Below, one piece after another: positions 1-64,000 of a stretch of 64,000 nt of DNA (position 1 is the first letter of the stretch; the number at the start of each line of letters is the position of its first letter). The notes under the pieces were generated by a model. It had not been told where the DNA came from and ran no database searches. It worked only from the letters and a program-made list of their open reading frames with translations. Source of the stretch: Hyaloraphidium curvatum SAG 235-1 (Eukaryota; Fungi; Monoblepharomycota). The stretch covers positions 62,001 to 126,000 of the forward strand of contig JAIVFI010000015.1 of the NCBI GenBank assembly GCA_025558095.1, in the 5' to 3' direction. The position numbers were made by a program, and so were the translations under genes.

Positions 1-215
1 ACTACTGGACGCGGACGGCGCCGCGGGATGCGGCGGGGCACAGGGGCAAGGCCAAGATCTGATCGGAATAGAGGACCGATCGGGTCGCACTTTCGGGAAC
101 GTTGCCAAGATCGGCAGCGGGACGTTGGCGGGAGCGCGCTTTGGCGCCCGCCACCCATCGCACCCGCTGACTGCCCACGGCCGTCCCCCTGCTGGGCGCG
201 CTTCCGGCACTCGCG

Positions 216-1739
216 ATGAAGGAAAATGGAGAGTTCCAGTTCTCCGCCGCGGAATGGGCTGCACTATTCCCGTCGCCGGTGGAGCTGGCGCCCTCTTTCG
301 ACCCGCCGCCGCCGCCGCGCGAGATGCCGCCCCCGCTCGGCCGTGCGGACCTCCTCGGCGGGCTGCCGCCATTGCTTCGCGCTGCGGCACGCTACCAGAT
401 CATGCTCGCACCGATTGCGGCGTACTGGCCGTACCTTTGGGCCTTCCTTCATACCCCGATCTTCGGCCTGCTCGGCGCCGTCTACGCGTTTGGCGGGGAC
501 GAGTTCGGCGCCACCCAGAAGGCCGTAGCCATTGCCACCCTGTCGCTCTCTTTCACCACCGCCCTGGTCTTCTACTTCGTCAGCGTGCTGGGTCGCACCC
601 ATTGGATGCGGTTCTTTGGCGACGCGGACGGCCCAATCCCGCCCACCGACGATGATGCCAAGGTGGCAAATGGAGACGTGGAGAGGGCTGCCCCAGCTCC
701 CTCGCCCCCTCCCACGGGCGCGTCGTTCGATCGCTCTGATCTGGCCGCCGTGGTTCGCTACGGGGTGCTTGTCCGAGGGCACCCAGAGTCGCCCCTTGTT
801 TCGCATCGGCCCAACGACCCCCTATGTCCTTGCCAGCGCGATTCCTGCGCAGGACCGATTGTTTCCGTCATGGGGCCCGTCCGTTTGGCCGACATGCTGT
901 ACCCGGCGGTGCTCGATATCTTCACACACTTTTGTGCGGCCTGGACGGCTCTGGTCACGCTGGCCTCCCAAACCTGGACGACTTGGTGGAGCGCCCTGTT
1001 TGCCGCCGTCTTTGTTGGCGTGGCGATTCCCCTGTATTCTTTGACCGTGCAGCCCTTGGTCGTCGGGATGGGCCTGCCCCAGATGGCTCTGCAGCGCCGC
1101 ATCAACAACCGCGCCATCACCTTGACTCTCTCCTCCTTCCTCACCGGCGCCGAGGCTGTTTTGTCCGGCGGTGCGTCTCTGGAGCCCGGGAACGCCGAGA
1201 TGCCGGCACTGGATTCTTCATACGCGACCCTCCACGACGGCCTGACCCACGAGTGGATGAACCGCACCCTCACCCTCAGCCGCGGCCGCGGCGGCCTCGT
1301 CGCCCTGCTTGTCGCCATGTTCCTGAATGCCGTGCTCTACATCGTCTCGTCCAGCTGTGTGCCGGTCTGGGTTCTCGGAGCGCTGGTGCAGATGCTCGTC
1401 AATCTCGCCCGCACCCTCTTCGTCGTCGCGGCAAACAACACATCGGTTGAGGACGCCGCGACATCGTACGCCCTCGCCCGGTCGCGGCTGCAGCGCCTCC
1501 TCGCCCTCGCCGACCCCGCGGTCCTCGCCTCCCCGGCGGTCGGCCCGGCGATGCAGCACGAGAAACTCCTGGGCTCGTTCGCGGACGCGGATCGGTACCG
1601 CGCCAAGTTCCTCGGGTTCCGCGTGGGCAGCGGGACCGCGAGGGGGTTCGTGGTGACGGCCTTCACGGTGCTCGTGGGGTCGTGGACGATCGCGAGGAGC
1701 TTGGGGGTGAGGATACAGATGGACAACGTGTGCCGTTGA
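216..1739 (+). CDS. Multi-pass (about 7 TM) membrane protein, putative gustatory-receptor-like / 7TMIC family, intronless
   Basis: 507-aa ORF with about 7 hydrophobic segments, a CPCQRDSC motif in a long loop and a C-terminal RAKFLGFRV...TAFTVLVGSW. Paralogous to 7711-9471. Confidence 0.75.
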   Translation: MKENGEFQFSAAEWAALFPSPVELAPSFDPPPPPREMPPPLGRADLLGGLPPLLRAAARYQIMLAPIAAYWPYLWAFLHTPIFGLLGAVYAFGGDEFGATQKAVAIATLSLSFTTALVFYFVSVLGRTHWMRFFGDADGPIPPTDDDAKVANGDVERAAPAPSPPPTGASFDRSDLAAVVRYGVLVRGHPESPLVSHRPNDPLCPCQRDSCAGPIVSVMGPVRLADMLYPAVLDIFTHFCAAWTALVTLASQTWTTWWSALFAAVFVGVAIPLYSLTVQPLVVGMGLPQMALQRRINNRAITLTLSSFLTGAEAVLSGGASLEPGNAEMPALDSSYATLHDGLTHEWMNRTLTLSRGRGGLVALLVAMFLNAVLYIVSSSCVPVWVLGALVQMLVNLARTLFVVAANNTSVEDAATSYALARSRLQRLLALADPAVLASPAVGPAMQHEKLLGSFADADRYRAKFLGFRVGSGTARGFVVTAFTVLVGSWTIARSLGVRIQMDNVCR

Positions 1740-1860
1740 CCGGTACAGTCGCCGCAGGTATTTGACGTTGTGTATCGGGGGTCGTGAAGCAGTGGGATCG
1801 GCCCTTTCTCGTCGCTCGCCCCTCGACCTGCCGGCCGTCTCCGCGAACCCCCCCTGCATG

Positions 1861-2993
1861 TCACCCCTCCCCCTGCTCCACCGCCCGCACCTGCACCAAA
1901 AGCTGCCTCGCCCCCCTTCCCACCCCCTCGGCACGCTCCGCGATCCCCTCCAGCGCCCTCGCGAGGCACGCGTGCTGCGCCGCCCGTCCTTCCGCGAGCA
2001 CGCGCAGCCTGCGCTCGGCGGCGAGCTGCGATTCGAGCTCGGCGATGCGGAGGTACGGATCTGCTTCTGATACCGGGGGAGGGGAGGGTGAGGGGGGTTG
2101 GATGGGTGCGGAGTGGTCCGGGCACGGGGTGCCTTCGGGTTCCCCCGGTTGGAACCGCGGCTCGGGGTGGATCTCCCCCTCCTCCGCGGCCTCGGTCTTG
2201 CTGCCGACCAGCACCACCGCGTCCGAGCTCCATCGGCGGGTTCCCGAAGCGCCGTGCGGCGGCGTGGGCGTCAGATCAACTGGACCCCTGGCCCTCTTCG
2301 CCGGGGGCGACCCGTCCCTCTCCTGTCGCGCCCGACATCATAAACACATCCTCTCCATTGCATCAAGTGCGCGAGACTCACCTCGCGGACCTCGCCCTCT
2401 TCAGGTACCGGGGTCTGCCCCCTCGCCCTCTTCCCCGGCCCCCACTCTGCGCGCACCCCCGGTCCTCCTTCCCTCGCCGGCACCGCGGTATGCGCGGGTG
2501 AAGGAGCAAGCGGCTCGCCGTACCCCGGGTCCCGCGCCGTGGTTGGCCGTTCGCGGACGACGTAGCGGAGTTCGCCCTCGCCTGCGTCCGAGCACCTTGC
2601 ATTAACCCTCCCTTCCGCGTCCCGGAACGCAGCCACCAACCGTGCGCAAAGCAGCACCGCCACTCCAGGGGGCACGCCCTGCCGGCGGCGAAGGAGCGGC
2701 ACATGGAGGTTTTGTACAGGGGGTGCCGCGGTCCGGGTGCGGGCAGGCGGTAGGGCGGCGGGGGGGAGCGCGGGGGGGCAGGGGAGGGGTGGAAAGGGGG
2801 TGGAGGGCGGTGCATTGCAAGGCGTGCGGAGGGGAGGGAGGGTGGGCGGGGAGTGGGGAGTGTGCCGGGGGTGCGGGACCGGGGGTGGAGCGGCGGAGGC
2901 GGGCGGTCCGAGCACTGGCACGGGCTCATCTTCGGACCCCGAATCCCAGGAAGAACCGGTGGCATTCCGTTCTATAACAATACGAACAATCAT
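1861..2993 (-). CDS. CCCH zinc-finger protein, multi-exon, possibly disrupted; boundaries uncertain
   Basis: TIS11-type finger YKTSMCRSFAAGRACPLEWRCCFAHG; a putative intron joins it to GEGELR. A coiled-coil segment lies in ORF 1861-2217. Upstream frames do not join cleanly. Confidence 0.5.
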
Positions 2994-3321
2994 CCTGCCG
3001 CAGGATTCGTTGCTGTCGGCACGCGTCTCGGGCCAGATTGTCCGCGATCGGACGACGCCCGCGGCGCGTCGACACGACGGTTGAGCTTCCCGGCGCCCAG
3101 CCCGATTCCGCCCGCTATCGCTGCATAAGTAGCTCCATTCGCTGGCGGAATAAGTCCCCCCAATGCACGGAGTATTCCCACCTGCGGCGGAGTAACGCGC
3201 GGCGGAGCGGGGAACTGGGTGAACCCCGATCTGCCGGCGTCCTCAAAGGGTCCGCCTTCCCGCCTTCCCTCCACCGCGCCTCCGCACGTCGCGCTCGTTC
3301 CGGAACTTCGAGCACGCCGCA

Positions 3322-3705
3322 ATGTCATCGTCCCTCTACACTTACGTGCCCGCCGCCTTCTTCGGCGGCATGTCGCTCCTCGCCCTCCTCCGCCCCGCCG
3401 AGATCCTCCGCCCCTTTGGCGGCCTCGCGCCCACGCCGGACAGCAGGACCGAGGTGCGCGCGGTGTACGGCGGGTTCGGCGCCGCCGTGGGCTGGTTGCT
3501 CCTGCGCGCTGCCGCTTCGAAGGACACTGCACCGGGGGAGAGCAAGTGGGTTCTTCTGACGGTCGCGGGGTCGCTGGCAGGGATGGCCGCGGGCAGGGTT
3601 GCGGGGGTGGCGGTGGAGCCGGGGCAGAGATTTTACCCGACGTGGTTCTACGTCCTCGCGGAGCTGGGGATGGCGGCGTCGCTGGCAAAGGCGGCTGGGT
3701 GGTGA
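3322..3705 (+). CDS. Small 4-TM membrane protein, DUF4345-like
   Basis: 127-aa intronless hydrophobic ORF with EVRAVYGGFG and AAGR motifs typical of bacterial DUF4345 proteins. Confidence 0.7.
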   Translation: MSSSLYTYVPAAFFGGMSLLALLRPAEILRPFGGLAPTPDSRTEVRAVYGGFGAAVGWLLLRAAASKDTAPGESKWVLLTVAGSLAGMAAGRVAGVAVEPGQRFYPTWFYVLAELGMAASLAKAAGW

Positions 3706-3863
3706 AGATTCATGCTCGCTGGTGCGGGACGTTGCGGCAGAACAACGTAGATGCTCGATACAAGCTACTACTGCTGCTACTCCGAAGTGCTCCAAACTCG
3801 GCGATATCCAACTGACAAGATACCCCAACCCCGATACTCCAACCCCGAGTCCCTCCTTGACGC

Positions 3864-5920
3864 CTACCACCCGTCCATCTCGGCGCACACCTCCACGAAC
3901 GTCGGCCTGTCCCCAGGGCTGGGCGCCCACATCCTGCCCATCAGCGCCCACATCTTGTCGTCAGCGAGATCGGGCCTTTCGGGCCGCTCTCCGCGAAGCA
4001 CGGCCTCGATGAGCTGCGGCGCACGATTAGCCAAGGTGAAGGTAACGAGACGCCCGGTCCTCCCACCGCCCCAATCGGAAGCCCCATGAAGGGATATCCC
4101 CCCTCGTCCGTGACCTCGTAGCACACCATGGCGAACGCGTACACGTCCACGGGCGGGCGGAGCTTGCCACCCCGCCAGAGCTCGGGCGCCATGAACATGG
4201 GGGTGCCGCCGCCGCCGCCGGCTTCGCCCTCCCGGGTTGTCGAGCCCGTGCTGAGGTGGGTGCGGACCTTGGAGAGTCCAAAGTCGGCGATCTTGGGGAC
4301 GTCGTGGTCTGCCCCAAGGCAATGAGGGCGTATCAGGCAAGGCGCAAGGATCGCACCCACCAATCATGATGTTGTCGCACTTGAGGTCCCCGTGGAGCAC
4401 CTTGAACGAGTGCAGGTAGGCCATCCCCGAGGCGACCCCGCGGAGGTACTTCAGCCCCAGCGCCTGGTCCCACCGCTTCGCGTCGAGGACGTCTCGCATG
4501 CTGCCGTCGACGAGCTCCAGATCATGAGCGGGGGGTCCTCGCAGAAGGCGAGAAGGGGGAGGACTAAAACAGGCGCTGTCAGCGCCATCGTCGGCCTCCG
4601 CGGCGAGCGATCCCCACTGTTGCGCTGGGTCAGCCCATCCCACACCCCGATCTCCTCCAGGAACATCTTGACCATCCTCGGCGTCACGTTACCCTTGATC
4701 GTCTTGACCGCCACCGGCGTCGCGCCCCTAAGCAACCCCTTGTACACGGTTCCGAAGGAACCCTCGCCGAGGACGGCGCGGTCCGAGTAGCTGACCTCGT
4801 CCTTGGTGATGCGCAGCTTGGAGATTTAGGCCGAGTGGTCGGACCGCCCGCCCGCGGAGGCGCCGCTGGAGGAGCCGTCCGAAAACTGCGAGGGCAGCCT
4901 GGTGGCATCCGAGTCGCCCGAAGGTGCACGCGGGGGAGGCGGTTTGGCAGGGGGCGCGGCGCCGGCAAGCTTGGCCTGGAGCGCCGCCTCCTGCTCGCGG
5001 ATCTCGAGCTCCTTCATGCGGAGCTCCAGGGCCTCCCGGGCGCGACGGGTCTCGGCTTCCTCCTTCTCCCGCGCGGCCCGGGCGATCTCGGCGCGACGGG
5101 CTTCCTCCTCCCGACGCCGGCGATCCTCGTCAGCCCGCTTCTGGGCCTCTTGGGCCTGCCGTGCCGCCTCCTGCGTCTGTTGGGCCGCTCGGCGCTCCGA
5201 AATTGCATGCTCGATAAGCCTCTTCCCGTCGAACGAGGCTAGGTCGGCACCGGTCTGGCCCAGGGCGTTACGCTTCGTCACGTCCACGCGGTCGGGGCGC
5301 TGGAGGAGCATCCTGATGACGTCATCCTTCTTGCACCGGCAAGCAAGGATGAAGCCCGTGTTGCCGTCCCCATCCACGGCGTCCAAATCGACCTCGCGGC
5401 TGTCGAGGAGAATGGAGACCACATCTGCCTTCCCGAACCAGCAGGCCAACACAAAGCCCGTCACGCCGCGGAGAACCACCTTGGCGCCGCTGCCGTCGTC
5501 GAGCTCCCCCGTCTTTTCGGCTCTGACGTTCGGGTCTACCCTCGCGTCGGCTAGGAGCAGCCGGACCACGTCGGCGTACCCTCTCGCGCACGCGTAGATG
5601 AACCCCGTCCACCTGTCGTGGCTCTTCGCGTTCACGTCCACCCTCGCGTCGGCGAGGAACAGCCGGACCACGTCGGCGTGCCCGATCCAGCACGCGAAGA
5701 TGAACCCCGTCCACCCGGAGTTGATCTTCGCGTTCACGTCCACCCTCGCGTCGGCGAGGAGCAGCCGGACCACGTCGGCTTTCCCGTTAGAGCACGCGAC
5801 AATGAACCCCGAGTGCCCGCCCTTCTTCCAGTTGACGTTGACGCCCGGCTTCGCGAGCAGCTGCCGCACGCGGTCCGTTCCCAGGGCAGGTACGCGGAGA
5901 GGTCGCCCCGCTGCGGCGCC
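3864..5920 (-). pseudogene. Ankyrin-repeat + coiled-coil + TKL-type protein kinase, disrupted
   Basis: ANK repeats (GFIxAC..G..DVVRLLL), then an in-frame TAA at 4826-4828, then GEGSFG, VAVK, HGDLKCDN, DFG and APE over 3 introns. There is a 1-nt frameshift near 4519-4520 (ATG ATC TG GAG CTC GTC). The 5' end is unclear. Confidence 0.75.
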
Positions 5921-6258
5921 ACGGCAGCGAGGTCCCGCCGCGCGCGATCCCCCCGTGCACAACCTCGTTTGGTTTGCGGTCTCGACCTTCGGCCGCCTGC
6001 ACGACGCGGCGGACGAACAGCTCCGTGTTTGGTCTCGAGAGATCTCTCCCCCGCGCACCAAATCCGACGGCAAAGACTGGGATGTCGATGGTCTCATGGC
6101 CCGCCAGACCGGCCGTCTGCGCGCCGTTGTTCAGCGGGGGCGCTTACTGGGTTGCCAACAGCTTATGAACAGGTTCAAGGAAGCCTGTACCCGGCAGCTC
6201 GGCGGACATCTAACCCCTCCCCTCTTCCCCGAATTCAATGTATATGGCGTGACGTGAT

Positions 6259-6438
6259 GTATCGGGGTTGGGGGGCGCTCAGCGCCTGTGATAGAGATCT
6301 GATGGAGCGCATGTGGGCCCAGAGCCCCGCGGACAGGCCGACCTTCGTCGAGGTCTGCGCGGAGATGGACACGTGGTAGGCGTCATGCAAGAGCAGCATA
6401 ATGGATATCGCCAAGATTTGAAGCATTTCGGGGTAGCT
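6259..6438 (+). repeat. Inverted, rearranged copy of the 3' end and 3' UTR of the ANK-kinase gene
   Basis: 6299-6385 matches the reverse complement of 3858-3944 (LMERMWAQSPADRPTFVEVCAEMDTW* vs LMGRMWAPSPGDRPTFVEVCAEMDGW*). 6259-6273 is the exact reverse complement of 3823-3837. 6402-6438 resembles the reverse complement of about 3775-3810. Confidence 0.85.
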
Positions 6439-6529
6439 GCCGCGTTGAATAGGGGAGGACTTCGAAGACCTGTTCGGGCCGACGCTGTCATAGGCATTGT
6501 CCACCGATACGCCGCCCAGGTCACCGTGT

Positions 6530-7489
6530 CTAGCCAGCCTTCTCCTCCCTCGCCATCTCCTCCATCATCTCCTTCCGTCTTTCACTGTCCAAGTAGTCCA
6601 CCGTCGTCCTCCCCACGAACAGGGCCCTCCATCCCCCCTCCCTCCCCTCCCGTATCGCCTCCCGCATCTGGAACCACATGTCCGCGTCCGCCGGGAACGC
6701 CGCGCACGGCTTGTACCCGCACCTGCCGCCCTCGTCGCCGCACTGGTCCGCATGGAACCTGCGCGGGGAACGTTCCCGCTGCTCCCATGCCTGCCTGTAG
6801 CGCAGATATCCCAGGGCCGCGATTTGCCACGCGGCGGAGGAGTGGATCAGCCCGCATGGTTCGGGCGGTTCCCTCGGAGGGTTCCGCGGGAAGGCTGCGT
6901 TTGAGGGAAGGTACCCCGTCGCCTTGGTGTGCGCAAACACCACCCCCGGCTGCGCAAACGCGGCCGCGAGGACGGCCAGGTGTTCGGGATCCCAGGAATC
7001 GTCGTCGTCCAGCCTCGCAATGTGCGTGGGGTGCCGTGGGACCGAGCCCAATGCGCGGTTCAGCGCCGAGATGCCCGCGAACCACCCCAGCGTCGCCCCG
7101 TTCGCCCGCAGAATGCTCGCGTTCCTTTCCGGATCGGAATACAGTACCGCTTCGCGCATTTCCGGCGGGCTGTCGACAAAGACCCTTCTCGTTGCGGGGA
7201 TCCCGGCCCGGTCCATGGCCGCCGACGCATCCCGCATCTGCTGCGCGTCCAGGCCGTCGCCGGCGGCCACCAGTGTCCACTCCTTGTGCGTCTGCGCTGC
7301 GAGGGACGAAAGGGAGCGGCGCGAGGCCAGCCGGAACTCGGGGTCCCCGGGGCGCGCGGGGAGCCCGTACACGACCGCGAAGTGCGGCCTGCGGGGCCGT
7401 TGGCGCGTGGAATCTAGGGGAGATAACCAATAAAGTGCGGCGAGGAGGGGAAGGAAGCAGACGAGGAGGCGCCGCCGGCGGAAGGCCAT
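6530..7489 (-). CDS. Type II membrane GT-A fold glycosyltransferase (GT2-like)
   Basis: N-terminal TM; SLAAQTHKEWTLV, ALNRAL, IARLDDDDSW (DxD), IHSS and DADMW motifs; intronless. Confidence 0.75.
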   Translation of the reverse strand: MAFRRRRLLVCFLPLLAALYWLSPLDSTRQRPRRPHFAVVYGLPARPGDPEFRLASRRSLSSLAAQTHKEWTLVAAGDGLDAQQMRDASAAMDRAGIPATRRVFVDSPPEMREAVLYSDPERNASILRANGATLGWFAGISALNRALGSVPRHPTHIARLDDDDSWDPEHLAVLAAAFAQPGVVFAHTKATGYLPSNAAFPRNPPREPPEPCGLIHSSAAWQIAALGYLRYRQAWEQRERSPRRFHADQCGDEGGRCGYKPCAAFPADADMWFQMREAIREGREGGWRALFVGRTTVDYLDSERRKEMMEEMAREEKAG

Positions 7490-7710
7490 CCCCTTAGGGA
7501 CGCGTTGTTGTGTTGTTTGAGCGGGCGATCGGTGACGCGTGCTCGCGGCCGTGCCTCTGCATGCGGCGCGGAGGAACGTGATGATCGTTTTCAGACATGC
7601 TGTGGATTCGGGAGCAGGTCGAGATTCGTGGATTGGGGCTTCTTTTCAGAGGGAGAACGAGCTACTCGCCGTGTGCTCTGGCCTCGACGCGACTATCCCA
7701 GCAGGACTAC

Positions 7711-9471
7711 TCATCCCTGTACCGTGCAGTACGTCCCCAGCTGCAGCCTGAGCCCGAAAGCCCGGAACAGCGTCGCAAACACCGTCGCGACGGCCACGCC
7801 GATGTTGATCAGCGACGCGGTGGTCACGCTGAACCCGAGGAACTTTGCCCTCGGCATATCGTCCGCGATCACGAGCATCGCGTCGCGGTGGGAGGAAAGG
7901 AATGCCGCGAGGCCGGGGGCCGGCGGCGGCTACAAAGGGTCGTGCGGCCGGGCATGCAGTTCCGCGAGGAGCGACGTCAGCGCGCCGGCGGATTCCCGGT
8001 ACGCCTGCGAAGTCGCATCCGCGGACGCGTTGACGAGCGCCATCACGGCGAGCATGACGGATGCAACGTGCAGGCCGAAAAGGGGGAACGCGAGGCCCCA
8101 GGCCGGGAAGCACGAACCTCCGGTGGGGAGGGAGCACAGGAGGGCGCCGAGCACGCAGGCGGCGGAGCCGGCGAGGGGAACGTGCGTGTAGGTCGAAGCG
8201 ATGACGCTGCTCTGTACCGAGACGCGGATGTCCGAGGCCACGCGGGCGTAGAATTCCGGGAGCGGGTACGTGGCCTGGGATCGTGCCGGCAAGGGAGTCG
8301 GCGCGCCAGCATCGAGGGAAGGGGCGACGGCGGCGCGGACGAGGTCCGCACAAGCGCCAATGAACTCGCCGCACGTCGCCCTGGCCGCCCGCAGCTGCAC
8401 GGCGCCGATGATCCGGGCGTTGACCCACCTAAATGCTCCCGATCCGCGTGCCGTCGCTGTCGCGGAACTGGTGACCACGCCGGCGACGTAGATGGCCAGG
8501 CAGGCCGCGACCCAGCCCTGGAGCGGCGGCGTGCCCGGCGCCCACAGGTTCCAGAAACATAGCGCCGTGATGGCGGCGAGGTATCCCCATAGCAGCACAA
8601 AGGTAAGCAGGACAAAGCGCAGGACCACGGGCCAGCCGCCGTGCGCGAAAAAACCCAGGCATTGCGGGCAAGGGCAGGTGTCGGATCGCCGGAATCCGGG
8701 GTCGGCGGTACCCGCTCCTTGGCCCGATTCTGGATCGGTCTTGCCCGCTCGCTCGCCGCCGCGTGCCGGAGCGTACAGCCCTTCCAAGGCGGCGACATCG
8801 CTGCCGGGCGGTGCATGTCGGAGAAAAGAGTCCGTCCCCGGATGACCCCCACCGGTGCGAATCAAGTAATACGCCATTCTGGAGCTCATGTCGCCGACGA
8901 GCTCCGGATCGGCCGGCGACCTGAACCCGGGTGCAACGATCGCCCGGTGCTGCTGCACGACCATGGAGCCCAAAGTGGCGAAGTGGCAGAGTAGGATGCC
9001 GGTGCAGGCCAGGGCGAAGGGCGCGATGGGTTCGCCGGGGTCGCGGGAGAGGCCGATCGCAGCCAGGAGGGCGATGCACGACAGCAGCATGGCGACGTTC
9101 CCGAGCACGAACGTGCCGGCGTACTTCTCGGCCACCGCCAGCGCCAACCGGGCCCTCGTAAGCACAGCGAGGGGGAGCAGGCCGCCCCGCTCGAAAGCTT
9201 CGGCGGCCGCGCCTTCGGACATCGGGGCGATGTCGCGGTCCAGAAGCGGCCGGTACTCGGGCCCGGGTAGCGGCAGGGACAGTTTGCGGCGGGTCTCTGG
9301 GTCCGCAAGAGATCGATGACGTGGATCCAAGACACCCTCCGCCTCAGGTGTGCGGTGCAGGATCCTCCGGCGGACCTGTTTGTCGGGCGCCGACGCGACG
9401 GTTTCGGGCAGCACCGAGAACGCGTCCGGGCCGGCTAGCCCCGTCTTCCGAGGAAGATCTACCTCCTCCAT
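7711..9471 (-). pseudogene. Second 7-TM (GRL/7TMIC-like) paralog with one in-frame TAG at 7930-7932 (pseudogene, null allele or readthrough)
   Basis: 513-aa ORF with CPCPQC. After the TAG the same frame continues 72 codons (…RAKFLGFSVTTASLINIGVAVATVFATLFRAFGLRLQLGTYC…) to TGA at 7711-7713, homologous to the C-terminus of 216-1739. Confidence 0.75.
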
Positions 9472-9761
9472 GGAAATCCGTGTTTCGGGCGAACGACAGT
9501 GTTCGACAACTCGAGTGGGGCTCTAGTTGGGCTCTCGGGCAAATCCCTTGGCGCCACCCAGAGCCGACGACCTCCCATCTTCGAGGCCCGAAACCTGCGC
9601 TCCAGTCTCGCTCAGCTCCATTGCTCGTCGCGTGTGTTCATTTTCTGCGCGGGACTTCGCCCTCCTCTGCGGAACTTGGTCCACTCCCGCGCCGAGCACT
9701 GTCTCCCACGCCACACCGTCGCCCACGCGCTCTCTGCTCATTTGCCGCACGGAACCCCGAC

Positions 9762-11028
9762 ATGCCGCTCTTTTCCGGCCTCCGCGTTGTCGACTGCGCC
9801 TCGTACATCGCCGGTCCCGCGGCGTCGGTGGTCCTTGCCGACCTCGGCGCCGACGTGGTCAAGATTGAACCGCCGGAAGGTGACGCGTATCGCACCTTCA
9901 TCGCGGGCGAAAGATACCACTACGACGTCGGCAACCGCAACAAGCGCAGCCTGTCGGTGGATTTGAAGCACCCCGAGGGCAAGAAGGTGCTGCGCGACCT
10001 GGTGGAGGCGGCGGACGTGTTCGTCACGAACCTGCTGCCCGAGGTGCGGGCGAAGCTGGGGGTGGACTACGAGAGCATCAGGGCGGTCAATCCGAGGATC
10101 ATCTACGCGAGCATGACGGGGTACGGGGAGGTCGGGCCCGAAAAGAACAAAAGCGGGTTCGATGCCACCGCGTGGGTTGCTGGCGAATGTCGGGAGGACG
10201 AAATCTGACATAGCATGCTCCGAAACCCACAGCTACTGGGCCCGCTCCGGCCTCCAGAACCTCGTGCGCCCCGGCCGCGATGCCCCTCCTGCCCCCTCGG
10301 TGATCGCCATGGGCGACCTCCCGAGTTCCGTCTCCCTCTACGCCGCCATCGTCACGGCCCTGTACCGCCGCGAGCGCACCGGGCTTGGCTGCGCCGTACG
10401 CACCTCGCTCCTCGGCAACGGGATCTGGTCCAACTCGACGCAGATCCAGGCCACGTTGGACGGCGTCGGGGTGGACCACATGTTCCCGCCCCCGCCGAGG
10501 GAGGAGCGCGTGTTCCCGCTGGCCATGAACTACCGCTGCGCGTGCGGCAAGTGGATCTTCCTGGCCGTGCTGAACGACAGGCAGGTTCCCGCGCTGTGCA
10601 GGGCGCTGGGGCTGCCGCAGCACGCCGAGGATCCCAAGTGGGCCACGGCGGAGGCGAGGAAGGAGAACCGCGGGGAGGTGATTGGCATCCTCGACAGGGT
10701 GTTTGACACGCGCGCTAGGGAGGAGTGGGCGCCGGCGCTCGAGGCCGCGGGGATCACCTTCTCTCTGGTGGCGACGCTCGAGGACGCCACCACGGACGAG
10801 CAGGCCCGCGCCGCGGGGATCTTTGTCCCCTTCGCGCACGGGCCGGGGGAGGCGGTGGACTCGCCGGTCCACCTCGAAGGGGAAAGCAAGGTGCCGTTCA
10901 GGCGGGCCTCATCTACGGGCGAGGACACGGTGGAAGTGCTGCGCGGACTGGGGTACGGGGAGGCCAAGATCGCGGAGCTGGTGAAGGCGGGGGCGGTGAA
11001 GGACGGGGCGGGCAAGGCGAAGCTGTGA
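9762..11028 (+). CDS. CoA-transferase family III (CaiB/BaiF)
   Basis: LRVVDCASYIAGP, LADLGADVVKIEPPEGD, NRNKRSLSVDLK, GYGEVGP. One intron, 10172-10232. Confidence 0.92.
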
Positions 11029-11221
11029 TGGAGCGGTTTGAAAGGGGCTCATTTGGAGGTATGGCGAGTACGCAACGTGGAATGCTGGAAACTTCGGCTC
11101 TTTACACATCTCTTCGAATCGCGTCCGGTAGCCCGTTTGCGGCCGATCGCCCACGCTCCTGAGCAGGTGACGTCACCAGTTCATGGCCACCAATCCGCCC
11201 AGGATGCCTCCAGTCGATAGC

Positions 11222-12181
11222 TCACTTGCCCGGCGCAGGATCGGTACGGGGCACGCAAACCTTCTTGTGCGCCGGCCAGTCCCTGCGCTGGCACGCCTCG
11301 GAGCAGTACGTGGCGGCCTTGCAGCGCGAGCACCGACGGAAGCGTTCCACGCCCGGCTCCAAGGCTCGAACGCCGCAGTTTGCCCAGCAGCGGCGGAGCA
11401 TCGTGTAAGCTTTGTCCTCACTCGCCGCGTTCATGCGCTTGGAAAGCGCCCTGCACCGCCTTTCGATCTCGGTTCGCACGGGTTGCACATCGGGAAGAAG
11501 TCCGTGCAGAAGGTCCAGGGCCATGTTTCGGTGCCGAAGGAGTATAGGAAGTAGAATCCAGCAGATACCCCTCCGCACACGATGCAGGCGAGGTCGGCGG
11601 TGAAGAAGCGAGCGAAGCCTTCGAAGAGGGCGAGCTGCGAGGCCGGCTCGAACGCAGCGAGCGTGCTTCGCGTTTCGAGGTCCACGAGATCTCCCGACAG
11701 CTGCATCTGGCGTAGGACGTGCTTGTCTGCGAAGCTCGGGTCCATGCCTTCGGGAAAGGAGGTGCAGAGGCGGAGATCCAAGTCGAGGGGTGCCATTTCG
11801 AGCCTCCGCAGGGGCAACCCGAAAGTTTCGGACGTCTTGACGTTGAGAAAAAGGTTCGCAGCATGAAGGCAGGTCTCGCTGTTGCAGACGGGCACCACCA
11901 TGACGCCGAAAGGAACCTCGTCGTCCTCGTTCTCGAAGCGCACGGCCATCGGCAGCTGTGTCGGACGTGGTTGCCGGCACGAGTGGCATTTTTTCATGAG
12001 CCTGGATGCCTCTCGTTGGGCGAGGGTGGGCCACTCCGGACTTGGCGTACGACCCCTCCCTTGCCTTGCGCGCGTCCGCGTCCCGAGCCGCGCCGGCAAG
12101 CAGCGGAAGGCGGCCGACCTCGTAAAGCGGCTTTTCTGCCGTGCCGTCGTGTATCAGAATGCCGATGGAAACGGTCTCCAT
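11222..12181 (-). pseudogene. MYND zinc-finger protein with an apparent frameshift
   Basis: C-terminal CSRCKAATYCSEACQRRDWPAHKKVC. The upstream body (ORF 11431-12099) joins the MYND frame only through a 1-nt shift at about 11471-11472, with no intron there. Start uncertain. Confidence 0.55.
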
Positions 12182-12438
12182 TGCGCCGGAAAGGGGACGA
12201 TGAAGCGACGAGCGCGACAACCGATGACGTGGCCCAAATGAGACCAGCGATTCGACGAGGCATCTCAAAACCTCTCTCCCATTCTCGAGACTATGCGCGA
12301 AATACGAGTGGTCCACAAAGCACAGCTCACCAGCCTCTTCGCATTCGGATTGGCGTCCGCCATTCGCGAACCGCTGGAGGCTCTGTCACGCCCTCGACCA
12401 CCGAGTTCCTTGTAGCTTCAAGGCCGCCGCAGAGAGAG

Positions 12439-13137
12439 CTATCGTCCATCCCCCGGCGCGAGCTCGTCCACGATCGCCTGGAGCAGCGACATCGAAGCAT
12501 ACTCGTGGAAAAAGCGCGGCACAGCGTGGGCCATCGGTAGCGCGTCCCCCTTGGTCACGTCCTTCGCGTTCCACATCAGCGTCTCGGTCGAAAGCGTAAT
12601 ATTCCCGTCCCCCGCGTCCCTGATTCCGTACGTCAGGCACCCCGCGATTGCCCCGCCGTCACCAAAGGTGACCTCGGCCTTCGAGCCGTCCTCGGCCCGC
12701 GACGCCACCTTGTATATCTTGAGGATCGTGTCCCCGACCTCCATTCCCAAAGCCCTGACCTCCCCGGGAGTGGCAGCACCCAAAATCTCCGGCGGTTCGT
12801 TGCGGAACATGAACCGGAACATGCGGCCCTGCGGCAGGTCCACGAAGCCGGCCATCCCCGCGCGCATGACCCGCGACATCAGCTCGAAGCGGGGCACGTC
12901 GGGGAGCCGCGACGCCGGCACGCGGATTTCGTAGCCGTCGGAGAACACGCGGGCCGAGGGTTCGGAGGCGGCGGCGGGCACCGATGCGGGGCCGGGCGAG
13001 GCGGGGCCGATGGAGAAGCCGCGGTGCGCGACCGAGGCGGAGAGGCGGGAGAGGCGGAGGCGCATGTACGCGTACCCGCCGACGAGCGAGGCGGCGGTGG
13101 CGCCCGCGGCGAGGAGGAGGGCTGTCCGGGCGGACAT
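12439..13137 (-). CDS. Fungal-type hypothetical protein with an N-terminal membrane anchor
   Basis: ATG at 13137 (MSARTALLLAAG…), hydrophobic N-terminus, globular body ending RFFHEYASMSLL; coding-like codon usage. Confidence 0.65.
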   Translation of the reverse strand: MSARTALLLAAGATAASLVGGYAYMRLRLSRLSASVAHRGFSIGPASPGPASVPAAASEPSARVFSDGYEIRVPASRLPDVPRFELMSRVMRAGMAGFVDLPQGRMFRFMFRNEPPEILGAATPGEVRALGMEVGDTILKIYKVASRAEDGSKAEVTFGDGGAIAGCLTYGIRDAGDGNITLSTETLMWNAKDVTKGDALPMAHAVPRFFHEYASMSLLQAIVDELAPGDGR

Positions 13138-13998
13138 TGCGTTGTGACTCGTCGGGTCGGGTGGCGGCGGGGACGCTCGACCGGCCAGTAGTAGTGGCGG
13201 TTCTTCCGCCTGCCAATCGACGACGGAGCCCATAAGAGTGCAAGCAAAGCTGCTGGTTGGTGAAAGTTGATAGAAGAGCAAAAATGGTCGCCTGATACCC
13301 TTTCTCCCTCCGCGAGCTCGCTATCCGCGCGGCCTTTCTGGCTTCGCCCATGCTGCCCGGAAGCCACAGCACCCCATTTGCGGCGTCGCTCGAACGCGCT
13401 GGCGTGCCATCCCTCGCACACGATGGGCTGCGGGCGCCCAGCGGCCTGGACGAACGTTCGTCGGTCGCGTAGCTGGCGGTGAACTGGTGATTCGTGGCCC
13501 AAGTTGGTCCCGCCTGACCCCGGCAGCAATCTGTGACGGCATCCCCGACCCGCAACCCTCCACGACGTGGCAGGACGGGCTTGGTTGCACTGGTAGACTT
13601 ATGGCAACGCCGACGCGTCGTCTGGACGGTCGGCCACCGCCACGTTGTTTTGGTGGCGCTTATCTCTCGCGACGTGGCCGGTAAGCAGGTGGCGTGGAGG
13701 AGGCGCGGCCGGACGGGGCGGAAAAGTATGAACCGACGAAGCGCAATCAAACTCTTCCTCCGCCGCGGCAGCCGAGCGCGCCGGCCCGGCTTGCGTCGAG
13801 GTCCCGTTCGGGCCAGACCCGGAAACCGGGCGCAGCACGCCAGGCGGCGCGAGGACACCCTTGTTCCCGAGAAAACGCCACCGCAAACCCCCTGTCTTTC
13901 CCCCGTCGCCGGCCCCTCCCGCCGCCGAATTCCACTCCCCCGCACCGCCGCTTTCACCCCGCGGCCCGGCAACCCCGGCCGTCGCCGCCGGCAGAAGG

Positions 13999-15092
13999 AT
14001 GAACCGCACCGACCCCCACCACGCCCGGCGCTCGCGCCTCCTCGCCGAGCACCCCGGGATCAAATTCCTGGAAGGCCACGACGTGCGCACGGCGTGGTAT
14101 GTGGCGGCGCTGCTCGCCTGCTCGGCGGCCATGTGCCTCGCGGCGCACCGGTCCTGGGCCCTGGCCGTCGCGCTGGGCGTCACCGTCGGGCCGTACGTGG
14201 ACGCCGGGATCCTGGCCGCCATCCACGAGCTGTCGCACAATCTGTGCACGGGGAGCATTGCAAAGGACCGGCTGCTCGGGATGCTGGTCAACCTGCCGAT
14301 GCTGGTGCCGATTTCCGAGGTCTTCAGGCAGCACCACGCGGCGCACCATCTCAACCTCGGCCATCCGGTGCTGGACGTCGACACCCCTTTGCAGGTATGT
14401 ATTTCATGCTGGCGGTCCCTAGCGTTTGCTCACCCGGCGGCCCGCATGTGCAGTGGGAGATCGACCTCGTCGGCACATCCCGCCTCCGCAAAGCCCTCTG
14501 GCTCCTCCTCAACATGCTCATCCTCCCTCTCCGGAGCCTCTCTAAGCTCCCCGTCCGCTGGAACCGCTTCGTCCTCCTGAACTTCGCCACCTCCCTCTCC
14601 TGCCTCGCGATCTGCCTCTACTTCTCCCCCCGCGCGGCCACATGCCTCCTCCTCTCCCTCTTCTTCTCGCAGGGCGCGCACCCTGCCAACGCGCGCCAGC
14701 TGCAGGAGCACCTCTGGGACGGCCTGCCCTCGCGCGCCGTGGACGCACAGGGGGGTGCGGTGGCCACGTACAGCTACTACGGAACCTGGAACGCCTTCTT
14801 TCTCAACGTGGGATACCACCGGGAGCACCACGATTGCGCGAGGGTGCCGTGGACCAGGCTGCCCGAGCTGAAGAGGATGGGAGGGGAGGCGCACTACCCC
14901 GCGTCGGGCGGGCACGAGGGGAGGGGGTGGGGGGACCTGGCCAACTTCGTGTTCAACCGGGAGGTGGGGCTGGGCAACTTTTTCAACGCCGAGAGGGGGA
15001 AGGAAAGGGCCAGGACGGTGCGGGCATCGAAGGGCGCGGGGAGGGCGAGGAGCCCGGCGGCGATCGTGTCGGGCCGGGCGAAGGAGCAGTGA
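13999..15092 (+). CDS. DES1: Sphingolipid delta-4 desaturase
   Basis: N-terminal DPHHARRSRLLAEHPGIK; His boxes HELSH, HHAAHH and YHREHH. Intron 14395-14453. Confidence 0.85.
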
Positions 15093-15395
15093 TTCCCTGC
15101 AATTCTACAACATGCAGACATCTAGAGAGAAGAAACTGGGGACTGGATGGTCGGCGATAGATGACTATAGATGGCGACTGCGGAGATCGTTCGTTCAGGA
15201 GCCATGTCCTACATTGCACGCCCTACAAGTACAAGCAATCCGCACAGCATTCCGGAGCAGGCCAAGAAGAAGTCAGAACGAGCTGAAGTCAGAGACCAAG
15301 AGTCCAATCGGATCCACAGATGCGAGAGTTTCAGGTAGCAGGTGGGTTCTCGGGGCGCGTTGCTCGCCGCAAGAGTCTTACGCGGCGCCGTCCCG

Positions 15396-16551
15396 TCAGC
15401 ACGTCACGCCCGGTGCGCATTTGAGTTCCCCGGTGGACTCGTCAAAGACGACCAGCGTCCCCGTCGAATCGTCCGGGTCCTCCCAGGGCAGAGGGGCCAG
15501 GAAGGGGTGCAGCAGCGCCTCGTCGGCGGGCATGCGCTCGCGCGGGTTGTTGCGGAGCAGGCGCGAGACAAAGTCCAGGAACTTGGGGGAGGCCTGCGGG
15601 TATTTCGGGAAGGCGAAGGATCCCCTGCCGATCCGCGCGTAGAGCTGGAGGAAGTCGGTGCAGTCTTCGAAGGGCGTGCGGCCGAAGAAGAGCTCGTAGG
15701 CGACGATGCCCGCCGAGTAGGAGTCCACGCGGTGGTCGTAGATTTCGCCGCGGACAAGCTCCGGGGCGAGGTAGAAGGGCGTGCCGATGACAGTGCGCAG
15801 GCCAAAGGTTGAAGAAGCAACGTGGGAACCAGTGAAGTCGGCGAGGAAGACGGAGGATGGGTCGGCGAAGGAGCGGAGGAGGACATTTGGCGGCTTGACG
15901 TCGCGGTGAACGATGCCGTGCGAGTGCAGGTAGGCGAGGGCGCTGAAGATGCGCTCGGAGATGGTGCGGACCGTGTAGTCTGGGAGCAGGCCTCCTCGGG
16001 AAGCCAGGAAGGCGTGGAGGTCCTGGCGAGCCCGAAAAACGGTCAGAATGGGTGCAATGCAAAAGAAGAGATCCACTCACCCCCTCGCCCAGCTCCAGCA
16101 CGGTGTAGATCTTGGTGGAAGTTTCGAAGTACTCGAACATCCGGCACACGGAGGGGTGGCTCAGGGCCGCGATGGCCTTGAACCGGTCGCGAAGGGTCTT
16201 TGCCTGCCTCTGCCTCTCCAGCAGCACGTGCTCCGTGTCCTGTCTGTCGACTCCGGGGCCGAGGGCCGGCACCGGGCGGGCGACGACCTTGACGGCCACC
16301 AGCGCGCCGGTGTCGAGGTCCACGGCCGCCTTGACCTTCGCCTCGGAGCCGCGGCCGACCGTGCGGACCGCCCTCAGGCGGCGCCGGCGCGCCCTGCCGT
16401 GTGCGAATGCGGCGGCGATTTCGGCGAGCGCGTCGGCGGACGCGGTCGACGACGCGGCCGACGACGCGCGCGGGCGGCCCCCCGCGACCGGCGAGCCCTC
16501 CGGGGACGCGCAGTCCGTCGCCGAGGCGTCGTCCGGAATCGCGGGCAACAT
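15396..16551 (-). CDS. Atypical CAMK-like Ser/Thr kinase (DFTG)
   Basis: VGRGSEA, VAVK, HRDVKPPN, DFTG, GTPFYLAPE. Intron 16023-16080. Confidence 0.85.
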
Positions 16552-17383
16552 TGCTCGTCGGATATGCCAATAGCCGATCGCAAGTTCACTGGGGGGCAGC
16601 ACAGGGCCGTTTCCGAACCGGCTGAACGAAAGAAGGGGAGATTGACCCGCCCTGCCGCCCCGGGAGCATCCCGGGTAGCGTCCATGCAGGGAGCAAGTGG
16701 ATCATGGTAAAAGAGTGCTTTTGCCCCAAAATGGCTGCCTGTAGCCGGGCGCTCTCTCCTTTGGAAGGCGGTCGAAGCACAGCCGCGGGCCTGGACCCCC
16801 GGCCCCCTCAGATCCCCAGCTACCATACGGCCACCCGCCACACCCCCTTGGGCACAAATGGGGACAAGGATGTGCTTTGATTTGAGTACGGAGAGCCTAT
16901 TCCGCCCCGCGCCCGTGAGGAGCGGCTCCGGGAGCCTTCACAGTACGACCTTACTTGCAACCCGCCCGAGATCCCTTTGCGACCGGCCATTCGGCCGGCC
17001 CGATCTCCACCAACCGCAACGATCCGGGCGACCCCAGTAGGACAACGACCACCCTGCACCTTTCTCGACTCCGCAGCGCGCGGCGGACGCGCGCCGTGCA
17101 TCTGTCGTTGGCAATGGCGCCCCGATTGTCTCCCGCTCGCTGTCCCTCGACGGCCCCGCCGTCCCTTTCGGGCCAAAGGGACTTCAAGGACACCCATCTT
17201 GAGGAAGCCCAGAGCGTAGGGACGCAAGCTGCCCAGACTCGGTCCTGGTCCCCGATGGCCGGACGGAAGGGGTTGCGGCGGCTGATCGCCGAGGCAGGCA
17301 TGTCCGATTCGGCCCCAGGCCGCCTTTACAGCACCAGTTGCGCAGATCGACCCCCCCGATCCCGTCCACGGCATCCTCAATCA

Positions 17384-19798
17384 TCACCCGTAGGCCCCCA
17401 CCGTCCTCTTCCACCCGCACCTGCTTCCCCCACCCCCGCCCCCCACCGCGGCATACACCTTGCCCGCCCCCTCTGCGATCCCGCTCCAGTGGCCCCCCGC
17501 CTTCCCGATCTCCGCCTCCGCGAAACCCGATTTGAGCCTGCACACGCCCTTGGGGTCCGTGCACCACATCGTGCACGGCCCAAAGACGGGCTCCTCGTGC
17601 GGCGGGTTCATGGGCTTGGCCGTGCGGCCTCCGAACGCGGGGACGGGGCGGGAGAGGTCCAGCCGGGCGGGGGTGGAAAGGGCGGCGCAGGCGCGGAGGC
17701 AGGCGAGCGCGCGGGCGGCGTCCAGGGCCGCGCGCTTGGCGTGGCGGTCTGCCGGATCGAAGCCCGACGGAAAGTGCGCCGTGAGATTGTCGTGCGCGCG
17801 GGCGGGAAGCCAGTCCGGGCGGGAGGCCAGCGCCCCCCGGAGCTGCTCCAGCAGCTCGTCGTCGTAGACCGCCGGCGGCGAGTCCTCGGGGTGCGCCGAG
17901 AGCTCCAGGATGTCGTGGCCGCCGCGGTTGGTGTCCTTCTCCAGCGCCCCCTCGACCTCGGCGAGGCCCGTGGCGTTGGCCAGGGGAGGCCACAGGTCCG
18001 CGTTGACCACCACGCCCGCCGACTCGCGGTTGCCGAGCACGCCTGCAAAGTACCCGTGCAGCTCCGGGGTCAGGTGGTGGTACGACAGCACCGGATCGCA
18101 CGCGCGGCCGAACCCGTGCCACGCCGAATGCACGTCGATGTGCAGCCTCGCGCGCAGGTCGGCCGTGGTCTCCTGCCGGATGTTGGCCTCGTAGAGCCAC
18201 AGCGCCGTCTTTGCGTCCCCCCACTTGCACTCCATGGCGCGCTGCACCCCCGCCCGTCCGAACGGCAGCGCGCGGAGCAGCGCCGCGCGGTTGACGTAGA
18301 TCCCCGCGCCGCCCTGCGAGAACAGCAGGGGTGCGTCGTCCCCGGGCCTGGGCTCCCAGCTGCACCCCTGGAACCCGAACCCGCGACCGAGGTAGTGCGG
18401 CTTGCCGTCGGTGTGGAACCGCGCCATGTGCCGCGAGGTGCTGTCCAGCATCGGGAACGCGTCGTCGTCCACCATGACGTACCACGAGGCGTTGGGAAAG
18501 CGGTTGAAGAGCTCCGCGTAGCCGGGGATGTTCTTCCACGTGTCGGCCGCGCGGCCGGACAGGGTGCCGCCCTCGCCCCGCTTCCTGAGGCGGCGCCGGC
18601 GCTCGCCGCCCCTGCGGAGCCGCGCGCGGGCGGCCATCGCCTCCTCCCGCTGCTTGACGTACTTGGGCGCCAGCATCGCAAACCGCTCCTCGGCTTCCTT
18701 CTTCAGCCCGGCGAGCACACCCGGATCGTACGCATCCTCGTGCAGGACCCTGATCTCCGACGGCGGCCAGCTGTCGTTGGGCGGGAACAGCCTCCCCACG
18801 ACGTCGTACGCGCGCCACAGCCGCCCCCCCGTGCGGATGGTAAAGTCCTTGATCCCCGTGCCCGTGAGCGCCAGCCCCTCGGGCTGGTCCGCGAACTCGG
18901 CCTCGTACCCGGGCGCCACCTCGGAGAGGTTCAGGTCGCCGGTGTGGTCCGTGAAGAGGAGCACGTTGCAGAGGTCCCCGGCGTAGGTGTTGAGCACGGG
19001 GGGCAGGCGCCGGCGGGCGACGTAGCGGCCGGTTTTGATGGCCAGGGCGAGGGCGGGGAAGAGGCAGTTCGGATTCGGGGGGGAGGGTTCCTCCGCGACA
19101 GAAGGAGGAGGAGGAGGTGATAGTGGTGCAGGAGGTTGAGATGGAGGATGAGAGGGGGGGCCAGCTTCGTCGTCGGCCGCCTTCGAGGGCGAGGAGTCTT
19201 CCTTGGCCGGTGCCGGTCCACTCGGTTCCTCCTCCTTCCCAGCTCCTTCGGTCTCTCCTGATATCTCCGCAGGATCCTCCTTGAGTCCTTTCCCGTCCAC
19301 GTCGGGATCAACCCCCGCCCTCCCGTCCGCCGGCTGGTCCGCCACCGGCTTCGCGTCGATAGGCTCCGCGTCCGGGGGCGGCCCCGAGGGAACTTCCGGC
19401 GACTTCGGCTCCCACCCCTCGACCTTTGGCTTCCCCTCGAACGAAATCGACGCGTCTATCGCGCGCTGTCCCGGCTGAATCGCCGGAACCGCGGCGGACC
19501 CGTCCCCGTCCTTCCCGAACTGTTCCGAAAACGCCTTCCCGGCCCCGTCGTCCCCGACTTTGCCCGGGCCGACGGCCTCCAAAACCGCCTTTGTCCGCGA
19601 CTGCGCGAGATCCAGCTTGGCCGCCGCTGAATCTCCCTTTTCCGCGGCGCGGGCCGCGTCCGCGGTCCCGTCGCCGCCTTCCGGTGCCGGCCACGGTGGG
19701 CGCCACCACGCCGCGAGCAGGAAAAGGCACGCAGCGAGGCCGACAACCAGTCGCCGCGCGGCCCGGAAAGGCCGGGCGCGGGCAGCGGGCGGCGCCAT
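17384..19798 (-). CDS. GT31/Fringe-like glycosyltransferase with a C-terminal PAN/apple-like domain
   Basis: Type II TM, Pro/Glu-rich stem, AIKTG, WYVMVDDD, FSQGGAGI, WGD and SYHHL; C-terminal TNRGGHDI…CLRAC…CTMW…CRLKS. Intronless. Confidence 0.8.
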   Translation of the reverse strand: MAPPAARARPFRAARRLVVGLAACLFLLAAWWRPPWPAPEGGDGTADAARAAEKGDSAAAKLDLAQSRTKAVLEAVGPGKVGDDGAGKAFSEQFGKDGDGSAAVPAIQPGQRAIDASISFEGKPKVEGWEPKSPEVPSGPPPDAEPIDAKPVADQPADGRAGVDPDVDGKGLKEDPAEISGETEGAGKEEEPSGPAPAKEDSSPSKAADDEAGPPSHPPSQPPAPLSPPPPPSVAEEPSPPNPNCLFPALALAIKTGRYVARRRLPPVLNTYAGDLCNVLLFTDHTGDLNLSEVAPGYEAEFADQPEGLALTGTGIKDFTIRTGGRLWRAYDVVGRLFPPNDSWPPSEIRVLHEDAYDPGVLAGLKKEAEERFAMLAPKYVKQREEAMAARARLRRGGERRRRLRKRGEGGTLSGRAADTWKNIPGYAELFNRFPNASWYVMVDDDAFPMLDSTSRHMARFHTDGKPHYLGRGFGFQGCSWEPRPGDDAPLLFSQGGAGIYVNRAALLRALPFGRAGVQRAMECKWGDAKTALWLYEANIRQETTADLRARLHIDVHSAWHGFGRACDPVLSYHHLTPELHGYFAGVLGNRESAGVVVNADLWPPLANATGLAEVEGALEKDTNRGGHDILELSAHPEDSPPAVYDDELLEQLRGALASRPDWLPARAHDNLTAHFPSGFDPADRHAKRAALDAARALACLRACAALSTPARLDLSRPVPAFGGRTAKPMNPPHEEPVFGPCTMWCTDPKGVCRLKSGFAEAEIGKAGGHWSGIAEGAGKVYAAVGGGGGGSRCGWKRTVGAYG

Positions 19799-19890
19799 TG
19801 TGTGGACTCAGCCGGCGGCAACGCCCAGCGATCCTCAGGAGAGCTTTGCCATCTTCCTACATCTGCCCATCTGCACAAACCAGATCCACG

Positions 19891-21729
19891 CTATGCAGGC
19901 TTGCCTGCCTCTTCAGCGATCTTCTCCACCTCTTTCCCTCCATGCTGCCCCAATCCGACCAGCACCCCGCTCCCCGTCCGCCCCAGCGCCTCCAGCTGCG
20001 CCGGCATGTCGTCCCGGCTCCTCCACGGCTCCACCCGTGCCCGCGACGCCGTCCCCCTTACCACCGTCCACAGCAGCCCGCAAGAGGCAACCAGGTTGAT
20101 TCCCGCGAACATGGCGTAGAACCCGCCCGTTCCCATGGCCTCCTCGGCAGGGGCCGCGACGACAGGGATCCAGCAGGCAAAGAGGTACCTGATGAAGTTC
20201 AGGAGCGCGATGATCGAGGCCGCCTGCAGGCTGAAGATGTCGAGGAGGTAGCTGTTTGTCGACGTCGACACGAGCATCGACCCGAACCCCTGCACCGCGA
20301 GCCCCACGACGCCCCCGGCGATCGAGGGCGAGAACTGCGTGCACATCCCGTAGATCAGCAGGCCCGAAGGCACCGCCAGCAGGCCGAGGTAGCTCGACCG
20401 CAGCCGGTCCTCGGCAACCGGCAGGCCCCTGAGCGCCTTGAACCACTTGAACCCGCGGTCCGTGAGCTGTCCTCCGACCAGCGAGCCGAGGATGCTGCCG
20501 ACGCCCGTGGACATGAGCACCAGGCCGTTGCCGGCGGGAGAAAGGCCGTACTTGGTCGCGTAGATGCGCGGCAGCGTCGCGGGGATCGAAAAGGCGGCGA
20601 TGATGGATGCCACACCGTCGCACACCACGGCGAGCACGAAGGGGTACCGCAGGAAGGGCAGGGTGGAGAAGGGGTTGGGCCGGCGCTTGCGCTCCGTGCG
20701 CGGCGCCGTGACCGAGGGAAGCGTCTCGGGGAGGAACAACACCACGGGCACGAGGAAGGCGGCGCCGATGAAGGCTACCACGAGGAATATCCACCTCCAA
20801 CCCAGCGTGCTGGCGATGAGCCCGCCGATGGGCGGCGAGACGATCGGCCCGATGATCGCCCCCAGGAAGAGGATCCCCAGGGCGCGGCCGCGCTGCACGG
20901 GCGGGTAGACGTCCGCGACGCAGCCGCTCCCCACGGAGATCCCCGCCGACGAGCCGGCGGTGGCAAAGAGCCGCATGGCGAGGAGCCAGCCCACGTTGGG
21001 CACCCAGAAGGTGGCCACGTTGGCCGCGATGTTCAGGATGGTCGAGAGGATGAGCACCGGCCTGCGGCCGTAGAGGTCCGAGAAGGGCGCCCACATCATC
21101 GGGGCGACGCCAGTAACAAGCGCCCCCAAGGTGAGCGTGAGGTTGACCAGCGCGGCGGTGGTCCCCAGCTCCTCCTCGATCTGCGGCAGCGCGGGGGCGT
21201 ACATGGTCGCGGCAAAGGGACCCATGAGGGAGGAAAAGGTGGCGAGCACGAGGATGAGCGTCCGCGTGGCGGCGGAGAAGGGCCGCTGGAACGCCGGGCC
21301 GTAGCGGAAGGTCCACCGGGTGGGCAACGCGTGGGCTCCGGGAGCGGGTGCGCCTGGGGTCGGCGCGGTCGAAGAGGCGACAAAGGTCGACGACAGGCCG
21401 AGCTTGACGTCCCCGAGGTCCACCACTTCGTCTTCGCCCGTCGCTTCCAACCCTTCGAACGCTTCCACCTCGGCGTTCGGCGAGAGGCCGAGCTTTGTGT
21501 CACCCGCTTCCTGCTCGGCCGTCGACGTCAGCCCGCTGCCCGGCATTTCCGGCGTCTCCGCGGTCGAAGCCAGGCCGAGCTCCATGTCTCCCAAGCGCGC
21601 CACGGTGCCTCCGCCACTCGCTTTCGGGCCGGCCGGCGACTCCGGCGGTGCCTCGGCCACAGTCACAATATTCTCCGCGGCATTCGAAGAACGAATTCCC
21701 GGCGATTCGGAGACCGGCGGCCTCGACAT
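19891..21729 (-). CDS. MFS drug:H+ antiporter (DHA1-like)
   Basis: MYAPALPQI, WAPFSDLYGRRPV, VADVYPPVQRGRALG, LGWRWIF, LPETL; about 12 TM. Confidence 0.92.
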   Translation of the reverse strand: MSRPPVSESPGIRSSNAAENIVTVAEAPPESPAGPKASGGGTVARLGDMELGLASTAETPEMPGSGLTSTAEQEAGDTKLGLSPNAEVEAFEGLEATGEDEVVDLGDVKLGLSSTFVASSTAPTPGAPAPGAHALPTRWTFRYGPAFQRPFSAATRTLILVLATFSSLMGPFAATMYAPALPQIEEELGTTAALVNLTLTLGALVTGVAPMMWAPFSDLYGRRPVLILSTILNIAANVATFWVPNVGWLLAMRLFATAGSSAGISVGSGCVADVYPPVQRGRALGILFLGAIIGPIVSPPIGGLIASTLGWRWIFLVVAFIGAAFLVPVVLFLPETLPSVTAPRTERKRRPNPFSTLPFLRYPFVLAVVCDGVASIIAAFSIPATLPRIYATKYGLSPAGNGLVLMSTGVGSILGSLVGGQLTDRGFKWFKALRGLPVAEDRLRSSYLGLLAVPSGLLIYGMCTQFSPSIAGGVVGLAVQGFGSMLVSTSTNSYLLDIFSLQAASIIALLNFIRYLFACWIPVVAAPAEEAMGTGGFYAMFAGINLVASCGLLWTVVRGTASRARVEPWRSRDDMPAQLEALGRTGSGVLVGLGQHGGKEVEKIAEEAGKPA

Positions 21730-21823
21730 GGCAAGTCAGCACGGAGGAGACGACGCGTCAAAGTCCCTTGCCTGTTCTCGCCGCCAGAGTCCACCTCGCC
21801 TCAGCGGCCCTGCCGCTGCAAAC

Positions 21824-22606
21824 ATGGCCTCGGATTCCTCTAGCGAGCTTGCATTCCGCGAGGGCGTCGCGGTCGTGGCCGGCGGGAGCGGCGACCTCGG
21901 CGCCGCGATCTGCCTCGCCCTCGCGCGTTCGGGCTCGAACGTCGCATTCACGTACCGCTCGCGCAAAACGGCGGCCGAGGTGCTGCTGCAGAAGCTGGAA
22001 GCTCTCGGCGTGCGTGCTTTCGCGGAGCAGGTGGATCTCAGGGATTTCGCAGCCGTGGACGCGTTTGTCTCCCGCGCGCGGAGCGAGTTTGGGCGGATCC
22101 ATTCTGCGGTCTACGCGGCCGGCCCGCAGCTCAACACGGCCTTCCTTTCCGGCATATCCCCCGAGGAGTTCTCCTCCGTCGTGGACGCGGATGTCAAGGG
22201 GGCCTTCCACATCTTCCGCGCCGCCCTCCCCCACATGAAGCGCGACCGCGGCGGCGCGCTGCTGGCAATCACCACCACCTCCACGGGCCGCGTGCCCGTC
22301 AAGGAAATACTCTCGCCGCTGCCCAAGGCCGCGATCGAGATGATGGTCAAGGGAATCGCAAAGGAGGAGGCGCGGTACGGGATCAGGGCCAACTCGCTGG
22401 GGCCTGGGTGGATCAGCTCGTCGCTCCAGGAGCACGTGGCGAAACAGATGAGCAAGGAACAGTTCGATGGGCTGATCAGGGGGGTGCCGATGCGGAGGAT
22501 GGGAAGGCCGGAAGAGATCGCCGACGTGGCCGTCTTTCTGCTGTCGTCCAAGGCCAGCTACCTGACGGGGCAGACGATCGCGGTGGATGGTGGGCTCCAG
22601 CTTTAG
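21824..22606 (+). CDS. Short-chain dehydrogenase/reductase (FabG-like), intronless
   Basis: VAGGSGDLG, GIRANSLGPG, PMRRMGRPEEIA, SYLTGQTIAVDGG. The catalytic YxxxK is replaced by SPLPK. Confidence 0.9.
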   Translation: MASDSSSELAFREGVAVVAGGSGDLGAAICLALARSGSNVAFTYRSRKTAAEVLLQKLEALGVRAFAEQVDLRDFAAVDAFVSRARSEFGRIHSAVYAAGPQLNTAFLSGISPEEFSSVVDADVKGAFHIFRAALPHMKRDRGGALLAITTTSTGRVPVKEILSPLPKAAIEMMVKGIAKEEARYGIRANSLGPGWISSSLQEHVAKQMSKEQFDGLIRGVPMRRMGRPEEIADVAVFLLSSKASYLTGQTIAVDGGLQL

Positions 22607-22755
22607 TAGTGCGTCCCCGTGTGAGAATCTATCTCGTCTAGCACCCGGTAGCGCTCATGGCCGTGCCGATCTGATACTGGTGGGCTTGGGGTGACATTCA
22701 CGTAGTGCGAGCACATTCAATGAGGCTACACCTGCAGCATCTCGAGCACGACGTG

Positions 22756-23358
22756 TTACCATGAAGCGATGCCAGCCCCCGTCCTATCCGCCCACTCTTC
22801 CCGCAGCATGCTGAACATCATCATGTCCGCCCGCCCCCCCTCGACGTCAAGCACCTCGGACCGCATCGTCCCCTCGAACGTCAGCCCGCCCTTCTCCGCC
22901 ACCCTCGCGCTGGGCTTGTTGCGCGCGTCGCACCGCCAAAAGAGCCTTCGCCACGGCCATTCGTCCGAGAACCCCCATTCCAGAATAATGCGGAGCACCC
23001 GCGTCGCCAGCCCCTGCCCGGCGCGGTCCGCCGCAATCCACATCCCGATCTCCGCGGTGCAGTCCATCATGTCGCGCCCACGGAGGTGGAACCCCGTGCT
23101 CCCCGCGAGCTCACCACCGACCCATATCCCGAGCACAAACTCGCGGTGGGAGAGGTAATCCGCGCAGAACTTCCGGGCCGTGGATTCGGCCTCGGCGTCC
23201 GTCTGCTCGGGTTTCGCCCAGGGCATCCACGGGCGGAGGTGCTGGTACGACTTTGTGACGGCGGCGCGGAGCGCGGGGCCGTCGCCGGGGCGGTACGCGC
23301 GGAGGAGGATGTCCCCGTCGGCGCGCTCCAGGGGCGCAAGAAAAGGTTCCTGCGACAT
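22756..23358 (-). CDS. GNAT acetyltransferase, RimJ/RimL family, intronless
   Basis: HLRPWMPWA, AEIGMWI, GQGLAT, NKPSARVAEKGGLTFEG. Confidence 0.88.
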   Translation of the reverse strand: MSQEPFLAPLERADGDILLRAYRPGDGPALRAAVTKSYQHLRPWMPWAKPEQTDAEAESTARKFCADYLSHREFVLGIWVGGELAGSTGFHLRGRDMMDCTAEIGMWIAADRAGQGLATRVLRIILEWGFSDEWPWRRLFWRCDARNKPSARVAEKGGLTFEGTMRSEVLDVEGGRADMMMFSMLREEWADRTGAGIASW

Positions 23359-23766
23359 TGCGGCGGTTGTTGAAGCCCGATGAGGGAGTGGGGCGCGGAT
23401 CGCGGTGGAGCGGTGCTGTCTCAAAGGGCGCGGTGGCGCGGGCGGCGGGAGAACCCCTGGGAGACCCTCGAATCAACATCCGCTGGAGGGCGAGAGGCTT
23501 CCAAGACAACCTTGAGCATCATTCTCCGGACGAGTTCGGCCTCCATCTGCCTGCTGCTGGCGTCCATCCGCCCCGATCGCCCCCTCTGGCCCACAACTTT
23601 CGCAGCACCCGTCCCTCCTTGCCAAACGAATCCAACCGGAAAGCGGGCAAAACCGAAGCATACGGACGACAATGACATGACAAGACTCGTCCTACACACA
23701 ACATTATGTGTCCAAGTCCCTCCTCGGTCTCGGCCCCCTCGGGCCTCATCCCCCCCCTGCCGCCAT

Positions 23767-26057
23767 CTACGCCTCCACCGCGTCCTCGTCCCCGTACCCG
23801 TCGCCCTCCCCGTCCCCCCCGTCGGCGAGGCAGTGCACCCTGCGCCCCTGGTCGTCCGTCTTTTCGTGCCGGCGGAGGGCGTCCATGCGCGCGAAGCCCT
23901 TGCCGCAGCGGTCGCAGCGGTGCGGTTTGGTGCCCGAGTGCACGCGCTCGTGGCTGCGCGGGCGGAGCGAGCGTCAGAAGGGGAGCGAAATGGGAAGGAA
24001 GGGGCAACCCACCGGGTGAGGTCATGGTTCCGCGTGAAGGCCTGCCCGCACGAGCCGCACACGAACGGCCTGTGGTTGTCGTGCGTCCTGACGTGGCTCT
24101 TGAGGTTGTACAGCCGGTTGAAGCTCCGGTCGCACGTCGGGCAGGTGAAGGTCGCGGCGGCCGAGCTGCCCCCCGATCCCGAAGAGTCCTCCGACCCGGA
24201 CTCCCCGGGGCGCACCTTGCGCGGGCGCCCGCGCTTGCGCGGCGCCATGGCGAAGCTGCTGAACAGGGCCTCGTAGTTGCTGCTCGCCCCCGGGGGCGGC
24301 GGCACCGCGCCCCTCTTGCCCTGCCCGCCCCCCGGCGGCGAAGCCGACTGCCTGCCCGGCGCGACGGCGATCCCGAAGTCTGCCTTGCCCAGCGCCGGCT
24401 TGGGCTTCTTCTTCTTGCGGTGCATGAGCGGCACCGCGTCGCCCGTCCCGCCGGGGTGGTGGAACGGCATCTCCCCGCCGAGCTCGGGCACGGGCATCAG
24501 CACCCTGCCCCCGTACTCGGGCTCGGGCGACGGAGTGGTGGCGTACCCGTCGCCGTAGAAGCCGGGGTCGGCCGAGAGCAGCCCGAAGCCCTGCAGGTCG
24601 TCGGGGATGCCCTGCCCGCGGAGGCTCAGGGCGGTGGCGGACGAGGCGTGCGACAGGGCGGGGGAGGTGGCGACGCTGGCGGTCGAGGATGGGGGGGAGG
24701 TGCGCTGCTCGTTGGCGGAGAAGGCGGTGTGGTTGGAGCTCGAGGTGCGGCGGTGCGCGTGCGTGCGGCGGGCCGAGGAGGGGGGGAGCTGCAGGCCGGC
24801 CGGGAGGGAGCCGGAGGAGGAGGCCGAGGAAGGGCGGCGACCGATCAAGGCGGGGGGCGGGGCGAGGGTCTGCATGCCCGCCGGCGGGGCCACGCCGATG
24901 CCGACGCCGGGGGGGAGGTACTCGGGCAGCGGGCCGGCCGCTGTTCCGGGCACGTTGTACGACCGCCCGTCGACGGTCTGGATGGTCCAAAACATGGTCG
25001 GCTGCTGGCCCGCCTGGGGCTGCAGCTGGTGGTGCACGAAGCCCTGGGGCACCTGGTGCTGTCCGCCGAGGAACTGCGGCGGCGCCGCGGCGGCAACGCC
25101 CCCGGGACCTGTGCTCACCGTCATCATCACGAACCCCTCGCGGCCCCCTTGCATGCCCAGCATGTCGGGCCTGATGCCCAGCGCCGACTCGGGCACGGTG
25201 CCGGCGACGATGCCGGCCATGCCGTTGGGGAGCTGCACGAGCTGGTGCAGCTGCGGGTGCTGCATGAGCTGCACCGGGACGCCCGCGGTCGGGTTGGGTG
25301 AGGCCTCGGCGGCGTCTGCGGAGGAGGCGGCGGAGGGGGCGGCCGAGGGCTCGCGCTCGAGGGCAAGCAGGCCGGCGGAAAAGTCGGCCAGCATGAGCGG
25401 GCTGCCCGAGAGGCCCGAGGGGAGCGAGGCAAAGGTGAACTGCTGCGGGCTCGGGGGGCCGGGGGAGACGCGGAGGCCGCCCAGCACGGGGTCGAAGAAG
25501 CCGTACGGCTGGCGCAGCATGCCCTGAAAACCGCCAAACGACGAAGTGTCCCCGGGCGAGGCGGGAGAGGGCGGGGGAGCAGGGGGCGGAACGGCGGCGT
25601 CCTGTGGCACCAGCACGATCTGGGCCTCGCCGCTGGCCACGGCGGCGGCCAGGTGCGCGGGCAGCGACAGGGTGAGCGGGTTGCCGCCGGCGGGGTTGGC
25701 GACGGTGACGGTCTGCGTCTGCTCGTGCGCCGGGTCGGGCGACGGCGGCAGGGCGAACGGCGAGTAGCCGCCGAAGCCGTGCGGCGGCGTGAAGCCGGGC
25801 AGGAAGTGCGGGTCCGCCGCGGCGTCGTCGTCGTCTGCCGCGGGCTCGACGCTGACGGCGATGGCCGGCCGCGCGGTGCCCCGCGGGGTTTCGGGCGACG
25901 ACTCCTCGCCGCGGCCGGCCGCCGGCCTGCGCAGCGGGAGGTGCGCGGCGCGCGGCGTCGACGGTTCGCTCTCGCCGTCCGCCGCGTAGCCGCCCGCCGC
26001 CGCCGCGTCGGCCGCCGCCTCGCCCGCCGCGCCGAGCGCGCCGCCGGGGGAACTCAT
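23767..26057 (-). CDS. C2H2 zinc-finger transcription factor, Crz1-like
   Basis: FNRLYNLKSHVRTHDNHRPFVC..CGQAFTRNHDLTR, intron, then HERVHSGTKPHRCDRCGKGFARMDALRRH…C. Also a PAIAVS (PxIxIT-like) motif and an AT-hook RKRGRPRK. Stop TAG at 23767-23769. Confidence 0.8.
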
Positions 26058-26752
26058 CGCCGCGGCAGCACCGCCTGGCAGAGGGGGGAGGGCGGGCGGG
26101 GAAAAGCGAGAATTGTGGGGACGTCCAATAACAACGGGCCGCCCGGGGCAGAGTCCGCGGGAATGCAAAGCGCCCGCTCCGCGGAGCGCAAAACGCACGC
26201 CGGCGGCGGGGTTCCCGGGGCTGCGCGGGCGCGAGGGTGGCGTGCCTTGTGCGTGCGTTCCGGTTCGGGGGAGCGGGAAGGTCCAAAAGACGCAAACCCG
26301 GGGCCCCGGGTCCCTTTGCCACCGCAATCGATCCCCCTCGCCCGTCAGAGCGCTGACGGACCCAAAGTCGGTTTGGCCGACGCGGAAATGGTACAAAACA
26401 ATGATGTATGCATTGAGATGTTGGATACAGGAGGGATGGCGGTCGCCGGGACCCAAAGCCACGCACCGCCAACCCGACCGTCGATATCGCATCGCGCCCG
26501 CTGTACAGCTCTGTACCCCGCCGAAACAACCAGAAAATGTGAACAATGAACGAATGTCGTCAAAGAATGTCCGTAACGTCGGAAGGGGAAATTTGTAGGG
26601 GTTTCCAAGTCGGGCAGGGCAGCCCAAACGAGAGGCAAAGGAGAGGGTCCGAAAGCGTCCGAGTCCACATCCGCGGCCAGCATGTGGCTCCACGGTCCAC
26701 GAAAGTCACACTGAGGTCCGGTGCGGTCGATCCGGTCCCGCTCAGGAGGGCT

Positions 26753-27463
26753 TCAGAAGTGGCGGCGCCGCCTCCGCCCCTCCCCGACGGGAACCAGCAC
26801 CGTGTGTCCGCCCACCATCCTGACGACGGCGACCCTGGTGCTCCTCATGCTCTCCGCCTCCGCGTGCACCTCCTCGGGGGTGTAGGCCGGCGCCTCCGCC
26901 GCCTCCACGCGGTGCCTGAAGCGCCTCCCGTGCACGCACCCAGGATGCCCGCCCCCGGCCGCAAAGTGTGCCCACTCCCCGCCCCTTCCAGCGACGCGCA
27001 TCACCCGCACCCTGCTCTCGACCTGCTCCCCGCCGTCGGCGGAGCTCTCGACGCGGAAGTACCCTCCCCCGACCACCTTCCCGTCCACGACGGTCAGGCT
27101 GCCCCCCTCGCTCCATCCGCCCCCCTCCGCCGCCCACCGCAGCTCCATCTCCCCGCCCGGCACCTCCGCCGCCCGCGGCACCTCCCGCGCCCTCCACCGC
27201 GCCCCGGCCGCCCCGCCCGCGAGGAACGACGCCACCAGCACCAACAGGAACGTCGCCGCGAACGCCCTCAACCACGCCGGCGGCCTGCTCCCCCCCTTCC
27301 CTTCCCGCGCGCACTTGCCGTGCCCGGCGTACGGCGGCGGCCTGTCCCCGTCGCCTTCGTAGGGGGGAGGCGGGGGGGACGGCGTCTCGTACCGCGGCGG
27401 GGGGCTGTCCGGGCGCTGCTCCGCGCTCGGGGGTGGCATCGCGGTGGGGTTGAAGGCGCACAT
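26753..27463 (-). CDS. Hypothetical single-pass membrane protein with PPxY motifs
   Basis: PPRY, PPPY and PPPY motifs followed by one hydrophobic segment. Confidence 0.55.
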   Translation of the reverse strand: MCAFNPTAMPPPSAEQRPDSPPPRYETPSPPPPPYEGDGDRPPPYAGHGKCAREGKGGSRPPAWLRAFAATFLLVLVASFLAGGAAGARWRAREVPRAAEVPGGEMELRWAAEGGGWSEGGSLTVVDGKVVGGGYFRVESSADGGEQVESRVRVMRVAGRGGEWAHFAAGGGHPGCVHGRRFRHRVEAAEAPAYTPEEVHAEAESMRSTRVAVVRMVGGHTVLVPVGEGRRRRRHF

Positions 27464-27779
27464 CGGGCCGCGGAGGGCGCCCGGATATGAGGATGCGCGC
27501 GTTTCGAGAGGTTTCCGGGAGGCACAGCTAGTCAGCTAGTAGGGGGTCTAAGGATCGCCGTGACTAGGCGGAAAACGCTAACGCTAGAGCGAGGCGCACG
27601 AGGACGATCGGGAGGCAAGGAGCTCAAAGTAAACTCATTCGATTTGAAAGGCCATCGGCAAGGTAACTCTGGTCAGGCCGGGGACATCTTGACCCCTCCG
27701 GACTGACCTCATCTGGTGCCAACCTCGAAACAGGACTTTGCCTGCTGTTTTTTTGATTTGCAGTGCAGAAACGGCACGT

Positions 27780-29043
27780 CTACAGCGGCTTCTGAGCCCG
27801 CGAGTTGTGCGTCCCCTGCATGCCCTGGTAGCGATCGCCCTTGGCCGCCGGCACCGCCGCCTCGATCGCCTTGACGTCCTCGGCCGTCAGCCTGTTGGCC
27901 ACCTCCACGGCGCCCATGTTCTCCAGCGCGCGCTTGGTCGCCTTGGACCCCGGGATCGGGAAGACGTCGTCTCCCTGCTTGAGCAGCCACGCCAGGGCGA
28001 GCTGCGCCGGCGTCGCGCCGAGCTTGTCGGCCAGGGCACGCAGCGAGGCCCCGGCCTCGGCATTGGCCTTGAAGGTGTCTTCCTGGAAGCGGGGCTGGCT
28101 CTTGCGCCTAAAGGGAACGACGGTGAGCGACCGAGCCTTCCACGGGGCTCCAAGCCACCCACCAATCTCCGTCGGGGAGCTCCTCGGGCTTGGAGAAAGT
28201 CTGCGACAGGAAGCCGCGGCCGAGCGGGCTGTATGCCACGATCGCGACGCCGAGCTCCCTCGCCGTCGGCACGATCTCGTCCTCGATGTCGCGGCTCTGC
28301 AGGCTCCACTCCATCTGGATCGCCGAGACGGGGTGCACCGCGTGCGCCTCGCGGAGCTCGGCGGCCGTGCACTCGGAGAGCCCGATGTGCTTGACCTTGC
28401 CCTCGGCGACGAGCGCCTTGAGGGTCTTGGCGACATCGGCCATGGGCACGAGCGGGTCCACGCGGTGCTGGTAGTACAAATCGATGTGGTCGGTGCCCAG
28501 GCGCTTGAGCGAGTCGGCGATCTGGTTGCGGATGTTCTCCTCGGAAGAATCGGCCCGGCCGAGCTTGGGGTTGAAGCCGAACTTGGTGGCCAGGAAGAAC
28601 TTGTCGCGGCCGTGCTTGGCGACGGCCTTGCCCACGAGCGTCTCGTTGTGCGCTCCACTCGGATGCGAGTAAATCCAGGCACTATCGACATGGAGCTTCT
28701 CGGGCTTGCAGAACTCGATGAGCGCGTCGAAGGTCGCGAGGGAGTCGGCTTCGGTCGCGGCAGGGTCTGGCAGGCGAAGCCAATCAGCGACGATGTTCCG
28801 GCAAAAAGGGAAGAAAGATGCACTTATGGCGTGCTACAGGGGCCGAAGACCCGACCGCCAGAGCACGAACTTCACGCGTCCTGACCGCGCCCGAACGTCC
28901 CCCGTCTTCCACCACGTCTCCCGACGTCCTCCGGCCATCCAGAACGCACCTGGGTTGTAAAAGGCTGTCATTCCCATAGCTCCGATCCCAATTCGCCCGA
29001 CCTGAGGTCCATTCTTGCCGAGGGGGCGCGTTTCCATGGGCAT
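27780..29043 (-). CDS. Aldo/keto reductase (YakC/pyridoxal-reductase-like)
   Basis: RPLGKNGPQVGRIGIGAMGM, ATKFG, IDLYYQHR, KHIGLSE, AYSPLGRG, PIPG. Introns at 28767-28949 and about 28108-28161. Confidence 0.92.
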
Positions 29044-29276
29044 GTTTGCGGGTTTGGGAGGCGGGGGGCGTCATCGCGCGGCCCGCCAGAACTGCCGTGG
29101 CCGCCTCGAACATGGAACAACTCCGGCGTTGCAACACTTTCGAACGCGCGGCATTTAGCTGTTCATTCTATGGCGCCTCATGGATGGATCGGCAACGCCA
29201 TCGAAACGCGTGATTGAACATCCATCGGTACTTCGGAGCGCTACCCATGGAGATATACTTTTGCGTCGTAGCTAGC

Positions 29277-29355
29277 ATGCCCTGGAAACGCGCCCCTCGG
29301 CAAGAATGGACCTCAGGTCGGGCGGATTGGGATCGGAGCCATGGGAATGACTGCC
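29277..29355 (+). repeat. Inverted duplicate of AKR exon 1 (pseudo-exon)
   Basis: Matches the reverse complement of 28963-29043 with two 1-nt deletions and three third-position substitutions. Confidence 0.9.
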
Positions 29356-29644
29356 ATTCGGTCTGTCGTCGAAGCTACATGTGACAGACCCAGACCGGGG
29401 AATAGTCTGGAATGTCCGCCGTGAGGCGAAAGGAAAGGAGGCCAACGAGGTGTAGTGACGCCTGATTCCTGGCGAGGCGCAGCCAATCAGAAGGCTATCG
29501 AAGGTTGTCAGCGGACCCTCGAGACGTCGTCTACGTCCCAATCCACGAGTGAATCTGGGTACTGAGGCATCCCACGTAATGTGTCCTCGGCAGCCCTGGT
29601 CTGGGTCTGCCACATACACGTCATTGAATCTACCCAGCTTGTCA

Positions 29645-30861
29645 TCAGAGGGCCGCCTTGGGGCCGCCAGGAGCGCAGGGGAGGCTGCCGACAAACTCCA
29701 GCATCGACTTGTTGAAGGCCTCGGGCGCCTCCTGCTGCAGCCTGCAGGCCAGAACCAGAGTAAGAATCGTCAGCATCGCTCCCTTACGATCAACCCACCA
29801 GTGACCGGCTCCTGGGATCAGCACCACGTCCCTCAGCCCCGGCACGTAGTTCTTCATCTGCTCGAATCCCTTGATCCCGCCCGCGAGCACGACGAAAGGA
29901 TCCTCGGCCCCGCACACGAACCGTACCGGCATCGTGATCCTCGACGGCGGGAAGGCCCGCATCAGGTGGTGGTTGGGGTCCATGTTACGATACCAGCCGA
30001 GCGGGCCGTAGAATCCGGATTCGGTGAAGGCCCGCACGTAGTTGTCGAGCTCGGCGTCGGTGCACCACGCCGGCGGCTTGCCGTCGGGCGACTTGACGAG
30101 CAGGTCCGCGTACTTCGTCTTCTCCTTCGGCCGGGCCTCGTGCGCTGCCGCCGGCCGCTTGGAGCTCGGCCCAGAAGCCGAGTAAAGCGAATCGAGCATC
30201 GTTTTGCGGATGTCCGCCTCCAGCTCGGCCTCGGGCTCGTCGGGGCGGTTGAAGTAGACAATGTACATGAACTTGCCGCCATAAGCCTTGCGCAGGCTCT
30301 CGACCGGAGGAGAATCAGAGACGGAGATGGCGCTCGAGGCAGTCAGCGCGCCGTGGGCCCGTTCAGGGAAGAGCCGGAGGAGAGACCACACGACATTTGC
30401 TCCCCAGTCGTGCCCAATGAAGACGGCTTTCGAGCTGCGACCAGCGATTTGATCGACGAGGCCGATGATGTCGCTGCAGAGGTTGTCGATGCGGTAGGAA
30501 GGCAGGTCCTTGGGCGAGCTGGAGCCCGCGTAACCGCGCTGGTCAGGCGCGATGGCGTGCCAGCCGGCGGCGGCGAGGGCGACTAGCTGGTGGCGCCACG
30601 CGTAGCTGAGCTGCAGGAGATTCGTGGCGGTTCAGAGGCAGAAACATGGGGGAGACGGGGTTCCGAGGCAGCAAACATGAGGGAGACGGGGTTCAGAGGC
30701 AGCAAAAGTGCGGGAAACTGCCCCGAACCCACGTCCGGGAAACCGTGGCAGCAGACCACCAGAGGCCGCCCTTTCTCGCCGGCTTCGAGCACATCGAGCT
30801 CGACGCCGTTGACCCGGTACCGATTCTGGACCACGCCGGCGGGGAGGTCCGTGTACTTCAT
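29645..30861 (-). CDS. Alpha/beta-hydrolase, soluble epoxide hydrolase family
   Basis: HGFPD, intron 30611-30732, then LSYAWRHQ; APDQRGY, GHDWGA, WYRN; GAGHW, second intron, then LQQEAP. Confidence 0.92.
30629..30707. repeat. Approximately 31-bp tandem repeat (about 2.5 copies) inside epoxide hydrolase intron 1
   Basis: ggttcagaggcagaaacatgggggagacgg / ggttccgaggcagcaaacatgagggagacgg / ggttcagaggcagcaaaa. Confidence 0.9.
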
Positions 30862-31589
30862 CTCGTCGTCGGTTGAATCGATCTGCCGACTTTTGAGACG
30901 CGCTCTCGCGCATCGTCAGCGATCACCTCGAACCCCACGCCGCGATGCCGGTGCCAAAGAGCGACCGCGAGTCAGGCTACGACTCTGTGCAGGGCACGCA
31001 CGAGACCAAGGGGTCCATGGAGGTCGGAGACGGCACCGACATCGGGATTTTCGGTCCCGATTGAAGGTGTCAGCAATCCCGACAGGGTTCGGCCGACAAG
31101 CAGGGCGGAGGACAGGGCGCAGCCGCAACGGGAAAGAAGGCCGGCGAAGAGACTGGACCGGCCGGGGAGGGACTCGGAGGGGCCGGGACGGCGCAGCTCG
31201 GGCCGAAGGAGCAGAAGCCTTCCGAGGGACAGAAGCTGGAGTGACGACCCGAGCGAGGTGAGCTACAACGCCTTTACAGTGAGCCTCGCTTATCATCTTC
31301 CATCCTGCCAGGCCTTACAGACGGTCGGAGAGGCAATGATGGCGATGGGGCCGCTTCTCATCGCAGCCAGAGCATCAGCGTGGAATAGATCTCTTCCTCT
31401 TTTGAGCTCCAGTCTTGAATCAGAGGCAAACTGATCTACTCGCCCTCCATCTAGGCACATACCAACCTTCTCCTTCGCTGCTTTAGCTAGCACGAGAAGC
31501 GGCCCTATGTGTCGTTCAATCGGTCACGGCTGCGCAACATCAAACTCTGCGATGCCCTGAATCCTTCCTCCTCCTCCTCCGACCCGGCC

Positions 31590-34500
31590 ATGAAGCGGCC
31601 GCGCTCCCAGTCACGTTCGCGCTCGCGGGACCGCGGCGATGGCCGGCGCCGGGCCGGGCGGGACAGCTCGCGAGACCGCGACCGGCGTCCCCGCGACGCT
31701 CCCCGCGATGAGCCCGGGCGGGGTTTCCGCTACCTGGCAGATGGCACGCGTGTGGCGGCAGATGAGGCTCCCACCGCGCGTCCTCCGAGGCCGCAGCGGG
31801 CCGAGCCGCGCTCGTCGTTCGGGATGCTGTGGCCTCCGCACGTCGACCGAGCCTTGTTCCACCCCACGGAGGGCTGCGAGGCCATAAAGCGCAACACGGC
31901 CGAGTACTACGACTTCAAGGACTTTTACGCCAAGTACGAGGAGGTGCGGAGGCGGAAGGGCGAGGCGCGCCCGCGGTTTAAGAGCCGCGAGGAGGAGGAC
32001 AACTGGCGCGAGTCGGACGTGCGCAAGGCCGTCGGCCTCTTCACGGCCTTTGCCGAGAAGAAGAAGCAGGAGCGGCGCGAGGAGATGGCCCGGCACCGCG
32101 CCAACCTGCCGATCACGCCGCTGCGGGACGAGATCGTGTCGCTGGTCGAGGGCGGCGACGCGCTCATCGTGCAGGGCGACACGGGATGCGGCAAGTCGAC
32201 GCAGGTGCCGCAGTTCCTGCTGGACAAGGCGATGAAGGTCCTCGTCTCGCAGCCCAGGCGGATAGCCTGCTACGGCCTCGCGAGGCGCGTTGCTGAGGAG
32301 CGAGGAGAGGAACGTGGCAGCGAGGTCGGCTACGCGGTCCGCTTCGTGCGGACCGCCAGCGCGGGCACCCGGCTCGTGTTTGCAACCGAGGGCGTCGTGG
32401 CCCGCATGCTCAACGGAGACGGGCTGGACGATTTCGACGTTGTAATTGTCGACGAGGTCCATGAGCGGCACCTCCAGGCGGACTTTCTCGTCGCGGCCCT
32501 TCGGGGAATCGTTCAGCGGCGCAAATCGACCGATAAGCCTCTGAAGGTCGTGCTCATGAGCGCGACCATGGACGCTGCCATGTGGTCTCGCTACTGGGGA
32601 AACTGCCCCGTCGTCGAGGTGAGTTGCTTCAAACCTGCTCCCGCTCACGAATCAACTCACCTTTTGCGCAGGTTCCGGGTCGCCTGCACCCCGTCCTGAT
32701 CCACTACCGCCCCCACCCCGAGCCCGACCGCAACCTCGTCGATCCCTCGACCGTCGAAGCCCGCCTCGCGCACCCGGTCGCGCAATCCGTCCCCGTGCAG
32801 CGGACCAAGTTCGACCCGGCGCCCTTCCTCCGCATCCTCGGCGAGATCGAGGCGCGCACCCCCTGGGCCGAACGCGGGGACCTCCTCGCGTTCCTCCCGG
32901 GCGCGCAGGAGATCGAGGCGCTGCACGCTGCCGTGGTCGAGTGGGCGCTGCAGAAGGCCCGCGAAAGGGGGGAGGACGCGACGGCCCCCGAAGACCCGGA
33001 CGGCGCCGAGGTGGGGAACTGGATTGTGCTGGAGCTGCATTCCGCTCTGCCCGTCGAGCGGCAGGAGCTGGCGTTCAGGCCGGCTCCCCAGGGGAGGAGG
33101 AAGCTCGTGCTGTCGACCAACATCGCCGAGACGTCGGTGACGCTGCCCGAGATCCGTTTCGTGATCGACTCGGGCCGCGTGAGGGAGATGGATTACCTCG
33201 GCGGGGTCGCAAGGCTGCGCGAGTTCTGGGTCTCCAGGGCCTCGGCGAGGCAGCGGGCCGGACGTGCAGGCAGAACGGGACCGGGGGAATGCTGGAGGCT
33301 TTGGAGCGAGGCGGAAGAGGCCGGCATGAACGAGTGGGGCGTCCCCGAGATCCTTCGAGTACCGCTCGATCAGGTGGTGCTCGACATGCTGGCCCTGGGT
33401 CTCGGCGATCCCTCATACTTTGAGTTCGTGGAGGTGGGATTGCTTGCACGACCTAATCCTGTCTTCGAATTACTCACCGTCTTTGGCAGAGGCCACCGCC
33501 TGACAGCATCCCAGGCGCCCTGTCCCGCCTTCGAATCCTCGGCGCCCTCCTCCCTCGCCAGAACCGCCCCGACCTCCTCACCCCCCTCGGACTCCTTCTC
33601 TCCCGCCTCCCGATCCACCCCGCCCTGGGCAAGATGCTCGCCCTCGCCGCCATCCTGTCGCGCGCCGCGGGCCCCGAGGTTCTCGAAAGCGTGCTCACCG
33701 TCGCCGCCGGCCTGTCGGTCCCCTCGCCGTTCCCCCGCAACGTGGACCCCGACGCGCGGCGGAGGCGGTCCCGGATCGAGAGCCCCGATGGGGATCTGGT
33801 GACGCTGCTGAACCTGTACGCGGGGTGGCTGGACGCGAGGGCGAGGGGGGAGAGGGGGTGGTGTCGCCGGATCGGCGCGGAGGAGCAGCGGATGTACGAG
33901 GTGACGAGGATGCGGGAGCAGTTTGCCGGGGTGTTGGGCGACGCGGGGGACGACGACGGTGCGGACGGGGAGGACGCGGATGGCGGACGCGATGGGCCTT
34001 CGAATGGCGGCGGCGGGCGAAAGCGCAGCAGGGCGTTTCGCTGGCTTCGCGGCCCCGGCGGAGAGGAGGAAGAAGAGGACAAGGAAGCACGACGAACCAG
34101 GCGGATGCAGAGGGAGGCACTGGATCGGCAGAGGCGCATGATGGCGGCGGAGAAGCCCAAGACGCTCGAAGTCGGCAAGACCGGGGACCAGGACGTGGCG
34201 ACTGACGGTCAGTCCCAGCTATGGTTGCGCGATCGTGCTTGCCCTGACAAGCTCTCGAACGAGAGACGTCACGAAGATGTCGATCCATGACCTCGAGTTT
34301 GCCTTGCGATACGGTGCCTCTGCTGCAGCGCTGCAGCGCAAGGCCGACGCGGCTTCCGTTTCGAACCTCAGCCCGTCGCAGCTCAACCTCGTCAAGCTCG
34401 TCTTCTGCTCCGGACTCTACCCGAACGTCGCCGTTGCCGACGAGGCCAACCCCCAGCGCCGCGAGGGGGAGCAGGCGTTCCACACCCGCTCCAAGAGGCT

Positions 34501-35641
34501 CGTGCAGATGCACCCTTCAGGCGTCTTTGCTTCCCATCCCGACTGGGCCCTCCCCGGCGACGCGGGGGACCCCCTGGGCGAGCAGGGGACGCTGCAGGCT
34601 CTGCATCGCCGCAGGACGCTGGGCGAGCTCCTCTGCTACCAGAACTTGGTCGAAACGAGCGGCAAGCCGTACCTGGTCAACGTGATGAAGGTGCCGAGCG
34701 TGCATGCCGCGCTGCTCTTTTCCAGGAGCATCGACACGAGCCCCGATCTGTCGAGGCTGCTCGTGGATGATTGGATCGAGCTGAAGTTTGCCGATCCGCA
34801 CGTTGCCGAACGGGCGCTCGTGCTGGCGAGCTGGTTGAGGACAGCTTGGGATTATGTCGTCACGCAGAGCCTTCAGGGTCTGCTGGCGAGCTTGACGCCC
34901 GAAGCAGCGGAACGCGTGGCGCGCAGGCCCCCACCTCCGCCGTCTATTGCCGGCAGCGCCAAGGCGAAGCTGCCTCCCGCGCTGGATCGAATCCGGGACG
35001 ACATCAACCAGATTCTCTCCTGGGATCCGGCCGCAGAAGACGGCGACGAGGCTGCCACGGCGGACGAGGTCGCTCAGGCGTTGGCGGATTTCTTGGACAC
35101 GGATCTTGGCAAGGGATGCACCGTGGTCATGGCGCGGCAGACCGAGATCCGCGCCCTCTTCCCGCGGTACGATTTCGCGGCCATGGAAGGCGACAAGCCC
35201 GGCATCCCCGTCACACCTTTCCTGCGCTATGGATCGCTGCCTGCACTAGGCTCCGCGAATTTCTACTCGCTACCGCCGCCGAATATGGCAGCATACTATC
35301 GCTGCGGCTACTGCGGCGGTTTCGAGGGCGTCGTGACCCGCGAGCAGGTGGACGAGCACCTCGGCGCCTGCGTGGAGTACAATGGTGTGGTCAAAGTGCC
35401 CCGAGCTCCGAGGAAAAGCAAGGATGAGCTTGCCAAGGAGCAGGCAGACGCCGCGGTCGAGGAAGCCCGGAGAAAGGACGAAGAGCGGCGCAGAGCGATC
35501 ACCGGCGGGGCGAACTGGGCGTGTGACCGGTGCGGGGAAGTGCTGAGGCAAGGGACGCCGGTGGAGATACTCAAGCACAAGCGGTCCTGCGTTGGCAGGG
35601 TCGGGTTGCCGGACGCCGAGGCGAACGGATCTCTTTCTTGA
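31590..35641 (+). CDS. DHX34: DEAH-box RNA helicase, DHX34-like
   Basis: GDTGCGKST, QPRR, DEVH, SAT, STNIAETS, QRAGRAGR, HA2/OB regions and a C-terminal CDRC…PVEILKH resembling the DHX34 tail. Three introns. Confidence 0.8.
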
Positions 35642-35921
35642 TTCCTTTTGCTGTTCAGATACTGGTCATTTCATTCAGAGTCTTTACACATTCTTCCACG
35701 ATGCAGAACGTTCCCGAGCCAAAATCCACCATAAGTTGCTGTCCTCATTGTCACGAGTGGTATCCGATACTCTCTACAGAATCAAAGCGGCCGGTCGACG
35801 AGACCCTCCCGCGCCAAGCACAATCAAGGGAAATCGAGTGTCCGTTGTACAACTCCATTTACGCTGGAGAGCGAAATGATGGTCAGAGACTGACCAGGCC
35901 GCCAAGGTTGCGGTCGCTTGT

Positions 35922-36329
35922 TCAAGGGCACGTCGCGGCCCGGAAGGGCTTCTCCGGGAAGAAATTCCCCGTGGCATGAACCTTGACTTTGCGCTTGCGC
36001 GGAAGGAAAGCCAGCCACGAGGGGGTTCCCGTCTGCCCGTCCTTCTGCTGACCGACAGGTGACGGCTCTTGCTGCTCGGCCGGGCAGACCGGTAGCGGCC
36101 GCTGCGCTCTCGGCAGAGTAAGCCGGCCCTTTGCGGACTCGAGGAGCCCGATAGCGTCCAGCAGGGTGTCCTCCTCGTCGGCAAGCTCCGGACGAGGAAA
36201 AGCGACTAATGAACACGGCGACGGCGGCGGGTCCGGCCCCTCCGCGTCGGAGCTCGCAAGCGAGTCGTCAGAGTCCATAGCTTCTAAGGAAAGCGCCTCG
36301 AGAAGCGGCAGCAGCGCCGCCGAGGCCAT
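35922..36329 (-). CDS. Hypothetical protein
   Basis: 135-aa ATG ORF in a good context (cccATGg), acidic N-terminal half; no recognisable domain. Confidence 0.4.
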   Translation of the reverse strand: MASAALLPLLEALSLEAMDSDDSLASSDAEGPDPPPSPCSLVAFPRPELADEEDTLLDAIGLLESAKGRLTLPRAQRPLPVCPAEQQEPSPVGQQKDGQTGTPSWLAFLPRKRKVKVHATGNFFPEKPFRAATCP

Positions 36330-36889
36330 GGGTGTGTTGGAAAAGATTGTCCTTGGGGACCGTCGTCATCGAGGCTGTGGCGGTGCCGCCGCCGACCGCG
36401 CGCCGCCCCAGGTCATCGACCTTCCAGTCGATTCCCTAACTCTGTCGCGGCGCCTTGCAGCCGGGAAACAATCATTTGAGTCGAGAACAAGGAAGAGCTG
36501 CAGGTCAGTGTGTGACAAAATCTTCACAGCGTCCAAGCCGGACGAGCCAACACCATGGTCGGATCCATCAGGAGCGCTCGGCATCGACAACATCAACATT
36601 ATTGAGCGCCAGTAATACGTACGTAGATCATCACTCTGTTCGCCCCCTCGACGTCCCCGCTTCGCCTGATCTCCGTCCGCCGCGCTTCCAGGGCGCTGGG
36701 CACCGCGTCCGACAGACAGTCAATCCACCCTCCCGAGCCCGAGAACCAGCATCTGGCGAACCGCAGGTTCCACCGAGCGTGCGCCGTGAAGAACAGATGG
36801 GATTCCCGAAAGGGAAATCCCCGTGTGCTGATCTCACAATCGACGTTGAGCTCCCTCCACGAGATCCTCCCCATGCCTGGTGGTCAGCG

Positions 36890-37940
36890 TCACATAAAAT
36901 CTTCCTCGTAATCCTGGAACCCTTTCTCCTCGGCCTCGCCGTTCTCGGCAAACTCGTAGTTCGTCTTGGCCAGGTTCTTCTCGTCCGAGAAAACGTCCGC
37001 GTAGGACTGGATCTGGGCAGCTTTGGCGCGCTCGGTCGCGAGAGCCTGCTCCGCGTCCTTCTGCAGGCCGAAACGGTAAAGGCAGCAGGATTCCATCCAC
37101 ATGCAGATCGGCCAGCGACGAGAGACCAACTGTCAGACAGACAGTAAGAACGCCGGGCCAAGTCAACTCGCCTTCTTCTTCTCCTCGTCTCGCGCCAGTT
37201 TCCGCTCCCCTCGATCCCGCTCGACCTTTTCCTTCTCGAGATCCGGGTACCTTTCGTCCCGTGTCTTCATCAGCCTGGACAAGATGGTCAATTGAAGGGT
37301 CTGGGCGGCCAGATGGGCAAGGACACCGACCGGTTGACGATGGCATTGATCCTCGTCTCCACGTGGATCTTTTTGACGAGCTTGTCCTTGTGGAAGGTGA
37401 CCTGGCCGGTCTCCATTCCCGCCTGCTTTTTCAGGTTCGCCCACGGCGTGTACAGGATCGTGATGTTGTCCTTCTTGTTTCCTGGGTGCCGGGAGGGAAC
37501 AAGATGTAAGGCCAGCTGAACTGCACAGAGCTGCAGGAGCGGCGCGGGAGCACCTTCGATGCTGTTTGCCTTGCACAGCTGCGCGCAGTCCACCAGGAGA
37601 TCCTTGTCGATGTTCTCCCAGCTCTGCCCCTTCCGCAGCCGCAAGTACACGTGTGCCGAGGAGAGCTTGTCGACGTGGAACCAGACGTCCTCCGGGAAAC
37701 CGTACTTGATGAGGTCCTCGTCTGCTCCGTTCCGAGCATCGCGTTCCGGCAAGCAGACAATCAGCATCCCGTGGAAAAGAAGCCGACCTGGTTGCCTCCG
37801 ACGACCCACTCTCGAACTTGTCCTTCCCCATGTAGATCGTGGCCGGTGGGTCGACGACTGGAAAGGCGCGCCGCGTTGGTCCTCGGTCCACACGAGTTCG
37901 GAACGCCGAACCGACCCGAGGACGTGAAGAAGTAGACCAT
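36890..37940 (-). CDS. CCDC25: CCDC25/Jlp2 (NFACT-R domain) protein
   Basis: [55 protein letters not shown], ending EEDFM*. Five introns, the last apparently GC-AG. Confidence 0.92.
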
Positions 37941-38064
37941 CTCCGCGAATGCTGTGGCCCGGCGGCCGATTAGGGCTCGGGAGGGTGGACAAGGGCGCAA
38001 CCAATGTGAAGGCGGACGCGCGCATAAACAAGCTGCGGCGTCGCCCCGACTCCACCCCAATCCG

Positions 38065-39465
38065 ATGAGCAGAAGACGGGAACGGCAGCGGTCTCCGCCC
38101 CGGACAGTGACCTGGAACGACTTTGACGGCGATGCTGCGGTCAAGGAGCTCGTGGACCACGCCGTCGTCAACTTCGCTCCAGGATTCGCCGCCCACCTAG
38201 CCGCGAACTACAACCAGCCCAGCGACTTTAGCCTAGGGGACGTCGGCGGCATATCGAATCGATATGAAGAGTGCTCCTTCGCGCCCATGCACACGCACCC
38301 GCTGAACGCGGTGCAGCACTGCAATCCCGGCGTGGGAGAGCCCGGCTGCCTTGAAGAAGTGCTCGCGGGAGTGATGACCTTTACCCTCATGATCGAGGAC
38401 GAGCAGTTCCAGCACCGGAAAGAGGAGGACGAACGGTACTTTCGTTCCTACGCCGGTTCTTCCCCGGCGAATTGCTGCCGGATTGCGCGGCCCCGACGGA
38501 GATGACAGGCAGCTTGGGCCTGCAATTGTTCCGAGGCATATTCCCCGTGCTTAGGATGGTCATGTTGGCCTTTTCGGACCCGCAACGGAGGCGGAACTGG
38601 GACAGGCGGGGTTCTCGGCGACGCACCGTTTGAGCTGGGCCGGATCAAGACCGAAGTGTTCTCCGCCGTCTTTGGCTTTCCGGCCGAGATGAGCCAGCAG
38701 TTGGCAATGGCCCTCGGGGAGTCGCGTCCGGTGCGCAAGAGGATCGCCAAGGATTGCGAGTTCCTGGATGCCTTTGTCGCGGCCATCCCCTGCTTCAGGG
38801 GCTTTTCGCGGTCCTTCTACGCCGAGTCTCTGAGGAACGCGCACTGGGACTTGGTAGTCAAGGATCCAGTAGCATGGAAGAAGCTCACGGAGGACTCCGA
38901 GGAAGCGCTGGAGGAAGCGCTGGCGATGACGAGCAAAGCGGCAGGCACGCTCCTCCGCGTGTTTGCGCAGAAATCCGCGCCGTACCGGGATCACTGCCGG
39001 CAGCTTCGCGAGCAGGGCCTTATTGTCCCGATGGAGGAGCTGCTGAAGATGATTGACTTGTTGCTGCTTCTGCAGGACTCTGGTTTCGAAGAGGGCCGCT
39101 GGGACGACGTCATCCGCGACCTCCGAGCCATGTCGGAATGGCTCGACCTCTCGTACCGCTTGAGGTGCGGGGATCGCCCCCTAAAGGGGCCCCCGTTCGA
39201 CGTCCTGGCCCACAACCTCAGGTCCTGGGGCAAGGCAGACGACCTTTGCGACAACTGCACGGAAGTGCCGGCGCAGAGAAGGTGCGGCAGGTGCAAGGTC
39301 GCGCATTATTGCACCCCGGAATGCCAGCGTACGGCTTGGAAGGCAGGGCACAAGGAGACATGCTTTGACGCGGCCGACGCGGGTACGATCGCGGCGCGCG
39401 GCGGCGTGGAGCCGTGGGCTTTCGATCTTAAGACCATGCTTCATCTGGACGCTGCCCACACTTAG
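38065..39465 (+). CDS. MYND zinc-finger protein; possible frameshift near 38607-38611
   Basis: C-terminal CDNC…[27 protein letters not shown]. Putative intron 38456-38508, after which the frame needs one G removed from a G-run to join ORF 38656-39465. Confidence 0.6.
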
Positions 39466-39639
39466 TTTCGATGAAAGGGGACGGCAGCAAAGCATGTTGG
39501 CCACAAAAGTCTGATATTCTCGTACCGTCGCCACTTTTCTCCCGTCCTCCCCACCATTACGAATCGCCCACGAAACCGAGCGCCCGCCGTCCGCCTGCCC
39601 GCGCATAATCTACCCTTTACATGCTACACCGCGCGGCCC

Positions 39640-41995
39640 TCAGGCGTCCCCGCCCCCGCAGCACGAGCACAGGCCGCCAAACAGCCCGCCCGACTTCTTC
39701 GGAACCGGCGTCGACCCGCCCCCGATGGCCGGCACCGCGTAGGCGCTCGACAGGCCGCCCTGCGAACCCCCCTGGGGCCTCGTCGAGCTGCCGGCGTCGT
39801 TGGCCGCGGAGCTGGTGCGCCCCGCACCGCCGACGGGCGAGTTGGACGGCGACACGCCGAGCAGGTTCGTGGGCCGGGTGTCGTCCGTGGGCGCGGGCGA
39901 GGCGCCGGTGGGGGAGGCGGCCTTGTCGATCTGCAGGGCGGCGGGCTGCTGCGGCGCCTCGGGAAGGGGCTTGGAGGCGGCGCCGGGCTGCACGGGGGAG
40001 CCGGAGGAGGCGGAGGGGACGTCGGCCGGGCGGCGCGGGCCGGTGCCGGATCCGCCGTCGGCCTGCGCGGCGAAGGAGCCCGAGTCGCCGCCGCCGGTGG
40101 CGCCGTAGCCGAGGGAGCCGTTGAGCACCTGCACCGAGGCCGTTGTCGAGTGCACGCCGTTGGCAGGGCCGAGGCTGACGTTGAGCGAGCGCTCCGGGGC
40201 CGGCGTCGGGGGTTGCCCGGGCGCGGCGGGGGCGCGCACGGCCTGCGGGGAGGGCGGCGCAAGGCCGGGGGTCGCCGAGCCCGTCGAGATCTGCTGCGAC
40301 GACGGCATCCGCGCCGCGGCAGCGAGCTTATCCGCTTCGGCCGAGGCCGTCGCGGCGGGCGCGGCAGCGGCAGCGGCGGCACCAGCGGCGGCGGCGGCAG
40401 GGGCCGCGCCTCCGGATGCGTCGATGGCCGCCTGCTGCTGCGCGACCACCTGCGCCTGCTGCTGCCTGATCCTCTCCCTTTCGCGCTCCCGCTCCCGTTC
40501 CTTCTCGCGCTCGACGCGCTGCTGCTCCATGACCTTCATCCAGTCGAACACGCCGTCGTCCTGCTCGCCGATCTTCTTGAGCACGTTGGACATGAGGTTG
40601 CGCAGGTAGTCGTAGTCGGGCGTGTCCTCGAACCCGAGCTTGCGCACGTACGTGAGGTAGATCCCAAACTCCTCTGTGGGTCAACATGCAGACGGTCAGC
40701 ACTGCTCGCGACGACCGGTGTGAGCTATGACCCACCGGGATACCCCTCCACGAGCTCGTAGATCTTGGTCGTCTGCTTCTTCTCCCCGATCTTTTCGTAC
40801 TTCTGCTTGTTTGTTGCGGCCTTGAGCCCCTGCCAGGGCAGGCCCCCGCGCAGGAAGTACATGAACACGTGCCCCAGCGCCTCGAGGTCGTCGCGCCGGC
40901 TCTGCTCCCTCCCCAGGTGGGTGTTGATACTCATGTACCGCGCCGTCCCCGAGAGCGATTTGCGCTCGCGGTAGGGTATGTGCTGCTTCGTCTTCGGGTC
41001 GCGGTACTGCTTGGCCATGCCAAAGTCGACGAGGTAGATCATGGACGCCGGGTGCGGGTGCTCCTTGCTGTGGTTCTGCAGGATCGAGTTGGGGTCCCGC
41101 GGCATGGAGCCATTGGTCAGGGTGGACCCGTTGGTGAGGGTCGAGTTGGCGCTGACGGACGAGGGCTGCGCCGCGGGGTTCTCGGCCAGGGCGGCGGCGA
41201 CCGCCGCGGCGTGCTGCGCGGCGGCGGCGGAGGAGTACTTGGGGAGGCGGCCGATGAGGAAGTTGTCGGGCTTGATGTCGCGGTAGATGAGGTTGCGGTC
41301 GTGGATGGTCTGCACGCGCGTAATCTGATGGGCGGCTGGTGAGCGACATGCCGCGTGCCGACAACCAAGAAACAGCCCACCATCTGCTTGGCGGCCATGC
41401 AGACGGTCTTGACCGAGAATTTCCTGTTGCACAGGTCGAACAGGTCCTCCATGCTGGGGCCGAGCAGGTCCAGCACCAGCACATTGTGCAGCCCCTCGGT
41501 GCCGTAGTAGTACACGTTGGGGATCCCGACTGCGGGCGGAGCGGGTCAGCGGGGCCGCGGCGGCGGACGCGGGGGACGCACCGCAGCCGGCCAGCAGCTT
41601 GTAGGTGCGGTACTCGTCGCGCAGCTGCGGCGCCTCCGACTTGCGCGGCTCGAACTTGATTGCCACGGGACCGTTGTTTAGTAGGTTGACTCCTAAAATG
41701 CGGATGGCCGGCAGAGTGTTTTTCAAAGAGCGGGGAGGGGGACGGGGGTGAGCGCGGCCCCCGCGGCAGCCCGGCGCCTCGCACCCTCGTAGATGATGCC
41801 GAACGAGCCCTCGCCGATCTTCTTCCCGACCTTGTAGTGCACGCCGACGACGTTGGGCCCCGCCGCGTGCGGCTTGGCCGGCTGCGCGACGACCACGCCG
41901 GGCAGCCCCGGGCCGACGGCCGGCGCGTCCGTCTTGGCGGTGCCCGCCGTGGCGGACAGCCCCGGCGCCGGCGGCGTGGGCGCGGGCGCGGCCAT
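39640..41995 (-). CDS. Casein kinase I, Yck1/2-CK1gamma type
   Basis: [55 protein letters not shown]; C-terminal CSCC palmitoylation-type motif. Four introns. Confidence 0.95.
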
Positions 41996-42501
41996 GATGC
42001 TCAGGAGGAGGCCATTGGCGGGGGGCAGGGCGAAGCCGCGGCGGGCGGCCGAAGCATCACCCGACACCCGAGCCTGTGAAACACCCCGCACACGACGATC
42101 CTATCCATCGGGACAGGCGGACCGGAAACCGATCGCTCATCTAATCGGATGGATAAATCAGACTAGCTGAGGCTACATCGGGTCCCGCCAGGCCTTGCCG
42201 GCGCTCCTCGAGCATGTGGCCAACATCGCGACGCCTCCCACCCCTCTCGCACCCACAGATCGCGGCCAGACGCCCACATACTCTACCCACATGTGCCACT
42301 TTGGCCAACAAACAAGTTCCGGACCGGCGATCGCCCCGCCTGCGCGTCCGCCCCCATCCGGACCCTATCGCCCCGCCGATCGGGAACCGTCGGACCGCGC
42401 ATCACTTCCAACCCGGCCTTATTCTTGGCCCCCGGAACGCGCAGTTTCGGCAGGAACTTGGACATCGCGAACCTGCCCTCGAAGATGGGACCACGGCACG
42501 T

Positions 42502-43546
42502 CTAGTCAAACAGCCCAAAGCCCATGTCTCCCTCCTCCTCCTCCTCCTCCTCCTGCTTCTTCTTCTCCTCCTTCTTCCCGCCCTTCTTCTCCTCCGCCGC
42601 TGCCGGTGCAGCCTCGGCCGCGGCAGGTGCGCCGGATGCCGCGGGCGCGGGGCCGGATGCGGGCGCGCCGCCGACGGCGAAGAGGAGCGAGGCGATGTCC
42701 TTGCCTGCGAGAGCTGGAGGTGGAGGGTCAGCATGCGTTGACAGGAAGCGGAGGAACGGGCCGGGGTGGAGTACGGGTAGAGGGGGAAGGGCAGAGGTAC
42801 GGGAACAGGGATGCCGGCGATGCGATGCGGAGCGGCGGGCAGGATGGGCCCGCGGTTCCCATCCTGCCCTTCCTCATCCGCACCGCCATCCCGCCCCGTC
42901 CCCGGCCTTCAAGCCCCCTCAATCCCCTCCCCAACCCCGACCCGACCTCCGGTCGGCAAAACGCACCCTTGGCCATCAGCTTCGAGTAAATCGGCTCGAA
43001 CTCCTCGATCCCCGCCGCGTCGACGATCGCGTTGATCTTGTCGGGGGTGATCTCGGCGTCGGCATCCTGCAGGATCAGGGCGGCGTACTGGAGGGGGGAG
43101 CACGCAAGGTAACAGGGCACAGGGAGGAGGGCGGGGAGGGGGGAAGGGGGGAGCAAAGGCGGTCGAGGGGGAGCACGGTCATGGAACATAAGAGGAGAGG
43201 AGAGGGTGGACAGAAGGGAGGGAGGAGGAAGGGCGATTCCAGGGAAGGTGCGGAACGAGGAGGTCCCGCAGAGGAGGCAGCCCAAATATCCCGCAGCGAA
43301 CCCGATGGAAGCAGGCAGCGGAACCAGCACAGCCCAAATTCCAGTTCCATGGGGTCCAGGGAATTCCGGAGCGGTCCAGGGATGCCACCACCGCGTTATG
43401 TCCGACACGGAACCCGGTGCCCACGAACGAAACGGGAACCGTCAGCCCCCGCCCCCGCCTGCAGCCGCACGGCGTCAACGCACCACAGCCGCCTTGGTCG
43501 AGAGCGCCGCGGTATCGACCTCCTCCGAGTGGTGGTGGTGCACCAT
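42502..43546 (-). CDS. RPP1: 60S acidic ribosomal protein P1
   Basis: Exons 43546-43484, 43087-42967 (YAALILQDADAEITPDKI) and 42713-42502 (…EEEEGDMGFGLFD*). Confidence 0.9.
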
Positions 43547-43655
43547 TGTTGCGGGTGGACGGTCCGAAAAGAACGCTGGGTTAGCGTGACCTAGTGGGCG
43601 GAAGCTGGCAACAACCAAACATCACCGGCCGGGAGACGACGGCCGGCAGCCGGCG

Positions 43656-46600
43656 ATGGCGACGCCGCTGGCCAAGAAGAAGCCGGGCGCGGCGGGCGGC
43701 AGCGCACCGGCCACCCGCCCCGCGACGCCCGCGGCCCAGGGGACCCCGCACGCCGCCCGCACCCCCCGCCGGCCTCCGCCCCCTCCCCGCGACGGCGGCT
43801 TCAACGCGCCCGGCTTTGTTTACACCGCCCGCTTCCCGCCCGACACGAAGGACCCCGCGCAGCTGCCGCCGGGATGGGCCAACCTCGCCGGCCTGGCGCG
43901 CCCGCACATCGACGGCTTCGACGCCCTGACCGAGATCAGGACGCCCCAAGGGAGGGGGGAGGGGCTGCTGGCGCTGGCGGTCAAGGACATTCCCACCGTG
44001 GCAGTGTTTGACGGCATCGGACGGGGGGCGAACCCGGATCCGGCCGCGGGGCTGGGGAACAAGCTCGAACGTGGGTGGCTCTCCCGATGGGGCCCCTCCT
44101 CTCGTTCTCCACAACCTGATCTCTTCTTCTCCTGCCCGCCTGCTTCTCTTTGCCCTCGCCGCCGTACAGTCCAAATCCAGGGCATCCAGCTCGGCTCGCC
44201 CGTGCACCCCCCCGCGGCGCGCGCCGCCAACCCCGCCGTCTACCCGGCCGAGTGCCGCGAGCGCGGCTCCTCGTACCGCGGCAGGCTCACGGTACGCGTG
44301 GCATGGCGCGTCAACGGCGGCTCATGGAACGCGGCGTGGAAGGAGGGCGGGATGATGCCGGTGATGGTCAAGGTGGGTCGTTCCTCCCCCCTCCCGCTCC
44401 ATGGTTCGCTCACCGCCGCCCCGCTTCAGTCCAACAAGTGCAATCTGCACCCCCTTCCCCCCTCCCAGCTCGTCGCGCGGGGAGAGGACCCCACCGACTT
44501 CGGCGGCTACTTCGTCGTCAACGGCATCGAGCGCCTCATCCGCCTCCTCGTCGTCCCGCGCCGCAACTACCCCACCGCCATCGTCCGCGGCGGCTTTGCG
44601 CGGCGCGGCGGGGGCTACACCGAATACGGCGTGCAAATGCGCTGCGTGCGACCCGACGAGACCTCGCAGACCGTCACGCTGCACTACCTCTCCACGGGGG
44701 AGCTCAACTTCCGCTTTTCGTTCAGGAAGCAGGAGTACATCGTGCCCCTGGTCATGCTCCTGAGATGCATCGGGTTCGGCCCCGAGGACACCGCCGGCGA
44801 GGTCTCGGACCGCGAGCTCTTCGCCAGGCTCTGCGGGCCCGAGGGCCAGTCCGACACGTGGCTCACGGACCGGATCGAGCTCCTCCTGCGCGGCTTCAAC
44901 GCGCGCTTCCCCTCCCTGCGCACCAGGAAGGCGTGCATGGAGTACCTGGGGAGCAGGTTCCACGTGATGCTGGACTCGCCCGAGGACTGGACCGACGAAC
45001 AGGTGGCGCGGGAGCTTGTGCGGAGGGTGGTGTGCGTGCACGTGGGGTGGGAGGGCAAGGGGGACGTGCTCATGTGAGTTCGCTCTTCCGCCTGGGAAGG
45101 CATCGGAGGTGGAAGTCGGGCTAACAACGATCCGCAGAGCAATGGCGCAGAAGCTCTACTCCCTCGTCCGGGGCGCCTGCTCGCCCGACAACCCCGACAG
45201 CCCCGCGCACCACGAGCTCCTCCTCGGCGGACACCTCGTCGCGGCCATCGTCAAGGAGAAGCTCGGGGACTACCTTGCAGGGGTCAAGGCGCAGATCAGG
45301 CAGGATCTGAGGAGGAATCCCGCCGGGGTCAACTTCTCGGACGCCAAGTACCTGGCCAAGGCGATGGGCAAGGTCAACATGGACGTGGGGAAGAAGATCG
45401 AGTATTTCTTGGCGACGGGCAACGTGGTCTCGGGGACGGGGCTGGATCTGAGCCAGGTGGGCGTTGGAAGTCGGCCGGGAGCAAACCGTTTGCTCACACT
45501 CCACGCTTTCTCCTTCCCCACAGGTCTCGGGCTACACCATCGTCGCCGAAAAGCTCAACCACCTCCGCTACCTCAGCCACTTCCGCTCCGTGCACCGCGG
45601 CGCCTTCTTCGCCGAGCTCAAGACCACCACGGTCCGGAAGCTTCTCCCCGAGGCCTGGGGCTTCCTGTGCCCCGTGCACACGCCCGACGGCGCACCGTGC
45701 GGGCTGCTGAACCACCTGACGGCCAGCTGCATCGTGAGCGGGAGCGCGGAGAGGGGCGGTGGGGGGGTGGTGGAGGCGGTGAGGGAGTGCGGGGTGGGGG
45801 GGGTGCCGCTGGTCGCGAGGGAGAAGAGCGGGGCGGGTCCTGCGGGTACTGCGGGTGACGGTTCCTCTTCGTCTTCTTCCTCCTCGTCTTCCTCTTCATC
45901 TTCCTCTTCGGACTCTAGCTCGGATTCGGATTCGGAATCTGGCTCGTCGTCGGACGCTGAGGCATCTTCGGGGAAGCAGCCCAACGGCGCCGGCAAGCGC
46001 AAGCGCGGCGACGCCACGGCCTCTGCCACGGACAAAGCCGATGTGCCTCCGCTCCCCAAGGCCGAGGACGCGGCCATGTGGGACCGGACGGTGACGGTGC
46101 AGCTCGACGGCCGCGTGATCGGGTGGTGCTCGGCGCGGACGGCGGCCAAGTGTGCGGGCCAGCTGCGCGAGTGGAAGCTCGCCGGCCGCAAGGGGATCCC
46201 CGCGGACCTCGAGATCGCCATGGTGCCGCCGTCCAAGGGCGGCGCGGCGCCCGGGCTCTTCCTCTTCTCGGGCCCGTGCCGGTTCGTCCGCCCCGTGCGG
46301 CACCTGGCCACGGGCGCCACGGACCACATCGGCTCGCTGGAGCAGGTCTACATGGACATCGCCTGCCTCCCCGGCGACGTGGTCCCGGGCGTCTCCACGC
46401 ACATCGAGATCGCCCCGACCAACGTGCTCTCGGTCGTCGCCAACCTCACCCCCTTTTCGGACTTCAACCAGTCCCCGCGCAACATGTACCAGTGCCAGAT
46501 GGGCAAGCAGACCATGGGCACGCCCGCGCTCGCGCTCCAGCGGCGGACGGACAACAAGATGTACCGGCTGCAGACGGGCCAGACCCCCATCGTCAGGCCG

Positions 46601-47991
46601 CGCAAGCACGCCGAGTTCGACATGGACTCGTACCCCAACGGCGCCAACGCCGTCGTGGCCGTCATCTCGTACACGGGCTACGACATGGAGGACGCGATGA
46701 TCATCAGCAAGTCGGCCCACGAGCGCGGGTTCGGGTACGGCTCTATCTACAAGCACGAGTGGGTGGATCTGGCCGAGAAGCGCCGGTCCGGGGAGCCCGT
46801 TTGCCACTTTTTCGGGCTCCGTTCGCGCAACGGCCGGGCGATGCTCACGCCGGCGCAGGAGGAAAAGGCCAAGGAGTTCCTGGACGACGACGGGCTGCCG
46901 CGGATCGGGGTGCTGCTGCGGGACGGCGACCCGCTGTACGCCTACGTGGACGAGGCCCTGGGCACGTGCAAGGTGATGAAGTACAAGTCGCTCGAGGACG
47001 CGTACGTGGACGAGGTGCGGCTCGTGGGGTCGGATGCGGGGGACCAGCCGCTGCAGAAGATCGGGATCAAGTTCCGGATCCCGCGGCCGCCCGTCATCGG
47101 GGACAAGTTCTCGTCGCGGCACGGGCAGAAAGGCGTGTGCTCGCAGAAGTGGCCGGCCATCGACATGCCCTTTTCGGAATCGGGCATCGTGCCCGACGTC
47201 ATCATCAACCCGCACGCCTTTCCGTCGCGCATGACCATCGGCATGTTCGTCGAGTCGCTGGCGGGCAAGTCGGGGGCCATCTACGGGGTGCCGCAGGACG
47301 CGACGCCGTTCGAGTACGGCGAGGCGGTCAGCGAGCAGAGCGCCGCGGACTGGTTCGGCGAGGAGCTCGTGGCGTCGGGGTACAACTACCACGGCAACGA
47401 GCCCATGTACTCGGGCATCACGGGCAAGGAGTTTGCGGCGGACATCTATATCGGGGTAAGCGGGGAAGGGCGTCGATCACTTGAGTGACGGTGTTGACGA
47501 CTTCACTGCCTACAGGTCGTCTACTACCAGCGTCTGCGGCACATGGTGTCGGACAAGTACCAGGTCCGCACGACGGGCCCGGTGCACAACCTCACCATGC
47601 AGCCCGTGAAGGGCCGCAAGCGGGCCGGCGGCATCCGTTTCGGGGAGATGGAAAGGGATTCACTGCTCGCGCACGGCGTCAGCTTCCTGCTGCAGGACCG
47701 ACTGATGAACTGCTCGGACTACTTCCAGGTGCGTCGATGCCCGAATCGGTTTCGGTCTCTTTCTAATCCCTCCCGGCCTCGCAGAGCTACGTGTGCAAGT
47801 TCTGCGGCTCCATCCTCTCGCCGACGGCGCAGCCGTCCAACGCGCTCGTCTCGTCGCGGCGGGAAAAGGTCACCTGCCTAACCTGCGACTCGGGCAAGCA
47901 CATCGACGTCATCCCGATACCCTACGTTTTCCGGTACCTCAGCGCGGAGCTGATGGCCATGGGCATCAAGATGCGGCTGGAGATTCGGTGA
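43656..47991 (+). CDS. RPA2: RNA polymerase I second-largest subunit
   Basis: [77 protein letters not shown] and a C-terminal zinc ribbon. Six introns. Confidence 0.96.
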
Positions 47992-48108
47992 TACCAGTTG
48001 CTAGTAGTGAAGGAGGCAAGAGAGATTCGGGGCGGGAATTGATCGCGTTCCGCGAGACTGCTCGAATCCAGTCCGCACCGCCGGCGACAACCTACGCGTT
48101 CAACGGCC

Positions 48109-48900
48109 ATGGTAGCAGAGGCCGATGTCTCCGGCTTCTTTTCTCTGCCGGAGGAGCTGCGGACCGACATCCTGGCGCGTCTCGGGGGCAGTGACCTTGC
48201 GACTTTCGCGTCCGCGTCGCGGCTCGCCTTCCTGGCCTGCATTCCAGCCTTGTCCGCCCGGACCGTGCACGACCGGAACTTTCGCACCATTCGGACGCTC
48301 AGGCTGCACCGGAGAGCCGGAGAACGTGCCCAATTGTACCGGGAAGCTCTGACTGTGCCGGTTCGACTTCATCTCGCAGGGACGGATCAATTGGGCCGGC
48401 GCACCCGGGAGCGGACAGCCCGAAAACGATCCCTTCGAATGCATGTCTCTTTTCCTGGAGGCGTTCCTGGACTTCTACAGCATCAGGAGGCTCCGCTTCC
48501 GTGGATTCATGGCAGAGGAATCCCCCATGCCTTTCCCCGGCCTGCTAAAGACCTTGGCCGCCAAAGGTGCCGGCAGCGACGTCGTGTTCCTCAAGCTCGC
48601 CCATATGGATCTTTCGGAAACCTTCCTGGAGGAGCGCAACTGGGAACCAGGCCTTGGCCCGGATCCGCGATGCTTCGGACGGCTGCTCGCGGAAGCCTGC
48701 CCCCGTTTGGAGGTCCTGAGCGTGCAGGAAACGTTGGCGGAAGCCGGACGGCGGTCGGGACCCGGGATACGAGCTCCGTGAGTCTGCCGCGATCGACCCA
48801 CCGCCTTTCTGACTCGCGTTCTTGCAGTCTGGGGGGCGAAACTCCGAGGGGACTGCACCACCAATGTCGAAGTGACGAGCTCGATACCCGAGTATGCTCG
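48109..48900 (+). pseudogene. F-box-like protein remnant, frameshifted
   Basis: N-terminal FFSLPEELRTDILARL. The downstream exon (…CPRLEVL) after a CTGAC/CAG intron needs a frame change near 48270-48290. The 3' end is unclear. Confidence 0.45.
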
Positions 48901-48951
48901 TTGCGGCGTCCACAACTACTAGAGCTGTTTCGAAACCGGCGTGCCGTCCCG

Positions 48952-49503
48952 CTACAGCTCCATCTCGTCCCCCGCCTGCGCGGCCTCCGCGGCCTTCTTC
49001 CCCTCTTCCAGCAACCTCTTCACCGCCGCCTCGTCGGGCTCCACCGCCACTATCCGTATCCGCGACGTGCCCTCCTTGACCTCGACGGTAACGGTCGCTC
49101 CGAACCCCTTGGGGAAGACCTCCTCCGTCCCCGGCGTCCGTATCTTCACCGTGCAGAACGCCGAAAAGAGCGACTCCTGCTCCACTTCCTCGTCGTCGTC
49201 CGGCGCCGTGAGGACGGCCTCCTTGTGGCAGAGCGTCGCCCGGAGGTGCTCTTGACGCGCCTTCCCGTGAGCCCCTCCCCACGCTGACAAAGCATACGAC
49301 CCACCCTCGATCTCCGCGTGCCCCTTGTACACCTTCCTCTTCCCTGCGTCCGGCCCGCGCTCGATGCGCGACTCCCACGAGACGGGGACGAATCGGTCGT
49401 CGGCGAGTAGCGAGAGCACGCGTTCCAGGTCGTGCGAAGCGAGCGCCGAGCACAGTCGGATAAGCAAGGGCGGAAGATCGATCGTCTGATGAGCTGCGGA
49501 CAT
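48952..49503 (-). CDS. SnoaL/NTF2-like fold protein; possible in-frame intron
   Basis: ALASHDLERVLSLLADD…VYKGHAEI pattern. Confidence 0.6.
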   Translation of the reverse strand: MSAAHQTIDLPPLLIRLCSALASHDLERVLSLLADDRFVPVSWESRIERGPDAGKRKVYKGHAEIEGGSYALSAWGGAHGKARQEHLRATLCHKEAVLTAPDDDEEVEQESLFSAFCTVKIRTPGTEEVFPKGFGATVTVEVKEGTSRIRIVAVEPDEAAVKRLLEEGKKAAEAAQAGDEMEL

Positions 49504-49604
49504 GGCGAGCGGGACCAGGAGGGGTGATCAGGTTCGGTGTTTGGACGCGCGTCGATCGCGCATAGTCGCGTCCGACGCGTCAACTCCTCTTCTGCATATC
49601 CGCG

Positions 49605-50759
49605 ATGGAACCCGCCACGCAGCTCATCGTTGGTGGAAGATCACCCTTCGCGTCCGTGGCGACGGTGAACCCGCCCGTCTTCCGGGGTTCGACCGTCGTC
49701 CTCGACACGTATGAAGAGCTTCGGAAGGCAGCGGCGGGCACGTACGATGGCGTCTCGTACGGCACCGAGCGGTTCCCGGCACAAAGAATGCTCGAGGACG
49801 CGATGCGCGGGCTGGAGGGTGCGGCGCTCACGCGTGCCTTCCCGTCGGGCATCGCTGCCATCCAGCACGCGCTCATGGCCTTCACCAAGGCCGGCGACCA
49901 CGTCGTGCTGTGCGACAACGCGTACTCGCCCGGCCGGTCATTTGCCCGCTCAATACTCTCCAAGTTCGGGATCGAGGTCGGCTCCTGCCCGTCCGCCGTC
50001 GGCGCGGACCTGGTCGAGTACTTGAAGCCCAACACGGTGCTCGTGCTGCTCGAGTCGCCCGGATCCAACACGTTCGAGATTCAGGACTTGCGAGCAGTGG
50101 CGGCGGTGTGCCGGGACCGCGGGATAGTCTCCATTCTGGACAACACTTGGGCCACGCCTTTCTACCTGGACGCCTTTGGCCTCGGGCTGGACGCGACAAT
50201 CCATTCGGTCACCAAGTACATTTCTGGACACTCGGACGTCCTGCTTGGCACCGTCTCGGTCGGGCCGAGGCTGGCGCCGATCCTTGACGACTACTACAAA
50301 ACCTGCGAGCTTTTCGCGCCGTTCGAGGACTGCCACCTTGCCCTGCGCGGGCTGCGGACACTGCAGGTGCGCCTGAAGCAGCACGAAAGCTCGGCGCTCG
50401 AGATCGCGCGCTGGCTCGAGGGGGTGGACCTCGTGGGAGAGGTGATCCACCCTGCGCTGCCAGCGCATCCCCAGCACGAGCTCTGGAAGCGCGACTTTAC
50501 CGGGTCCTCAGGCCTATTTGCCTTCACGTTCAAAGCGGATCACCCGGACGAAAGGATCGCCGCCTTCATGGAATCCCTGCGGCTGTTCCGGATGGGGTTC
50601 AGCTGGGGCGGCTTCCAGAGCCTCGTCACGGCGGGCAGGTACCGCCGGGAGCACGGATCGCAGTACGAGGGCCGCACTGTAGTCCGGCTGAGCGTGGGGC
50701 TCGAGGATCCGCGGGACCTGACGCGGGATCTGGAGCAGGCGATGGCGAACCTGCGGTGA
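49605..50759 (+). CDS. metC: Cystathionine beta-lyase, bacterial MetC-type, intronless
   Basis: VNPPVFRGST, ESPGSNTFE, DNTWATP, PLP-lysine motif SVTKYISGHSD, GFSWGGFQSL, RLSVGLED. Confidence 0.9.
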   Translation: MEPATQLIVGGRSPFASVATVNPPVFRGSTVVLDTYEELRKAAAGTYDGVSYGTERFPAQRMLEDAMRGLEGAALTRAFPSGIAAIQHALMAFTKAGDHVVLCDNAYSPGRSFARSILSKFGIEVGSCPSAVGADLVEYLKPNTVLVLLESPGSNTFEIQDLRAVAAVCRDRGIVSILDNTWATPFYLDAFGLGLDATIHSVTKYISGHSDVLLGTVSVGPRLAPILDDYYKTCELFAPFEDCHLALRGLRTLQVRLKQHESSALEIARWLEGVDLVGEVIHPALPAHPQHELWKRDFTGSSGLFAFTFKADHPDERIAAFMESLRLFRMGFSWGGFQSLVTAGRYRREHGSQYEGRTVVRLSVGLEDPRDLTRDLEQAMANLR

Positions 50760-51685
50760 CCTTGCCGGATGGGTGCAGTGCTGATGTAAGCTGCACTTTG
50801 CCGATTCCATTATCGTCCTTGCGGCACCGCCCTCGTCGTGGGCTTCTTCCCCGTATGTTTGACTTGTTGCTTTTATTGGGGGATAGCTCGGCACATGCGA
50901 CCTCCGCGATGCCGCCCTCGCTCACCGAATCGTACATCAGAGCCGGGCGTTGAGCACGTTGGACACTGATTTCAGAGCACTGAGCAAGACAGAGGCGACA
51001 AATGCCGCGTGGGGGTGCAAGCGCGCCTGGAAAGTTCCCTCCTTTCCGTCCCTTGATCGGGAACCAGCCCGAAAATCAACGACCCGACGAAGTTACAAAG
51101 GTTTTGGTGGTGGATTTCAAGATGCCGGCGCTCGTGGTTGTGGTCAGGTTGGGCACTTGCCCTAATCTTCGTTGCGGGACCCGGCGCTGCTTTGTCAGCA
51201 TGCGAAAGCCCGAACCCCTTACAATACCGTTGCCCGAGCCTTGCCGCAGCATCGACTCGCTCCGCAGGTCTCGGAACAGACCGTTCGTGTAGGCCCCTTG
51301 TTTGTCCGCCCAGCGGAACCCGGGAATGATGAAGTCAGGGCGATCGAGGATGTGTGGAAGATCCAACAGCCCCGAACGTCCCGAACCTCCGCACGTGCCT
51401 TTTCTTTCGCTCTCTCACACAAGCGCTAAGACCGTAGTTACTTATCCTTCAGCAGTAGTGCGAATCTTCATCCGAAAGTGTAGCTCCTTTTCGCCGTGCT
51501 GGAGTCAGGTTCGATCGTTCATCGCCGTCCGCCGCTGGCCGCCACCAGCCACAGGCAACGATCCCCGCCCGTCCCGCCTCTCTGCGGTGCCCGCATGCGC
51601 CTGGCCCGAGCCGTCGCCACCGCCTTTCCCGAAGGACCTCTTCCCCGGTATCTGCGCGCCGGCATAAGTCGACGCCGAAGTGCCA

Positions 51686-53070
51686 ATGCCGTCGGGTTCG
51701 GAGTCGAACGGCAGCGCCGCGGGGAAGGGCAAGCCCGCCCTCGGAGCGAACAGGCAAACCTCGTCGGGCGACCTCGTGCCGGCGGAGGACGTCGAACGCT
51801 ATGCCCTCGGGAAAAGTAGGAGGCAGGCGTTCAGGGACGTGAAGGTGCTGGGAAGAGGGACCGAGGGTTGGTGGCAACCAACCTGTCGGGCGAACACTTC
51901 TCACCTTTCGGCGCCTTTCAGGAACCGTGAGAATGGTGCAGAGCCGCGAGACAGGGGAGGTTTTGGCCCTCAAGGTGCTCGGCTCGGAATACTGTCTACC
52001 CCTCGGCTCACCAGACCTTCGATCCAGAGCATGCCGAAACCGCCACTACCCTCGCCCGGCGCCACCTCTGAATCCATTGTCACCATGCTCGCCGCCCGCT
52101 CGCAGCTGGAGCGCGACCTCAGGCGGCGCTTCGAGGCGATGCAGCCCCATAGCGGGCATCCGCATTTGCCAACATATCTGGAGACCTTCGAGACGGCAGA
52201 CAAGTTCTACATTGTGGTGGAATGTGTGCACGGGGGGGACTTGCTGGGTTACCTGGAACGGAGAGGCGGAAAGCTGCCCGAGGCGGAGGCGCGGGGGATC
52301 GTCGGCATCCTCCTGTGGGTCACTCGTGCGTCGACATCAGCAACGCTCATTCACGCCCATTCAGATCCACACTGGAGTACCTCCACGCCAACGGCATCGT
52401 CCATCGGGATCTCAAACCCGCCAACATTCTCCTCGCGGACGCAGACGACCCAGAATCCTTGGTCATCGTGGACTTTGCGGGCAGCTTCGTCGGACATGAG
52501 GCGGGTGACGACGCCGTCGAAGGCGACTCGATCTTCGTGCCAGCAGGGAGCGGGATGGACTCGGCGCGGGTGCGGCAGCTGATGAAGACGGTTGTCGGCA
52601 CACCTTTCGTGGGTCACGGCCTCGACCACCGCGGCAACCACGCTGACGCTCGTCGCACGCGACAGTACCTCGCGCCCGAGATAGTCGACGGCAAAGAGTA
52701 CGACCCCCGGGTGGACGTCTGGTCGCTCGGATGCATCGCGTACCAGCTCCTGTACGGCCGCACGCCCTTCCAGGACGCAACCGACTTCCACGACCTCTTC
52801 CTGCGCATCCACCGGGGAGAATTCACCTTCCCGCCGGTCACCCCGCCTCCTTCGGACCTGGCCACGGACTTCATCCGCTTCCTCCTGGACCCGGACCCAT
52901 CCGCACGGCCCACCGCCGAGCGCGCAGCGCGGCATCCGTGGCTCGCGGACCCGGAGCCGCCCGGGCGGGCGAGGCTGATGAGCGGCGTCGAGGTGTACCT
53001 GTCGCCGTCGGGAACGCTGAGCCTGTCGGGCGGGGATGCGGGAGTTCCGCGGCGGGGGCCGGGGAGATGA
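51686..53070 (+). CDS. Atypical CAMK-like Ser/Thr kinase (DFAG); paralog of 15396-16551
   Basis: LGRGTEG, LALK, HRDLKPAN, DFAG, GTPF/YLAPE, DVWSLG. Four introns. Confidence 0.85.
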
Positions 53071-53562
53071 CACGATAGGGGGGATGGGGGCGGGTCGCGG
53101 CATGTGCGCATATGGTTTGCCTAGCCTGGAGCGCTTGCGGCACCAGGCGCGGGTGCCCTTTTTGAAGCCATTGGCAAATCTGACCATGGGCAAATTTGAT
53201 CTTCGCGGATTTTGCACCGGGACACGAAACGGCAACGTCGGGGCCGAGCTGTCCAGCCGCCTCACGAGCAGGCTCAGGTTGTTGTCGACGAGCATCTGCC
53301 GCACCCTCTCGCCCGTCACCGGCGGACGGGCCGCCATGGTTGCGAACTTGCTGGGCCGGTGCGGCTTTCCGGACTCTGCGTCGATTCCGCACCTGCCGCT
53401 CCGTCACGTGCCCGCACCACGTCATCATCGAACGCCCGCAACATCATATGTACAAATGGCAAAAGTGAAAAGGCGGGGAAATCTGAAAACGTCGGCTCCG
53501 CATCATCCATCCCAGTTCATCCCTCGATCCCCTCACCGTGCCGCCGCCGCCGCCCCGACCAC

Positions 53563-54833
53563 CTACACCTCCTCCTCGTCGTCGTCGCCCGCAGACTCGA
53601 CCTCGTCGAAGTCGAGCTCCGGGTACAGGGGCGCAAGCTGCGGCCAGCTCTTGACGTTGTCCAGGTACGTGCCCGCCCTCCGCAGCCACCGGCGGCACTG
53701 GTTGCCGCCGCAGTGGACGGCCGATCCGCGCACCCGCGAAATGATTTGGCCGCAGCCACGCCTGCACGTGAGGAGGCGCACCTTCTCGACGATGGCGTAC
53801 GAGATGCGGCACTCCCGCTTGCAGAACCAGGGATCGAGGTCGTCGTCGTGGGCCCTGCCGAATCCGTTGCAGTACTCGCAGACATCCATGTTCTCCTCGT
53901 AGTAGAGGCGCTCGTTCTCGGAGTCGTCGAAAAAGTGGTCTCTGGGCAGCTTCCCCGGCACGCAGTCGGGCACCTGGAGGATCCTGCGATCGGGCGTCAA
54001 TCCCCGCCTCGAGAATCCCCGCCGATCCGGCCCACCTTTTGCTGTTCGGGACCCAGTCGGCGTACGACGCCGGGTGCCCGAAGCCGGGCGGTGGCAGGCC
54101 GTCGTGGCGTGCGCACCAGTTGCACAAAGGGTTGCGCGGGTTGGCGAAGCCGATGACGCGCTTGCACCACTCCCTCGCGCAGCGGGGCGGCGAGTCGAGG
54201 CCACAGTCCGCACAAAACACATGGAAGCACTCGTACGAGCACGTCGCAGCTCCCCTGTCGGCGGAGTTTGTGAGCAAGACGCGGCAACGGAACGACGGGC
54301 TGAAAAAGAACGCACTGGGACTTGGGCCGGCCGCACGACGGCATGCAGACCAAGCTGCCCCGAACTTCGATGAGCTTCTTGCGGAAAGTGATCATCGGGA
54401 GCTCGTCGGTTGTGCCGAGGTAGCCGTAGTGGATGGGGGTGCCGGGCGGCGGCAGCGGGTGCTGGTCGAGGTCGCAGTCGGCGTAAGCGAGCGGGTGGAG
54501 GTGCGAATCGGGCGAGGATGACGTCTCTTCGTCGCTCCCGTTCTCCGAAGCATCGTCCACCGGGCCGGTCCCCTTTTCGGAACGCCCGCTTTTCGGAAGC
54601 CGGCCCGCCGGACCAGAAGCCCCGGAGCCGCCCTCTGCTTTTCGGAAGCCGGCCGTCAGATTCCACCCATCGCAAATGAAGGCCATCATCTCACTTTCGA
54701 TGTCGCTCAGCTCGTTTGAACCCCCCGACCAGCCCTTTCCCGCCGCCACCTCGTCGCCGTCCGAGTCATCGTCCGGCACCCTCGGCGGCTTGCCCCGCAC
54801 GCAGATTGGCGCCTCGCCGTCCGAATCGTCCAT
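53563..54833 (-). CDS. Cys-rich hypothetical protein, multi-exon
   Basis: Acidic N-terminus (MDDSDGE…), many CxxC pairs across exons and an acidic tail. Exon structure is only approximate. Confidence 0.5.
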
Positions 54834-55075
54834 TTTGGAGAAGCGCTGCCCTCGCCGCCGGGCACCGGTCCGGAACGCGGGGTGCGCCTCTCGGGCGCGA
54901 AACCGGTGCCGTACACAAGTACACAACCGCGCCCAATCATCACCCACCGGACTCGGCCATGCCATTTTCGACGGCAGCGCAATTTCGAAGCAGGCGAATC
55001 AGCGAGTCAACTATGTAATCTAGCCCTGTATCAATCGCTGCAAAGACACGATCCCTGCCCTGCTATCTCCAGAGT

Positions 55076-56343
55076 TTACTTTCCCCCTGCGGATCGCCGT
55101 CAGCCGCGCGCACGAGAGAGGCGGGAGCGTCAACGCACCGAACAGCCCCCCGAACCAGCCCTTGCTCTCACCCCTGGTCACGCCGAGCTCGAGCAGCTTG
55201 GCAAAGGCCTTGGCAAAGTCCTCGAAGAACTTGTCCTCGTTGCGCGCGTAGGTCACGACCCACTTCTTGGTCTCCGGGTCGGCGAGCAGGGCCATGTCGC
55301 TCGGTAGCATCATAATGGTGTCTTGGGGATCGCGGTACTGCACGTTGCCGTTGGGGAGCGTCTTGGGGATCCAGAAGTTCTCGAGGAGCTCGACAAAGTA
55401 GAGGTTGGCGAAGGTGGTCGGCGCCGCGTTCCAGGCTGTGGGTGGCCAAGGTTAGCGCCATGCAGAGGATTTGCACGGGCGGCCGCCATCTTCCACCCAC
55501 GTCCGTCGAACCCGGAGCGGTCCGGGTGGCACCTCCCCAGCGTGTGCGCGCCCGAGAGCGCGACGATCTCCTGGTCGTTGAAGCCCATGCGGTAGAAGAC
55601 CTCGCGCAGGTGCTCCACGCCGTCCTTGCCGGGGCCCTTGGCGCCGTCGGGCAGGCGGCCGTTCGGGGGGACCGACTCGGGGCCCTTGTCCTTGCGGCCG
55701 CCCTTCCACTCGACCTTGGGCCCGCCCATCTCCTCGATGGCCACGACGCCGGCCAGCGTCCACAGGTCGCCGTACGAGATCCAGGGGAACTTGGCCTTGA
55801 TGGGCTCGAGGAAGGCGCGCGCCTTGTCGAGGCCTTCCGAGGCGATCAGCAAAGGATCACGGGGCGACGGGGAGGGACCCACCGGCGTTGGCGCCGTCGG
55901 TCGACTCGGGGGCGTAGCGCATGGTGCCGCCCTCGGAGCCGCCGGTCTTGGTCTTCTTGTCGAACGTCTGTGGGTATCCGAGAAGACAGGAGTCAGCTTG
56001 TTGAGCAAGCGACGAAGGCGTCGTTGCAACCCACCCCAGCGGCGTGCCACGCCAGCCTCACGAACACAGGCCCGAGCGACCCGTCGTCCCAGTCGTCGCG
56101 CGACAGGATCTCGGCGATCTCGTGCCTCACGGCGTCGTAGTCGTGCTTGGTCTCGGCGAGCACGGTGGCTGAGCCGAAGCCGAAAGCGAGCGCGGCAGCG
56201 GCGGCGCCGGCGACGAACGGCACGGCGCGGGGGGCGGCCTTGGTGCTGGCGAAGCGGCGCGCGGGGACGGCGGCGACGCGGGCGGCGACGGGCATCGCGC
56301 GGGCGGCGGTGCGGAGCGCGTTGGCGGCGAAGCGGGAGGCCAT
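55076..56343 (-). CDS. CCP1: Mitochondrial cytochrome c peroxidase
   Basis: Presequence [15 protein letters not shown]; [45 protein letters not shown] last intron gives …LFGGK*. Confidence 0.93.
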
Positions 56344-56874
56344 CGTGTCTGCGACGGGAACCGGATCAGAAACATGTCCCACTAAAATCACGAAACGGGA
56401 TCGCGAGCGCAGCGCCGGCGGGGGCCGACCCGGGATGGGCGTCGAGTCAGAGGGCGACACTGCCCCCCACGCTGTGCGCTCCATAACCGCCATCCGGGCC
56501 CTGTCCCGCGCTCTCGGTGCCATTTTGAGCGCGCAGGAAGGCAGCGGCCCGGCTCCAAGTGCCCACTGCCCGCAGATGCGCGGAGGAACCGCGCAGAACA
56601 CGCGCGCGCCCCGGGCCCTCCCGAGCCCCGCCGCGCGTCCCGCGGCACAGCGGCGCTCATGTGCGCGAAAGCCGCGCGTTTTCCCGGTGGATGGCTCACC
56701 TGCGTGCGGTGCGGCCGGTGGATCAACGAGTCGGGACGGCGGATCGTCGGCACGGCACGAATCCACGAGGTCAGCTGACGAAGCTAACACGATCCGATCA
56801 CCCCAGGCGCGGAGGCGTCGCGGACAGGGAGAGACGGGCGGAAATTGATGGATGCCGATCGCGGTCTAATTGTA

Positions 56875-58066
56875 TCACGGCCTGCCCGCCGGCGATTCAT
56901 CCCGGGCGGGCGCCCCGGCATCCCCACCCCCATCCGCCGGATTTGCCCCCACCTCGCTTTCGGCCGACTCCACCTCCGCCCCTCCCTCGTCCGATCGGTT
57001 CCGATTTCTTGCCGACCCCATCCCCAACCCCGTGCCGGCATCCTCATCCCCCACTTCGTCCCCCATGAAGCTCCCGGCGCAGACAAAGTACACCTCGCTG
57101 CTGGTCTTGCGCGTCGCCGGGGGGCGCACGATGCGGACCGAGTAAAAGTAGTCCAGGAGCACGTGGCGGAATGCTGGCCACGTGGGGTGGGAAGGGAAGT
57201 GGTCGGATGGGGGGTTAGGCTGGCAGGCGTCGATCGCAGAGTGAGGCACCACACCATTCTCCTCGCCGCCGACAAAAACTTTGCAGATGAAGGTGCCCCC
57301 GATCTTCAGCATCCGCCTCGCAACACCCAGCGCGGCGTAGCAAAGTTCCTGTTCGCCGACGCATGTCAGTGGCATATCTCTACGATGGCCTCCCGTAAAC
57401 CAGTCCAACGAACCATCTGCCTCGTCCGGTCCGAAACCTCCACCCCGATCGAATGCGGCGCCATGTCCGAGATCACCGCGTCCACCTTAAGCCCGCGGCC
57501 CCGGTCCCGGAGGATCTCCTGGACCTGCTCCAGCGTCTGCTCGTGCGTAATGTCGCCCTGAACGAACACGACGCCCGGCGGCTCCCACACCGGCCGCAGG
57601 GGGACCAGATCGACGGCGACCACGACACCCTCTGGAACCGAGCGCGGCACCGGTCAGCCCGGCGCTCCCTGACCCGCCCAGGCGGGAACGCACCCTTCCT
57701 CCCCCGTCCCCCCGACACCAGCATCCCCGCCACCTGCGCCCAACCCCCCGGGCTCGCGCCCAGATCCAGCACGCTCATCCCCCCCTTGAGCAGCTTGTGT
57801 GCGCGCTGGATCTGGAGCAGCTTGAACGCGCTGCGGCTCCGGAAGTCGTTGGCGCGGGCCTCGCGCACGTAAGGGTCGCGGTTCTGCCGGCGGGCCCAGT
57901 CTGCGGGGGATTTGACCGCAGCGGGGCGGGATTGGCCGTTCCGCGACCGCGGGGAGGCGGAGAGGATGGGAGGGATCGCAAAAGGCAGGGATAGGAAGGG
58001 AAGGGCACACCGAGGGGGCGGTGGTGAGAGCGTAGGTAAGCGCGACAGGGGAAGACGGGGTGGCAT
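56875..58066 (-). CDS. MRM2: FtsJ/RlmE-family mitochondrial rRNA 2'-O-methyltransferase
   Basis: RQNRDPYV, RSRSAFKL, DLGASPGGW, SDMAP, FICKVF, PPATRKTSSEVY. Confidence 0.88.
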
Positions 58067-58183
58067 CGCTTCCTTGGGTGCCTCGGTGGAGGAAGCAGCC
58101 AGCGGTTGCGGACGCGTCGGGTTGTTTACAAGGGGTTTCTGGCGAGCGGACAGGGTCCTATCGGCGCGCCGGGCTCCGACGTG

Positions 58184-59873
58184 ATGCGGGGGGCGATTGT
58201 TGCGGAACGCGTGCGGATGCCGGCAATACGCGCGATGGGGACGGCGTGCGGGGCGGCGGGACCCCCCGGGGCGTTGGCGGCGCTCAGGAGCGCGCCGCCA
58301 CGGACCACGACCCCCTCTTCGCCGGCGCCAAAACGAGCATTGCAGACGAACGAAAGTGGAGCAACTCCTTCCTTCTTGAGGACGCTCTTCGGAGCAGAAC
58401 ACCGGGTCTACGGTGCCCGCAACCCCTCCTTGCTGCCGGCGAGGACGTTCCACTCCTCCCCCTCGGCCGGCCAGCGCGCCTCGGGGCCCGGCCCGCTCAA
58501 CTCCAAGGCGCAGGCCGTTCCCTTCACCCTTACGCGCGCCCAGGCCCTCGAAAAGTTCGAGGAGCACCACAACTCGGGCCTCCTCCGGACCTCCCGCTTC
58601 GCCAAGATCGTGCGGATCGACCCTGTCTTTGTCCCCTTCTGGGTCGGCACCGCCGAGGTCGCCGTGCGCGTTCTCGGCGGCGAGGTCGGCTTCGAGCGGA
58701 TGGAGCCGCGGTACGACTTCCGCACGCGGCGGTGGACGGCCGAGCGGGTGACGGTGTGGCAGCACATCGACCGCGAGTTCGAGTGGGAGCGGAGGTACGA
58801 TCCCGCCGACGCCGAGAACGGGTGGCTGTTCCAGCCCGCGGCGTTCGACTACCCGCGGCGGTACGTGGCCAGGCTCGCCGAGCCCGCCCTGATCGCGCAG
58901 GCGAAGCAGTTCACGCCGGACATGGCCGACGATCCGGACCCGGAGAACCCGCGCGGGGCGCGTCTGATCCTGCCATTCGAGACGCCGCCCAACGTCGCCC
59001 ACGAGCTGCTCCAGTCGCTCATCTCGGACCGCGAGAAGATGGAGGCCGAGAACGTGGTCAAGAGGTACTACAACGCCGACAACGTCCGCCTCCTCCGCGT
59101 GCAGCTTGCCTTCCCCCTGTGGCGCCTTACGCCCTTCTACCTCCCTGCTTATGCCTTCTCGACCGAATACCTCGGCACCCCCTTCCACACCCTCATCTCG
59201 GGCGCCACGGGCCGCGCCGCAGGGCAGCACTACTTCTCCTGGGAACGCGTTGCCATCCTCTCCGCCGCGGCGGGCGGCCTGTACGCCCTCGCCGCCGGCC
59301 TGACCCGCGTGCTCTCCGCCACCTCCGTATTCTGGGGCTTCCTCGTCCTCCCCGCCCTCCTCGGCGCCTACGCGTCCAGGTACTACCCCCTCGCGCAGCG
59401 GTACCTCCTCTCGCGGTACCAGGAATTCGAGCGCCGCCGCGAGGCGCAGCGCGCCGCCTCGTCGTCGTCGTCGGCGTGGGAGGAGAACATCGGCGGGTAC
59501 CGCCGCGAGAGGGAAGAAGAGCGCCGCCGCGCGGACGGGGAGTACGCGTACGAGAGGGCGAGGGCGGGCAGGCCGGCGCCGGCGCCGGGGGACGTGAGGG
59601 ATCCGAAGGGGTACTACAAGGCGCTGGGGGTCAAGCCGGACGCGGGGAAGGAGGAGATACAGGCGGCGTTCCGTGGCTTAGCGATGAAGGGTGGGCTGTT
59701 CCGTGCGCTGCGCGTGCTTGGGGCTGACGTCGGGGGCAGACCATCCGGACAGGTACTCGGATCCCAAGGACAAGGAGGCGGCCAAGAAGAGGTTCCAGAA
59801 GCTGTCGGAGGCGTACACGGTCCTGCGCGATGCCAGAAAGAGGCGCGAGTACGACCTATACGGCCGGACATGA
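58184..59873 (+). CDS. Membrane protein with a C-terminal J domain (HPD)
   Basis: [10 protein letters not shown]…FRGLAMK, intron about 59690-59739, then HPD…FQKLSEAY…RREYD. Two TM segments; the N-terminus resembles a mitochondrial presequence. Start uncertain. Confidence 0.8.
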
Positions 59874-60118
59874 CCTTCAATATAGAGCTGCATCAGCAAC
59901 TCGATGATCCTTTCATCTGCATCTGACTGGCATTCACGCCGACCTCATGAGGGTCGATCGACGACACCGGCTTCAGCTGCCACCCATCTCTCGTCCCATA
60001 TTCGAAAGTGTGATTAGCGTCTCCCCGGTGATCTACAGTGACTCCCGCTCGCTTTTCTGCATTTGCTTGCTCCAATTTCCTACAGCACCGACACGCCCTT
60101 TTTCCAATCCCTGTATCC

Positions 60119-61547
60119 TCAATCGTTGAGGGAAAACAGCGCGATCCCCCTCCGCTTGTAGTTGGACCCCGGGGCCGCGACCAGCGTCGTGGTCGAGGAC
60201 GGCACGGCCCCATTGCTGCCCTCGACCGCCCTAACGACGGCCCCGGAGCTCGTCACCAGGTAGATCGTGACGGTGTCAGCCACCGAGTCGAGCACCGTGG
60301 TTACCGCGCCGCAACCGCCCGCCAGGGTCCAATTGGGCGTGTTGGATCCGATTGCCCACTTGCGCAGGCCGTTCGAAAGGTGGCAGATGTAGGCAAAGGT
60401 GCTCGTACCGCGCTTGACCATCGAAAAGCTCGGGAAGGAGTTGCTGAAGACCGGTCCGATCACGCTGGATAGAGATGCCGAGGAGGTCGGGAGCCCGGTC
60501 CCGACCTGGAAAAGGCCCGGATTGGCTTGCAGAGTCACGGTGAATAAGTTGCCCTCAAAGATCGCCAAATCTCCGAGACCGCCGCTGATGATCTCGGTGC
60601 CGAGGCCGGAAGCGCCCTTGCCGGAGAGGTACCTGACGCCCCCCGGCCCGGAGTTGGCAGCGAAGCCCGACACCCAAATGGAACCGTCCGCCGAACCGAC
60701 GGCCCGGCGCATGAAGCCGTTCCGCGTGTTAACGGGGTCGCCGCTGAAGGCAGTGGTCGTCGTCGTGGTGTCCACAGCCCCGTTCCGATCGATCAATCCA
60801 ACCACGCGCAGCTCTGTGGTGGCTGGTACCGAAGCGGTACCGGGGGCAGCGTTGAAGCCCACCAAAGCCAGGTGCTCGCCGTCTTCGAACGTGGACAAAA
60901 GCCCCTCCAAAAGGTCGTTGCCGTAGCTCTGGGTGAGCATGTAGTTGGCGCCGTTGACGGCCGTGGGTATCGCGATGGTCTTGTTCAGAAGACCGTTGTT
61001 TACGTCGTAGAACTCGACAGAAACAGGAACCGCCTCGTTGTTGCCACGGGTGGTGCCATCACCGATAAGCTGGACTGCCAGAAACTGGCAGAGCGGGAGC
61101 AAAGGTGGGCGGCTCGGCCATCAGCGCCCTGATGAAGCTGATCGTCCGGCCGGTGGAACTCACTTGCGTGGATGGGGGTGGAGGAGGCGGAGCATAGCGC
61201 CTGTAGAGCATCCGCATCTGTTCGCCTTCCGAGCCCACACTGAAGTCGACGCAGGCCACTCGGTCTGCCTGTGTTCCGGGGATGCCGAAATCGCCTGGCC
61301 AGCTTGCGAGCATCAGCGTCGCGTTCGGGCGCGCGGCAGAGTAGCGTCGGACGTACAGTACAGCTCTGCTGAGCATTCGCTGCAGCTTCTCTTGAAGACC
61401 ACGGAGGAGCCAGCGAGGGGTCTCCGGGACAGACAGGCACCAGTGTCAGTAAGACCGAATTAAAACGCTTCTTCACGAGTCCGGAACCCACAAGGCGGAG
61501 GCGCTCCAAGGGAGCAGACCGAGCAGGAGGGCGGCGACACTGATCAT
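60119..61547 (-). CDS. Secreted protein with a bacterial-type extracellular beta-rich domain; middle exon possibly frameshifted
   Basis: Signal-peptide exon MISVAALLLGLLPWSASA; main exon IGDG…IAIPT…EGLL…DG…GFNAAPGT…VDTTT…GVRY…RGIAL. Confidence 0.6.
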
Positions 61548-62278
61548 CGCGCTTGTGGGGAGTCGGGCGCGCTGGCGCTGCGCGCCGGTCTCGCGGGCAG
61601 GGTGGGCGCAGACGGCCATTGCTCCGACACACTGGTTGCGCTCGGGGCGGATTGAAGACGTCGCTTCGTGTAAGTTGGAGCCCTGAATCGTGGGCCCTGA
61701 TTGGGTCGGGTGCACTTTTGCCGCGATCGCGCCCGCCGAGTCTGGGCCTTACGCTTTTGCGGGCGGCGGCGGTTCGGCTCCGATCGAGTCCAGACTCGGG
61801 CAAGTTCGGTGCGGCTTCGACGGATCGGTCTTGCGGCCTCTGATTCAAACAAGACCCTTGCCCCTTCTGCAATCGAGAGCAAGAGAGCGGTGGCGAAGCT
61901 ACCGCGTGCGTGACACAGCGATTCGTGCAACAGGCGGGGGAATTGTCGGCGATGATGTTCGGCTCGATCGGGCGGAGTTTCAAAACCCTTGGATCCCTAC
62001 AAAAGGTTGGTTAATCGGATCGGCGGCCGGAGAGTCGGCTGAGCCCTCAAGTGAACACGAACGCCGTGCCAAGCATGGATCCCGCAGAATAAGCGGTATG
62101 CGATTGAATCATCGGTATCCTGCAGGTTCGATCTGGCTTCGGGCTCAATGGCAGCGAGCTTCTTCTACCTTCTCCCGAACATGGCACCACCTGCCCGTCC
62201 CCCCATCGGGTCCCCGCTCCCCCATCACCACGATCGGGCGGCGCGGGCGCTGTCCCGTGAGGACGAAAACGCCACGCC

Positions 62279-62611
62279 TTATCTAAGGTCGCCGCTTACA
62301 ACGGGGGCGTCGAGCGCATCGGGGAGTCCATCACCGTCGCTGTCGCGCAGCGGGATCGCGTGCTCGTTGTTGCGCTCGTCGCACTCGACCACCGCGCCGG
62401 TGATCGCGCCGCGTACGGAGCCGTCGTCGTCGACCACGGCCCACACCGCCGCGTCGGTGAGCGCGGGCGGAGAGGTCCAGGTGAGGGACACATCGACGAA
62501 GCGTCCGGGGAGCAGCGGCGCTGCGAGGGTGGCCGTGCCGATGCGCGTCGAGGTCGCGAGGCGCGGATCGCCCGTGTAGAAGCTCACCGACGTTCCTGCG
62601 GGGGCCGAGTG
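62279..62611 (-). pseudogene. Orphan bacterial-type CARDB domain + DxDxDG fragment
   Basis: APAGTSVSFYTGDP…LLPGRFVDVSLTW…VWAVVDDDG…VVECDERNN…DSDGDGLPD; no ATG or other exons evident. Confidence 0.65.
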
Positions 62612-62760
62612 GCGAGGGCGAATGCAATGCTATTCGAAAAGCGCCTCTTTAATCCAGATGCTCCCCGCATCAAGGCGATCTACATCATCTAGCCGTGCGA
62701 TGTTCTACTTCCATTCGTCCTATCCCGTCCCGCCCCAAGTGCGAGTCAGACAGCCAGTTC

Positions 62761-64000
62761 TCACTTGGCCAGCTCCGGAAGGTCCATAAAGAGCGCCAGG
62801 CTCTCCGGGTTGGCGATTGCCTCCACGTTCTTGACCTCCCTCCCCGCCACCACCTCCCTGACCGCCAGCTCGGTCAGCTTCCCAGACCGCGTCCTCGGGA
62901 AATCGGCCACCGCCAGCACCACCGCGGGCACGTGCCGCGGCGACGCCCCCGTGCGGATCTGGTCCTTGATCCGCTTGACCAGCTCCGGCGTCAGGCTCTT
63001 GCCCTGGGCCAGGCGGACAAAGAGCACCACCCGCACGTCGTTGTCCCAGTCCTGCCCGATCGCGAGCGCCTCAACCACCTCGGGGATCAGCTCCACTTGC
63101 GCATAGATTTCGGCCGTGCCGATTCGCACCCCCTGCGGGTTGAGCGTCGCGTCGGACCGCCCGTGGATCACCATCCCGCCCCGCGCCGTCCACTCGGCAA
63201 AGTCACCGTGGTGCCACACGCCGGGGAACCGCTCGAAGTAGGCCGCGCGGTACTTTTTGCCCTGCGGGTCGTTCCAGAAGCCCACGGGCATGCTCGGGAA
63301 GGGCTTGGTGCAGACGAGCTCGCCCTTCTCGCACCGCACGGGGCGCCCGTCCTCGCTCCAGACGTCCACGGCCATACCCAGGCCGGCGGCTTGGATCTCG
63401 CCGCGGTACACGGGGGCCGTGGGGTCGCCGAGGACGAAGCACGAGACGATGTCGGTGCCGCCCGAGATGGAGGCGAGGTGGAGGTCGGATTTGATGGCCT
63501 GGTAGACGTACGAGAAGGTTTCGGGTGCGAGAGGGGAGCCGGTGGAGGTCACGGCACGGAGGGAAGAGAGGTCGTGGGTGTCGCGGGGGCGGAGGTTGGC
63601 CTTGCGGAGGCCATCGAGGTACTTGGCCGAGGTGCCAAAGAGCGCAAACTTCTCCTGCTCGGCATAGTCGAATAGGATGCCCGGAGCAGGGTGGAACGGC
63701 GAGCCGTCGTAGAGGCACAGCGTTTCGCCGAGTGCGAGGCCCGAAACCAGCCAATTCCACATCATCCACCCGCAGGTAGCAAAGTAGAAGGCCCGGTCGC
63801 CCTCGCGGAGGTCGCACTGGTACGCGTGCTCCTTGACGTGCTGGATCAACGAGCCGCCCGCCGAGTGCACGATGCACTTGGGTATTCCGGTCTGCGGGGC
63901 GGTTTGGTGAGACCGAAGTCCGACACGTGGACAAACAACCACATACGGTGCCCGACGAGAACAGAATGTACAGCGGGTGCGAGAACGGCATCCTCTCAAA
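62761..64000 (-). CDS. AACS: Acetoacetyl-CoA synthetase, 3' part (start lies beyond the window)
   Basis: [10 protein letters not shown], intron, TGIPKCIVH; [50 protein letters not shown]. Confidence 0.93.

Follow-up and report, generated by a model that had tools for sequence, protein, structure and literature searches.

The insect Or/Gr receptors (AaegOr10, MhOr5, AgamOr28, ApisOr5/Orco, DmGr43a and BmGr9) are 7TMICs in which the last transmembrane segment follows an S7a/hairpin/S7b arrangement (PMC12635824). Described unicellular 7TMIC repertoires comprise one to six genes: two Spizellomyces species each have a single fungal GRL (SpunGRL1 and SpalGRL1), and Thecamonas and Vitrella have six GRLs each (PMC7746228). 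The 7TMIC fold is also found in plant DUF3537 proteins, with long intracellular loops and a mostly unrecognisable TM7 motif, and in the Class-B PHTF-like 7TMICs, which have a long TM2-TM3 loop and are represented in the described animals by one or two conserved genes (10.1101/2023.08.30.555482). Here we report that Hyaloraphidium curvatum, a fungus that has neither flagellum nor rhizoid and whose lifestyle is unclear (PMC6899921), carries a genuine family of exceptional size that is predicted to adopt this known fold and has a distinctive module. Its members are unannotated, the fold type is known in other fungi as single genes only, and our literature search, which covered few subscription journals, found no account of the H. 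curvatum family.

The window (the whole 64-kb stretch of DNA that was analysed) contains two family members, ORF1 and ORF2, and no others by a hidden Markov model (HMM) of the main subfamily. ORF1 (216..1739, plus strand) is an intact, intronless gene of that subfamily encoding a 507-aa 7TM protein. A preliminary description had called the two genes intronless paralogs; for ORF1 the open reading frame was confirmed with every motif quoted, although the ending written there as Q..C has its terminal Cys four residues past the Q, not two. ORF2 (7711..9471, minus strand) is interrupted by a stop codon and so is not intact. The nearest paralog of ORF1 (L002/L005, at G000:C15:54178-55704) lies about 6 kb ahead of the window in inverted orientation; it is 64% identical to ORF1 in its 5' part and 88% in its 3' part, and is broken by a frame change.

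The seven hydrophobic segments proposed earlier were present in the family-average hydropathy. AlphaFold models were analysed for ORF1 and for L032, an intact ORF2 paralog that was used in place of ORF2 (not folded whole). The subfamilies that these proteins represent share about 20% identity, and for both proteins Or/Gr alone stood at the top of the structural matches, in register from TM1 to TM7b. In the ORF1 model, TM4, TM5 and TM6 are long helices (residues 257-316, 335-379 and 384-431), as in the second model, TM7 is split into a helix (442-455), two strands (464-465 and 468-469) and a second helix (472-495), and helices 43-49 and 52-68 ahead of TM1, which may correspond to an N-terminal re-entrant loop (TM0), fall inside the aligned range of the Or/Gr matches. 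As predicted, the family resembles insect Or/Gr in how its seven helices pack, in having short outer loops and long TM4-6, in the succession of TM7a, beta-hairpin and TM7b, and in a conserved pore helix set against a variable bundle. Among language-model neighbours were 7tm_7 (0.86) and plant DUF3537 (0.84); TMEM39 (PF10271), which may have 7TMIC-like features, was also a neighbour (0.87).

We weighed whether the Or/Gr resemblance is convergent, or an artefact of aligning helical bundles, in an unrelated transporter or other membrane protein. The structural alignments had 6–12% identity, an rmsd of about 5–6 Å and TM-scores of 0.25–0.46 to insect structures (short of the 0.5 mark), and no HMM link was found: Pfam searches with a single protein and with 73 members returned nothing relevant (the DUF3537 profile PF12056 matched 0 of 73, which sets the family apart from the plant proteins), and sequence HMMs of PDB entries gave only weak hydrophobic matches, such as AcrB (E 0.04). 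Against convergence, two divergent models gave the same exclusive ranking, the hairpin that splits TM7 was reproduced, as were the long TM4-6, no transporter fold scored near, and an unnamed cnidarian cluster reached TM-scores of 0.54/0.67. Convergence or artefact therefore appears improbable, and the earlier proposal of an Or/Gr-like fold is well supported by the two models and their matches; by structural criteria the family very probably belongs to the 7TMICs. A viral structure library (BFVD) gave no significant match to the model, and two giant-virus proteins of roughly 440 aa in it (A0A1V0SCD1 and A0A3G4ZRZ0) gave weak long matches. An unnamed 417-aa ESM Atlas cluster with Nucleocytoviricota members matched the model with TM-scores of 0.53/0.62, and giant viruses may carry proteins predicted to have the 7TMIC fold.

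The N-in topology expected in the preliminary description was supported by a positive-inside charge bias, with EL1 ambiguous, and we infer that the N-terminus is inside and the C-terminus outside. Extracellular loops have about 6, 9 and 5 residues, versus about 98, 77 and 66 for the intracellular loops. In ORF1, TM1 (residues 71-92), a short EL1 and TM2 (99-126) occupy 426..593, as placed by the structure model and conservation; these two helices are the least conserved in the family alignment. Cytosolic loop 1 follows and contains His197-x6-Cys204-Pro-Cys206-x4-Cys211 (804..848), recognised by its conservation. TM3, a short Trp-rich EL2 and TM4 (888..1058) were delimited by hydropathy, the model and conservation, and the cytosolic helical extensions of TM4 and TM5, which are anchor-domain-like and have conserved R295 and R299, lie with TM5 at 1074..1352. 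Cys381 (1356..1358) sits in the five-residue EL3, and the model and conservation place the long TM6 helix (384-431; near-invariant Asn408) at 1365..1508. The modelled TM7a-like helix (442-455) and beta-hairpin (464-469, KFLGFR) span 1539..1625. TM7b, the predicted pore helix (R476, T484, W490 and R494; 1629..1700, from the model and conservation), is the most conserved transmembrane segment of the family, and the near-invariant C-terminal extracellular Cys506 is at 1731..1733.

Median pairwise identity in the family is 27%, and across 183 sequences H197, C204, C206 and C211 in the TM2-TM3 loop, R299, C381, N408, G467, T484 and C506 are near-invariant; departures come mostly from truncated or mis-modelled proteins. 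Identity was 0.17–0.22 in TM1-TM6 versus 0.42–0.52 in the His/Cys motif, EL3, TM7b and tail. The CPCxxC motif of the preliminary description is the form of the ORF2 subfamily, whereas ORF1 and most members have CPC-x4-C; an equally invariant upstream His had been overlooked (H197 in 179/181 sequences, C204 in 180/181, C206 in 179/180 and C211 in 179/180). Both outer cysteines lie beside a short strand in the two models (381-383 and 499-501 in ORF1). From this position, Cys381 and Cys506 are most simply read as a disulfide, with the pairing probable, that would tie the tail to EL3.

The canonical TM7b motif, (T/S)YhhhhhQF, is absent: T484 (97%) is followed by V/L at the Y position, S/G/T at Q and V/I/L at F, in a register derived from spacing after the hairpin and not from residue-level structural alignment. 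SpunGRL1 likewise keeps one of the four TM7 motif positions. With these residues at Q and F, a hydrophobic gate could still form. The family further differs from insect Or/Gr, to which its likeness is in predicted fold only, in having no detectable sequence similarity to them, in being intronless, in an IL1 of about 98 residues with the His/Cys3 cluster, in the outer Cys pair, and in a basic, Gly-rich TM7b end followed by a short tail.

A genome search with ORF1 scored at least 85 loci from 699 candidates. A 33-base pattern for D-x2-C-x-C-x4-C gave 363 genome matches, versus 38 in the control, and recovered 55 of 68 known main-subfamily genes; from these figures we estimate about 400 loci in H. 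curvatum, pseudogenes included. The lineage expansion suggested previously is thus borne out by the genome-wide count. The chytrid and protist GRLs are likewise fungal or unicellular 7TMIC candidates (PMC7746228), but each chytrid has a single copy and Thecamonas and Vitrella have six apiece, far fewer than here, and our searches found no sequence link between them and this family; the one or two PHTF-like genes of animals contrast in the same way. NCBI gene models P0002, P0021 and P0050 fuse family members to one another or to neighbours, which makes annotation-based counts unreliable. A profile search of 1.84 billion representatives returned 476 clusters at E≤0.001, of which 430 passed 1e-10. 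Among the matches listed, 30 were looked up, and 27 were H. curvatum hypothetical proteins and three came from Logan run SRR26194948; remoter relatives may be present among the weakest 326 of the 476. A metagenome scan with P0080 gave no match.

The contigs of SRR26194948 (L084, L085 and L086) have 54–55% GC, versus about 67% here, bear fungal-type genes (TRPY1/YVC1, Hamartin), and retain the convergent arrangement of ankyrin and HLH genes seen in G000:C35, where the ankyrin gene is 62% identical. The three family members from this run, all without introns, share 32–48% identity with the closest of the local paralogs that were scored; each retains the motif, which in P0054 has the shorter x2 form. 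In the tree they fell at three separate places, two of them sister to other proteins with support of 0.92–0.96, which suggests that the expansion probably began before H. curvatum and this relative split. These contigs are a possible second genome for the poorly sampled H. curvatum lineage.

The genes are intronless and dispersed and some copies are broken, as might be expected if the family were a repeat that amplifies selfishly or is largely without function. This reading is extremely unlikely and is largely refuted by the 27% median identity with invariant residues, by dN/dS values of 0.25–0.44 in 22 of 22 close pairs (simple counting method, high GC3), by the ~90% of sampled main-subfamily loci that are open, and by the sharing of the family with a second species. 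The family is under purifying selection.

ORF2 is a 586-codon member of a small, divergent subfamily. BLASTP between the ORF1 and ORF2 proteins was not significant (E=0.13), but the main-subfamily HMM, built with the ORF2 subfamily left out, matched ORF2 (X at the stop) with E=5e-21, indicating that the two are true but distant paralogs; intact ORF2 relatives scored 1e-27 to 1e-32 with the same HMM. ORF2 has His219 and Cys266-Pro-Cys268-x2-Cys271 (8659..8817), with the His-Cys spacer lengthened by an insertion. A premature TAG (7932-7930; codon 514 of 586) lies between TM6 and TM7a, and the 72 codons past it (7714..7929) remain in frame, encode TM7a, the hairpin, TM7b and a terminal Cys582, and are conserved relative to L032 much like the remainder (dN/dS 0.45 vs 0.36). 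A contig from a public run spanning 7590-8038 had zero differences from the assembly and no splice or skip over the TAG. This run, marked "RNA?" and possibly from the assembly strain, holds spliced RNA, as seen from a GT-AG joint at 4563-4618 across a 54-nt intron (4564-4617).

Given the identical contig, assembly error was rejected as the source of the TAG. An intron removing the TAG was rejected, as the candidate acceptor lies inside a stretch that can be aligned to L032 codon for codon and the public-run contig is unspliced there. TAG reassignment was rejected because TAG terminates 16 of 73 intact family members, and placing ORF2 on the plus strand was rejected because of multiple stops. 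The TAG is most simply read as a recent nonsense change and ORF2 as probably a recent pseudogene; alternatively, the TAG may be read through. A product ending at the TAG would be without the predicted pore helix. About half of the ten loci in the ORF2 subfamily look broken or partial, as does roughly one tenth of the main-subfamily loci among those listed.

The 5' half of ORF2 is covered by a 7,173-nt run contig of depth 159 (window 8428-9900 and beyond, extending upstream), which may represent an overlapping neighbour transcript; the 3' part is at run depth 12, and 8040-8413 is without a contig. From about 9764 onward on the plus strand lies a gene divergent from ORF2, a candidate family III (CaiB/BaiF) CoA-transferase from the resemblance of its start. 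On the minus strand, 3864-6097 contains an ankyrin-repeat ORF and, after it, a kinase fragment; run X1 shows splicing of the intron at 4564-4617. Very deep contigs at 5945-6300 are drawn from other loci, indicating that this segment is repeated elsewhere.

We give roughly even odds (about 50%) to the reading that the ORF1 family forms tetrameric, small-molecule-gated cation channels with a structural Zn, serving as a chemical-sensing repertoire. Each subunit would be N-in/C-out, and the tetramer would be held by a cytosolic TM4-6/TM7a anchor with TM7b lining the central pore, by analogy with Or/Gr (PMC12635824). A small molecule bound in the variable TM1-TM6 bundle would open the cation channel, and the ~400 members would together form an extensive repertoire with which the cell senses chemicals. 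The Cys381-Cys506 bond would fasten the C-terminal tail to EL3 beside the gate. The family would evolve by birth and death, as the large insect Or/Gr repertoires do, with ORF2 as a recently dead copy.

Large birth-and-death families are also typical of immune and recognition genes. The members might accordingly be true 7TMIC homologs that are not small-molecule sensors and act in recognition or defence (against parasites, non-self cells or macromolecules), as organellar channels or as scaffolds; a scaffold or organellar role may likewise hold for PHTF-like proteins. The non-motile host, the long IL1 recalling Class-B PHTF-like 7TMICs, and the missing Q/F gate motif fit such roles. However, extracellular loops of 5–9 residues are too short for macromolecule-binding domains and the variation is concentrated within the membrane bundle, and we regard this alternative as rather unlikely.

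The preliminary description had proposed the Cys cluster as a possible metal or redox sensor. The near-invariance of His/Cys3 at ~27% median identity favours the metal site but not the sensor role, and the cluster is most simply a putative four-ligand structural Zn site that would fold cytosolic loop 1. Four near-invariant ligands on the presumed cytosolic face could instead make these channels redox- or metal-gated, opening when loop 1 is oxidised or releases its Zn, as the C. elegans 7TMICs GUR-3 and LITE-1, which also have functionally important cytosolic cysteines, are gated via a cytosolic Cys by peroxiredoxin (10.64898/2026.01.22.701078). In those nematode proteins one redox Cys acts, unlike the His/Cys3 cluster here, and the two sites may not be homologous; a single shared redox input would leave ~400 divergent paralogs unexplained, and four fixed ligands better suit a structural Zn knuckle. 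Gating through His/Cys3 is therefore quite unlikely. In the literature searched, we found no description of a zinc-binding cytosolic module for the 7TMIC superfamily.

More tentatively, and at somewhat less than an even chance, a walled, non-motile fungus would possess ~400 tuned Or/Gr-fold channels that arose independently of those of animals, with a Zn-bearing cytosolic module that may tune gating. In that case a large Or/Gr-type repertoire would have originated a second time, independently, and the family would supply a deep, naturally occurring alignment in which to examine residues of the gate and the pocket. With ~400 intronless, readily cloned paralogs in a cultured fungus, the question of non-animal 7TMIC chemoreceptors and channels becomes directly testable, and one may ask what there is for a fungus that does not swim to sense.
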